Source: Octopus vulgaris | Taxonomy: Eukaryota | NCBI GenBank assembly: GCA_951406725.2 | Contig: OX597815.1 | Span: 177,940,001-178,004,000, forward strand | Length of the DNA stretch: 64,000 nt | Reading direction: 5' to 3' | Shown here: positions 1 through 64,000 of the stretch, piece by piece | Numbering within the stretch: position 1 is the first letter of the stretch | Layout of the letters: each line of letters starts with the position of its first letter | Translations under genes and position numbers: made by a program | The notes under the pieces: model-generated | Databases searched by the model: none | Told to the model about the DNA's origin: nothing | The model's input: the letters and a program-made list of their open reading frames with translations, nothing else

Positions 1-313
1 TCGTTTTTTCTATTTTGCTTCTTTCCGCCTTTCTTCCCGTTTCACCACTCATTTTTAATTATATTTCCGGCAAGTTAACTTAGGATTCCTTCATTTAACT
101 AAGGTACCTATTGCTTAATTAGTAGCTAAATTAGTACTCTTCGTTGAAATATTATTTACTTCTGGGTATCTGCTCGCTATGAAACTGGATTTTACTTGCT
201 CCGCTCCCTTAATTTGGATATACATACATATATATGTGTGTGTGTGCATGTATGTATGTGTGTGTATCTGTCTGTTTGCATATAGGTATGCATGTGGATG
301 TATGACTGTTTCG

Positions 314-519
314 TTTCAAATCTTCGCACAATGCCCACAAGCTCAGAAGATGTGCATGTCGATTACATCGACCCTAGTGCTCAACTGGTAGAATTACATT
401 GATCCCGAAAGGATGAAAGGCAAAGTCGACCTCGCCAGAATATAAACCGAGAAAGTAACGACGGATTAAGCGCTACATAGTATTTTGTCCGGTTATCAGT
501 TCTAACAGCTCGCCGCCTT
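314..519 (-). mobile_element. tRNA-derived SINE family A (Meta-domain-like)
   Basis: Reverse complement of GTCGACTTTGCCTTTCATCCTTTCGGG.TC.AT core and the GGCGGCGAGCTG head seen at 7139-7370. Confidence 0.8.
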
Positions 520-1749
520 GAATTCACTTCAAATATTTAGAAATAATTTTGAAGGGTTGGCTTGTGGAAAGCCCTTGATCAATGTTCTCAATTATCATAC
601 AGCATGTTTCCTTTGAAATTCAAGAAAATAATCTGCGCGTGTCTTTAGACTGAACTTAGCTCCATCTGTTTTCAATTGTTTTAGTGCGGTGCATGTCCAG
701 CAGACGTTTTGTACGACGGAAAAATCAGATTGAACGAAACAATGTTATGGAACTGTAATTCCAGTTTATTCTAGATAACTGTCAGAAGCAACACACTTTG
801 GAACACAAGGATGTATTCAGCACTTTTATAATAAAATACACATTACATGCGCTTATTCATACACGTACATGCGCTTATTCATACACTCTCTCATACATAG
901 TATCTACACACACATATATATATATATATAGGGACATTTTACGATCACAAATGAGTGAGAAGTAACGACGATAAACATATACGTATGTGTATGTACATGT
1001 ATTTATATATATATGTATATATATATTGAATTTATTTTGTTGTAAATATAAATCACGAATTCAGAGAAGGGATTTATAGAAGTAACAGTTCCCCGGTGGG
1101 ATAATCTAACATATTACTTTACGTTTAGACACATCGTCCTTGTTTTCCTTGAAGAGTTCTAGTGATTATCATTGAGGTGGTCCTCAGAGAACGTTTACAA
1201 GTTATTGGAATACCGATTTAGTCAAACTGCAGAAATTCTATATCATGAGGATTTAGAAAAATATAGCGAATAAACTCCAGTATGATTCCCTGAAGATGAA
1301 TTTTTATTGAACAAAGTAGTGTTAACATTATAGTGATGTCCATAAAAGCCTGCAGACTGCAAGAATTAATAGTTCGTAATAATTAAAACGACAGTAGCAA
1401 TAATAATGGTTTCTTCCATTCTTGCAAATATACAAATGTGTAATAAAGGTAATAGTCACTTAAAGTAACTTTTGCACGAGCGTAAAATATATTTTGTTGG
1501 CGTTGTAGGGAGGAAAGTTAAAGTCACTTTTGATAGTATTTAAACGAAGTAATGTGCGTACTGAGAGTTAAATACTGAAGGGCAGTGAAACCCATACTCA
1601 ATTCTATTGCCGTTAAAAGACATGAGTTTAACACATTTTTCAAACTCTAGCAAAAGTGTAGATATTGTGAGAGAGGTTTCGGTTAGTCTAATCTAATTAC
1701 TGTGGTATATCTTAATTATTAATATTATATTCAAATATAAAACAGTGAA

Positions 1750-2245
1750 CTGAAAAAACCGTTACCACACCGGGCGAAATGCTTAGCAGTATTTCCCCCA
1801 GCTCTTTACCTTCTGAGTTCGAATTCCGCCGAGAGTGTTTTTGCTTTTCCTCTTTTGTGGGGCGATATAATAAATTACCAGTCGAGCACTGGGGCCCATG
1901 CAAATCCACTTAACCCCTCCCTCGAGATTGACGGCCTTGTATCAAAATATGAAATGAATATTATATTCAGATATAAGCCGGAGAGCTGGCAGAATGCTTA
2001 GCGACTTTTCGTCCCTCTTTTCATTCTGTGGTCAAAAGCCGCCGAGGTCGATTTTGCCTTTCATCATTTAAGGATCGATAAAATAAGTAGCAGTGGAGTA
2101 CTGGGACCGATGTAATCGGCTTACATCCTCCCCGAGATTGCTGGCCTTGTACCAAAACCTGAAACCAGTTTTTTTTTTATTCCAACAAAAGCCGGCGAGC
2201 TGGAAGGATCATTAGCACGCCAGGCGGATTACTTAGAGTAATTTC
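1750..2245 (+). mobile_element. Head-to-tail cluster of family A SINEs (two near-full, one 5' fragment)
   Basis: Copies at ~1750-1960, ~1976-2168 and ~2190-2245; B-box-like GAGTTCGAATTCC; TATTATATTCA(A/G)ATATAA repeated at ~1723 and ~1960. Confidence 0.75.
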
Positions 2246-2639
2246 AAACAGGTTTTCTATTCAAGGTCGTGATACGATCATTTGTAAATAGTGATCTCAA
2301 TACACCATTGAGCGTGGCTCTGTTTTATTACGTTCAACATCTTGCTGTAGTTTCATTTTATTTTGGTGTGTGCTGTGTACGCAGTAACTTGTAGAAGTTG
2401 TTAATGACATGCAAATGTGTACTTCCTGAATTTGTGGCTATGTATACACCTGGTAATTTTAAGGATATTTCCGAGATCACCAATAATTATGGGAAATATT
2501 TCTAACTTCAGATTAGGCGCCTCTACTCCAATTCTTGCTATTGTTTCTCAGCTGTTAAATATTCCCGCTTTTAAATTTTGGGGCTTTTTCTAGCTATTAA
2601 TATTAGTTTCTTAGAGTAGATATTACATACAATTTTTTT

Positions 2640-3080
2640 AATTATAGGCCATTTCTCGCCGAGTGTTTTCCGTACACCTGGAGCAGAGAAGCTCATTGTA
2701 TGCATTCCCAGATTACACATGCAAATTCACAGATAAAATGTGTATTTTTTAAAATTAATAAATAAATAAATTCATGAATGGATGTTGCTTTCACAGCGAT
2801 AATGCTCTTGTTAGTAAATGAGTCGTTCCATCTTTCACGATTTTCTGCACTTCCTGTAGGGATGGTAAGCCTGGTATCAATTTCAAATAAGTATCAGTAC
2901 CTTTATTTTTATCATTCCTACAGATCCTACAATCACTGATACTGCAGTCGCCTTGAGAATTTTTTGCTGTCCTTCGTTCAATTTTGTTCCCATTTCTTGC
3001 TGAGTGTCTTCCAACACCTAGAGCAAAGAATCTCATTGTATACATTGATACGCCATTGGAATAAACACACCATATTGTTC
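2640..3080 (-). mobile_element. Dong/R4-type LINE 3' end remnant
   Basis: ORF 2791-3045 ends YLKLIPGLPSLQEVQKIVKDGTTHLLTRALSL, the typical RLE-LINE C-terminus (IQK..L.GTAHILR..L); CCAACACCTAG 3'-UTR motif shared with ~6763. Confidence 0.7.
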
Positions 3081-3639
3081 ATTTATAAAATAAAATTGCG
3101 TGAAAAGAAACAAAGAAAGAAAGAAAGAAAGAAAGGCAAAAGATGAAGAGAGAAGAGAAAGAAAGAAAGAAAGAACAATAATAAAATATTACATGGGTGT
3201 AATAGTTCCCGCGGTGACAATTCTCTTCTCGATATGTGTGACGTGCTGGTTATGGATGGAAAACCAGAGATCATTCTTGTATGGATAGTAAAAACAGGAA
3301 CCGTTCTCAAATAGTTTTTAATTCTTTAAAGGCTCCTACATTTCTCATAATGTAACCGTCTTCAGTTCTGGCGTTATTTTCGATTTCAATGAGCAAATAT
3401 TTTTATATTCTGTGCTCGTCAAATTCTTTTGCCGAGATATTATGATCACAAGAAATGTTCATGACGATCAATAAACAGACTTTATTGATTCGGTCTTTTA
3501 CAACAACATCCGGTTTATTAGCTTTGATAGTTCGGTTTGTATACACTGGAAACTACCAAGGAATCGTTACATTTTCTCCCTCGGTTACAGCCTCAGGATG
3601 GTGTTTATACCACTTGTCAACAATTTTCATTTTATATTA

Positions 3640-4720
3640 ATGACATATTAATGAAGCATTAACCAGAATAGTTATTGGCCAGCTCTGTCATGCCTTGGTT
3701 TATTCATCACTGGTGCTAAGACATTACATCCAGGCATTAAGTGGTTCGTTGTTCCAATCTCATCGTTACAGAATTGCCACTACTCCATTTTCCATCACAT
3801 TCACATGGTATTTCCGGGTCAAGGAGCTTTGATCTGGAGCATCTAAGAAGCTTTCATGCCCTGCCTTTAGCCATGAGATTTGTAGCCGCAGGTGATGTGC
3901 TTCTGATCAACATCAGCTAGTTTGCTACGGTCATATATTTGCCATGCAGAAATTTCTGGTCCCAGCTATCAGCCAATTAGCCAATTGTTCATATTTTATT
4001 TTTCCCCTTGTCATTGATTTCACCATCTTAGCAACAACAGTTGCCGCACTTCCATCATGCGGTTCATGAACTCAATAGCAAATTTTTAACTCTTATGTCT
4101 GAAGTTTTTTCAATAAAGTCTAACCTATTCGCATCTATTTTCCGGTCAGTTTGAACGGTGAAGTTCTAGAGGAGTGAGATGTGATCATTTTCAAGCACTG
4201 GAGGTGATTTGTGTTTCCACCAGTTTGTATCATAGGGTAGGTCCAGGTTTTTTTTTAAATTACCCAGTGAATATATTGTGCTGCTCTATCATGCCTGTTG
4301 AGATACTGTGTTCGCGTAAGAAGACTGCACTTAGAGACAACATGATCAATGGTTTTATTTTGTTGTTGACATACACATCTTGGGCTACTTCCATTCGTTA
4401 ATATGTTGGCTTGGTAATTTCTTGTAGGTAGACATTAAATTGGGGCTGCTATGATAAACCCTTCCGTTTCTCATTTTAATCCAGAAGACACTAACCATTG
4501 ATGGGTAAGGGCTTTGTCAACATCGGTACTATTAGCTCTCTTTGGGTATTTGCCATTGAGAGGTTTTTCTTGCCATTTATCAGTAATAATAAGAAAAGGA
4601 GCAGTTTTAGCACGGGTTTTCATACTCTTAGCTGGAGATACACTACGATGCCAGCTGTTCACTACCAGAGTAGTTGGCAGAAAATAGAATGGTACTTTGA
4701 AGGTCAACAATTCAAATTTC
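3640..4720 (-). mobile_element. Dong/R4-type LINE fragments (thumb/CCHC knuckle)
   Basis: Minus-strand WQEKPLNGKYPKRANSTDVDKALTHQWLVSSGLK*ETEGFIIAA (~4440-4580) and NHLMPGCNVLAPVMNKPRHDRAGQ*LFW (~3660-3750); stops and frameshifts; at least two copies. Confidence 0.75.
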
Positions 4721-6470
4721 AATTACAATCTCTTTTCAGTATTTTAAGCAACATTTTGGGTGTTGTACGAAATGCACCAATTACAACAGGAATAATTGTT
4801 GCCTTGGTCTTCCAGTTTTCTGAGCTCTCTGGATAGATCCTGATATTTCTCATCTTTTTCAATTTCTTTGGCATCGTCCCTGCCATCATGGGGATTGCAA
4901 ATTTATGATGTGATGCTGTTTGTTTATTTTTATCTTCTTTGATCATGTCTGGTCTTTTTGCTTCAATATTAGGCTCAGCTTTTATGGAAAAATCCCAATA
5001 GAACTTGTAATTCTCATTTTCAATCGGGGCCTCTGGTTCCTGTTCATACCACTTTCGTGAAATTAACGTGCAAGTGGGTGAGAAATCCACAAACACGCGC
5101 TCTTTGTAATACAAGTACAACTCATTTTGTCCAGATGAGTGCATTAACGCAACGTGAAATAAAGTGTCTTCTTTAAGGATACAACGCACTACCAGGAACC
5201 GAACTCGCTTCCTTTCAATCCTTAATCGAATACCCATTAAGCCATGTGCCTTCTTGGTAATTCCTGTGTGAATTCCAACCTTTGTAGTCCCGACATCATC
5301 AATCGCGTTCGTGTTCTTTTTCAAGGCTAAAACTAGAGACAATGATTGACTCCTTTCTACAACATCCTTACAAGTGCTCTATTCACTTCATTATATGCTT
5401 TTGCGCTTCTTTTCTTCTTTTTTCTTCCTTTTTCTGTTAGAGAGGTGATAACCTTTGACGCAGGCCCCGAAGTCAGGAATCCTTGATATTCAGCTTCGAG
5501 TCATTTGCCCCACAACCATTAAACTGATTATTTCTTGCCTTCTTCATCTCTGTTCAGCTTTATCATTGCATTGTCCCTATGGAGATATTCCTTGCTATCA
5601 CTTTTATCATCATATACTGTAGTCTCTGAATAGATTCGAATATCAGCTTTTCACAATTTCAGAAATACTTTCTGTCTTTTTCTCCTAACTTTCTGCGATG
5701 TGAAAAAATGTTCAATTGTAGGCTTCATTTCAAAGAAAGCACTTCGCTTTAGGTTGTTCGTGCTTCATAGCAACGCATCTTCATTTTCTACGACTCTTTA
5801 CTAGATAGAATGCTAGTCCAATAATAATAGTCTATTTGCAAATCTAACCCTAACACGCCGTGTTTGCAGTAAGTCACATTCTGTGTTGTGTATTCGAAAT
5901 GAAATTTTTTGTTCTTGTTCTTTATTTATTCTGTCTAGAATTCCTAGTTCTTTTAGCGTCCAATTGGCAATGATGAAGCTGTAATTTATTATTTAGGTAG
6001 CTAGACTATTGATGTTTATTACTAACTTTTAGCAGATTCAAGTATTAAGCTAATGAGTCTATAATATCCCTTTCTCTTCTTACCTTCTATTTTGGTCTCT
6101 TTTGCGTTTTCTACTTCACTGATTCCTAAGTATTTTGTCTGTCTCTGTTTTTTTTCCCTAACTTTCGTATCTGTTTCTTTATCTAACATGTGATTAGCAT
6201 TCTTAAATTATATTCTCTCTCTTCAAAGTTGCCCCGACGCATTTGGTTAATCGGAATCTGATAAAAATTTCTCACTAGAAAATCTATGTAATCTCTGCTG
6301 CTGTAGTGTTCCTAGATGTTTATAATTTATAGAGATGGACCTGAGGTCGTCTATATAAAGTAAGTGGCTGATTATTTTATCATAACATTTGTAACCGAAT
6401 CTTGTCCTGTTTAACATGTCGGAGAAAGGTGTCAACTCTAGAAGAAATACTGCAGACAGGGATTATTATC
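4719..6470 (-). mobile_element. Dong/R4-type LINE remnant (RT + restriction-like endonuclease)
   Basis: SHLLYIDDL (RT catalytic motif, ORF 6247-6435) and FYWDFSIKAEPNIEAKRPDMIKEDK...IIPVVIGA (RLE PD..D motif, ORF 4719-5342). Confidence 0.8.
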
Positions 6471-6478
6471 ATCATCAC

Positions 6479-6574
<96 letters not shown>

Positions 6575-6621
6575 CATCATTATTGTTGTTGTTATTATTG
6601 TTATTATTATTATTACTATTT

Positions 6622-6692
<71 letters not shown>

Positions 6693-6720
6693 GTTATTAT
6701 TGTTATTATTGTTATTATTG
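6462..6720. repeat. (ATC)n/(ATT)n compound microsatellite, likely LINE 3' tail/target
   Basis: Directly visible; abuts a Dong-like 3' UTR at ~6720-6850 on the minus strand. Confidence 0.9.
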
Positions 6721-6934
6721 TCTTCTTTCAAATTTTTTTTTCCATTTCTTGCCAAGTGCCTTCCCAACACCTAGAAGAAATTTACTGTATACATCGGTAG
6801 GCCACCAAAATAAACACACCAGAGTGTTCATTTACAAAGTCATGTGATAGACAAAGAAGAAGAAAAACAGAGAAAAAAGAAAGAAGGGGAAAAAGAAAAA
6901 GATGAAAAAAACGAGGAATTTCGTGCACATATTC

Positions 6935-7135
6935 AGAGATGCACATATCGTCAGCCATTAAGGGACATGCTCCACTGGCTAAGGTCAAACAGATGACAAG
7001 CAAATCTGTGGTATTGAGCAGAATAATTGCTCTAGACCGTCTCTTACACCAAGAAAAAACATGTACCGTATAACATTTCCAATCAATTAAGATCAGACGC
7101 CAGGAGAGTCAGTGCCTGGTATTACTATCAGCATT
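6935..7135 (-). mobile_element. Partial diverged copy of the (AAT)n-embedded ~550 bp element
   Basis: Reverse complement aligns by eye to ~60275-60470. Confidence 0.75.
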
Positions 7136-7138
7136 TGA

Positions 7139-7370
7139 AGGCGGCGAGCTGGTAGAAACGTTAGCACGTCGGGCGACATGCGTAGCCGCATTTCGTCTGC
7201 CGTTACGTTCTGAGTTCAAATTCCGCCGAGGTCGACTTTGCCTTTCATCCTTTCGGGGTCGATAAATTAAGTACCAGTTACGCACTGGGGTAGATGTAAT
7301 CGACTTAATCCGTTTGTCTGTCCTTGTTTGTCCCCTCTGTGTTTAGCCCCTTGTGGGTAGTAAAGAAATA
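7139..7370 (+). mobile_element. Full-length family A SINE with target-site duplication
   Basis: GGCGGCGAGCTGG head, GAGTTCAAATTCC B box, GCCTTTCATCCTTTCGGGGTCGATAAA core; flanked by GGTATTACTATCAgcATTT (7118) and GGTATTACTATCAttATTT (7371). Confidence 0.9.
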
Positions 7371-7550
7371 GGTATTACTATCATTATTTCATATACGCTC
7401 AACCATTATTATTATCATTAAAGCAGCTCCTACTAATTCTGCTACTACAAAATAACTGCTGCTGCTACTACTACTACTACTACTACTATACAACAACTAT
7501 ATCGGTGTGGGCTACAAAGCCATTCATAAGGAAAACATACATACAGACAC

Positions 7551-8412
7551 ACGAGAGGGCACCCAAAAGAAATCGGAATTTTGTATTATCATTTTATTCA
7601 GCTAGTTTTACATGTTTACACTTTTATCGCCTTCAAAATATTCTTCATTTGAAGAGGTGCATCGGTCCAGACGCCTTTTCCATTTTTCAAAGCGAAGTGA
7701 TGCCTTCTTACAGCTCCGTTGTTCCTTTTCTCCACCTCTTCCACATCTGCAAATTCCTTAACACTACCTTTCGTCACCAGTGATCAGCTTCGAAAAACGG
7801 CCGGGATCAATTTCCAACTCTTCTGTCAATTCACAACACGCATTCAGTTGTGACCTATTTTGATCTTCCGTTAGCAAAGGAGGTACACATTTTGCTGCAA
7901 CTCTTTTCATTCTCAATTCCTCGCTCGTAATTCGTTGTCAGGAGCTCCAGGACACACCAGTCATATCAACAATTTCGTCAATTGTTCGGCGACGGCCCTC
8001 CAAGAGCAGTTCCTGAATTTTTATGATGTTTTCATTCAACTAGGAGGTCGACGATCACCCTGAACGAGCGACAAGTGACCATTCCTAAAGTATGAAAACA
8101 ACTCATAAACTTGTGTTTTGCTCATGGCAGCATCTTTAGAAATATGACAACTGTTTCGGCCGTCGTTTTAACCACGAGAAAACAGAATTTCGCGGAACCA
8201 CGCCGTTTTCTCGTGGCAGCCACAGCAAAAATCAACGAACAGAAGCACTGCAAAGCAAAGATACACCACTTAGCAGTAGGACTACACTCGACGACGCCGG
8301 TCGGCACACTGATGCCTGAGGGTCACATCAAGTGGCTTGTAGCGACGGAGGCCTGAACTACAACGGGCGTGTCCCACAGAGAAAATTTTCCAGTTGCTTT
8401 TGGGTACCCCTA
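7551..8412 (-). mobile_element. Internally deleted mariner (Tc1/mariner) DNA transposon
   Basis: Imperfect TIRs GAGGGCACCCAAAAGAAATCGGAATTTT / TTTTCCAGTTGCTTTTGGGTACCCC; minus-strand KFCFLVVKTTAET, MSKTQVYELF, IQELLLEGRRRTIDEIVDMTGVSWSS, LRMKRVAAKCVPPLLTEDQK = mariner N-terminal HTH region. Confidence 0.85.
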
Positions 8413-9649
8413 CAAACATGCATACTTACACACATATATGCAAAAATCCCATGTTAATGTAGAAATTCCAATGAAGGAATACTGGATTAGAAACTGACAT
8501 ATATACTTACATTTATGCATATAAACACACACAATATTCACGCATAAAACCACAATAGACGCGCAGACAACAGTGTCACACACACACAGTTAATGCTTAA
8601 AAACACACGCACGCATGTGTCCAATGGCATTTTACACACACCTAAAAGCTACAGAAAGTTACACACACACGTTACTCACACACGGTATAGACGCACACAT
8701 TACCTCCTACATATATGCCTTTGAACACACATCAGATAGCTTTACACACTTCCACACATATACATGCGTCCACACACAACACTCACACATAAATATACAC
8801 ACACACACACACACACATCGTTCCATACACGCATGTAAATGTTTACTTACACACATGCACTCACACGTATACATACGGACACACACGCTCATGCAATCTT
8901 CATACCCACACACACACGGTTTCCCACACACACACACACACATACGCTTGCCCACACACACACATGTACACAAACACACATTATTCTCACATGCACACAC
9001 ACATTTTCGCCAAGTAATTGTTGTCTCCCTTGCCAACCTTGTTTCCAGCCACTTCCTTCCTTCCGGTCAATTCAATATGTCCAACTGTTAATTCAGACAT
9101 GTTCCCTTTTTTCTCTTCCCGTTGTTTTCTTTCTCCATTTATCTTCTCTCTTCATTCCTTCCTATACAGTAGATTAGGCTCGAAACGTTAAATACACTTC
9201 CCGTTTTCCTGAGCGTCAAACTATTACAACTTGTTTGCTATTCCCTCACATGTTTCTATCTTTTTTCTGTTTTGTTTCGGTTTTGTACAAACTCGAAGCC
9301 TTGTACATCCAAACATTCCTAATTAATAGATATTGCAGACAAATATTATGACTAACAAATACGTTAAACTGAAGAAAACAAAGAAGCAGCTAAGTCAGTA
9401 GTGCTAAGAAACCAAAGCAGAAAGGCCAGTATCTCAGACAGCAGAACAAATGTAGCTATCCAGAAATATGAGAACAATGTACACATCTATGCTGCAAACC
9501 TTTCGGGGTTGGGGGTTGTAAAATATTTTTCCTTCTCCTACCAGATATTACACGATAGAACTAGATTGAAAATATTGTTCGTCGACGTTCTGCACTGTTC
9601 GATAACGTACTGAAAATGTGCCATTCACCTCTTGTACTCTATGTTTGTA

Positions 9650-9905
9650 GAGGAGCGACACTTAGTGGTCAGGTTGTTGCATCTATGATCGTAAGATTGT
9701 GGTTTTGATGCGTGGACTGAGCAGTGCGTTATATTCTTGAGCGAAACACTATATTTCACATTGTTCCAAACCACTCAGCTGACGAAAGTGAGTGATCTTG
9801 CGACATACCGGAATCCTATCTTTGGGGAGGGTTACATATAGGGCACAGGATCCGGAAAACCGACCTGATGACCCTATGGCTCGGGAAGGATCCGGGAGTC
9901 TTTTG
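9650..9905 (+). mobile_element. Degenerate tRNA-derived SINE (family C-like)
   Basis: TTAGTGGTCAGG...ATGATCGTAAG...TTCTTGAGCGAAACACTATATTTCACATTGTTCCA resembles 37420-37530. Confidence 0.6.
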
Positions 9906-10616
9906 AGAATACGCTTGGTTCCATAGCCATGTTCTGCGGACCCTTTCCGATGTTTTACAAAGTCATTGTAAATGCCTAAATTTAATCGGAATAAATACCA
10001 CGTTAAAGCTTGTTCCTTCAATAAGAAAGGTAGGAAAGATCTGATAAACGACAAACAACACAGACACACAGCACAGCACAAAGAACTTCAAATTATAGGA
10101 AGATTTGCTGGAGATCTTTGCAAATCCGAATCATATTGCAATGATAAATTATTGTTCAAACCTAATGTCGTGAATTCAGGTGACAAAACGTTTCTAATTG
10201 TCGAGTTGACGCTAGAGTTTTATGTTAAGGGATTTTAGCTGGATCCCCTATGGCTTGTTTGCCTAGAAGTTTACTGAGAAAGGAGAGCAGTTTTGCTTTA
10301 TAACAGTTTTGGCACACATTTGTGAGATAGGCTTAAATTGAGAGCAAAGAATATATCCTTAGTAGCACATGAAGTGAATCATTTGCTGCAGAGCTGGAGG
10401 GATTATATGTTCTCATGGAGAGGAAAAAGGGTGTTACATTGTCGACCAAAAGAAACTGGAAATTCACAAGTAGCCGAGAGGGTGTGCGGCACAGACGAAG
10501 GAAGTTATAATGCTAGACGTTGCTGAAACCGCATTGATCTTCAGTCGGCAACTGATGAAGGAAGTGCCTCACCGTGCAAGATGTATGTAAACTATAAATA
10601 TTAAACATGAGTGCAA

Positions 10617-10790
10617 CGCGGTGAGCTAAGAGAATCGTTATCACCCTGGTCCAGATGTTTGGCGCATTTCGTTCGTCTTTACAATCTGTGTTTAGATTAG
10701 GCCAGATCCATTTTGCTTTTCATTTTTCGGGATCGATACAATAAGTTGAGTACTCGGGTCGATGTGATCAACTGGACCGCTCCACCGATA
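10617..10790 (+). mobile_element. Degenerate family A SINE
   Basis: GCGGTGAGCT head; TTTGCTTTTCATTTTTCGGGATCGATA core. Confidence 0.65.
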
Positions 10791-11994
10791 TATCTGTCTA
10801 TAGACACTCACTAATCTAAAACATTGTTATATGTATCTATAAAAGATACATATAACAGATACATATATATATGCATTTGTAAAAGACAGGAAAAGTATCT
10901 TTGTAATTGTTATAATATTGAGTTTAACTATAGCATCTTTCTCATACGATAAAAAAAGGTGAATAATGTCCGCGAGGACAAAGTGTATTTAAAACATTCG
11001 TTGCCAAGGCGTTTCACATGTGTATCATACTAAACGGTTAATTGCTATAACCCTGGAGTTATACATAGTTTAGTTGATGGAAATTAGCGTCCGTTGACGA
11101 CATTCGTTATATTTCATATACAACTGCTAATAGGAACCTTTATAAACTTTATTCGAATGGTATAGACGGAAATGTCTCCAGTCATTTAATTTCGGACAAC
11201 GAACATTCCCTATTCATGACATGCTGTGTATCTTTAGTTCAACAAAGTCTGCAAATGACAACTTTCAAAGCAATTTGTTTGTAAAATATTGTAGCAATTA
11301 GCTTTGATGTATTTATTTTTTTCTCTTCTATTTTTACAGCGTATTTTTATGGTTTGTTGGGATGGTGGATGGTGGATGGTGGAGGAGGAGGGAGGCTTTT
11401 TTTACTTTCCTTTCTACTATTTGAACATCGGACACACAGATGTTTTCCACGTTTGCATTATTGTATCTTGTATCTTTTCTTTCGTTTATTTAGACTTTAC
11501 GATCTTCCTGGTGAGATTGCGTTAAAAAACGATTGTTTGTTGTGACATTTTTCTCTAGAGTCCTTTGGCGCTACACCCACCCCCACACACTCATACGTGT
11601 ATATATATGTATATCTACACGTATGTATATGTATTCACACATATATACATGCATACATGCACGCATACACATTCATATATGTATATTAGATTGTATGATT
11701 GTGTATATCACTTCATATTGTTTATTTTGTATTAAACTGATTTGTTTTTTTTTTTCAAGATGATAAGTACCATTTTTTTATACTGCTACGATACATTTCC
11801 TAAGATGCATTTACCTTATATAATTTCAAATACAATTCACATTTTATAAACTTTCACAAGCATTTCCAAAACAAATATTAGTGTGTATGTATGTATGTAT
11901 GTATGTATGTATGTATGTATGTATGTATGTATGTATGTATGTATGTATGTATGTATGTATGTGTGTATGTATAGGTTGTTAGGTAACTTGTGAG

Positions 11995-12235
11995 CTCTCT
12001 CGTGAGTACTACAAGTAACATGGAATCTAGTACAAATCCGTGGAGGGATTGTCGGTGACGAAGCCGGCATCCACACTAGGATAGTATGGTTAGGAAGGTT
12101 GCTAGACACCCAACAGGGATAATATCAAGGCTCTATGTAGGTTCAGCGACTCTCCGCCAATCGATCAGGTACTCAGAAATTCCAAGTACACGGCGGGATG
12201 GGACACGGCAGGGAGTAAGCCACCCCTTAACTTTT
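11995..12235 (+). mobile_element. LINE (RTE-like) 5' UTR fragment
   Basis: GC-rich island similar to the reverse complement of 19440-19640 (GAGTACTAC...AGTACAA...GGTGACGAAGCCGGCA). Confidence 0.45.
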
Positions 12236-13320
12236 ATTAAAGCATGTTTCTAGGAGAAAAAAGCACTGATTTAAAACAGAATATTGACATATGTGGAATC
12301 TTTTGCTTGAGCTTGAGACCATAGCCATCCCACATTTCCGAACATATTCCATATATTGGGACTAGAATCGTGCCTCGGTTTTTCTCTGGACCATCTCAAT
12401 GGACAGACAATGTTTTGCCAGTGATGGTCATACTCGTCTACGAATTAAAGCTATCATGTATAGATTGATACATATGTATTTGGAAAAATAAAAATTCTAG
12501 ACTATAGAAAATATGTTGCAAGACATGATAGATTTATGTCTCAAAGCTACTTATAGTATAAATGTACAAATTTGTCATCGAGGAACTGAGAAGGAATATT
12601 TTATATTATTTAAATATAACGCTGTGAATCACTGTTGTTGCTGTCGTTGGTTCGTCTGTAATGATCACTGGTTGAGTTGCATGAAGAAGTCACTGACAAC
12701 ACAAACGAACAAGTTGTGTTGGTCTTTTACAAATAATCAGAGCAATAATGACACACCAGGAGAGACTGATACAGCAATCTGTGGCTGTCCCATCATAACT
12801 AGAAACAACTGTGCTATATTTGTGATGACGGAGCTTCCTATTGAGTATCTGCCATTGGCTAGATTGTGGCAACAATGGTAACCCAACGCGTACATGCCTC
12901 AATATTCTGTATTTTATCTTAGCTGCCTTCGTGGGCCGACTGGCTAGAGTTGAGATGCCAAATTTCCAACACTCTGCAACTGTTTACAGCCAAACACGTT
13001 TGAAGGACAAAATTCTAGCAAATTTAATCACTTGATAGCTTGGAACTAATTGCTTGCTTAATAAACCGATCACATGAAACTACTGTGGTCGGATCGTGAT
13101 GCCTTTCCAGCTACCTAACGGTTCACTTTCGAATTATTGCAATAAAAGTATGACACATTGTTTAAAATTTCAATATCCCAGGAAGAAATTTGTATAGCTT
13201 GAATAACTGAGAGTAACGACACACAACATATCAAAACCATAACCATATTTCTTAAGGGTAATACTAAAATTCTGGGATTAAATAAATTAATTGAGGTAAA
13301 GAAAGAGAGGAAGGAGTAGA

Positions 13321-13781
13321 GGTATTTTTGGCTATCTGACCCCCATTAAAAAAATGGCTTATTGCCCCTGTTTTACGAGAAATATCGATACTTTTGGTCA
13401 TCTTCCTCAACTAAAAAATATGTTTAACCCTCAATAAAACAAGAAAAAAATGAAAAAAATTAATAGAGATGCAAAGTGGAGAGATAGAACATATTACTGA
13501 ATCTGATTTTATAACAAATCATTCAAAACTGAAATGATTAATAAACATGAAAATTGGAAAAAATTAAACATCTTACTGAATCTCATAACTTTTTTATAAC
13601 AAATCATAGCATTCCTATTTTGAGGACAAAAAGTCAACAATGTGTTGAAGTATTGAATGAAAAGGATCTTACTCTTTTAATCCAATCTCTTGTCGCCACA
13701 TAGAGTCGATTTTTTAGTGGGGAGATAACCCAATTTTTTAATGGCAATTTTGTAATGGGGGTGAGATAACCAAAAAGTACC
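13321..13781. mobile_element. MITE with ~38 bp TIRs and 8 bp imperfect (or 6 bp perfect) TSD
   Basis: GGTATTTTTGGCTATCTGACCCCCATTAAAAAAATGG vs revcomp of right end GGTACTTTTTGGTTATCTCACCCCCATTACAAAATTG; flanks GGAGTAGA / TGAGTAGA. Confidence 0.8.
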
Positions 13782-14512
13782 TGAGTAGACATCCAGGAAC
13801 TATGATGTCGTTGATAATATGTCCCCATACAGCAATTATTGATTCGTAATGTGTATATCCATGCAGAAATAGTGCTTACACAGGGGCGCGGTCGTGCATA
13901 CATAAACACACACACACATACACACACACATAGGTAGGTGATTAACATTTACACACAAATTCAGAGGTACATATAGATCGATGTCCATATAAGCAAGTGT
14001 TGACATATGCACATACGATATTCATTGAATCTAAAAACATAAACGATGTTTTATCGGCATTCAACTTTTGACCAGGACGTATTGATATCACCAGTCGATA
14101 CGCAACGACCATTGAGTATTTCGATCTTAGACTGCAACATTGTCTCGTTCGTGAATCTGATGTGGTGGTCAGATCACCGCTCATTTTCCCCTCCTGACTT
14201 CCATCTTAACTCCTCCTTTCGCTTGTTTTATAGCCAGCAACAGACTCTTTCTGCCGCCTCGGCTATCATTTATGGTTTTATCTTGGTAAGTTGTAGTAGT
14301 AGAATTTATCTCTTCTGATCCATTTTATGGTTCAGGTTTGCAGATTATATAGTCAGATCATTCCGTATTCTAAATTATATTGTGGTTATTGTAAATGGAA
14401 TTATGCTCTTCGTAACAGACCATTCTCTTCGAAACAATCCAATATTAACGAAGCGTTTACGCCGACTGCATCAAGTGTCCGCTGTACATTATCACTATTA
14501 TATTTAAGAAAA

Positions 14513-14720
14513 AGGGAGCGAGTTACTAGAATCGTTAGCATGTCGGACAAAATGCTAAGCGACGTTTTGTCCGTCTTTACATTCTGAGTTCAAATTCCGA
14601 CGCGGTCGACTTTGACTTTCTTTCATCCTTTCGGGGTCAATAAAATTAGGATTGTGGCCGATATAATCGACTTACCCCGTCACCCGAAATTGCTGGCCTT
14701 GTGCCAAAATTTGAAACCGG
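14513..14720 (+). mobile_element. Family A SINE
   Basis: CTGAGTTCAAATTCC, GTCGACTTTG...TTTCATCCTTTCGGGGTC. Confidence 0.8.
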
Positions 14721-15527
14721 TATTACATTTTTTAAAAAGTGCATTATAATAATCACATCTTTGTCTATACAAAATTTAAACCGATATATAACCTTCACAA
14801 TCATAAGATACTTGATTATAATGCTAAATGAACCGTTTTAACGATATCAAATGATAACGTGTCGATCAGTACGATGTTCCCATAAATAGGTTGCGTATAA
14901 AAGAGTAAATTCCTATCCTACTTATTATATTTGCTGTATTCATTGAGAAGAAGATTAACTCAACTCGCTCCCAGCATATTAAAAAAGAATATATTGTAGC
15001 TATTCCATGATGTCAACCTGATATAGACTGAAGACATGGTTTCCAGGAAATATTTCTACTCTCATCCGCTGCAAGGTGCATAGAGTAAAACAAAGAATAG
15101 CTGGATATGCACCATAAATTATATTCGAAACAAACAAACAAAAAACGGAAAACAGAAATAATTTTACACAAAATTCGTTGAGCAAAACATGTATCATATT
15201 CCTTCAACTCGTGTTACATTCAGACATTCGTTATGGAGATTAATATTAATTTATGCCTTCTACGATGCTGAACAATTCGGTGTTTAGCATAAAATTTACT
15301 GCAGCTGACAAAAACTATTGAATACGTGACAGAGTAAATCACGGAAGAATTTACCAGCTAACCAGAAAAACAATATTCATTATTATTTGAAAATTCTAGT
15401 GGACGACTAGAGCTGTGCATCTTTCATAACTCTCACTATTCCCCATATCGTGTAAATTTTACAGAGTGATTATTCTTTATATACAACGTGCACAGTGATA
15501 TTTAGATTTCACAAAACTATTTACAGT

Positions 15528-15622
<95 letters not shown>

Positions 15623-15644
15623 TTATATACATATATATATATAT

Positions 15645-15726
<82 letters not shown>

Positions 15727-16094
15727 TGTACGTGTGAGTACATGTATGTATGTTAATGTATATTTATAAGTAAAACACGGATAAGTTTTACGTGTAATCT
15801 TTTTCCAATTTTCTTTTCAATATAACAGAAATCTCTGTAAACACAACCATCACATTCCATCGACGTAATGCTATCATCAGGATGTCCTGGCAGATGATCA
15901 CGCAGAATAATTGTGTTTTGTTCCTATATTGTGTCTAAACTTCGTTTGTATTCGGTTCCAGCAAAGCGTAATCAAGCTTGTTGAGCAGCGCTAATGGAAA
16001 AGTTTTGCTGTATTCTCCACGTATTGATTCGAGATTGGTTCACTATGCATAAAGATTTCTCGGTCAAATCACTCTTTTTTTTTCATCATCTCTT

Positions 16095-16310
16095 ATTTGT
16101 TTCGGACTGCGGCCATGCTGGAGCACCGCCTGCAAGAATTTTAGTCGAAGGAACAGATCGACCCCAGAATTTATTGTCTGTTTTCAAGCCTGGTAATTAA
16201 ACGGTGCCTTTGACGAACCACTAAGTCACTGGGATGAAAACACCCACCAAGACCGCTTGATAAGCGGTGGGAGACAAACTCAGACAGAAATACGCGTACA
16301 TACACACAAG
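16095..16310 (-). mobile_element. SINE family B, 3' half
   Basis: GCGGCCATGCTGGAGCACCGCC...GAACCACTAAG...GGAGACAAAC, matching 57720-57940. Confidence 0.7.
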
Positions 16311-16681
16311 TCTTATATAAATATATATATATAAAACAAAGATGTACAGGTGCCGTAATTAATCGTAATTAATTGACACCTGTAGATCTTTGTTACTTAT
16401 TTATATTCTGTTCACCTAACTTGGAATCTGCGCTTCGAAAATACTATAGAAAGTACCTTTAGCAAAAGTACATATCTGACTTACCAGGAGCCGATAATTT
16501 CACTTAGCTGAGTTGCGTTGTCTGCACACGCGACAGGAATGTTGCGTACAAATACCTCTACACGGAGTCTTGATATTCAATTTTCAAACATTATTGTTGT
16601 GTAGATTAAACCGAACAAGCAAGCTGCCTCAATTTAAGTACCTTATTCAAATGAATCTTAATTATATATATATATATATAT

Positions 16682-17026
16682 TTCGTTTTTGGATTTGGTT
16701 TGCAAGATTCTTTATGTGAGTTCGTGTGTTGAAACACATTCTGTTGTGTCTGTGGAGATTCATTCTCTTTTAGTGCTTTATAACTAATCACACTCACCGG
16801 AAAATTTCCACGCGTTTCCTTCTTTATTTTCCTAAAATTTTCTTTGCATCTTGCAACCTTTTCAAAACTATTGGAAAGGTTGCAAGATGCAACGAAAATT
16901 TTAGAACACTAAATAAGAAATAAGTGGAAATTTTACCGGTAAATGTGTTAAATTATAAGACACAACAGAATATGTTTCAACTCACGAACTCACATAAAGA
17001 ATCTTGCAAACCAAATCCCAAAACTA
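16682..17026. mobile_element. Fold-back (hairpin) element in (TA)n with hammerhead-like motifs at its centre
   Basis: Arms GTTTTTGGATTTGGTTTGCAAGATTCTTTATGTGAGTTCGTG... / ...CACGAACTCACATAAAGAATCTTGCAAACCAAATCCCAAAAC meet at ~16867; (TA)n on both sides. Confidence 0.85.
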
Positions 17027-17039
17027 TATATATATGAGT

Positions 17040-17245
17040 GCATTCGGCAGATGGAAACTGGAAGAAGGCTATTGTATATATAATATAGGTATATATACAT
17101 ATATATGTGTGTGTGTGTGTGTATTTGTGCTTGTCCCACCCCACACACACACAGCGCATGACAACCGGTACTGGTGTGTGTACGTACCTGTAACATAGCA
17201 GTTCGGCGAAAGACACTGATAGAATAAATACCAGGCTTTAACAAA
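17040..17245 (+). mobile_element. SINE family B fragment
   Basis: GATGGAAACTG.AAGAAG, internal TA/GT repeat, TGACAACCGG...GTTCGGCGAAAG...GATAGAATAA.TACCAGGCTT. Confidence 0.7.
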
Positions 17246-19099
17246 ATAAGCATTCCAAATAAGCATGTCACAAGATAGCCGCAGTTTAATGACTGAAGCA
17301 AATAAAATACACAGTAAAGAGACACTTACGTGAAGTGTCATACTTTGGGATTGAAACCCAAAGAGACATATCCGTCGAAAAAGAACGAGAAGTAATTGGG
17401 TACGAAGGAACATGTTCGAAACCCGCGCAAGTCTATAGTGGTTATTCTTGTATTGTGGCCATAATAGAAAACATCTGCTGAATAATTCTAGCAGACAGAT
17501 CGAAAGAGTCTATGTTTGCAAAACGTAGTCAATAAGCACGCAATGAAAATTGGGACGAATTCAAAAGTCGAAAATACAAACATACATACATACATACATA
17601 CATACATACATGCATACATACATGCATACGTGAGTACGCAAATATATGTCTGCACTTGTGTGCGTGTGAGTAGGTGCTTCATACTGTTGGCTTTAGTCGT
17701 TGATACTCTTCGATAAATCTGAGATAATTATTCTGGCCTTACCGCTACGTACGGTTGACTAACGCCAATAATCCGGTTTACCAACACTAACGTCAATAAT
17801 CCGGTTTACTAACATCCAATTCACTTTCTACACACACTTCGCACACTGGTGTCTATTAAGCATTTTACATTTTGGAACGGAAGCACAAAATTTCCCTTTC
17901 TCTCTCTGACCCTCCACCTCTCTCTCTCTCTCTCTCTCTCTTCTTTCTTTCTCCCCTCTTTCTCTTTCTCTCTCTCTCTCTCTTTGTTTCTCCTCCTATT
18001 TCTCTTTTTTTCTCTCTCTCTCTTTCGATATGCATATTTGTGTATGTCTGTGTATCTAACTTTGCACGAATTTATTTTTCTATTTTCCCAATAACCTGTT
18101 CCTTCATTTTGTTTTGAAAACGATGGTAACAACCTTCACCATAAAGAAGTTGTCTTGCAAATTCATCATTTTTCAGGTATTTAAGATGCGTTGTGAGCTT
18201 TGGTTGTCTAGTTTGAGCATATTGTTCCGTCCTTTTGTTAACCTACACTAACAGTTGTTGATCACAGACGCACAGGTAACCTTATCACCGAATGTGAGAT
18301 GTCAGACATTATAGTTTCGAATCGTCTTCACATTGTGTATCTGACACTCGTATTTGTTGTCCAAATATCTACCGATTTATTCATAAATATGTTGGGTACT
18401 CAATCTGTTACCACATTGACATTATCATGATCGATATACATCTACTCAAACATATTCTTCACCGACTGAATTGAGGGTCAGATACCCATGTCGATGAGGC
18501 AGCTGTATTTAAAACCTCTGAAACGATTATGAAAGAACGTTTTAATTACGTACACTTCCGTTTCGAGATTCAATCGTTGTTTTTTGGTGTCTTCTGAATA
18601 TTGTGTTACTCTCAACGTTAGCATGGAGTCGATACTTTTGTCCACTCACCATTGTTCTTATAAAAATGGATTTAGATTATATGTCCACTCGTCTACGTAT
18701 TATAAATCATAGCAATATTTCATAGAGTTTTTCTTTCAGGATCAGGAAATTGAGCGCAAACTATTTTATCAAGATTATTATCGTCAATCCTACCATCTTA
18801 CTCTAAGAGGATTAAAGCAAAAGCGCAGGGAATGCCATGATGTTGAAATTCTAAAGAATGACAATATGCCACAGGTTGGCCGATTCTTAAGGATAACATT
18901 CATTAAGTTATTTAGCTTCATGCTAAGAACTGTGGCTATCAAAACTGGTCTATCAAGTTGATATTGGCTGAGTAAAAAGTTCATTTAGCATTTCTGGCCA
19001 TTTGGGACCAGCAGTCATATTAATGAATAAGCTTGGAATCCAAATATCGTCCCAAAGTGACTTTATTCACACTACATGCATAAATACATACATACATAT

Positions 19100-19645
19100 A
19101 TGGTGGCTGCCCCCTAGTTATCGAGTATGGCCATTGCACGAAGCTTAATCAATGTTGTTATCGTGCAATGCCTGTGCAAGAAGATTTTTTTAAAGTGAGG
19201 AAAGGCTGTGCACTGAGTCAATCCCACTCACTAAGCAATAGCAGCCATAATCCGAAAAGAAGAACAAGTCAACATCATCGGTAACCACTGAGCCGCAGGT
19301 TTTATGTCGGAGTTATCCCAGTTTCCTGAGTTACCTTCTCCTAGAAGGATGCCCTAACAAAGGCTAGGAGTCCTTCACTCCCAATGGTTTAACCGCGCGA
19401 TCGGGTATTCAGTCCGATTATTTCTATGTCCCCGCGCATGATACAGTCTTAAGGCATTTATTGGATGGCCGTTGACTCTCAAGAGTTCCTCCACCCATTG
19501 ACGGGTTTTGTTTTTCATCCCGCAGGATGTCCAATAAACACCCTCCTCACCAAGCAAGCTTGGTGGGGTTGCCGGTTTAGTCGCCAACGACCGACCATGC
19601 AACAGGTTGTACTGGGTTACATGATACCAGTAGCACTCGAAAGTG
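19100..19645 (-). mobile_element. LINE (RTE-like) 5' UTR/non-autonomous derivative
   Basis: GC-rich non-coding island between (CATA)n tracts; TACCTTCTCCTAGA.GGA.GCC..ACAA.GGCTAGGAG motif of the kind seen in RTE-associated 5' regions; related to 11995-12235. Confidence 0.5.
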
Positions 19646-21175
19646 ACCTGACATACATATATACATACATACATACATACGTTAGTACGCAAATATATAT
19701 GTCTCCTCATGTGTGCCTGTGTGTAGGTGTTTCATGCTGCTGACTTTAGTCGTTGATACTCTTCGATAAATCTGATGTATATGATGTTAGGTTGCACCAT
19801 ATTCAGGGCAATCTTGCTGATGCTGTGTCAAAATTTTATTCTTATGACAGAAGCTGATAAATTTTCTCCGAGTGGGAAATTCTTCTTAAATGTTTAATGA
19901 ATCTCAAAATAGTTTTCATTTTGTTTCTGATGTTTAGTGTCTTCTTGTCTATCATTTTGTTTCGTTGTTGTTTTTTTTTTGTTTTTCTATATCATTTATC
20001 TCGTTTACTAATTTCTCTGTTAGCAATAAACATCTATATTCTTTTTTCGCTATTTATGATTTAGAAACTTCTGCATATATATGTATATATATATATATAA
20101 AAACCAGCTTAGAGAAGAAGAAGAAACGAAACGAAACCAAACGAATCGAATGCTGTTGCGTTTTGTTCTCGCCTTTACAAAAACTTGTGCTTTTTCTCTT
20201 CTTGCCCATATTGAAGTTGTTCTTGGAATAAATATTTCAGTGACATATAGAACTGGCAGGTGTCAAGCTTTCTGCAACAAATATCAGGTTGAATCTCAGC
20301 TTCCTTATATGCTGCTCACTGAAAGACTCATAGACATTGTTGTTAATTGTCTCATAATTTCAGCATTATTTTGGTGGTGCCGTAAAGCTGTTTCATCAGT
20401 TTTATTCTATCATTCTCTTCGATTTTATTCTGCGATAATTTTTTTGGGTTTCTTGTATTTTATGCATTCTCCTTTGCTCCGTTCCTTCAGGTGATATCTT
20501 GTCCTATCTGCAATTCTTTCTCTCTCCCTTTTTCTACCTTTTCTCTTTCTTCTAGCGATGATTTTCTTCTGTGAGCTATATCGTCTGCTTCTACTCTTCT
20601 TATTTTCTTAATGCAATAAGTCTTTCCGTATGTTTCCTTAAACATTCATTTCTTCTCTTAGCTTGATGTTCATATTCAATTTCCTGCAAAAATTAGCATT
20701 TCCTGCATTGGACATTTTTAGTTCCTGCAGCTGCTACGTCACCTTGTCTTTTCGTTTTTTGTCTTGTGCTACAGTTTGATACTGTTCTTACTTTTTTTCT
20801 TATTCAAGCAACCATCATTTATGAAACTTTACACAAACATTAGCGTCACTCAGCAGCAGATAGTCCATGCGCAATTTGGAACTTTTTTTAAAAAATCTTA
20901 ATGATTCGTTAATTAAGAAAAGGCAGAAGGAAAATAATCGTAATATATTTTTCACGCTGGTCATCTTTACAGATTTTCTTCTTTAGTTCTGTTGAAAAAC
21001 TTTATGCATGAAATATACTATTAATATATCTGTCGCTCGCTCTTTCGGTCACATAATACTTACAATTCTTACACTCCCGGCCTCCCACCTTCGATATCTG
21101 TCTTCCTGATGCCTGCTAAATTAAGTCCCTTTGACATCACAAAGTGTCACTTGTTTGACAGGTAACTTCTTTCAC

Positions 21176-21177
<2 letters not shown>

Positions 21178-21273
<96 letters not shown>

Positions 21274-21286
21274 CAGATAGACAGAC

Positions 21287-21374
<88 letters not shown>

Positions 21375-21375
21375 G
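21178..21375. repeat. (GA)n(GATA)n microsatellite
   Basis: Directly visible; similar tracts at ~41175, ~49970, ~50980 and ~55190. Confidence 0.95.
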
Positions 21376-21440
21376 CGTGTATATATAAATATATATATGT
21401 ATATACATTCATAAATATGCATATGCTTATATAGATATGC

Positions 21441-21475
<35 letters not shown>

Positions 21476-21483
<8 letters not shown>

Positions 21484-21664
21484 GAAATGAGGTACTCAAA
21501 AAATCGGATGGTTTATATTTACAGATATTTATTTGTATATTACATTTTTTTTATATATCATATAACTTAGATCATGTATTAGCGCTTTCTCCCATTCTAG
21601 TGGGGTTTTCAAATAAATATCTGTAAACCATCCGATGTTCTGAGTACCTCATTTCTTCTAATAT
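21476..21664. mobile_element. Small fold-back element in (TA)n
   Basis: ~55 bp arms TTAGAAGAAATGAGGTACTCA...TTACAGATATTTATTTG / CAAATAAATATCTGTAA...TGAGTACCTCATTTCTTCTAA; ~75 nt spacer. Confidence 0.85.
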
Positions 21665-21692
21665 ATAATACCTGTACATCATCTCCAAACCT

Positions 21693-21744
<52 letters not shown>

Positions 21745-21754
21745 GTGTATATAC

Positions 21755-21930
21755 ATGATAGATCCGTAGCCACTACACAGATTTTTTTTCTCTCCTTGTT
21801 TCTTTCTGTGGAAGAGCGTAGGCTCGAAGCGTAAAAGACTTTTTCAATTCCTGACCGTTATACTAATACATCTGTTTGTTTTCTACACCACCTGACTTCG
21901 TCTTTTGTTTTTTCGTGAATGCTCCCCCTA
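21755..21930 (+). mobile_element. Short PLE-tail-like element with degenerate minimal hammerhead
   Basis: TCTTT CTGTGGA A GAGC GTAG GCTC GAAG CGT A AAAGA at 21801-21838; same family at 47560-47720, 43800-43975 (minus) and ~9100-9290. Confidence 0.6.
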
Positions 21931-21980
21931 TATACATTTATGTATATATATATATATACACACGCATATATATATATATA

Positions 21981-22028
<48 letters not shown>

Positions 22029-22046
22029 GTGTGTATACATATATAC

Positions 22047-22134
<88 letters not shown>

Positions 22135-22650
22135 TTACATATATATATATGTGTGTGTGAGAGAGAGAGTTTCTGTAAAGCTGTGAAATATATTGATTTA
22201 TATACGTATATACATGTTTAGGTGCCTGTATGCATGTATGGAAGTAGGTTTCTACATTGTTCCTCTGTATATACATTAATCTACAAGCTGAAGTATATTT
22301 GTAGGACTGAAACCTATCTTGTCACAGTCTAGCGATTTTTGACTCTATGGACATCAAGGTTGTCTGCAAATTTTCATAGTTGAAGGAATAAATGGTTATT
22401 GGTTTATTGATTGTCATGAATTTTCCTATAGGGGTAAAAAAGCCTTCAGGGGTTGGTTTTTGACTATTTGTATCTTGTCTTCATATCGATACTCGATGAT
22501 ATATCACATAATGATCTCGTTTGTAGCTGCTTTAGCAATTATTTAAGCCCATTTATATTTTTCTATGGCTGCAGGCCGGGCCATATGGTGATGAAGAGGT
22601 CCATACCGCAATCGCATACCATCGTATGTAAAATACGCTAAATTGGCAAG

Positions 22651-22699
<49 letters not shown>

Positions 22700-23290
22700 A
22701 CATACGTGTTTTATAAAGCCAAAACAATGCAAGTAATCAACCATCATAGGCTTCGATAGGTTTTACTCTTTGCATTTCAATATGTCAGGGGGTTAGGACC
22801 TCTCCTTCAGGAAATCTTCGAAGAAATGATGTTGTTAACTGACATACTTGTTCAGTAGTGTGTCCCTATGAAGGCTCGTTTTCCGTTACTATAGTAACCA
22901 ATCAGCTACGTGCAGTTCGCCTCTGTTGTTTAATACGCGGGTTTTACATGTTAATTGAAATAGTTTGTTTTATTCTAAACTTGTCAATATTTTTTACTGC
23001 AACTCCTATAGAAACATGGACGTTTTGATGGTAGCTTTCCCATAGATCTTGTTTTACAGGTAAGAACTGTTGTAATTTGCTGTGCGATCCGTAGGGAGGC
23101 CGACATAAAACAAAACCATATGTGCAATGCCCCACTGTCGATCAACGTAGAAAATATATGATTGCAGTACAGTGCTTGGAAGAATATAAGAAGATGTAAG
23201 GCAAATGGAATGAAGTTTACTTAGGAATAATCATCAGACAAGTACACACACGTATTAAAGAACAACTCTATTTCAATTGTTGCTTCGTCA
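22700..23290. mobile_element. Rearranged PLE GIY-YIG endonuclease relic
   Basis: Plus strand EVYLGIIIRQVHTRIKEQ (~23212-23265, YIG..R.L.TR.KEH-like); a minus-strand endonuclease C-terminus-like segment at ~22900-23050 is less certain. Confidence 0.45.
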
Positions 23291-23479
23291 AGAAACACCT
23301 ACTGTAATGATACAGACGCGCACGCACGCACATAGGTCTTGCAGATAAAGTGAAACAAGTTTTACGATGCATAAAACTGGTTATAAATACTAGAATAATG
23401 AATGTAGACTGATATAATTTTAATGTAACATTTATTACAAACTACTTCTAATATACATAAGATGTTACATTCGAGATGA

Positions 23480-24070
23480 TTGGGACATGTTAAACATCTC
23501 CCAAAATGAGTAAAGGAAAATACTTACGGTAGCCTTTGATATTGTAAACCTGTATACTAATGTTTCGCATAATTATGGATTAGAAGCAACTCAGTTCTGG
23601 CTGGAAAAATATCAAGAAGAACTACCGGAACATATTAGCAAAAACTTCATAATTGAATCATTAAAATTTATTCTCCAGTAAAATCACTTTATGTTTGACA
23701 ATCACTTCAAGTTTGATACAACTACATACCGAGAAAACTTTGGAGTTGTGATGGAAGCCAAGGCAGTTCCCATTCTTGCAAACCATACAATGAATTATTT
23801 GAAGCTAACAGTATATCAGTAATCACTCAGAAAATACGGAAATCCTCTTTTTCCAATGCATAAAGGAAAATCAGAAAAGATATTTGGATGACTTTTCCAT
23901 TCTATGCAATGAGAACATGGAGAAACTTTTGGAATTCAAAACACTTCTCGATAGTATAAATACAAATATACAATTCACAATGGAACACAACAAAGAAAGA
24001 ACGTCCTTTTCGAGACATACAACTCATAATCGCCAATAAAGATAGGAACCGACATATTTTACAAAACATC
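23480..24070 (+). pseudogene. Penelope-like RT remnant (different clade from the 28-33 kb element)
   Basis: VAFDIVNLYTNVSHNYGLEA...ILQ*NHFMFDN...FGVVMEAKAVPILAN...KRYLDDFSIL...SINTNIQFTMEH; stops and frameshifts. Confidence 0.8.
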
Positions 24071-24339
24071 ATTTTAATGATAAAGTATGCGATTATTTGA
24101 TATTGTTGAGATAATTAGTAATAAGGTATAAATCTAGGAAAGCTAATAGGGTGCCGCACCAAACAAGGAAACGCAATGCTTTATAGGTAACAATAGGCAA
24201 CCTGTGATGTCCCTCTACACTCCATCATTCACAGCTGCACCGGTTCATAATGGTAAATGAAAGCATCTCTGGCCTTTGCAAATAATGTTAGAAACCCTCT
24301 CATTTCTCTCTTCAGTAATTGGAAACATCGTGCCAACAA

Positions 24340-24765
24340 GCCAGTACCTATTTCTTTACTACCCACAAGGGGCTACACACAGAGAGGACAAACAAGGGCA
24401 GACAAACTGATTAAGTCGATTATATCGAGCCCAGTACGTAAATGGTACTTATTTAATCGACCCCGAAAGGATGAAAGGCAAAGTCGACCTCGGCGGAATT
24501 TGAACTCAGAACGTAACGACAGACGAAATACCAATTTCTTTACTACCCACAAGGGGCTACACACAGAGAGGACAAACAAGGGCAGACAAACGGATTAAGT
24601 CGATTATATCGACCCCAGTACGTAAATGGTACTTATTTAATCGACCCCGAAAGGGTGAAAGGCAAAATCGACCTTGGCAGAATTTGAACTCTGAACGTAG
24701 CGGCAGATGAAATACCGCTGAGCATATCGCCCGGCGTGCTAACGATTCTGCCAGCTCACCGCCTT
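24340..24765 (-). mobile_element. Family A SINE with ~180 bp tandem duplication of its 3' part
   Basis: ATTTCTTTACTACCCACAAGGGGCTACACACAGAGAGGACAAACAAGGGCAGACAAAC occurs at ~24351 and ~24534. Confidence 0.85.
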
Positions 24766-25224
24766 AACAAACCAGTGCCTATGCCCAACAATTTATTCAA
24801 TCTCTCTCTCTCTCTCTCTATCTCTTTCCCTCTCTCTCTCTCTCTCTCTCTCTCTGTGTTTCTCTTTCTGCTTATCCCTTTCCTCCCCCACCGCCTTGTC
24901 TTTTTCTTATTCTGCTGTGTAGAATATATCCTAATCTTTACCAACACGTTACACTTTGTACTCTTATCAATAATTCAACAGTTTCGAACTCCGACAACCA
25001 ACTCTCTCTATCCTATCATCATAATCTTGATGAAGGCAACATTTTACGGTACACGTCAACTCCTTGAGTTTTCTCTCTTCTTCGGCAGAAGAGCGAGAGT
25101 TAACTTCGTATCGATCCAACGCACACAAAATTCAAACTGCGCAGTATTATTCTTTTTAAATAACATCTCGAAATAGACGCCCAAAATTTTGCCCGAATGC
25201 GAGCATTTTCGGGGTAAGGGCCCA

Positions 25225-25378
25225 GTTTAAACTTTTACTTATTTCATTGACCCTCGAAAGGTCGAAAGACGAAGTCGCATCCCGGTGGAATTTGAACTGC
25301 GAACGTAAAGACGGAAGAAATGTTGCAAAGCATTTTGTCCGGCGTGTTACAACAATTCTACCAACTCACTGCGTTAAC
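25225..25378 (-). mobile_element. Degenerate family A SINE
   Basis: CGAAAGG...AAAGACGAAGTCG...GGAATTTGAACT. Confidence 0.65.
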
Positions 25379-25607
25379 AACTCAAAATATTTTATTAAAG
25401 CCAAATTTATCAAAAAATCGATATTTCCACAAAATATTCCACAAATTATGCGATACTCTCATAAGAAGTAAGCATATATTCGACAATGCTATATTCGCTC
25501 AGGTGTAGTCAACAACCACAAACACAATAACGAAATCGTTGTCAAACGAAACACATAGAAACTCCAAAGTCTTCGCATAACACATACGTGCACACGTGTA
25601 TGCACAT

Positions 25608-25645
<38 letters not shown>

Positions 25646-26741
25646 GCAGCTGTTCAAATTTATGCGTGTATTTGCATGTGTATAAGAATGTATGTGTACT
25701 TGCGTGTGAGTATGTGCATGCACTGTAGGCTCTGCTGTTCTAAGTATTTGTGTACCTAACACTAACACACACACACACATACACACACACGCACACACAC
25801 ATACGCACACACACTCACTCACACACACAGACACTCACTCACACACACACACGCACACACACACACTCACACACATACACACACATAAACACACAAATAC
25901 ACACACACCCACAAACACACACACACACACACACGCATATATATATATATATATATATCGTCTTTGCAACTGCTGTTCTGAATATGGCGTTTCGATTCAT
26001 TGATGAAATTGAGGTTGGGATTTCCTTGAATCATCCCATCCATCAATCGCTTCCTGTCACATCGAAATATCACGTCATATGTCGATGACGCTCTCTAACA
26101 CACACACACACACACACCCACACAATCTATTACATCAAGTTTGCTCAGATGTTCGGCTTTGTCCATCACACACGTTGTCGTAGATAATATCGAATTATTT
26201 ACACAAAAGCTAGTAAACAACTACTCTGTCTGATCACGTCTGCTTCTTTGAAGTTACTCTAAACATACCCATCCCAGTTAACCCGTCCCTGTTTATTGAT
26301 GCCCAAATATAAATACTGCATTACCTGTTCGAACAACCAAATATCTGACTGTCTAGTCTAGTTAAGAAATCCGACGTCACCATCGGTTTTTATCAAATGA
26401 TACACAAACATATTTTCCTCTGTGTCTCTGTCTTCTATTTGATAGTCAAAAATGATTATTTCCTTGCTACACAAATACATGTGCCCCCCATTGGATTTGG
26501 GCATATAGGTTCATTCATCCAAGTGCATATCTGTAGATTTGTTCATTCGGGCTTGACGAGGTGGGCCGCATGTACTCTACCACATGGTGGTGGTGGTGGT
26601 GGTGATGATGAAGATGATGATAACGACGATGACACACATGTAAGTTCACACAAATGCATGCACATAAACATACTTTTATCTTTTCAAGAAATTTATAAAA
26701 TATCACCACATCATTTACTGACGAGAAGTTTCTTCTCACAG

Positions 26742-26939
26742 CTTACTCACTAGTCATCGGCTCACAAGAAATTATATCCTGCTCATGGATTTGCGCAGAT
26801 GTTGTACTGCCATGGCGTAAAGCCAATATTATCAACGCCAATGACTGCGGACCCGGTGAACCTGAAAACCACGATATGGGCAAAGCTTCTGCTTTCATAA
26901 TCCATAAATTCTGTTTGAACCAGCTTTCAGGCTTCGTCG
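26742..26939 (+). CDS. Candidate internal coding exon of an unidentified host gene
   Basis: TTTCTTCTCACAG acceptor, G|GTAAAT donor, 198 nt, phase 1-1, open frame YSLVIGSQEIISCSWICADVVLPWRKANIINANDCGPGEPENHDMGKASAFIIHKFCLNQLSGFV; antisense frame also open, so ambiguous. Confidence 0.3.
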
Positions 26940-27324
26940 GTAAATATTCATAACACGTTTACAAATACACACAATCACATACATAAACATGTGTGTGTGT
27001 GTGCGGGTGTAGACCTATATATATATATGTATGAATATATATAAATAATATATATGCATATACATTCCGGTGATGGCTTAACTCACTGCAACTTCGAAGT
27101 CAGTGTCAATGAAGTTTTTGTTAAAGAATAATAAATTTGTACTGTAAATAAGTGTAGAGCAGGGGTGGGGCAACGTTTTAGTGCGGCGAGCAAAAATTTC
27201 CAAAGAAAAAGGGGCGCGAGCGAACCACAAGTTCTAACTCTTATATCTCTGTAAATCTTGTATATATCTACGTATGATTCGATATACGTTAATAAAGATA
27301 AGTTTAACACGTTAAATTAACGCA

Positions 27325-27528
27325 TCGCCGGGCGAAATGCTTAGCGGTATTTCGTCTGTCGTTACGCTCTGAGTTCAAATTACGCCTAGGTCGACTTTGC
27401 CTTTCATCGTTTCGGGGTCGATAAATAACGTACCAGTTTTGCACTGGGGCCGATGTAATCGACTTAATTCCTTTGTCTGTCCTTGTTTGTCCCCTCTTTG
27501 TTTAGCCCCTTGTGGGCAATAAAGAAAT
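27325..27528 (+). mobile_element. Family A SINE
   Basis: Close match to 7165-7370. Confidence 0.85.
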
Positions 27529-28326
27529 ATATATTACTTATGAGGTATTCTATAGTTTTCAGCTAAAGTGTAGTTGGGTCTTAAGCGGGTGGTATAAACC
27601 TAGCAACATGTGTTTTATAGTGAAAACGAAATTTCCATTCAAATTGTAGTTAGCGGACGATTTTCTGTTCGAGTCTAACCGTTTTAAGTCGTAGTGGAAA
27701 CGCGACCTTTGTTGCAAATAGGCAGATGAGTTTTGTATAAATTTTATATCTGAATAATTTACTATATTTACTATATATCAGAAAAATTTACTTTATATCT
27801 GAATAATTTACTATATTTACTATATTCCACTAGCGAAATCTATACGTATCTTGCAGGTAACTCCATACCAATTTAACTTTGTGCAGCATTCGTGGGAAAA
27901 CAGAATAAAAGAGCTTTTGTTAGATTATCTCTACGAGAAAATATTTCCCTTTGCTGTTGTAAAAAAAAAAAATCGCAGAGAATATTCAACGTCTTCATTC
28001 AATTTCATTACTGCATTTATGTGGCTGTTTATGACAAGAAATTACGCTTTCATGTAAAACAACTATATTTTGTAGCCATTATCCGTAACCTGCTCCCACA
28101 ACACTTCAGTAGCTCTACTTTGCATCACTTGCAAACTTATATGTTCTATGATCATTGAAATGAAACATCTACCACAATAACCAGTCTTTAATTTGATTTT
28201 CTGTTCCTAGGTTAATCGTCAACAGAGATTGCCGTCCTACTCATAAACCTTCACGGTAGTTCCATTATTTGGTGAAAACAATACCGCCAAAGCAACTTAA
28301 ACCATCGAAAGGACGGGTGCATCTGC

Positions 28327-28379
<53 letters not shown>

Positions 28380-28399
28380 CATGCATACATACATGTATG

Positions 28400-28444
<45 letters not shown>

Positions 28445-28540
28445 ATAAAACGGTAAGATAACAAAAGAAAGAAAGAGACCTCAATATTATGTAAATAGAG
28501 GAAATTTATCTATACAATATGTTACATTACTCGGTAGTCA

Positions 28541-28603
28541 AGATAAAACTCTGAGTTTCAGATGCCGAAGTGGAAATCCACAACACCATCTCTTCGGTTA
28601 TCT
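28541..28603 (-). ncRNA. Type I hammerhead ribozyme (variant) in PLE 3' UTR
   Basis: Exact reverse complement of 33490-33552. Confidence 0.75.
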
Positions 28604-28797
28604 GGCTATTTGAAAACGTTATGAAAAAATACCGTTAAAAATGAAGGGAAATTACTCTGTTATAACTCTGCTTTGCCTGCGTACTTATACATCGCTCGCA
28701 TTTTTCGTCATAAAAATTATATAAAAATACATAAAAATATATAAAAATATATAAAAATATATAAAATCTTCTTGGGACATAACACAGAAAGCATGTT

Positions 28798-30438
28798 CTA
28801 TCCGTTTTCTTTAGAGGACCAAAAACGTAACAGAAATTTAGTCACATGTGGGCATGATCCGAAAAGTTCTGTCCTTGTATTTAGACATGTGGTAGGGTCT
28901 AAGCTGCTTTTCCAGATAAGCCATCTCTCCATGTCGCATAAACCGCACCTTCCGCTGCCGTTAGTATAGGGCTTACATCTGGCCAAAATCTTCCATTGTA
29001 TGTTATAATCGACACCTTTATCTCTTAAAGACCAAATATGATTGGATAATTGTGTCGCTTTTCTTTTGTTCCAGTGCCTAAAGCTCAAAGTGTGGTTATT
29101 GAACCTGGCCTTGAAATTACCCTCTGTCAGGCCCACGTATTTCTTCGTCAAAACGGTGTCTTTAGTGGTTATAGAGTTTACGGTAGCTTCATATATGATG
29201 GTCTTGGACATGCAAGCTCCATTTAGCGGGCACAATTCTTTATTCCTGCATGAACAGCTGTTTTCTTCTTGTGTTTTTTGTATGTTATGATTGATTATGT
29301 TTTTAAAATTGGTAGTTGAACTAAAACTAATTTTTAAATTGTGTCTATTGAAGAGTTTCCTATAAGCATGGTTAACTGGAAAATGTCTATCTATCAGTGC
29401 TAGGAAATATTTACCTATATTGAAGGCCACCTCGGGTGAGTAAGGGGGCGTAAACCAGATGACCTTCCTATTTCTATTATTCCTTTTCCTTATTGTTGGG
29501 CTGGTGATAGGTGTATATTTTATTTTTTCGCTAAAACCACTATCTTTTAAAGCTTTATTATAAACTGGGGCAACGCTATTGAAGATGTCCTCATTAGATG
29601 AGAGGCTAGAAATCCTCTTACTAATATTTTTAACTAAATTTTTGAATACTATAGGGGGATGGCATGAACCTACATTAATATAACTTAGTCTATCATTGGG
29701 CTTCCTATAAGGCTTATAAATATTATTATTAAGATCTAAGGAAACGTCTAAGAAATTGACAACCGTCAGGTTAGTGTCTATAGTTATACTAAGTCCGAAG
29801 TGTTTCATTAACTGGATAATATCCTTCCTAAAACGATCTTGTGCTGGTCCATTTGTATTAGCTGTTAAGGCGAGGGCATCATCTTTGTAGATGGCGAAAT
29901 GTACGTTAGGGAATGTCTTACTGAAGGTATCTAGGAGAAAGAGTCCAATTAGATCACAGATGCCTGCCCCATCATATGAACCCATGCTCACATCGAAAGC
30001 GCCCTCCGTGTCGGTATTTTTTACCCACTTTGCATTCTCACTGAAAAGTAATGTCTTTCTAGCATGGAAGATTATATCCTTATCATTGGTACTAATTTCT
30101 ATGAAGTCACTAGCGAAGATTAGGGCTTTATCTAGCAGTTCTTTAGAGATAGAGGCATAAAAATCAACAATATCGAATTGTGTAAACCTCGCTTTTTTCT
30201 TATTCTTAATAGCTTTAAACCAGTCTACGACTTCTATACTATTGGACCATTGCACTAGCCTAGTATCGGTCTTAATTTTCGTATTTATTTTATCTAAAAT
30301 TTCTTTGCTAATAATCCCTAGTTCTGACTTGGCTGGGTTGATAAGCCTACATTTAGGATTGGAAAGGAAGTTTTCTTTGTGGTCTTTAATAGTAATAAAG
30401 GCCTCTTTTTGGGGGAGGGTTTCTATTTTTTTATCTAA
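28798..30438 (-). CDS. PLE polyprotein, 5'-truncated: reverse transcriptase + GIY-YIG endonuclease
   Basis: CRLINPAKSELG, FDIVDFYASI, MGSYDGA, IYKDDAL, VNFLDV.LDL; CSCRNKELCPLNGAC linker; IIYEATV...YVGLTEGNFKARFNNH; CGLCDME; LNTRTE. The first ~25 aa of the 571 aa track ORF are antisense pseudo-LTR. Confidence 0.92.
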   Translation of the reverse strand, partial: LDKKIETLPQKEAFITIKDHKENFLSNPKCRLINPAKSELGIISKEILDKINTKIKTDTRLVQWSNSIEVVDWFKAIKNKKKARFTQFDIVDFYASISKELLDKALIFASDFIEISTNDKDIIFHARKTLLFSENAKWVKNTDTEGAFDVSMGSYDGAGICDLIGLFLLDTFSKTFPNVHFAIYKDDALALTANTNGPAQDRFRKDIIQLMKHFGLSITIDTNLTVVNFLDVSLDLNNNIYKPYRKPNDRLSYINVGSCHPPIVFKNLVKNISKRISSLSSNEDIFNSVAPVYNKALKDSGFSEKIKYTPITSPTIRKRNNRNRKVIWFTPPYSPEVAFNIGKYFLALIDRHFPVNHAYRKLFNRHNLKISFSSTTNFKNIINHNIQKTQEENSCSCRNKELCPLNGACMSKTIIYEATVNSITTKDTVLTKKYVGLTEGNFKARFNNHTLSFRHWNKRKATQLSNHIWSLRDKGVDYNIQWKILARCKPYTNGSGRCGLCDMERWLIWKSSLDPTTCLNTRTELFGSCPHVTKFLLRFWSSKENG

Positions 30439-30977
30439 GAGGGTAATTTCAAGGCCAGGTTCAATAACCACACTTTGAGTTTTAGGCACTGGAACAAAAG
30501 AAAAGCGACACAATTATCCAATCATATTTGGTCTTTAAGAGATAAAGGTGTCGATTATAACATACAATGGAAGATTTTGGCCAGATGTAAGCCCTATACT
30601 AACGGCAGCGGAAGGTGCGGTTTATGCGACATGGAGAGATGGCTTATCTGGAAAAGCAGCTTAGACCCTACCACATGTCTAAATACAAGGACAGAACTTT
30701 TCGGATCATGCCCACATGTGACTAAATTTCTGTTACGTTTTTGGTCCCCTAAAGAAAACGGATAGAACATGCTTTCTGTGTTATGTCCCAAGAAGATTTT
30801 ATATATTTTTATATATTTTTATATATTTTTATGTATTTTTATATAATTTTTATGACGAAAAATGCGAGCGATGTATAAGTACGCAGGCAAAGCAGAGTTA
30901 TAACAGAGTAATTTCCCTTCATTTTTAACGGTATTTTTTCATAACGTTTTCAAATAGCCAGAAACCGAAGAGATGGT
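30438..30977 (+). repeat. Inverted pseudo-LTR (3' end copy) of left PLE, truncated inside the hammerhead
   Basis: Matches 32968-33508; ORF 30475-30765 repeats the endonuclease C-terminus; ends at CCGAAGAGATGGT. Confidence 0.9.
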
Positions 30978-31654
30978 AAGATAACAAAAGAAAGAAAGAG
31001 ACCTCAATATTATGTAAATAGAGGAAATTTATCTATACAATATGTTACATTACTCGGTAGTCAAGATAAAATAAATCTCCCGAGTTTCAGATGCCGAAGT
31101 GGAAATCCACGACACCATCTCTTCGGTTATCTGGCTATTTGAAAACGTTATGAAAAAATACCGTTAAAAATGAAGGGAAATTACTCTGTTATAACTCTGC
31201 TTTGCCTGCGTACTTATACATCGCTCGCATTTTTCGTCATAAAAATTATATAAAAATACATAAAAATATATAAAAATATATAAAAATATATAAAATCTTC
31301 TTGGGACATAACACAGAAAGCATGTTCTATCCGTTTTCTTTAGGGGACCAAAAACGTAACAGAAATTTAGTCACATGTGGGCATGATCCGAAAAGTTCTG
31401 TCCTTGTATTTAGACATGTGGTAGGGTCTAAGCTGCTTTTCCAGATAAGCCATCTCTCCATGTCGCATAAACCAAGCACCTTCCGCTGCCGTTAGTATAG
31501 GGCTTACATCTGGCCAAAATCTTCCATTGTATGTTATAATCGACACCTTTATCTCTTAAAGACCAAATATGATTGGATAATTGTGTCGCTTTTCTTTTGT
31601 TCCAGTGCCTAAAGCTCAAAGTGTGGTTATTGAACCTGGCCTTGAAATTACCCT
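30975..31654 (-). repeat. Inverted pseudo-LTR (3' end copy) of right PLE
   Basis: Matches ~28452-29124 with small indels (in hammerhead helix III at ~31071; 2 nt insertion at ~31474). Confidence 0.9.
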
Positions 31655-33295
31655 TTAGATAAAAAAATAGAAACCCTCCCCCAAAAAGAGGCCTTTATTA
31701 CTATTAAAGACCACAAAGAAAACTTCCTTTCCAATCCTAAATGTAGGCTTATCAACCCAGCCAAGTCAGAACTAGGGATTATTAGCAAAGAAATTTTAGA
31801 TAAAATAAATACGAAAATTAAGACCGATACTAGGCTAGTGCAATGGTCCAATAGTATAGAAGTCGTAGACTGGTTTAAAGCTATTAAGAATAAGAAAAAA
31901 GCGAGGTTTACACAATTCGATATTGTTGATTTTTATGCCTCTATCTCTAAAGAACTGCTAGATAAAGCCCTAATCTTCGCTAGTGACTTCATAGAAATTA
32001 GTACCAATGATAAGGATATAATCTTCCATGCTAGAAAGACATTACTTTTCAGTGAGAATGCAAAGTGGGTAAAAAATACCGACACGGAGGGCGCTTTCGA
32101 TGTGAGCATGGGTTCATATGATGGGGCAGGCATCTGTGATCTAATTGGACTCTTTCTCCTAGATACCTTCAGTAAGACATTCCCTAACGTACATTTCGCC
32201 ATCTACAAAGATGATGCCCTCGCCTTAACAGCTAATACAAATGGACCAGCACAAGATCGTTTTAGGAAGGATATTATCCAGTTAATGAAACACTTCGGAC
32301 TTAGTATAACTATAGACACTAACCTGACGGTTGTCAATTTCTTAGACGTTTCCTTAGATCTTAATAATAATATTTATAAGCCTTATAGGAAGCCCAATGA
32401 TAGACTAAGTTATATTAATGTAGGTTCATGCCATCCCCCTATAGTATTCAAAAATTTAGTTAAAAATATTAGTAAGAGGATTTCTAGCCTCTCATCTAAT
32501 GAGGACATCTTCAATAGCGTTGCCCCAGTTTATAATAAAGCTTTAAAAGATAGTGGTTTTAGCGAAAAAATAAAATATACACCTATCACCAGCCCAACAA
32601 TAAGGAAAAGGAATAATAGAAATAGGAAGGTCATCTGGTTTACGCCCCCTTACTCACCCGAGGTGGCCTTCAATATAGGTAAATATTTCCTAGCACTGAT
32701 AGATAGACATTTTCCAGTTAACCATGCTTATAGGAAACTCTTCAATAGACACAATTTAAAAATTAGTTTTAGTTCAACTACCAATTTTAAAAACATAATC
32801 AATCATAACATACAAAAAACACAAGAAGAAAACAGCTGTTCATGCAGGAATAAAGAATTGTGCCCGCTAAATGGAGCTTGCATGTCCAAGACCATCATAT
32901 ATGAAGCTACCGTAAACTCTATAACCACTAAAGACACCGTTTTGACGAAGAAATACGTGGGCCTGACAGAGGGTAATTTCAAGGCCAGGTTCAATAACCA
33001 CACTTTGAGCTTTAGGCACTGGAACAAAAGAAAAGCGACACAATTATCCAATCATATTTGGTCTTTAAGAGATAAAGGTGTCGATTATAACATACAATGG
33101 AAGATTTTGGCCAGATGTAAGCCCTATACTAACGGCAGCGGAAGGTGCGGTTTATGCGACATGGAGAGATGGCTTATCTGGAAAAGCAGCTTAGACCCTA
33201 CCACATGTCTAAATACAAGGACAGAACTTTTCGGATCATGCCCACATGTGACTAAATTTCTGTTACGTTTTTGGTCCCCTAAAGAAAACGGATAG
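31655..33295 (+). CDS. PLE polyprotein, 5'-truncated: reverse transcriptase + GIY-YIG endonuclease
   Basis: Frame open from LDKKIETL at 31655 through the track ORF 31838-33295; translation equals the left copy except FWSP vs FWSS at the C-terminus. Confidence 0.92.
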   Translation, partial: LDKKIETLPQKEAFITIKDHKENFLSNPKCRLINPAKSELGIISKEILDKINTKIKTDTRLVQWSNSIEVVDWFKAIKNKKKARFTQFDIVDFYASISKELLDKALIFASDFIEISTNDKDIIFHARKTLLFSENAKWVKNTDTEGAFDVSMGSYDGAGICDLIGLFLLDTFSKTFPNVHFAIYKDDALALTANTNGPAQDRFRKDIIQLMKHFGLSITIDTNLTVVNFLDVSLDLNNNIYKPYRKPNDRLSYINVGSCHPPIVFKNLVKNISKRISSLSSNEDIFNSVAPVYNKALKDSGFSEKIKYTPITSPTIRKRNNRNRKVIWFTPPYSPEVAFNIGKYFLALIDRHFPVNHAYRKLFNRHNLKISFSSTTNFKNIINHNIQKTQEENSCSCRNKELCPLNGACMSKTIIYEATVNSITTKDTVLTKKYVGLTEGNFKARFNNHTLSFRHWNKRKATQLSNHIWSLRDKGVDYNIQWKILARCKPYTNGSGRCGLCDMERWLIWKSSLDPTTCLNTRTELFGSCPHVTKFLLRFWSPKENG

Positions 33296-33489
33296 AACAT
33301 GCTTTCTGTGTTATGTCCCAAGAAGATTTTATATATTTTTATATATTTTTATATATTTTTATGTATTTTTATATAATTTTTATGACGAAAAATGCGAGCG
33401 ATGTATAAGTACGCAGGCAAAGCAGAGTTATAACAGAGTAATTTCCCTTCATTTTTAACGGTATTTTTTCATAACGTTTTCAAATAGCC

Positions 33490-33552
33490 AGATAACCGAA
33501 GAGATGGTGTTGTGGATTTCCACTTCGGCATCTGAAACTCAGAGTTTTATCT
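33490..33552 (+). ncRNA. Type I hammerhead ribozyme (variant) in PLE 3' UTR
   Basis: Helix I AGATAA/TTATCT; core CCGAAGA; helix II GATG...GTGG-ATTT-CCAC...CATC plus an extra T; GAAA; helix III ACT-CAG-AGT; predicted GUU cleavage after 33546. Confidence 0.75.
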
Positions 33553-33581
33553 TGACTACCGAGTAATGTAACATATTGTAT

Positions 33582-33623
<42 letters not shown>

Positions 33624-33959
33624 TATTTAAAACAGTTTGATTCGGTTTCTTGTTTCTTCAATTTTCGGAAGCCCCTAGCGTGAGTACGACTCCTTCAGGC
33701 TCTGCATTGCCGATTCCGCCGATTCCTACTAAATGTGTTGAGTGCTCTTTTCTTTTGTCCACTCAGTCGTATACATACGGGTGTCTCAGTTCTTTGTAAT
33801 CATCTGTTTTAAGTTAGAAAAATGCACATAGTTCATCTGTATTTGAAGAGAAATTGTTACAAATAAACTTGAGAATCCTTTTACCTGACGTATTCAATGG
33901 ATCCACCGTTAACATCAATGGAATCTTTAATACAGGTTCGGAAGAATTACCATGCTCAA

Positions 33960-36150
33960 ATCAGATGATCTTTATCAATTTTTGATGTATTCAATATTTT
34001 ATAAAAGTCTTGCCGACAGTGTAACTACAGTTATTTCGTCTTCGTAATATGCTGCAATAAATTGTTCCATTGATGAACTGGACTTGAAACATCCAATCCA
34101 GAGATTGTAAACAACCATAGAATTAAAACGTAGGAAGCGGATACGACGCTCTTATTCGGTCCATTCTGTGGAAATCTTTGCTGAATGGTACAAATTCTAA
34201 AGTTGCTCTGAGGTTCTGATCTTTGTAACGTCAATGAGCATTCATATTGCGAGAATTTACAGCAGTTTTGACGATTCTGGATTAAAACCATCTGAGATTG
34301 GTTCTTAAGGTTGTTTCTATATGGGGACGTAATTTTAAAAGTATCAGTTTTCTAGAATATTTTAAAAAACAATAACAGCTTTACGCCCGCTTAGCATATC
34401 CAGGATCTCTTTCGTTTTGACATGGGTGCAAAAGTAATTTTCTACCAACTTTGCCTTCATTAAGTAAATCCCCCAATTCTGCTCTGGCTTCCGTATTCCT
34501 AACAACAGTAATATTCATTATTGGTTCCTTGCCATTTAAAAAGGACCTGGTGGAATTCTTTAGTTCTGCTTTTGTATACTCATCTGTACCTAGTGTCATT
34601 AATGCTATTAGTTTGGGTTATCACGTATGGTGCTTGTCTATTTTGGTTAGAAATGTATTACTTCCGTGTTATTTTTATAAAGTCACTATTTAGAATTGTT
34701 TGCTTTTCGTTTTTCTTTTTCTATTTCTTCGGCACTGTTATTTCATGTAGAGACACCCATGTTGGAGATTGTTGTTTTGTTTCTGAAACATTTTAGATTG
34801 AATTTAGCTTATCTTCAAGAAAAAGCTTCAAGTTATCATGTATTGTTTTCACCTGGTTGCTACTTTTTTTTTCAATTTCTCGTGAGCTTATTTTCGATCT
34901 AGCTTTACATATTTCCTTCAGTTATTTTCTTCACTTAATTATGGCCTTGTTTTCCCGTGGGATACAGTTGCGGTTATTCCTCCTATGTTTGGAATACTTG
35001 CTTCTCTTGTATTTTGACACGCAATTTATAATGTTATTTTTAAAAGGGTTGATATTGTTGATATCACTGAAAGCAACGAAGCGAATTTTCACAACAAACG
35101 TATAATGAATGTCGTCCAGCTGCATCGGTGGTATGTCTCTTCCAGCCATAACGCATTCTACTTTCTTAATTACACCGAACCTCAGCGACGTTCAGCATGA
35201 AGTGCTTTGTTATATGACTGGTAGACTTCATCAAAAAATTTTACTCTTTTAACTGAGTCACACTTATGCGAATTGTCTAAGCAAATAGTCAACTCAGTAC
35301 TGTGGTAGATAGAAACAATATTCACTATAATGATAAAGAACTCATATTTTATCACCTTGCAGGGATATACTGCAAGGTAAGACACTTGTCTTTTACCTGA
35401 TCCTTGTGATCTTTGACAACTCATTACGAATGCAACATCAAATGTAGAAGAAACAGGTTTACAAAAAGCATCTCGAGAAGCAGATACGATTCTGCGAATA
35501 TAATTACTGATACAATTATACACATAATATGGCCCTTCAAATACTATAAATGAAGCTTAGCGATTAATTCTGCGTGATGAGGAAGCACCAAATCGAATCA
35601 GTCAATATGTTAATGACGATGGCACTGAGTTCAGGAATCGCAATCAGCCAAAAGCAGATTTTAAATCATTTAATGTCACAAACTAGAAATCCGTAAATGA
35701 GTTCAAATATCTGAGATCGTGAATAGAAAACGTGAAAAAAGACCATTTAGCAACAACTGAACTGACATGGTTAGCAGGGAAAAAGGGGTCTTCAATGTGT
35801 GAAACAAATCAATGTAATGGTCTCAAGTTTCAGATTTTCAGAAAGTCTATTGATAAGTGTATCTGAATGAACGCTTCTTGGAACAACTTTTACCGAACAG
35901 TTCATTATATGAAATAATACCGTTATTAAGAGAAACCATTAGACATAAGTCTATGGGGCATGTTTGGTCAAAAACAATGCAGTCGTAGGTCAACTATCAA
36001 TATACGAACCATTACATAGCAAAAGGAAAGACACAGTTTATCGAACATACGTGGAGCATTTGTTGGCGAGCATAAATCTTGAAAGAAAATGTGTTGAGGG
36101 GAGAATGGGTGACATGGAATCCTGGAAGAGTCTAATCAAGGTGATACGAT
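33960..36150. mobile_element. Decayed RTE-clade LINE with inverted 5' part
   Basis: Minus 33960-35180: RPHIETTLRTN, NLRATL.FV.FSK, MEQFIAAY; plus 35330-36150: ILQGKTLVFYLILVIFDNSLR, SRSRYDSANIITD, VNEFKYLRS*I. Confidence 0.7.
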
Positions 36151-36278
36151 GATGCTCGATATGACAAACGACATAACAAGAAGTGAAGGAAAGAGGGCAA
36201 GGATGAAAGGAGGAGAAATCGAATGCGAAATTGTGAGACGGGTAGTGGGTGGGAAACTCACACTAAGGATGTGTGTGT

Positions 36279-36349
<71 letters not shown>

Positions 36350-37414
36350 CAGAAGTCTATTTATTTATGTCTGAGTATTTCACCTGTACCTGGGGAAGTC
36401 TCTTTCGCAGTTTAAAATGGCATTGGCGCAGTTCGTCACCAAACTTCTACGTGACATCCCATTGCTGGCCACCACCTCAACCCAGGTGCCCCATTATTTT
36501 CTCATCTCTCAGGGCTATGGTCTAAAGCGATGGATATGGCGAACTGACAGGTATTTCGCGTAATAACGGGAGAAAGTAAATTGTTTGGGAGACTGCGCTC
36601 ACAAGCGACATGCGTATCGCATGTGATGCTTTATTATATGATACACAGCGTATGAAGCCTGAGAGATACGACCACTCGACACGATATAAGCCTACAGAAT
36701 CGACCATGCAGCAGTGATGCGTGTTGAGGTCAGAGTTCGTAGAAATTAACGAAAAAGTCAGGATTTCGTTTAGAGCAATAACAAAGATCATTTATTAGAA
36801 AACAGTTTACCTTACCTGAAAGACGCGTAGATTTCCATCTTCAGTAGTGTATAGACAAAAATTACATCTAGAAAAATCTGACGTTATCTGTCTCCGGCTT
36901 AAGAAAAAACACCTAAAACATGAATACTAAATGGCAGTCGCTGCCATTTAGAGGAATTTTTCTGTTTTAAGATAAGTTCTGGTTTCTTCTTTTGTTCAAA
37001 ATTTTGGAAAGATTTGAAATATGTGAGTGGATTACAGTGCCGTTCGTCTGTTTTGTTCTTTTGTTTTTGTTTTTTAAGTTCAAAACAAGAAAAGGGTTAA
37101 TATTTCGGTTAAAACGACTTTTATCAATTTTGCATGATTCAGTGATAAAATTACTAGATACACAATGAAACTATGATAGCGACAATGCTATGTCCTCGAC
37201 TCCAGGTTACTGTTAATGTCAATCGATTGTCAATGTCTTCATCATTCACATCATTGAAAAGTCTTGATTGAATAACGTAGTCAATTCAAATTATGCAGCA
37301 TGAATTTGTATTATGAGTCCATAATATATCTTATCACGTGACTTTAAACATCGCAGGTTCAACCGAACGAACTTTTGAATATGTTGTTCGCTCAATATAT
37401 ATTCATTATTGTAA

Positions 37415-37710
37415 AGGCGAGTGAATTAGTGGTTAAGGCACGCGATTTACGATCGTAAGGCCGTGAGTTCAATTCCCGGCGACGCGCTATGTCCTTGAGC
37501 ATGACACTTTATTTCACGTTGCTCCAGTTCTGTATCACAAAGGGCCAGCCTTATCACCCTTTCTGTCAAGCTGAAATTTCCTTGAGAATTATGTTAAAGG
37601 TACACGTGTCTGTGGAGTGCTCAGCCACTTGCACGCTAATTTCACGAGCAAGCTGTTCCGTTGATCGTAACAACTGGGACCCTCGTCGTCGTAATCGACG
37701 GAGTGCCCCT
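37415..37710 (+). mobile_element. tRNA-derived SINE family C
   Basis: AGTGGTTAAGG A box, GAGTTCAATTCCC B box, TGTCCTTGAGCATGACACTTTATTTCAC, tail CACGCTAATTTCACGAGCAAGCTGTTCCGTTGATCG...GACGGAGTGCC. Confidence 0.8.
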
Positions 37711-37972
37711 ATATTCAGTATTATATACTATACACTTTCGCCTGTTTCTGTAGTTTACAATATAAATTATTTAAGTAATTGAAATGATCGACTATTTTTC
37801 TTCATTTAAAACTGATGCCAACAATGTTTTAGCGTACAAATCATAATCCCAGTAAATAAATAATTCCTTCACTAGATAAAGAATAGATTTTACACGTAAC
37901 AAAAGTTTTTAGTAAAAATACGCACATACAGACACATACACACAGAAAGACAGCTAGCTATACATATATATT

Positions 37973-38069
<97 letters not shown>

Positions 38070-38198
38070 TTAAATATATATATATATATATGGGTATGTA
38101 TGTGTACTGTGTACGTGTGTATGCGTGTATAATTATATAAGCATGTATAGAAATATGTATATACTTATATATTTACGCATAAATCTATACTATATATA

Positions 38199-38263
<65 letters not shown>

Positions 38264-38899
38264 ATACGTTTCTATGTACATACATACATATATGTATGCA
38301 TGTATGTATATCTATGTATATATATGTCTGTGTCTGTGTCTGTGTGTATGAATGCGTACGTATGTGCGTACGTATATGCATACATACTCGCATACATGTA
38401 TTTATACATTTATATTTACCAATGCAATAAGAGATAAAACAAAAACTAAACGACAGCATACAAAAAAAAACAGCGAAATGTCTAAAGCAAGAAGGTGAAA
38501 TATGTCAAACTGCGATGACGCAAATGGCAGACAAATCTATTTTGCAAAACATGTGTGTGTGTGTGCATATGGGTGGGGGGTTATGGGCGTCGTGTGTGCG
38601 TGTGTACGTGTGTGAGCGTGCATGTATGTGTGCACGTTTAAATTCATATTTATACTTGTATTTAGGAATTTATATATAAATTAGATACGCATGTCATTAT
38701 CATTATATGTAATATATATCTCATACATATATGTGTATGTGTGTGTGTGTCAGTGTGTGTATGTATGCATGTATGTATGTATTGCATAAATACATGTAAG
38801 TGTGCGTCTTTGTGTGTGTATATATATATATATATTTATATATACAAACACACACACACATATATATATATATATATTTATGTACATACGTATATATAC

Positions 38900-38968
<69 letters not shown>

Positions 38969-38971
38969 TAT

Positions 38972-39040
<69 letters not shown>

Positions 39041-39046
39041 TATATA

Positions 39047-39084
<38 letters not shown>

Positions 39085-39829
39085 CATACATACATACATA
39101 CATACATACATACATACATACATACATACATACATACATACACATAGCATAACTGCTTGTGTGTATGTGTCTATATATATATGCCCGATTGTTATACAAT
39201 ATACAAGCTGTCGTCTATTTTCCTTCGCTACCCAGTTCACTCGATATAGCATGTCATATCGGCTAACATGTTTTCATAGTGATTTCCCCTGCCGTCTACG
39301 ATCACAGATACACTGACACACACTCTTTTTGCCAGACTATATCACCGAAAATAGATTTCATGTTATGTTGACATGCATATACAAACTATACACACACGTT
39401 ATATACATACACACGTACGCACACGCACACTTGTATATATATAAATACATATACATATGAACATATATATATATATGCGTTTACATATGTTTTAGAATCT
39501 CAGTCATGTTAGAAAACAAAAAAATATGCATGTATTATTTCCGTTGCTATCTAAATCCCGTTGACGGAGCTTCTGTTTCTTTCATACAACCAGTATATAT
39601 ATATACATATATAGATGGATGGATGGATGGATGGATGTATAAACACACACACACACACACACGCACACACGCAAACACACGCACACACACAAACACACAC
39701 ACACACACGCACGTAGCTGCATGTTTCTTCGTCTTTACGTGAATTTCTTCTCAATCTGTAATCGTGAAACAAACTCTATATCTAAAATGCTGACTTTGTC
39801 AAAAAGTTACAATTCGCATCATCTCTGTT

Positions 39830-40536
39830 GCTTGTTTCAATCATTAGATTGCATCCGTGCTGGGGCAACGCCTTAAAGAATTTTAAACAAACGAATCGAC
39901 CCTAGTCATCTTCGTTTTAAGCCTTGTACTTACGCTACTTAATCTATCGGTCGCTTTGTCCGGCTGGACCAACAGCTTACGGGGACGTAAAAAAACATCG
40001 CCGGTTGTCAAGCTGTGCTAAGGGAAAACAGACACAAAGGCACACACACACACATAGTCAGATAGACACACACACACACATATATATGTATTTGCATATA
40101 TATATATATATAGTACTGTTATTCTCCTTGTCCTGTCTTTTACTATTTATATTTTGTACTGTCTTTACTGTCCTGTTTTTGTTACCATTTTCACCCCTCT
40201 GCCAAAAAATCTCAAATTTTATTTAATTTGCTTTTTGCGGGAAGGACTGTTTCAAAGAAATCGTGTCTCGCCTTTAACTTCGAAACGCGGAGTAGATGAA
40301 ACAGAGGCGACTGAAGGAGGGGAATGTTCCTTGTGTTGTATGTCTTGTACTCTATTTTTTCGTTGTTTAAGAATAATGTCCATTTCCCTGGTTTTGTGTT
40401 TATATTATCGTTTCTCATTGTGTTCGACGTTTTTTCTTTTGTTGTCCTGTACCCATATATGCATGTATATATACATGTAGATGTAGGTACGTACATATAT
40501 TTTTGTATATATGCATATGTTTTATTTATTAATTTG

Positions 40537-40570
<34 letters not shown>

Positions 40571-40760
40571 GTATGAATATTCATACGTATGCATGTCTGT
40601 GTGTTTATGTGTGTGCACGACAGGCTTCTTTCAGTTTTGATCTACTGAATCCGCTCACATCGCTTTGCTCGGGTCGAGGTTGTAGTAGAAAACGATTGCT
40701 CAGAACCCATAACCATGCGGTTGGGAAACAAATGTCTTACCATTTAGTCAAGCCTGCGTC
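39830..40760 (-). mobile_element. SINE family B split by a ~450 bp insertion in its internal (CA)n(TA)n tract
   Basis: 3' half 39830-40080 and 5' half 40617-40760 match the two halves of 57720-58185. Confidence 0.7.
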
Positions 40761-40839
40761 CAGCTGCTAGAGATGGCGAGACTTGGTAACCCAGTGGTTC
40801 GTCCACAGAGACCGATCGAATAAGTACCACACTTAGCAG

Positions 40840-41095
40840 TACTTCGTCTCCCGTTACGTTTTGAGTTCAAATTCCACCAAGGTCGATTTTGCCTTTCGTC
40901 TTTTCGGGGTCGATTAAATAAGTACCAGTTACGAAGTTGGGTCGATGTGATCGAATTAATTCCTTTGTCTGTCCTTGTTTGTCCCCTCTATGTTTATCCC
41001 CATGTAGGCAATAAAGAAATACATATTGGGGTCGATTCATTGGACTAAAAAGTCTTCTAGGCCGTGCTCCAACATGGCCAGAGTCTAATAACTGA
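40840..41095 (+). mobile_element. Family A SINE (5' truncated) plus family B-like tail
   Basis: TTGAGTTCAAATTCC...CGGGGTCGATTAAATAAGTACCAG...AAAGAAATA. Confidence 0.75.
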
Positions 41096-41171
41096 AACAA
41101 GCAAAATATTATAAAATAGAATACAAAACGTGTCTACTCATCTCTAACTTAATATCGTGAAAGTGAAGCAG

Positions 41172-41259
<88 letters not shown>

Positions 41260-41874
41260 CAGATATATAGAGAGATAGATAGACAGATACACACACACAT
41301 AAATATATTCAATGTTACACGCCTAATAGCATTTATCTTCGTCTTTATTTGAAATTCTCATGTATATGTATTCCTTAAACAGCTGTTTATCTAAAAGGAT
41401 GAATATGTCTAATGAAAATAAGAAATCTTAACCATGTTACGGATATGACCCACGAAGAAGCACAAATGTCAGGCTCCGCGTAAGAGTCTTACGTGTGAGA
41501 CGCTATGTTGTCGCTGGATCCATTAGTATGAGAAGTTATATTCTCTGAAATCATATACTTCCGTCTTAAAAGTGAAGTACACATTGGTTAATGAAGATAT
41601 ACAAGATGAGATGAAGATAATAAGTGAATAACTCTTGACTATAGACCTCCTCAAAGAGAATGGCCCCGGGGCAGTGAATAACAAACATAGGAAACGTGTT
41701 TGTTACAAGCAGAGATGTGAAAAATCTAATGAAGAATAGGGAGTATTAAAAATAGGATAAGTCTCGAGAAGGATCATATCTAAATGGAACACTAAAGAGA
41801 CGATTATTGGTATGAGTTAAATCTTCACATATGCGCACACACACACAAACAAACAAACACACACACATACACAT

Positions 41875-42190
41875 TGCCACTCCGTCGGTTAGGACGACGA
41901 GGTTTCCAGTTGATCCGAGAACCCAACAAGCTGCTCGAGAAATTAACGTGCAACTGTCTGAGCCCTCTGCAGACACGCGTAACCTAAACGTAGTTCTGAT
42001 GGTGATTCAGCGTGACAGAGAATGCAACAGGGCTGACCCTTTGAAATGTATGTAAGAATGTTGCCAGCTGAGTGGACTGGAGCAACATAGAAATAAAGTG
42101 TCTTCCTCAAGAACACAACGTGGTCACCGAGAATAGAACTCGTGACTTTACGATCGTGATCCGATTGCCTCAACCACTAAGCCACGGGCA
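41875..42190 (-). mobile_element. SINE family C
   Basis: Reverse complement of the 37415-37710 family (CACTCCGTCGGTT...AAATAAAGTGTCTTCCTCAAGAACAC...AACCACTAAGCC). Confidence 0.8.
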
Positions 42191-43059
42191 TGGACAAGTA
42201 TGCAGAGAAACCATTCATATACATTCCCTTACGACAACCCATAGTTCCTACCCCTATGGAACTATTTTTGTAGTGCACATGGCAAAATTTTAGAGGGAAG
42301 ATTTACGAATTCAAATGTCTATGTAGGTTTAGCCTTTGCTCGCTTTCTTCAAATATTTTGATGTCGCATGGTCAGAAGGTTTGAGGTACGTAGCATTTGA
42401 TAAATCTATGATAAATCTATTTCAATGGAAAGCTGTGCTGAAGACGGGTGTGAAATATATATGCAATATATATGAAATATATATCAAAAGTATATATGAA
42501 ATATATATTCAATATGTTTATAATCCAGAAACATGATGTTCACAGATAACCACCAGACTTCGTTTTCGTTATCTATTCCTTCTGTTTTGCACATGTGTAT
42601 TGCAGGGTTTGTCGTGTGTGGAGCCCCACTTGTGGGAAATAGAAATAAGCATTCTTGACTGCTATTTCTACTTTTTCGGTATGCTATCAAGCAACCTGTT
42701 GCCTGTCCCTTTTTTCTTATATTAGTATATATATATATGTGTGTGTGTGTGTGCGTTTTGTTCCTTTATTTCCTTGACGAGATGTTTGCATTGTTTTATA
42801 TCACGTTTATCTCCCCCGGAAAAATGTCAATGTTTTTTTCGAAATATATGTTGGAATTATAAATGAATTGAATAACACCTGCGTTTGACTCCATTTCTTA
42901 ATTTATACATCTTATCAAGAACATTTCACTTAACCCTGGAATTTCTACCTCTATAAGGGGACTGTAATATCCTTGGTATTTATGTGAACCTTTACAACTC
43001 TGGTTACTATGTATTTATATTTTCCTTGTTATTTGTACACGCTGAAAAAATATGCAAAC

Positions 43060-43097
<38 letters not shown>

Positions 43098-43136
43098 ACA
43101 GAGAGAGAAAGAGAGATAGATAGATAGACAGATATA

Positions 43137-43194
<58 letters not shown>

Positions 43195-43349
43195 TATATT
43201 AGTAAAGGGTAAAACCTTAAAAAATTTTATCAGTGTCCAGCATATAGTATAGAACTATTAAGGTGAATTCATATTCTATTATTCTTTTATATGTTTCAGC
43301 CTTGAGGCTGCGGCCAAGATGGGGCACTGCCAGTAATAATGTAACAAGC

Positions 43350-43421
43350 CTCCTTGGCGGAGAATCGAGCCCCGGTTTCCCTCGTGACAGGCGGCATTAC
43401 TTACCACTATACTAGATTTAT
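43350..43421 (-). pseudogene. tRNA-Asp(GTC)-derived pseudogene
   Basis: Minus strand TAGTATAGTGGTAAGTAATGCCGCCTGTCACGAGGGAAACCGGGGCTCGATTCTCCGCCAAGGAG closely follows the metazoan tRNA-Asp consensus; 5' acceptor strand lost, T-loop mutated. Confidence 0.8.
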
Positions 43422-43534
43422 GAAAGTATAAAATGCAATTATGCTTTAGAGCATAGAAGAGATCATGCCAATACTGAAAATAAACGCTAAATTGTCAAAC
43501 CACTTAAAAGTACCACTTTTAAAGTTCACACACA

Positions 43535-43592
<58 letters not shown>

Positions 43593-43896
43593 GCTCCTGT
43601 ACCTAAACCTCAGCACCATCATGGCATCTCATCTGACATTTTAAAACGGACAATTGTCCGAAAAGACATCCACATGGATTGCACATCCGATTTGGACCAC
43701 CAAATGCTGCAGATAAGTTCTGATCTTTGCGGATCTTAAAATGTCTTTTGCGGCCTCGTAAGATTTGCAAACCTACTGGCATACACTATATATATAAAGT
43801 TAATCCAAACAAGAAAACACAAAAAAACACAACAACGCGAGGATGTGGAACAAATATAGTATTATTGGACGCTCAGGAAAGAAGGGAAGAAGGAGG

Positions 43897-43931
43897 GTTT
43901 AACGTTTCGAGCGGAGCTCTTCGTCGGAAAC
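43897..43931 (-). ncRNA. Minimal hammerhead ribozyme motif (PLE type)
   Basis: GTTT CCGACGA A GAGC-TCC-GCTC GAAA CGT T AAAC: helix I GTTT/AAAC, palindromic ACGT helix III. Confidence 0.65.
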
Positions 43932-43977
43932 ATAGGAAAAGGAAAGATCCCGAAAAGGGAAGACAGAGGGAAAAAAA

Positions 43978-44505
43978 TACGACGGGCTTTTTTCAGTTTC
44001 CGTCTCCAAAATCCACTTACAAGGTTTTGGTTGGTCCAACGCTATAGTAAAAAACGCAGTAGGACGGAACCCATAACCATGTGGTTGGGAAGATAGGGTC
44101 CAACCACAAACCCACACCTGCCTCTATACACATCTTTTTCCTCTATCACTAGACTACGGCCAAACTGGAGCACTACATTGAAGGGCTCACTCGAACGATT
44201 GGTCCACAGTAAGTAAAGAAAAGTCTGGTTCTTATATTATCTGTCTTCTGCCGAAACGCTATGTTACGGGGAGGCAAACAAACAGGCGGCGGTGAGGTCA
44301 AACACAGATACGAAGACATACACAAAAAGATATATACATACATATACATATATAAGACGGTCTTCTTTAAGTTTCCGTCTACCAAATTTACTCACAAGTA
44401 GATTTGGGCGTCCCGATGCTATACCAGAAGAAACTTGCTCGAGGTGCCGCACGGTGGGACTGAACCTAATGTGGTTGGGATGCAAACTACTTACTATGCC
44501 TACCC
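43978..44505 (-). mobile_element. Two SINE family B copies
   Basis: ACGACGGGCTTTTTCAGTTTCCGTCT...ATCCAC at ~43979 and AGTTTCCGTCTACCAAAT...GGTGGGACTGAACC at ~44370-44466. Confidence 0.75.
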
Positions 44506-45037
44506 TTATATATGTATATATCTTTTTTTTCTTTTTTACTCTAATGGGTCTGCGTCTACGATCGACTAAACATTTGAAGGTACCGTGCCTTCTGTTGGGT
44601 AGTCGATCAAAATCCACCCGTGTGCTTATTCATACATCGGACATAAACAAACGAACAACAGTTGTCGTGGTAACAAACGCGAACACGAAAACACATACAC
44701 GCATATATATATATATGTATGTGTGTGTGTGTTTGGGCAAGTGTCTATCGATGCGTTTGTACATATATGTGTGTGTATACATACGTACACATCTACTTAA
44801 ATACAGCCATACATACATACACACGCACAAGCTCATGGGTGTAGGCTTCCAGTAATTGAAGGCATTGTATTAATGTTTAAATACTGTCGAATTAAATACG
44901 ACACGTGGTATATACACACACACACATGCACGCATACACACATATATGTACATTCGACAAAGATTATTTCTTTGTAAGACATTTGTGTTTATTCTTGAAA
45001 ACAGCTAAGACGAAGATAGTTCTTGTTTTCTCTGTAG

Positions 45038-45128
45038 GAAAATACCAGCTGAAGCCGCAGCTCTTTTCAACAACTATTTAATCATTTTATCAATATTTCT
45101 ATTGTTGCCAGCTTTTTGTTATTCATAA
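45038..45128 (+). CDS. Candidate terminal coding exon (hydrophobic, GPI-signal/TM-like C-terminus)
   Basis: TTCTTGTTTTCTCTGTAG acceptor; KIPAEAAALFNNYLIILSIFLLLPAFCYS*; AATAAA just downstream, then repeat-free AT-rich sequence. Confidence 0.3.
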
Positions 45129-46388
45129 TACACGCAAAAATAAATAAAAAAATAGTTCTTTTGAAATATTAAAATTATATTTCTTTTCTTTACTTATATT
45201 TAAAAGTTCAAAGTAATATAATGAAAAAAATAAAACTTTTATTCTAAAATTATATTGATTGATTCAACAATATAAATAATTGTATTTAAAGAATACAGAA
45301 GAAAAACTATCCCACACAATGCCTTCCTTATATGTTAAGCCAGTTAATATATTTCCCTAAATTCCTGCATTCTAAATTGTCTTTGTTCCATAATTACGTT
45401 TACTGAGTTTACCCCCTCTTATACATGTTCACACAATCAAAATTTGACTGAAAATTGTTTTCTTCCTTCCAGCTTTAGTTTACACATATGTCTAAACATT
45501 TTGCTATTGATTTTCAAGTTACTAACAAAAATTTACCGATTAAGCTTTCGTATTCATTTGGTTCTCAACACATGCATATTTATTTTGGGTTTAATATTTT
45601 CTGTAGACTATAATTGGCTATAATATCTTTTTTTTTTAGTAAATATGTAATATTTTTGCCAATTAAATTACTTGTGTATATATCATAAAAACATTATAAT
45701 TTGAGTCTACCACAGACTCTTGTGTAACCCATCCCTTTATTTCTTTATTTATTTAACCTTCTGATCACCGACTTCTATTAGATGAACAGATGGAAAATAG
45801 TTTGTGTATTAAAATTTACCTTGAATAGGGGGCATTCATTTTCTTCATGGCGTGGTTAAGATTCTTTCGCCGAAGCATATGTCTCGAAAAAACTCAAGGT
45901 CCTCCATTTCAAGCTATAGAATAAAAAAAAATGCTCTTTTTGTTTACTTCAACAGCAATAGTTCACTCGTGATTAGTTAATAGTATACTTGATGCAGGAA
46001 GTAAAAAATAAAAGTAATTCATTAAAGACGATCCTGAATGCCTGATCTTCGTGTGGAAAATTAGCCCCCAGAAGCGCGGCCAGACGACCTCAAATCATTC
46101 AGATATTAATCTAATGTACAACCTTTCAAATAAACAGTGGAACTGGAGGCGAATAGACAAGCAATTCCTGTGCTTTGAAGGCTTTTTGCTATTGATTTTC
46201 AAGTGTCCTGAAATCAAGAATTTACTCGTTTCTGCTAAAGCACCTGTCAAGTGCAGAGTACACAGTTATATTTCATCAAATGTACTCCTAACCTAAAATG
46301 TATTTTACGATATTTGAGACTATCCTAGTTGTTGTTTTATTTTAGGCTAGCTTTATATTCAAACCCACTACAGGCGTTACTTTGTAAC

Positions 46389-46522
<134 letters not shown>

Positions 46523-46718
46523 TAGATTATATAAATTTAGATTAATAAGGATAAGATCGTTAATTTAAAATAAAATAATGAACTCATCAAGTGGTCAGCA
46601 TGGAAAAAAGTAACCTTCAAAATTAATAATTATTTAAAATTATTGTTTAAAATTTTGAAATAGCCTTGATGCATACGTGCATATATATGTATGTATATGT
46701 TCGTATATATAAGTATTC

Positions 46719-46842
<124 letters not shown>

Positions 46843-46984
46843 CGTGTGTGTGTGTGTATGTATAAAAAATATATATTAAAATACAAAATGGGACAAGAAC
46901 GCAAAACAATCAAATAGACGACACAAAAACGGACGGGTCATTCGAAGCCTCTAATCTTCAGTCAAGAACCGGATCATCCTCGCA

Positions 46985-47023
<39 letters not shown>

Positions 47024-47029
47024 GTGTTG

Positions 47030-47335
47030 TTAAGTTATTTGATCTTTCTCGAGCTATACCTGGCTGATAAGGGTCGGTTTCCCGGTTCCACTGGCGAATA
47101 TGTTTCCCACCTGGACGGGACGCCGATCCGTCGCCGATGAGCTGCAAGATGCGGGAGGAAAGAGTGAGAGAAAGTTGTGGCGAAAGAATCAGCAGAAGTT
47201 CACCATTACCTTCTGCCGGAGACGCGTGGAGCTTAGGCCTTTCGCTCTTAAACACATACATCGCCCGGTCTGAGATCCGAAACCGCGATCCCACGACCGC
47301 GAGTCCGCTGCTCTAACCACTAGGTCATGTGCCTA
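47030..47335 (-). mobile_element. tRNA-derived SINE family D
   Basis: Minus strand AGTGGTTAGAGCAGCGGACTCGCGGTC...GGTTTCGGATCTCAG head; tail GGCGTCCCGTCCAGG...GAACCGGGAAACCG. Confidence 0.7.
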
Positions 47336-47341
47336 CGCGAG

Positions 47342-47414
<73 letters not shown>

Positions 47415-47559
47415 ACACGTATAGACGTAGGTGTGACAGTGTAATAAGAAGATTGCCTTCCAGTCGCATAAGTTCGGGTTCCGTTTCAACTCGTGACATT
47501 TTCGGTATCTTCTACAAACTAACACATCTATCATCTATCTATCTATCTATCTATCTATC

Positions 47560-47720
47560 TAAATTTTATTCTCTCAGTTTCTTTTCTCTTTTTCCTTTCT
47601 GTTGAAGAGCGTAGAATCGAAACGTAAAAGACTTTCTTACTTTTCCTGGTATCAAACTATTACACCTGCTTGCTGTTCATACACCTGTCTTCGTCTTTTG
47701 TTTTCCTATAAATTTCAAAT
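47560..47720 (+). mobile_element. Short PLE-tail-like element with degenerate minimal hammerhead
   Basis: CTTT CTGTTGA A GAGC GTAG AATC GAAA CGT A AAAG at 47595-47630; same family as 21755-21930. Confidence 0.6.
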
Positions 47721-47738
47721 ATATATATATATACAAAA

Positions 47739-48200
47739 TATAATAAGGGTTAGGCAAAAGAATTTGCTTCACCACACACCGAACTTTGGCAGCCAAAATT
47801 AAAAAAACAGCTGTTTCTTCCACCGTAAGAAACAGACAATATATGCTCAAAAACGTATCACGTAGGCAGAGAAAGAAAACAACGAAATTCACCCGGCATT
47901 AGATTAATTGTGTACGTGTTTCGAAATTAGATAGATATGAAAAATGCAAGAACTGCACTTCCATTCTGATCACTTTTCTCATCAGGACATTATTTCCAGT
48001 ATTTCTGTACACAGTTAATATAATGCCGGGTGAATTTCGTTGTTTTCTTTCTCTGCCTACGTGATACGTTTTTGAGCATATATTGCCTGGGAGTTGTTTC
48101 TTAAAGTAGAAGAAATAGCTAGTTTTTTTTAAAATTTTGGCTGCTATTTCTAAAGTTCGGTGTGTGGTGAAGCAAATCCTTTTGCCTAACCCTTATTATA
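47739..48200. mobile_element. Fold-back element (~180 bp arms) with hammerhead in the spacer
   Basis: TATAATAAGGGTTAGGCAAAAG...GGCATTAGATTAATTGTGTAC vs GTACACAGTTAATATAATGCC...CTTTTGCCTAACCCTTATTATA; spacer minus strand CTGATGA GAAA...TTTC GAAA CACGT A. Confidence 0.85.
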
Positions 48201-48261
48201 ATAAATATTGTTTAAATTTACCGAATCACTACTTGGTGGAATTATTAATTAGTTTTACCCC

Positions 48262-48318
<57 letters not shown>

Positions 48319-48329
48319 CATACACACAT

Positions 48330-49690
48330 GTATGTATTTGTGTATCAGGATTTGAGACTGTGTATGTAATAAAAAGTACGTGTCTGAATAGCTCAGGGGC
48401 GGATTTTATACTCTGCTGCGTCAAATTGTCTGCATGCACTACAGGAATATGATTCTGCCGGTACTTCTGTACCAAAGTTGAGATTTACATGTTACACATG
48501 TAATCTACAAGTTCCGTATTATAACAGCGTGTTCCTACCAAACAAGGGAATACATCAGCAACACTGTAAATGTTAAGCGCCGCTATCATGCACGCAGGAA
48601 CTCTTTCATCAATCCAAATACTAAGTTGTCAACTTCCTTAGCAACGTATGTGCACAACCACAAATCCTCAAATATTCCATACCCACAACAATGCACAAAT
48701 CTTGTAAACATAAGTACTATTCATTTTTTCACGCACTCCGCCAAATCTACATAAACACATGATAAATTCCACACCCAACAAAATCTTAAACGCAGACAAA
48801 GCCGGCCTTAACAACCTACTAATTAAAACATACTAACCCCCTCCTACTCTCTCTCTCTCTGTCTCTCTCTCTCTCTCTCTCACTCTCTCTCATACACGAA
48901 TCTCCAAATGCTTCACATCAACTACTTCACATATCCTTCTTAGCCTCCCCAGTCTCAAAAAGTACTTAACAATAGTCCACTCCTTTTAAAACTAACCAAT
49001 CTACTTCTCTCCCTCCCTACCTACAACCCTCTTTTCAATTCCACATTCCTCTATTGACCATAACATTCCACCCCTACAATAGCAACCCAGTTCTTCTGTC
49101 TCACTAACAACTACTTTTGAGAACCTCCTCACCTGCCAGCTATTGAACCAATCAATTCATTTCCCTCAAACTATACCCATCCCTGTTTCTCTATCTCAAC
49201 CTTTGACTCTATAGCCTTCATACAAACTAAACAAAGGTCACCATTCACATACTACCTAAGCCACCCTTCCTCATTCATGCTACCATCCCCATCTACTATT
49301 ATCACTAGCCTCATTATTAACCCTTACCCCATAATCTATTTTCTCCTCCCGCTACTCTCTATCTAAACTGTCCCCAACTCCTCTTTCTAATACACTTAGT
49401 TCTCCACAAAATCATTAATCCCCATTTAGTCAACGCCACAAATGTAAAATTCTTCCCTGAAGACGGAGGGCGGTGGTTATCCAATGATGGAATTAAGTTA
49501 TAAGCATTATTTAAAACCACCAAACTCCAAGAAACAGTTATTTGACTCGTAAAACTTCCACTCAACTCCCTTAATTTTTGATAACACTTCTATTCTGTTA
49601 GTCGGACTTTATAATAAGTAGACATAAGTACAACTTTTGTATTAAATGTATTTAATGTTTTGTATATCAACTTTCCTAACTTGCTTGTCC
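48330..49690 (+). mobile_element. Decayed PLE (GIY-YIG relic + long 3' UTR) in (TA)n
   Basis: From 48494: THVIYKFRIITACSYQTREYISNTVNVKRRYHARRNSFINPNTKLSTSLATYV...NIPY aligns by eye with IIYEATV...YVGLTEGNFKARFNNHTLSF...ATQLSNHIW...VDY of the intact element; (TA)n on both flanks. Confidence 0.6.
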
Positions 49691-49703
49691 TTGTATATAT
49701 GTA

Positions 49704-49779
<76 letters not shown>

Positions 49780-49891
49780 TGTATATATAGTATATATATA
49801 TATATATATATATTTCTACTCATATATATACATATATATATATACACACATATATTTAGTTCTACATATATATATATATATATACACACAC

Positions 49892-49932
<41 letters not shown>

Positions 49933-49986
49933 TACAGAGAGAGCGAGAGGGAAGGAGTGAAAGAAAGAGATAGATAGATAGATAGT

Positions 49987-50150
<164 letters not shown>

Positions 50151-50819
50151 CAGATAGATAGCAAGATATTAAGCAATACTGCCGGCCACAATGTTGCTTC
50201 GTATTTTTGTTTTTTATTACATTAATATCCGAGTTGTTTTACTCTTGCTAAGATATAATCAGAAACCAAACAATACAAAAATGTAAATGAAATACGAAAA
50301 CATAACAGATGTAGTTGACAAAATCTCAATGTAATTACTGACAAATAATGTTAACAACATTGTATGAATATGAAGACAGTTGTCAACAGTAGAATCAGGT
50401 TTATTATGGAAACATCTATAATCTAGTCTGCGAAATGTCTGCTGCAAAACAAAATATAACAAGATTGAATATTATTCAGAATATAATATAGAAAACATGC
50501 CTGTCAATATATGAGAAATCATATATGTAAATACATGAAACACTGCGTGTGTGTGTTGGGGGGAGAGGCACGTGTGTATGTTTGTGTGTGTGTGTGTGTA
50601 TGCGAGCATGACCATAATTGTGTATGTATCTATATGTATAGTTATCTGCATGTACATATATGTGAATATGCGTACGTGTGTGTGTGTGGAGAGAGGGAGA
50701 GAGATAGAGATAGAAAGAGAGACTTAACTACTGCTAGATAAGTTAATAATCCTGATACACACATTGATACATGTATAGGTAGATGTGTGTGTGTGTGTAT
50801 TCATATCTATCTATATATG

Positions 50820-50887
<68 letters not shown>

Positions 50888-50975
50888 AGTATATGTATGT
50901 TGTACGTGTGCATATTCACATATATAAGGATTTAGATAGATGCATAGATATACATACTTACGTAGACAGACAGAC

Positions 50976-51041
<66 letters not shown>

Positions 51042-51739
51042 ACATGTTATTTTTGGAGTGCGTTCCTTTTTCTTTGTTTCAAAGAAAGAACGTATTTTCC
51101 TCTTTCTGTTTTATTTACTTACATTCATGCTCACAGATAATTAATGTCCTTGAAAATTGTGCGTTTTATAATATATTTACTTTCATGCATAAACACTTAA
51201 ACAGGTTTAAGTTCTTTCATTATGCTAAAAAAAATTTCACTATGTTTTCCATTTCTTTCCATAGTTAATTATGTTTTGCTTCAGCTTGAAATTGTTGCAA
51301 TGAGAGACTCGGCGGAGATACAGCGGTCTTTTACATTTTTCTGGTTTAATTGTATGAGCACAACAACCGATATTATCAATTGTTCTACACACATGGCAAT
51401 CTCCGATTTTTAGCCTGCCTTCACAATTTGTCTTATTTCTTCTCTATTCTGCAGGGATAAGACGCTTTTCTGATTCTCAGCCTTTACGTTGAGAAAAACT
51501 TCCGATGTGGTTCCAAACCAGTTTTCCTGTCCAGTTCTCTTCATATCCAGTAAGGTAACCTCAGTCTTTCTTATAAATGCCATTTCAAGGATTATTGTTT
51601 GTGCGCTAATATAGTCACTACCCGTCATAATTCCACCAAAATATACATCGGATCTTCAAACAACTTTAAGCGCATGTTATTAACACCTATCAGCTCTTTC
51701 TCTAAACTAAGTACAAATCTTCTACTTTAGCAACTGAGA

Positions 51740-52310
51740 AAAATAATAATGAGAGTACAGGAGGCGGTCGAAAAAGCCAGCTTCTATATATGGCTGAAGA
51801 GGGAAGACCAAAAATGGCTTGAAAGTCATAACATGCCGGCGGGAAATAACATCACTAGGTGAGACAAGTTGACACTGAATTAACTTCGCTGATTGACAGG
51901 TGACGGTCTCGTTTAGAGAATGCGTGGGCTAAGACTACACGTCTTCATTGGTCAGTTAAAGTTGAGACAGTGTCACGTGACAACTTTCTGGGGCTGCCTG
52001 CTGGAGCCTACCAGCAGGTATTCAAAGGGAAAAAATTTGACAAGGCAGTCAGTCGCCCGCTGACACTCGTTGATGATATATCGAAGAGGCCAGGGAACCG
52101 AAGAAAGAAGAAGAAAGAAGACATGCACCCAACACCAGAGCTGAAGACACCTCCGAAAGTGGGGGAGATGCCCCACGGCAAAACGGTAGAGGAGTTGGGG
52201 CTGAAACCGGACGTGGTTCCTCCGGATGATGTCTTGAGCTAACTGGATCCTATAAAGGAGCTGTTGTGGTAGCAGACCACGAAACACGGTTGAAATTCCT
52301 TCCATTCACC
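51740..52310 (+). mobile_element. RLE-LINE 3' end (Hero/NeSL-like)
   Basis: QEAVEKASFYIWLKREDQKWLES (~51758-51826) fits the AE.AS.W.W.KR....W terminus; GC-richer region follows. Confidence 0.5.
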
Positions 52311-54133
52311 AACTGAAAGCATTAAACATATGTAATCCATTATTAACGTTGGTAAACCGTAGCAAGGAGGTTGGGAGTCATGAAATTGTTGCTGCAAAAA
52401 ATCTCTTCAAATATTAAGAGAGAAAAAAGAATACTTTTGTATTTAATAAAATGACTTTAAAACCCTGGTAAATCCATAAATTTTATAAAGCTTACCTTTT
52501 TACCAGAACCCACTCAGCTCCAACTGAGTCACATTAATATTATCTTTAATTGTAAGCTCCCCACTTCACTCCAAACTCCTTTCTTGTAACTTGGTTTTCC
52601 CATTTAACTACATAGACTGGTTACATATATGATTATCTATACTTGAGCGGAAATTCGATCCTATTGATAATCATTTCACTCTTTCTCATCCACTCCATCT
52701 TTGGGTTCATATATGTGACAATTGCAATAACTGAAGTCCTGAAATTGAATCATAAATTGAAATTGTGATTTTCAATCACAAATGTCTCCGTCGCTGACTA
52801 AACCGTGTATAAAACCACGAAGGTGTTGAGTCTCTCTCACTCAACACCATTCCATTTCTATACACCTTTTATACATACGTATATTTGTCATTTATCTTCA
52901 TGTATTCTATTCGATTTACCACACTTCAAAAGTGGCGATTTTGTCTAATATTGGATATCTCCCTATATTAACAGATTCTGTTGTAATTGTTTTGTTATAA
53001 ACGAATATGGTATTTCCTTCTAAACTTAGTTTCAATAGTCCTCCATATAATATACCTTTTTATGGCATCTTTCTTAATCAACAATAGGCCCTTTTCCTGT
53101 TGAGATGTGACTGCATTTTCTTGAAACGCAGTAAGGGTTCTTCTTTGTCTAGCATTCTTTGTTATGATAGATTTCACTGACTTACCTACTTCTACCTTTC
53201 TCATCATTCCGTTTTATAACCCTTTCTTACAGTAGGTTAGGCACCAGAGACTAACCGACGGACTTTTCATGTCTTCCTTTTTCTTTTCACATTTGTGTTT
53301 GTTTGTTTTTCTCCTTTCACTGTTTTGCCTTCTTTCTACATTTATACATTGTCAATACCTTTCCCCTCCTCCTACGCCTTTACAACTCATCCATTCTTTA
53401 TCTTCTCTAGTCAGCCCTTTCTTTATACTTTCTCTCTTCATAACTCACATGCTTACTTTCTACGCCCTCGTCTTCTCCTTTTCTTTCTCCTACGTCATTT
53501 TACAATAAATATTCCTTTTCTCTTTTTACCACTTCTTTCCGTATCGAATTTCTCAGTGTCACTATTTGTTCTTGGACAATTTTCCTTTCTTCGCATTTTC
53601 CACCTACCATTCTGCTAATAATATTCTCTATGTACATGCATGAAGGTACTTAGCTATTCTAGTTCATGTTTAGTGATAATATGTTTCTTTATATGTTTTT
53701 TTTTTCTTTTTTGTAATATCGCCTTGTAATATTTTGCACCTAATACATTAATGATATAATATCCATTATTCACAGGATACACTAAAACAGCTGGGTTGGT
53801 AAATTTACATTGTGAATTAAATTATTCATTGTTGCATTGTAACAAATCACTATTTTCCATTACTATTTCTAGAGAATTCGAGGTATACCTAATATATCTA
53901 ATATTTTAATAGTTATTCCTTACTCAATGCGTATTATTGTTAGTAGTTGGGAGCAGGAATATATGTTTCGCCACATTCTCTTTAGTGAATTCATAGAGTG
54001 AGCTGAGACACTTCATTCTAAATGTCTACATACACGGCTTTATTGAAATTTCAAGTATATGCCTTCTGAATCTCAATCCTCTTTTCCTTTTAATTTAACA
54101 CTAACAGCTAATCCTTCTTGATACCCGAAATAT

Positions 54134-54620
54134 CTACGAACTGCATTTCAATAGCTTTGAGTATATTTTGAGTGAAACTTTTACAAATTTCGAAGAACAA
54201 AATTCTAGTCTCTTTCAACGTAGAACCCTCTGACTTCAACGCACCTGTTGTGACACTCCAACCCTTTCGTGAAGGCCCTATGGAAGTTCTCCAAAGGGAA
54301 AGTTTCCAGCACCCTTGTTACAGCTTACTTCATCCTCTCATCGTCTACAAAACGACTGCCTGTAAGGTTCTCCTTCAGCTTGGGAAACAGTCAAAATCGC
54401 AGGGGAAAGGTCGGGACTGTAGTGGGGTGAGATATTGTTTGATGCCCATCTCTGTCAAGTACTTGGTTGCCAGGACGAAATTGTGACAAGCATTGTTTAG
54501 CCGGTTGTAACTAGAAGTATTTAGCAGGGTGTCTTCAAAACACTTTTACAGTTGTCTTTTTCTATCTAGAATGAAAAGTCGGAAGATCAGCGTCCAACTG
54601 ATGAATATTAAGGACAAACT
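54134..54620. mobile_element. Mariner-like non-autonomous remnant
   Basis: TACGA-type terminus and CTCTTTCAACGTAG..CCCTCTGACTTCAACGCACC stretch like reverse-complemented mariner 3' ends; heavily decayed. Confidence 0.4.
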
Positions 54621-54889
54621 AACACGACATTAATCACCGACTGTTATGTCTGCCTCACCAAAAAGTATCTAAACACTTCTGGAATGCTTTCTTTGTACAC
54701 CTTTATAACTGTCAATTTCCATAGTAAATGTTACACATCATGGATGTGTAATGTATTATCAGGTGTATTTCTTAAGCAATCCTCTCTTTGGTTTAGAGAT
54801 GTCATCCGTAGCGAAGAAGCGGCATACGGACAATTCATTCTTTTTCTCACAATAATCTTCTCAGTAACTTTAATCTTTATCATTTACTC

Positions 54890-55390
<501 letters not shown>

Positions 55391-55399
55391 TATCGAAAG

Positions 55400-55920
55400 T
55401 ATCAGGTCATCCCATAAGTTCTGTTTGAATTTTGAATAAAGAAAACAAGTGATCAAATGTTATATTTAATTGAAATTTAATCATCAATGTACTTTCCTGA
55501 TTATCTATGACTTCCTCCCATCTATTTACAAGCTTATTAATCCCATCAATGTAAAACTCTTTTTGGTTTCAAAGCGAAGACCTCTGAAATGTCAATTTCA
55601 ACCTCCTCCTGGCTTGCGAAAGTTATGTCCCCCAAATGATTCAGTAAACTACGAAACAAATTGTAGTCTCAAAGAGCAAGGTCGGGAGAATAAGGTGGAT
55701 GAAGAATTTTTTTCCTAACCAAGCTCTTCGATCTTCTGTAATGTGATCTTTGTAGGGTGGGGTCGCACATTGTCCTGACGAAACATCACTCCTTTTCGAT
55801 TCACTAAAGCGGGTATTTGTTTTCTTCAAAGCTTGGTTCGAACGCTCTAATTGCTGACAGTAGACTTGAGCATTGATTTTTACACTAGGTGGTAACAATT
55901 CAAAGTGAATTATTCCTTTT
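55400..55920 (-). mobile_element. Mariner transposase remnant (catalytic region) with TIR
   Basis: LPPSVKINAQVYCQQLERSNQALKK, frameshifted QDN.RPH region; TATCAGGTCATCCCATAAGTTCTGT end at 55400. Confidence 0.8.
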
Positions 55921-57173
55921 CATTGGTTCATTATAAAATAGCTTGTTTGAGTGTATGACGTTGAAAAGGTTACGTATTAAAGAGCCTTGACTGAATTTTA
56001 TCAGACAAATTCTGGTGATTGCAGAGTTATGATCAGAGCAATACGTAAGTCTATATTATAAAACATGATCTTACATTATTAAGATGGTACCACGATCTTT
56101 CATGGAGATTGATTCACTATTGTTAGTATAACTAGTGGACTTAAATGAGCACTTTACTGTTGCTTTCTTTGTCAATGATTGGGGTCTACATCACATGTTT
56201 GCACCGATAGAAGCGTCTCAACTATAACCATCCTGTCGTATCCAATGTGTAATTTCTGCTTTTCGAAATAGTAGGTTGTATTGGGAGAAAATTGAATAAT
56301 ATATCCCTGCGTGATATCTATCACTTCGTCTTCCGCTTTCGCTTGTTGTCAGTGATATTTATTTCTTTGTAGGTGTTATAGTATTATAAGATAATGTTTT
56401 TAAACGTTGGAACATTAAAACGTGAAATGCTTATTTGCAAGTTACTCCTGGCTTTACGATTGAATCCACGAGACCATAAAACAACAGGTGCAAACATTCT
56501 AAATTGAAACAAAACCAGAATCTGAATTAGCGTCAAAACAATTTCCTACCTTAGCTTTCGTTATTACATTATCGTTCAATTTATATTTTTAATATATTAG
56601 TATAATAGAACCTCGTTATTGGGTTACAATAAAGTTTATGCAATATATTTTTCTCCTAATATCAATTTGCTTACATTGCTAATATTAGTGTCGACTTCTT
56701 TACATAGAAGTATATTTATGATTTTTGTTAGAACCGTGATATTTATTCTCTTCTGTAATTTAATTTTTCACGAGATTGTTTTATTTTTTAAAAAATTGTT
56801 CAAGATCAATGTGGTATATATGAATGAATTTATGTATATAGTTCTTGTTCTAGCATACCATTCCGCTCACAAACTGGTGGTCGACAAATAATACATTGCA
56901 AATCAGTGGTCTAAATATTTTTCCAGCATTTTTAAAGAAATAAACCTCGTTGCGTATATACAAGTATATAAACTTTCATACAGATACATTCGCATAAATG
57001 TGGTGTATGGATTTTAACGTTTACTGAAAGTAAACGAATGTGGACTAGTGTTATCTTTTTATTACAGTTTTCAAACTTGGATAACGGCCAGGTTCGCGAG
57101 GGTCCTTCATTCGGCGTTCGGGTTACATGAACGCAGTTGTGATGACTTTTATTTTGCATTATACTCATAAGGC

Positions 57174-57210
<37 letters not shown>

Positions 57211-57719
57211 GTTGGGGGAGGTGTCACAACCACCAGTGTTTTAACCGATACCCCTATTGTGAGATGTGAATGCCAAAGATAAAGAAAGCCTCTTTCCTCG
57301 GTAGAAGATATCTAGCAAAGAATTTATTTAATACAAGTGTATACTTCAACACCCAATGATCGAAGATGTCGATGCTATGTACAAGAATTTCGGTGTTTCG
57401 TTATTCCTTTATGGTTTATCTTTCTCTTGTTTTATTCGTGAAACTACGACCATTCTGGGGCATTGCCTTGAAGAATTTTTGGTAGAATGAATAGTCATCA
57501 GAACAATTATAGACTGTTACTGATTTAGTAGTAAGAAGTATAATAATATACTGTAATGTATCAAAGAAGTTCAAATGAATTACCATGCAGGTATGGGTTT
57601 TAAAGTCAGTCCTAATGAGGCTGTGGATAAAACAGATTTCGGATTATAATCTCCAGTCTTTGCTCTCTTCTGTTTTACGGTATACTAGTTCATTCAATTT
57701 CATATTTATTCTTTTAACC

Positions 57720-57940
57720 TTTTACCTGTTTCAGTCATTTGACTGCGACTATGCTGGAGCACCGCCTTAAATGAGTTTTAGTCAAAGAAATCGCCCCCCG
57801 TGACTTATACTTTGTAAGTCTAGCACTTATTCTATCTGCCTCTTTTGCGGAACCGCTATGTTACGGGGACGTGAACACACCAACATCGGTTGTCAAGTGA
57901 AAGTCATAGGACAAACAGGGACACAAGGACAGATACACAC

Positions 57941-58021
<81 letters not shown>

Positions 58022-58185
58022 CGACAGGCTTCTTTCAGTTTCCGTCTACGAAATTCACTCACAAGGTTTCGGCCGACCCGAAGCTATAGTAGGAGATACT
58101 TGCCCAAGTTACCACGGAATGGGATTGAATCCGAAACAATGTGGCTGGGAAGCAAGATTCTTACCACACAGCTACTCGTGCGCCT
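57720..58185 (-). mobile_element. Full-length SINE family B with internal (CA)n(TA)n
   Basis: tRNA-like head (revcomp of AAGATTCTTACCACACAGCTAC), TTGGGCAAGT.TCT.CTACTATAGC, internal microsatellite, tail GGCGGTGCTCCAGCAT...TGACTGAAAC. Confidence 0.85.
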
Positions 58186-58764
58186 ATAAGTACGTTTCAT
58201 TAAATATTTAGAGAACAAAGGTAATATACTTACATAATACAGTTACTGAAGAAGAATCATACTCTATAAGCATTTAATAGCTGGTTCATAATATTTGAAA
58301 GGTTTTCAAAGAAAACTGTATTGCAAATGTCTAAATTCACTCTTTATTACAGTTGTGAGACGTAGCATTTGCCAGTGGAATAAAGATAGTAGCAAGTTTC
58401 CAACCATATTTAACTGGTTTCATTGTGATGTTTTACACTGTCTACAAATTAACGTTCTACTCTTTGACTGCTTCTGCTTGTGAAGGACTGAGTATTCGAT
58501 ACCCACAGATGCAGGATATACTCTCACTTGCGTCAGTCATACAAATTGGCCCAGTTAAATGGTGTTTTATCTGTACACATTTAACAGCATGAAGCCCGAC
58601 TGGTTGCTTACTGTTCGTCAGCTGTTATATATTGCAATAATCATGGGAGACCAGTTTGTGGTCTGATGTTCGTCACCTGCTGCAACCTTGTGCTAAGATT
58701 AGAAAAATAATTACTATTACTATTATTCCTATAATTAGTATAGTACTATAGGCAGAATTGTTAC

Positions 58765-58828
<64 letters not shown>

Positions 58829-60161
58829 TGTTGTTGTTGTTGTTGTGGTTGCTGCTGCTGCTGTTTAGATGGTATTGGATTGCAAAGACGCTGTTAAGAT
58901 GTAGAAAAGCACATCAGCTAGGATAAAATTTTATTAGAAAAGCAAAAGAGTGCTTTACTTTCCTGCCATTGTTCTCCGTTGTTCCAAAGCTAAAGCCTGT
59001 CTCTGGCGGCAGCAAAAGATTACTAGCACACTCTGCTGTAGGATATTTAAATTCTAAGACAATCGGGTGTTGCAGTTACTTAATCCGTTAGAGAATTATG
59101 TAAAACCTATCCACAATAGTGGAAGGTTATTTTGGGACAGCAAGATTCATTCTTGGTATCTAATCTTCTAAATACAGCGAGAAAGGGAAATACATTTTAT
59201 CCACTTCCTGGGGTTAAGATGGTTAGTTTAACAATCTTTTGTAATCGTTGGCAACAAGCCACGCGCAGGCCCTTTAGATTGTATCTAATGTAGTGAAGAT
59301 AACTGTGTATTACTCGTTCTTGCGAAGAGAAAATACAATGCGTATACACATGTGAACGTGCGCGGCTTTGCGTTTAAGTGTCTTAAATAGAGTAAAGCTG
59401 ATTGAATGGATCAGGGAGATAATCATTGCATCAACCTAAGAGATGCTCTTCGCTGTTATTGTATCATTATTGATTAATCCAGCAAATTGATTTAGACAAA
59501 GTGTAATGAGAAATTTGGATAAATATTAACGTAACCAATGACTAGCTACTCCTTTCTGCTCAACGATAAATTAGTGATCACGAAAGTATTTCACGTATTT
59601 CCAGAGTAATATATAGTAGCAAAATATGACGTCGCAAGTGATAATGTTTGTCGAAAATATGAATGATTTGGAGTAACGAAGCAGATAGGGCTAAAGTTTC
59701 AAAACTGTTGTGCTACGGTTCAGATCGTCTAAGGTTATGATTCTTCTAAGAGCTGCCTGTCTGGAGATACACTTAAATACTGAACCTTTGGAACGTTTTA
59801 CAAATCTTGACAATTTCATTGATGGCTTATAACTGTATTCTTTTTGTAAGCTATCGTACTATCTGGTAACGGGCTGTAAACAATCCAACAAATACTGCCA
59901 GTAGTTAAAAGGTTTAAGGACAAACAGAAAAACTCACACAATATGTTTATATGCGTATGTCTCTAGGTATATATGTATGTTCTCTATCTGTTTCTAATTT
60001 AGAATAAATTTTGACTGGCTACATACTTGACAGCAACGTTGTGAAGGAAAGCCTCCCGTTTTAATAATGGATGGATTAAGAATTTGCGATTTCTCTCCAA
60101 CATCCTAAGTTCAGACGTACTTTGCTCCATGTGGATTGTTATCTGTAACTCCAATAACTCC

Positions 60162-60267
<106 letters not shown>

Positions 60268-60269
60268 TG

Positions 60270-60822
60270 CCCTGATGCAGTACCAGGCAGTGGCTCTCAT
60301 GGCTTCTGATCTTAACTGATTGGAAGTGTTATCATGTACATTGTTTTGTCTTGGTATAAAAGATGGGCTACAGCAAATATTCTGCTCAATACCACAGATT
60401 TGCTTGTCAATTGTTTGACCTTAACTAGTTGAGCATGTCCCTTAGTGGCTGACGATATGTGCATCTCTGATCACGAGCAGAAGTAGTGGGGGAGCATCAT
60501 AGCCATGTGTTGAGAGGGATTCTTTGGGGTTTGAATGATTCACCTCTGGAAACATGGGTGGTTCTTTCAACATCCTTAAACAACCCTTATTCAGGGACCT
60601 TTTGAGCGGGATGGGCTACTCAACCTGAAGAAAATTCTAACTGGGCCCCACCGGCAAGGTCATGTGCCGTTTATCTTGATATGAGATCACCATGTCGCGC
60701 ACATATGGTTGTGATGCATGTGCCTGGTGTACCTTTATCAGACGGGTAGTCATGATGGGTATATTGGGCTTCGTATATTTTACCCCAGTGTCACTTTGAT
60801 GGCATGCACTGCTCTCTCACTC

Positions 60823-60881
<59 letters not shown>

Positions 60882-61437
60882 TGATGATGATGCAGTACCA
60901 GGCAATGGTTCTCATGGCTTCTGATCTTAACTGATTGGAAGTGTTATCATGTATATTGTTTTGTCTTGGTATAAAAGATGGGCTACAGCAAATATTTTGC
61001 TCAATACCATAGATTTGCTTGTCAGTTGTTTGACCGTAACCAGTTGAGCATGTCCCTTAGTGGCTGACGATATGTGCATCTCTGATCACGAGCAGAAGTA
61101 GTGGGGGAGCATCATAGCCATGTGTTGAGAGGGATTCTTTGGGGTTTGAATAATTCACCTCTGGAAACATGGTTGGTTCTTTCAACATCCTTAAACAACC
61201 CTTATTCAGGAACCGCTTGAGCGGGATGGGCTACTCAACATGAAGAAAATTCTAACTGGGCCCCACCTGCAAGGTCATGTGCTGTTTATCTTGATATGAG
61301 ATCACCATGTCGCGCACATATGGTTGTGATGCATGTGCCTGGTGTGCCCTTACAAGACGGGTAGTCATGATGGGTATATTGGGCTTCGTATATTTTACCC
61401 CAGTGTCACTTTGATGGCATGAACTGCTCTCTCACTC

Positions 61438-61440
<3 letters not shown>
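60270..61440 (+). mobile_element. Two tandem near-identical ~550 bp elements embedded in (AAT)n
   Basis: TGATGCAGTACCAGGCA...CTGCTCTCTCACTC at ~60273-60822 and ~60888-61437, each bounded by (AAT)n; non-coding. Confidence 0.85.
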
Positions 61441-61492
<52 letters not shown>

Positions 61493-61699
61493 GAATGAAC
61501 GTGTTTGTATGCATGTACGTAATTGTGTATTTATAGTGAGTACACGTATAGAGCTATATATTAAATTACCGTTGTGCTAAATTACGTTGTGGTAAAAGTA
61601 TTTTGTTACATTGCTATTATAATCAATAGACAGTTTTTATATCGACAGATGTCTCGTCAAAATGTGTACGCTTCGAGAGATCTATAAACATTACGTCAA

Positions 61700-61730
<31 letters not shown>

Positions 61731-62211
61731 CACACACACACAGACACACATATGATAGCGTATTTGAATGTGAATAAAGAAGTATGTTTCTTTTTCCTCA
61801 CTTACCTTTTTCACTTTACTAAATACGTTGGGTTAGGAATTCATGTGGATAGATGAAGATAAATATATTTTATAGTTATTATATTTTTTGGCTTAAAATA
61901 TGGTATATACAACTGAAGATCGAAAAATATGCTTCAAAATTAAGTTAACGTTTTTTTTTTTTAATTCATTTCTTTAGTTTGTACATTAATCGTGAAACTA
62001 GTTTTGTATTGACCACAATAATTGATAAAATAGACTTCATCTTTCTAGCCCACCTTATATCTTTCTTCGTACCAAGGAGAAAAGTCCGTCTGTTTTTTTT
62101 TTTATTCTATTTTTATTTTAAAAACTACGATATTCAACATGTTGGAGTTCGGCTTTAACTGCACTTTCTCCCTCTCTCTGTCTTTATATAGATATATATA
62201 TATATATATAT

Positions 62212-62263
<52 letters not shown>

Positions 62264-62268
62264 TTATA

Positions 62269-62313
<45 letters not shown>

Positions 62314-62317
62314 TATA

Positions 62318-62354
<37 letters not shown>

Positions 62355-62367
62355 TTATATGCATATA

Positions 62368-62401
<34 letters not shown>

Positions 62402-63299
62402 CTGTACTTATATGTATATATATACATACATACACACAGTATATTTGTGCGGCGATTAAGACTGAACACATGTAAATGGAGTCTCGCCAGCAGTTGTATC
62501 CATGTCTCAGCTCTCCCCTAAAAACACACTGCTTCAAAGCGGGATACACCAATTAATATATTTTACACCTTGTTGGCACCTGTTCCTTTTCGGCTACGTG
62601 TTTGTATAATAGGACGTAATATTGATATTCGTTGCAAAACAGGATGCTAAAAATTTATAAAAAGTAAATTATTGTATATTTATATCGCAATGAAGCGAAT
62701 CACTAAACACACCAGAAAATTAATATTTGTAAGAGTTGCCAAGAAAACGTTAACTTCATAAAAATGATGCATGCAGTTTACTTAACGACGAAATTCTGTG
62801 AATTTATAAGCAATGAGTTGATGTTTAGTTTTTGAAGGTACACCGTTACCAACGATAATGACTTCAACCAGAAATGAAATATATAACACACATAGCTAGC
62901 TGTTCTTTCTTTAACCGGACATATATTGTGTAACTATGCGTAAACGTTTATATTTGTCGTAATACAGAACGTAGTGACAGTTTACAACCTATGGATACAT
63001 TTTACACTTCGACAAGGTGTCGTGCAGTGGGACCGAACTCAAGAGAGAGTGGGGGAAGGGATTAGGCAGAGAGAGAAGAAAGGAAGAGGTATATAAAGAG
63101 TCACAAATCTGCTCAGCTGGATTCCTCTTATAGCCACCCTTTAATCCGCGGGATTGGTTCTCGGTAAAGGTTTCGGAGTGTATGTTCAAATCATTTGAGC
63201 GTTGAAATGTTTTCTATACTGAGAATTTTTCAATGTTATCTCGCGATGTGTATGTGTTTTCTTATACGCCAAATTTTCTGCAGGAAATGATTCCGATTA

Positions 63300-63860
63300 T
63301 TAAAGAAAACTTTTAAAGAATATCACAGACCAGGCAACAAAACTCGCCTCGGAATCAACTAGAATGATAGATATCGATATTTCACCAATATTTTGGCTAA
63401 TAACAATCGTGTACCCGGATCATCTCGAAACAAACTGAACCGCAAATATCAGTCCAGATGCGCGTCTAAGATGGCGTCCCAGTCATCCACTAATACTAAT
63501 GAGACAGACTTTCCCACCAACAAACGTTAAAAAAATTTAGCCGCCATGCACTTGTCGGAAAACAAAGACGGCATCTAATGTGAACGAATCCCCTTTGCTG
63601 TTGCCAGCATCCAGAACCAACAACTTACCCTCCGGTTCCAGAAAGTTTGGCCTTGTCGCGAGGCTCAGACCTTTTCGGAACACCACCGTAACTCCACTTC
63701 CTGTTCCAGGCCGGCTATTTCAGAGTGTCAAAAATCGGCACGAAACGACGTTTTTCGGAAATCTTAGTCTCCCTGATGGGTAGAACATCCAAAATCGAGT
63801 GACTAGAGTTCATTGAGCAGGTGGATCCCAGTCAACGTGTATTCACTCATCCTATTCTCA
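63300..63860 (-). pseudogene. L1/Tx1-type LINE APE endonuclease remnant
   Basis: Minus strand DVLPIRETK, GSGVTVVFRKG, EPEGKLLVLD, SLVLVDDWDAILDAHLD (cf. DV..LQET, GVA.L, GR.L.LD, LGGDWNA.LD). Confidence 0.65.
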
Positions 63861-64000
63861 TGATAGTAAGAGAGAAAGAAAAAGATGTAACATCTACTTC
63901 AGCGATTATATTGTATGGCTAACGGGAGCGTACGCCTGCTTGGGGTATCTTGGGGGAAGTTTTACAAAACCTGCCCGTGTCTTTAACTGGGGCAGTCTCT

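Follow-up and report, generated by a model that had tools for sequence, protein, structure and literature searches.

A 5.1-kb Mirror-Image Repeat of a Truncated Penelope-Like Element in an Octopus vulgaris Assembly, Possibly Doubled by Fold-Back Copying

We describe a mirror-image repeat of 5.1 kb (5145 nt, positions 28442-33586) in the Octopus vulgaris assembly, as seen in a window of 64 kb, the whole stretch of DNA that was analysed; the evidence for the repeat is the assembled sequence itself. It appears to be made of a 5'-truncated Penelope-like element (PLE) of the Hydra clade lying in (TA)n. Our tentatively preferred reading is that an ordinary 2.6-kb Hydra-clade Penelope insertion was doubled in place by a fold-back copying slip. 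The building of tandem and inverted PLE insertions is treated as an open question in the literature consulted (PMC8557442, PMC3846280, PMC11167929). If real, a doubled unit of this kind, with one junction common to both halves, captures a state in which local fold-back and re-mobilization can be told apart, and it would be a very small case of triplication driven by inverted repeats, seeded by those that the retro-insertion itself supplied. Its importance is modest: only one locus is concerned, its parts are all known, no function is indicated, and assembly error is a real risk.

Architecture of the palindrome

Self-BLAST and alignment resolve the locus into four segments (Table 1), in which the two bodies, A and D, face outward and the two inverted 3'-part copies, B and C, meet 3' end to 3' end at the central joint. 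The arms (28507-30977 and 31114-33586) are 99.76% identical over 2474 columns (E 0.0), far beyond chance, and the bodies differ at one of 1932 positions (28815/33278). Within the locus, self-BLAST also shows direct repeats, 680 and 541 nt in length. The original prediction had reported a palindrome whose halves share an inversion junction to within 1 bp and are joined through a GGT overlap beside a 136-nt loop, and all of this was recovered in the assembly. Because the junction is the same to the base in both halves and the bodies are so nearly identical, a single template is indicated, which bears out the earlier proposal that the halves go back to one copy, rearranged beforehand, and not to two insertions.

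Table 1. Coordinates of features in and around the palindrome
Feature	Position	Strand	Remarks
Left (TA)n-type microsatellite, insertion target	28330..28441	.	Sequence
65-nt 3' tail, left outer end only (long end)	28442..28506	-	55 nt recur in segment C
Segment A, 5'-truncated element body, truncation point to long 3' end	28442..30438	-	Self-BLAST, alignment
Hammerhead-like motif, copy in A	28541..28603	-	Mirror of 33490-33552
Truncated RT + GIY-YIG ORF, left half, 546 aa	28798..30438	-	Without start codon
Inversion junction J1, head-to-head, 1 shared base	30438	.	Clean joint
Segment B, 540-nt 3'-part copy, pLTR-like	30438..30977	+	Cut 5 nt into hammerhead-motif stem II; 2 private differences
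Central joint, tail-to-tail, 3-nt microhomology GGT	30975..30977	.	At least 3 shared bases by chance: 6.7%
Segment C, 680-nt inverted 3'-part copy	30975..31654	-	Frame broken by 2-nt insertion 31474-31475
Unpaired loop, 136 nt, terminal part of element	30978..31113	-	Ends 10 nt before long end
Inversion junction J2	31654..31655	.	J1 minus one C
Segment D, 5'-truncated element body, ends at short 3' end	31655..33586	+	Self-BLAST, alignment
Truncated RT + GIY-YIG ORF, right half, 546 aa	31655..33295	+	CxCX5C 395-403, CxxC 498-501, CxH 529-531
Hammerhead-like motif, copy in D	33490..33552	+	Hydra-1_Obim-like layout, 1-nt loop III
Right (TA)n microsatellite	33587..33619	.	Sequence

Both ends of the palindrome sit in (TA)n, and they are unequal, the left 65 nt having no counterpart on the right; the 55 nt of this tail that the loop contains are absent from both B and D. 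Family contigs from public sequencing runs reach (TA)n at the same point as the long end (loose ends before 30973-30976), and run X2 has two contigs that share the short 3' end of D (loose end before 31030). At the truncation point, loose ends before 31655 carry upstream sequence of the family. Family loose ends at (TA)n were found in runs X1, X2, X3, X5 and X8. None of the public-run contigs listed bridges an empty site by joining the flanks, the contigs halting near the TA runs.

Seven of the eight private differences fall within the central 1.2 kb (1220 of 5148 nt; p=0.0003) and are held by B and C together, two of them in the loop (31070-31081 and 31111). Within the 3'-part copies alone, six of seven private events are central (p=0.05). 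B and C differ at four places in 540 nt, against the single difference between the bodies (Fisher p=0.009). No A-to-G run was found among the four 3'-end copies; a fossil of ADAR editing was rejected, as there are three clean substitutions, of which only one is A-to-G on a possible RNA strand, and family contigs have the base in question as well. The original prediction also envisaged that the locus, if transcribed, would give a dsRNA stem as a possible siRNA or ADAR substrate. No RNA dataset was listed among the public runs that contain the sequence; ten runs of possible RNA type have about 0.3 of its words.

Identity and coding capacity of the element

The PLE identity proposed earlier is supported by homologs (712 at E<=0.001 among 7999 scored, the best 41-53% identical) and by the RT motif YxDD at residue 184 and the GIY-YIG motif IY..YVG at 415-436, the Pfam GIY-YIG match being weak (E 0.016, under the cut-off). 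The linker carries CxCX5C, which is present in 117 of the 120 homologs listed, and has no CX2-5CxxC, as fits the Hydra clade with its C-terminal EN; the C-terminal position of the EN also led us to reject a Naiad/Chlamys identity. Cysteines are absent from 415 to 436, which we take to be where the canonical CCHH cysteines would sit, and the CxxC and CxH follow later, so that the CCHH absence characteristic of the Hydra clade is seen here. The general layout of an EN+ PLE insertion is likewise present, namely 5' truncation, an inverted 3' copy and a one-sided tail.

The two ORFs are one residue apart, as had been noted, with S/P at position 542 arising from the single body difference. Through 5' truncation both have lost the region of RWK and DKT, which are found in 83 and 101 of the 120 homologs listed, respectively. 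The N-terminus is short by 142-182 residues relative to eight homologs, so the copy is not autonomous; it does not have the combination of full-length ORF with start codon and upstream promoter region that an autonomous, active PLE should show. The ORFs further depart from near-invariant RT residues, with YKDD in place of the YRDD of 118 of the 120 homologs listed and FYAS in place of the FYPS of 109. The original prediction had taken the near-identity of the halves to mean a very recent and probably active family, a view we do not share, because near-identity dates the doubling only and the ORFs are truncated with deviant RT residues.

The hammerhead-like motif has a predicted core in which C replaces U at the second position. 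The strict hammerhead core has no match in the locus, and the minimum-energy fold of the motif forms stem II only. Rfam gave no match at gathering score within the 64-kb window; at E<=5 it gave 18, all under gathering score (17 microRNA families and one viral UTR), with no hammerhead among them.

Possible origins of the doubled unit

The 5145-nt sequence can be expressed as a path that runs over one 2622-nt unit (tail + C + D) and switches twice, once by fold-back at a 3-nt microhomology and once by homology, from one inverted repeat of the insertion to the other. Five differences (six bases) remain if the homology switch lies close to where the shared repeat ends on its outer side, and later switch points leave 8-10. 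The starting state would be an inverted 3' copy with its tail, the junction and a 5'-truncated body, all in a TA run. A strand extending leftward along the inverted copy would halt with 10 nt to go before the left TA run. Its 3' ACC would pair with a GGT 139 nt back, and the strand would then copy itself across the junction and body, after which the inverted copy at the left end, being homologous, would capture the new 3' part. Such a slip may have occurred during fill-in of the insertion intermediate or later at a stalled replication fork, as the sequence fits either. The product would be a non-autonomous palindrome that is predicted to collapse to the 2.6-kb unit via the 680- and 541-nt direct repeats. 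The earlier suggestion of fold-back or of duplication after insertion agrees with this model but falls short of it, in that a second, homology-driven switch is also required because the loop holds the 55-nt stretch of tail found in neither B nor D.

The outer ends favor fold-back copying, as they are the family long end and a short end known from other copies, both in (TA)n. Of the 15 joints listed (from a total of 198), 14 are head-to-head like the inversion junction of this locus, and the 2.6-kb unit is thus ordinary for this PLE family; one-sided tails with inverted 5' copies correspond to the PLE footprint published in PMC8557442 and PMC11167929. The central breakpoints lie ~140 nt apart on the 2.6-kb template, as fold-back expects, and the 3-nt microhomology falls inside the 1-9 bp reported at junction 2 in 14 of 24 human cases (PMC11293582). 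Against fold-back, B should be a copy of C and yet differs from it at the four places given above, and the central differences require error-prone synthesis or sequencing errors. A also agrees with D and not with C at two loop sites, and therefore the homology switch is confined to ~28507-28546 or heteroduplex repair is needed. In DNA folding, the ACC/GGT pair forms only at a cost of ~10 kcal/mol when forced, and another GGT is nearer (26 nt); since folding does not favor the pair, a structure-guided version of the fold-back was rejected.

It is less likely, though still a serious concern, that the animal has only the 2.6-kb insertion and that a fold-back read, or an isomer join via the 620-nt inverted repeats, entered the contig. 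This caveat had been raised at the outset and gains some weight from the difference-rich center, where the private differences cluster, four of them insertions or deletions, and where the base lost at 30962 is present in contigs of all four public runs and its loss is thus not the family state. The locus is exactly what results when the left portion of one inversion isomer is joined to the right portion of the second. The 136-nt offset is within the 200-bp limit for calling fold-back reads, which make up ~0.55-0.6% of ONT genomic reads (PMC12870357); the same source reports virtually no fold-backs in HiFi data, which applies here only if the platform was HiFi. A chimeric read would be insufficient alone, because the flanks differ and a misjoin is also needed; moreover, the turn is free of adapter-like or foreign bases, and an artefact does not require the 3-nt microhomology. 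Real palindromes may sequence poorly at their center. None of the contigs listed over 30930-31025 in runs X1, X2, X3 and X8 spans the central joint; the 32 of 4822 pieces listed are at most 55 nt long and all start at or after 30969 (~80% of X1 and ~76% of X3 read). As public-run contigs show presence rather than absence and may come from other animals, this result is counted neither way.

More doubtful is a second generation of retrotransposition, in which a truncated, inverted copy elsewhere was transcribed and re-mobilized in trans. Priming on the two opposite strands of the target, at the long start and at the short one, would have given a pair of cDNAs that ran through the junction into the inverted part and were joined at GGT/ACC, and the central joint would then be of the kind normal for two-armed insertions. 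Followed inward from the outer ends, the halves do both copy a same-sense template, and the same five residual differences are left with no narrow switch window, the loop variants of C being real differences between the source repeats. A PLE protein is described as nicking and extending both strands from two start sites (PMC11167929), and movement in trans of pLTR-flanked cargo has been published (PMC3846280). Such an origin nevertheless demands that a source lacking its 5' region was transcribed, and that two cDNAs, each at least 2.5 kb long, passed a 620-bp RNA hairpin and both ended within 150 nt of the source end; the hairpin would be an expected ADAR substrate, and yet there is no A-to-G run. 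The broader proposal that dead inverted Penelope copies are transcribed and re-mobilized in trans by two-armed priming, each round possibly yielding a near-perfect multi-kb palindrome, is similarly improbable. If true, Penelope elements would generate palindromes whenever they copied the inversion junctions that they had made, and a single event would have left its two priming sites and its two stopping points on record in this locus.

A chance meeting of two separate insertions, or of two separate cDNAs of normal element RNA, is very improbable, and the shared junction nearly refutes it. In its favor, this (TA)n-targeting family is very abundant, and Drosophila is known to have inverted tandems that arose by double insertion (PMC5932611), but truncation and inversion at the same two bases would be needed twice, whereas joints are scattered in other copies, and the center has neither a TA run nor a target remnant.

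Comparison with known systems

Among 79 loci of metagenome relatives (best 80 of 279), no doubled unit was found on contigs of 1.2-8.9 kb, which give little power; direct repeats of at least 40 nt occur in 37 of the 79 and inverted repeats in seven, the longest arm being 188 nt. Our literature search, a weak one in that older Drosophila Penelope papers lay mostly outside it, returned no account of a PLE unit doubled so that its two halves have the same junction.

The nearest named family is Hydra-1_Obim (Craig et al. 2021, PMC8557442), whose description shares with our element the C-terminal GIY-YIG, the CxCX5C linker, the CxxC and CxH near the end, (TA)n targets, the hammerhead layout with a 1-nt loop III and, by eye, many common peptide strings. 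Ours is a different family, again judged by eye, and the copy here has no N-terminal part and a non-canonical hammerhead core. The layout of a standard EN+ PLE insertion, as given in PMC8557442 (Fig. 2 legend), PMC3846280 and PMC11167929, is seen in each half and also in the two outer ends taken together. In contrast to that standard, the unit is doubled together with its junction, the center is tail-to-tail, head-to-head being the most frequent form according to PMC3846280, and the tail measures 65 nt rather than 30-40.

As in the L1-associated fold-backs of bioRxiv 10.1101/2024.12.14.628481, where self-annealed retrotransposition ends lead to inverted duplications, an insertion end would have turned back on itself; there host DNA is rearranged, in cancer and cell lines, whereas here only element sequence is doubled. 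The long-read artefact described in PMC12870357 likewise has a strand that reverses within 200 bp, while the flanks of our locus are not mirror images.

Close parallels in topology are DUP-TRP/INV-DUP (PMC11293582) and ODIRA (PMC10766186), which, as described there, also combine one hidden inverted-repeat switch with one microhomology junction. Yeast ODIRA junctions have repeats of 5-6 bp and loops of 40-80 nt (PMC10766186); the loop here is longer (136 nt) and the repeat shorter (3 nt), which counts against the fold-back model. With its duplicated piece, inverted triplicated piece and inverted spacer copy, the locus would have the human DUP-TRP/INV-DUP topology in miniature. It differs in that everything lies within one 2.6-kb retro-insertion, that the mechanism is proposed from the topology, and that the repeats measure ~620 nt, against ~920 bp for the smallest pair in the DUP-TRP/INV-DUP cohort, although Alu pairs are reported (PMC11293582).

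Palindrome structure and the insertion unit

The region 28442-33586 (5145 nt, 35% G+C) is flanked on both sides by TA runs. The original prediction described it as a 5.1-kb palindrome of two Penelope-like element (PLE) halves, and this observation is confirmed in the assembly, where the inverted pair, both inversion junctions, the central overlap and the loop are all present. Self-BLAST returned a single long inverted pair, 28507-30977 against 31114-33586 (2474 columns, 99.76%), together with direct repeats of 680 nt (28452-29123 / 30975-31654) and 541 nt (30438-30977 / 32968-33508). Bodies A and D have 1 mismatch in 1932 positions, and the ORFs of the two halves (546 aa each) differ by one residue, as predicted. 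The left inversion junction, J1, is a clean joint with 1 base common to both sides, and the right one, J2, is the same joint without one base. The central joint has a 3-base overlap and a 136-nt loop. At the left outer end, 65 nt are present that are absent at the right.

Successive segments of the palindromic locus
Segment	Coordinates	Strand	Content
A	28442-30438	minus-strand	body
B	30438-30977	sense	3' part
C	30975-31654	antisense	3' part
D	31655-33586	plus-strand	body

A single unit, consisting of an inverted copy, its junction, a body and a one-sided tail, is ordinary for a PLE. Published passages on PLE footprints describe an inverted 5'-truncated copy beside the body with a one-ended tail (PMC8557442, PMC3846280), and a PLE protein is described as nicking and extending both strands in vitro from two start sites, one either side of the tail (PMC11167929). 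In contigs from public sequencing runs, family sequence terminates at the long end point in (TA)n in 5/5 runs, and at least two contigs of run X2 terminate at the short end point (among 24 of 1224 loose ends listed). Of 15 joints listed (198 total), 14 are of the inversion-junction type, in which an antisense 3' stub leads into a sense 3' piece. Their positions are scattered, and because the short side measures 19-28 nt in most of them, they are indicative only. A related element in a metagenome contig (L051:1-5083) forms a full head-to-tail tandem (2656 nt, 99.9%).

Origin of the doubling

The proposal that one already rearranged copy was folded back or duplicated is partly supported. The shared junction points to a single template, but one cDNA simply folding back on itself is not sufficient, because 55 nt of the loop are tail sequence that B and D both lack. 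We tentatively favor local fold-back during or after insertion, to which we give slightly less than an even chance. The entire locus can be reconstructed as a path through a single 2622-nt unit (tail, C and D). This path runs forward through the left inverted repeat, crosses by homology to the right repeat on its opposite strand, returns through the body and junction, and switches at a 3-nt microhomology close to the left end before continuing into the right flank. With the homology switch placed close to where the shared repeat ends on its outer side, 5 differences (6 bases) remain, versus 8-10 at a later switch, in a test with two positions lacking exact register. Equivalently, a strand filling in the insertion intermediate could fold back 10 nt short of the left target junction and then be captured by the left cDNA. 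The path has the topology of DUP-TRP/INV-DUP rearrangements, for which 1-9 bp of microhomology is given at 14/24 second junctions in the relevant passage of PMC11293582.

The central breakpoints are separated by only ~140 nt. Among random joints, 6.7% would have an overlap of 3 bases by chance. Agreement with the central joint begins at 30973 in numerous family copies (30973-30977, at loose ends); such a template would make the microhomology 5 nt rather than 3 (chance 0.8%). Several results count against local fold-back. Yeast fold-back junctions are described with repeats of 5-6 bp spaced 40-80 nt apart (PMC10766186), and DNA folding did not favor the priming pair. Local fold-back calls for B to be a copy of C, yet these differ at 4 positions in 540 nt, versus 1 in 1932 for the bodies (Fisher p=0.009). 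Events private to one copy fall within the central 1220 of 5148 nt in 7/8 cases (p=0.0003), and in 6/7 when only the 3'-part copies are considered (p=0.05). No derived difference common to two copies was found among the copies compared, and the variants therefore yield no genealogy. At 31070-31081, a private change in C extends a local hairpin, as expected of a quasi-palindrome template switch; variation within the family or a read error would account for it equally well.

Misassembly of an ordinary 2.6-kb unit is a less probable but real alternative: the left portion of the locus is that of one inversion isomer and the right portion that of the other, and a poorly matching center is expected from thin read support. 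Reads reversed within 200 bp make up ~0.55-0.6% of ONT genomic reads and virtually none in HiFi, according to a section of PMC12870357. A misjoin would be needed besides a fold-back read, however, because the two flanks differ, and foreign bases are absent at the turn. At 33708, an X1 contig carries a 9-nt right-flank insertion (depth 18.9 versus 59.2 for the adjoining unique flank), possibly a second haplotype of use for phasing.

We consider it rather improbable that an already inverted unit gave rise to a second-generation insertion, in which both halves, read inward from the outer ends, would copy the same strand, one from the long and one from the short start, and meet at the usual joint of a two-armed insertion. 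No narrow switch window would be required, and the residual differences are equal (5), but a transcribed source without a promoter, two long cDNAs across a 620-bp hairpin and the absence of an editing trace would be. The inversion junction would then be expected at further loci. Two independent events are implausible in view of the common junction.

Copy state, consequences and neighboring repeats

Neither half is an autonomous copy. The N-terminal 142-182 residues, including RWK and DKT, are missing relative to eight aligned homologs, and family sequence runs on upstream of the element start (loose ends before 31655 in X2, X3 and X5). Both halves read YKDD and FYAS, where 118/120 and 109/120 homologs listed have YRDD and FYPS, respectively. 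At 33490-33552 lies a hammerhead-like motif with C in its second core position, for which a search found no Rfam match. In X1, 9426 contigs matched the family, 3906 at >=99%, an abundance that fits a young family without implying activity. The claim that near-identity indicates a very recent, probably active family is not supported, as identity of the halves dates the doubling only and the copies are N-terminally truncated.

Were the palindrome real and transcribed, it would yield a ~2.47-kb stem. Given its internal direct repeats, it is predicted to collapse to one or the other 2.6-kb isomer, and instability of long palindromes is described in PMC10766186; a real palindrome allele is therefore likely young and rare.

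Other repeats occur in the window. An older 462-nt palindrome (47739-48265; arms 79% alike) of unrelated sequence lies between two TA runs, its right arm ~60 bases longer, the same long-end/short-end layout as in the main element. Another repeat forms two tandem 550-nt copies (60273-61437, 96%), each followed by (AAT)n, with a further 200-nt piece at 6933-7136. An abundant interspersed repeat of 200-240 nt, SINE-like on size alone, occurs at 7138-7379, 24345-24765 (with a tandem pair at 24345-24716), 27326-27538, 40832-41029 and elsewhere (75-94% alike). An open frame of 219 codons at 4719-5378 (minus strand), for which no Pfam match was found, may be similar to the part of a non-LTR retrotransposon that holds the endonuclease.

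Element identity and relation to known systems

The predicted PLE identity is borne out by an ORF with RT, a CxCX5C linker and, at the C-terminus, a GIY-YIG-like domain, which lacks cysteines between its two tyrosine motifs and is accompanied by CxxC and CxH close to the ORF end. Among 7999 sequences scored, 712 were homologs at E<=0.001; identity to the 120 listed, nearly all unnamed, is 41-53%. The same ORF set and (TA)n targeting characterize the Hydra clade in the pertinent passages of Craig et al. 2021 (PMC8557442), and CxCX5C, the cysteine-free GIY-YIG stretch, CxxC, CxH and (TA)n targeting are found in both. Hydra-1_Obim, an octopus family listed in their supplement, shares many peptide strings with the ORF and a hammerhead layout in which loop III is 1 nt long, as judged by eye. 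The element clade and insertion layout are already known; the extra doubling, as read from the assembly, is a candidate for an uncommon arrangement.

Follow-up and report, generated by a model that had tools for sequence, protein, structure and literature searches.

Penelope-like elements (PLEs) of the Hydra clade are defined by a CxCX5C linker, CxxC and CxH motifs, the lack of a CCHH motif, and a (TA)n target (Craig et al. 2021, PMC8557442). The same study describes inverted 5'-truncated copies and 3' tails as common among PLEs. File S2 of that study lists the hammerhead motifs of 25 Hydra families in 26 rows, and the counts given here were taken from those rows by eye. Helix III is palindromic in these motifs, mostly with a one-base centre. 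A GUU site (U17) is present in 10 of the 25 families, and a U precedes GAA in 14 of them, where it faces an extra unpaired U after A9. U4 is found in all 25 listed families, and a lone unpaired 3' base before GAAA in none. The Naiads are reported there to thrive without a hammerhead (PMC8557442). The Hydra-clade PLE hammerhead is already known, octopus included, and the U4C change is already known from viroids.

Published PLE hammerheads cleave weakly and as dimers only (PMC4209133, PMC6765202), and the single PLE motifs tested in the first of these reports did not cleave (PMC4209133). The PAc ribozyme, from a Poseidon element of Anolis, is assisted by protein, and insertion in vitro proceeds without it (Frangieh et al. 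2024, PMC11167929). No RNA ends were detected at its hammerhead cut site in that work. PLE hammerheads may serve in processing or circularisation, or may be passengers. The U4C change "considerably decreases activity in vitro", but the viroid carrying it stayed infectious (PMC3088659), and U4C is elsewhere reported not to abolish hammerhead cleavage (PMC9608096). The form CYGANGA is in use as a hammerhead search descriptor (PMC13481778). Apart from the C3/G8 swap, altered CUGA sequences had low activity in a mutational scan (PMC9901934), and U17 has been described as disfavoured (PMC1636495).

The locus described here is contained in 64,000 nucleotides of Octopus vulgaris DNA (contig OX597815.1), referred to below as the window. 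Its features are given in Table 1.

Table 1. Coordinates of the hammerhead motif, its host element, and a second hammerhead in the window.
Feature	Position	Strand	Basis or remark
Type I hammerhead motif, copy D	33490..33552	+	Sequence, descriptor scan, folding
Helix I, copy D	AGAUAA 33490-33495 with UUAUCU 33547-33552	+	Sequence
Core CCGAAGA (C3-A9), copy D	33496-33502	+	C at position 4 is 33497
Helix II, copy D	33503-33532	+	30 nt, two internal loops
Unpaired U33533, then GAAA, copy D	33533; 33534-33537	+
Palindromic helix III ACUC-A-GAGU, copy D	33537-33545	+
GUU site, copy D	33544-33546	+	Predicted cut 33546/33547
Probable outer extension of helix I	33485..33558 (33485-33489 with 33554-33558)	+	Past bulged U33553; variants, energies
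5'-truncated Hydra-clade PLE ORF, copy D	31652..33295	+	RT, CxCX5C linker, C-terminal GIY-YIG; 547 aa open
3' UTR / pLTR region, copy D	33296..33588	+	Ends in (TA)n 42 nt past predicted cut
Copy A, inverted duplicate of D	28442..30438	-	Ends in (TA)n; identical motif 28603-28541
Copy B, 3' fragment	30438..30977	+	Ends inside helix II of motif
Copy C, inverted 5'-truncated 3' fragment	30975..31654	-	With tail
Second minimal hammerhead, different PLE family	43897-43931	-	C at position 4; descriptor scan

The 5.1-kb unit has the order A(-) B(+) C(-) D(+), with (TA)n runs at both ends. The A/B and C/D junctions are reverse complements of each other, and the whole insertion (28442-33588) has the form of an inverted duplication of one inverted-truncated unit. 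Copies A and D differ by 2 substitutions in their common part. Copy A has an additional optional 3' tail (28442-28503, minus strand) of about 62 nucleotides, which is above the 30-40 bp quoted for PLEs. Many contigs of the family terminate where copy A terminates, in (TA)n, and one subfamily differs in the linker between motif and tail (28504-28526).

The motif of copy D sits 200 nucleotides past the stop codon of the PLE ORF. The mirror copy named in the earlier note is present, letter for letter, on the minus strand and belongs to a 1,935-nucleotide inverted repeat. This mirror is the product of one inverted duplication and lies on the other strand, so it provides neither independent support nor a cis partner. 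The motif of copy B (plus strand) is broken off within helix II at 30977, and that of copy C (about 31132-31064, minus strand) is disrupted by 6 additional letters across helix III and its cut site. Therefore no strand carries two intact motifs, and the window locus lacks a same-strand tandem of two. The small indels of the inner copies B and C reflect either repair or assembly error in a long palindrome.

The ORF has the domain order of the Hydra clade, RT followed by a C-terminal GIY-YIG, with no CCHH, although the Pfam match to GIY-YIG is weak (E 0.016). The CxCX5C linker reads CSCRNKELC. CGLC (CxxC) and CPH (CxH) lie around the conserved E and N of the endonuclease. A (TA)n target is seen at both ends of the unit and also at the loose ends of family contigs. 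The open part of the ORF has 547 codons, against about 700-730 amino acids in full-length relatives; N-terminal RWK and DKT motifs are both present in the top protein matches (P0001 and P0002), and the window copies are 5'-truncated. Judged by these motifs and by comparison of alignments by eye, the host is a Hydra-clade PLE. The RT catalytic motif at 32203-32214 (plus strand) is YKDD, and is YRDD in Hydra relatives. A Naiad/SECIS reading was dropped, as the endonuclease is C-terminal and there is no in-frame UGA.

The strict hammerhead core is C3 U4 G5 A6 N7 G8 A9. The motif of copy D has C at position 4 (33497) and agrees with the relaxed form CYGANGA; it is therefore classed as a variant hammerhead homologue. 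Three helices surround the core and the open ends are in helix I, as in the type I architecture. The A15.1-U16.1 pair is present, as is a base other than G at position 17. Helix I, the core, helix II, the extra U, GAAA, and GUU are each where the earlier note had placed them. Its palindromic helix III is also present, but not to the extent it gave (AAACUC/GAGUUU), since the active fold uses the shorter pairing in Table 1. The longer pairing is a misfold that competes with the active one and takes up A13, A14, U17, and U1.1. At 10.1-11.1 there are two alternatives. Either a G-C pair forms and one extra base remains before G12, or the G pairs with 33533 (U or C) and C33532 is bulged. The first is 3.4-5.9 kcal/mol lower by two-dimensional energy. 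The bulged U in the extended helix I may reflect a tertiary contact of helix I with loop 2, although it is suggestive only.

Several deviations from consensus had been attributed to this motif. Of these features, C4 and the single unpaired 3' base alone are unusual; the palindromic helix III, GUU, and U before GAAA are common in the clade.

Chance resemblance in AT-rich UTR DNA was considered using shuffled sequence and model searches. In the window, a relaxed type I descriptor, composed with the motif already known, matched the two copies and one further site. In 200 dinucleotide-shuffled windows it gave 0 matches at both stringencies, while shuffles of the 3' UTR gave 1 in 20,000 at the loose setting and 0 in 20,000 at the strict setting. 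The Rfam hammerhead models gave no match for the motif, either at the gathering threshold or at E<=10. A covariance model built from eight relatives ranks the motif first in the window, with E=0.25 and helix II unmatched, and the folding z of the monomer is -1.7. Because these model scores are weak, the case for homology is one of anatomy and position. The missing Rfam match, the E value, and the weak z are what a chance resemblance would produce, but the strict UTR shuffles argue against it, and so does the occurrence of this motif at the corresponding position in relatives and in the nearest published family (PMC8557442). Positional homology, as judged from sequence comparison, already largely refutes this explanation, and we consider it very improbable.

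Ten related loci were fetched. Hammerheads are present in six of them, with 15 sites in total, and in five the hammerhead lies 90-460 nucleotides past the matched ORF. The four loci that lack one comprise three short contigs and one contig ending inside the motif. All 15 sites have U4, as found by a scan tolerant of C. The covariation alignment used eight of the 15 sites, leaving out six near-duplicates and one minimal motif of another type. Of 13 pairs, 9 have changes on both sides. The covariation score was reached by 0 of 500 shuffles, although sequences that are related can outperform shuffles of this kind and the structure was derived from the same sequences. With a conserved fold in the relatives and U4 throughout, the fold is a conserved feature of the clade and C4 is a real deviation from it. 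That the motif is a type I hammerhead homologue in a PLE 3' UTR/pLTR, as first proposed, is borne out by its anatomy, the motifs of relatives, their covariation, and folding.

Same-strand pairs of intact hammerheads, absent from the window, are present in relatives L001 and L007. In L001 the two (257-313 and 3016-3072) are canonical hammerheads of the same helix III design, located in both pLTRs of a full-length Hydra-clade element. Loci L005-L010 are hammerhead-bearing Hydra-clade PLEs on contigs filed in bacterial MAGs, and are most likely contamination by animal DNA. L006 and L010 have several hammerheads each, in both orientations. No related locus was found in viral contigs, and none was found in genome contigs by a single-protein search. 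Exact 20-nucleotide patterns of the window's two motifs gave 0 matches in three scans. One 20-nucleotide pattern match in a bacterial gene was judged to be chance.

The stretch is present in 20 of the 24 sequencing runs listed. Contigs from four runs (X1, X11, X12, and X15) were aligned to copy A at 80% likeness; X1 and X15 have the same species label but come from different studies. Variants were counted at at least 5% of contig depth, and the shares below are summed contig depth, not allele frequency. The base at position 4 corresponds to 28596 on copy A. No G>A change is present there at 5% or above in X1 or X15, and therefore C4 is the norm of the family among the aligning contigs. One contig of X12 carries C4, and one low-depth, divergent contig of X11 could have U4.

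Within the 63 nucleotides of the motif, X1 has variants at three sites, which are the terminal pair of helix I (6%), an internal-loop U (19%), and 33533. The last changes from U to C at 34% in X1 and 35% in X15. The core, helix III, and the paired parts of helix II have no X1 variants at 5% or above, although selection cannot be proved from three variable sites. Outside the motif, A33555G (26%) completes a five-pair outer extension of helix I past the bulged U, and A33486G (14%) preserves this extension by wobble. Some divergent contigs of the family align over the motif and tail and diverge upstream. The summed depth over the motif and tail is greater than that over the ORF, most of all in X15, but this measure cannot rank the parts.

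Of 15 variants in the ORF, 10 are synonymous (p about 0.01 relative to a transition background, with sites that are not independent), a rough indication that the protein of the family is under selection. The description of the element as apparently active is overstated for this locus, which is 5'-truncated and has no intact same-strand pair; it is the family alone that looks young and selected. Runs under nine organism codes contain 83-98% of the words of 32700-33585, and contigs of X11 and X12 span the 3' end of the element with 2 differences. These matches across organisms may reflect closely related species, DNA of the host in other samples, or horizontal transfer.

In predicted folding of the monomer, the active fold is 3.3 kcal/mol above the minimum, or 1.2 kcal/mol with C at 33533. 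These values, together with the probable extension of helix I past the bulged U, can be read in favour of cleavage by a single motif. Helix III would then be three pairs round a three-base loop, and the outer bulge of helix I would dock on helix II. Helix III pairs in the monomer with a predicted probability of only 0.31, however, and it is a perfect palindrome both here and in relatives, including those listed in PMC8557442. The single PLE motifs tested did not cut (PMC4209133), and cleavage as a monomer appears improbable.

The earlier note had held that a palindromic helix III suits cleavage as a dimer, and folding agrees. Helix III is self-complementary, with a predicted duplex of -7.4 kcal/mol, and the dimer is predicted to lie about 11 kcal/mol below two monomers. 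C3-G8 is freed in the dimer, but A9 is not. A9 is predicted to pair with U33533 at a probability of about 0.9 in both monomer (0.92) and dimer, unlike in eight relatives. The natural C variant at 33533 is predicted to remove this pair.

What is observed is the motif's anatomy, its host element, counterparts in the corresponding position in relatives, and a family-wide C4. We lean towards reading this 3'-repeat hammerhead as a candidate slow ribozyme that depends on dimers and is possibly helped by protein. Two motifs, on the tandem units of a full-length element or on two RNAs, would pair via their self-complementary helix III. Each core would cut after U33546 and leave a 2',3'-cyclic phosphate and a 5'-OH. 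U4C, U17, and the competing A9-U33533 pair would keep cleavage slow, perhaps up to the point at which the protein of the element binds, as with the anole PAc. In a tandem, cleavage in the upstream repeat would define the 5' terminus of the downstream unit's RNA. The role as a processing signal that the earlier note put forward is putative, and genomic copies retain sequence past the cut site, 42 nucleotides in D and about 107 in A, so the template RNA copied into these insertions was uncut there. Points against a slow ribozyme include the lack of an Rfam match, the non-significant custom covariance score, the missing same-strand pair at this locus, and the fact that a young family would be uniform whether or not its motif works. 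The U4 of all published and fetched relatives, the low activity reported for CUGA changes and U4C, the disfavoured U17, the A9-U33533 pair, the insertion of PAc without its ribozyme, and the success of Naiads that have none also count against it.

The main rival to a slow, dimer-dependent ribozyme is a motif that no longer cuts. The founder would have lost catalysis through U4C and the A9 mispair and amplified anyway, with cleavage dispensable, and the fold would persist through the youth of the family or as a protein-binding or RT-start structure. This would fit the invariance of U4 in the clade (25 of 25 families in the published rows of PMC8557442 and 15 of 15 fetched sites), the mostly weak core mutants of the mutational scan (PMC9901934), and the insertion of PAc without ribozyme cleavage as reported (PMC11167929). 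Every genomic copy retains an uncut site. In addition, a second, decayed PLE remnant in the window likewise has C4, so copies with no sign of being selected can acquire the change. Against a loss of catalysis, the sole core change is one described as retaining activity (PMC3088659, PMC9608096). G5, G8, A9, G12, A13, A14, the C3-G8 pair, and the palindrome are intact, also in divergent contigs where they are visible, and variants in the family repair the helices and do not erode them. We regard a motif without catalysis as possible, though on the unlikely side.

The second hammerhead has a 4-bp helix I and an ACGU helix III. It is in a short 3' remnant (about 43790-44000) that ends in (TA)n. 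A related remnant at 9178-9227 (plus strand) has no core. Since a second PLE remnant of the window has C4, the U4C change may recur in this host.

It is also conceivable, but quite doubtful, that U4C is a tuned family-wide setting, kept for slow cutting and for removal of a misfold, in what would be the first animal retrotransposon family with CCGA as its normal core. Slow cutting would leave enough uncut RNA for insertion, and CCGA would avoid a misfold of the CUGA core with UCAG of the motif's own helix III. In predicted folding the active fold lies 7.1 kcal/mol above the minimum with U4, versus 3.3 kcal/mol with C4. The published family Penelope-3_HM combines CUGA with the same helix III (PMC8557442), which argues against the misfold as the decisive factor. 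The literature searched contained no description of a PLE family in which C4 is the norm, and the PLE variant set of Lunse et al. 2017 may cover such a family. PMC3376415, PMC6466107, and bioRxiv 10.64898/2026.07.22.740005 contributed nothing on this point.

A recently amplified family without U4 is a natural test of the role of PLE hammerheads. If the window motif cuts, CCGA cores work in animal retrotransposons and scans based on CUGANGA undercount. If it does not cut, a Hydra-clade family has spread without cleavage, backing a dispensable ribozyme. The natural U/C at 33533 and A/G at 33555 provide ready-made comparisons.

Like the window motif, the Hydra-clade hammerheads described by Craig et al. 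are type I, lie in the 3' region, and have a palindromic helix III (PMC8557442). Penelope-3_HM is identical to it in helix III and GUU, and differs in having a CUGA core. The window's helix II (30 nucleotides) is longer than that of every Hydra-family row listed there.

The closest published protein by eye is that of Hydra-1_Obim, from Octopus bimaculoides, which has idiosyncratic stretches of the RT and C-terminal regions in common with the window ORF. Its hammerhead resembles that of the window by eye in having GAUG after the core, a one-base-centred palindrome, GUU, and a bulged U in helix I. It differs in having U4, other helix II and III sequences, and one additional base in the 5' strand of helix II. 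The many amino-acid differences, compared by eye, make the window family a sister family, distinct from Hydra-1_Obim.

PAc is similar to the window element in that it is a PLE hammerhead in a pLTR and its copies have an optional 3' tail. It belongs to another clade, however, and is a minimal motif overlapping the start codon. The CCGA variants described for peach latent mosaic viroid and a citrus viroid-like RNA have the same core change as the window motif. In the viroids CCGA is a minority variant of a replicating RNA with a stable helix III, whereas in the window C4 is the norm of a family of genomic retrotransposons. Unlike the viroid variants, the window motif also combines this core with a dimer-type helix III and U17.
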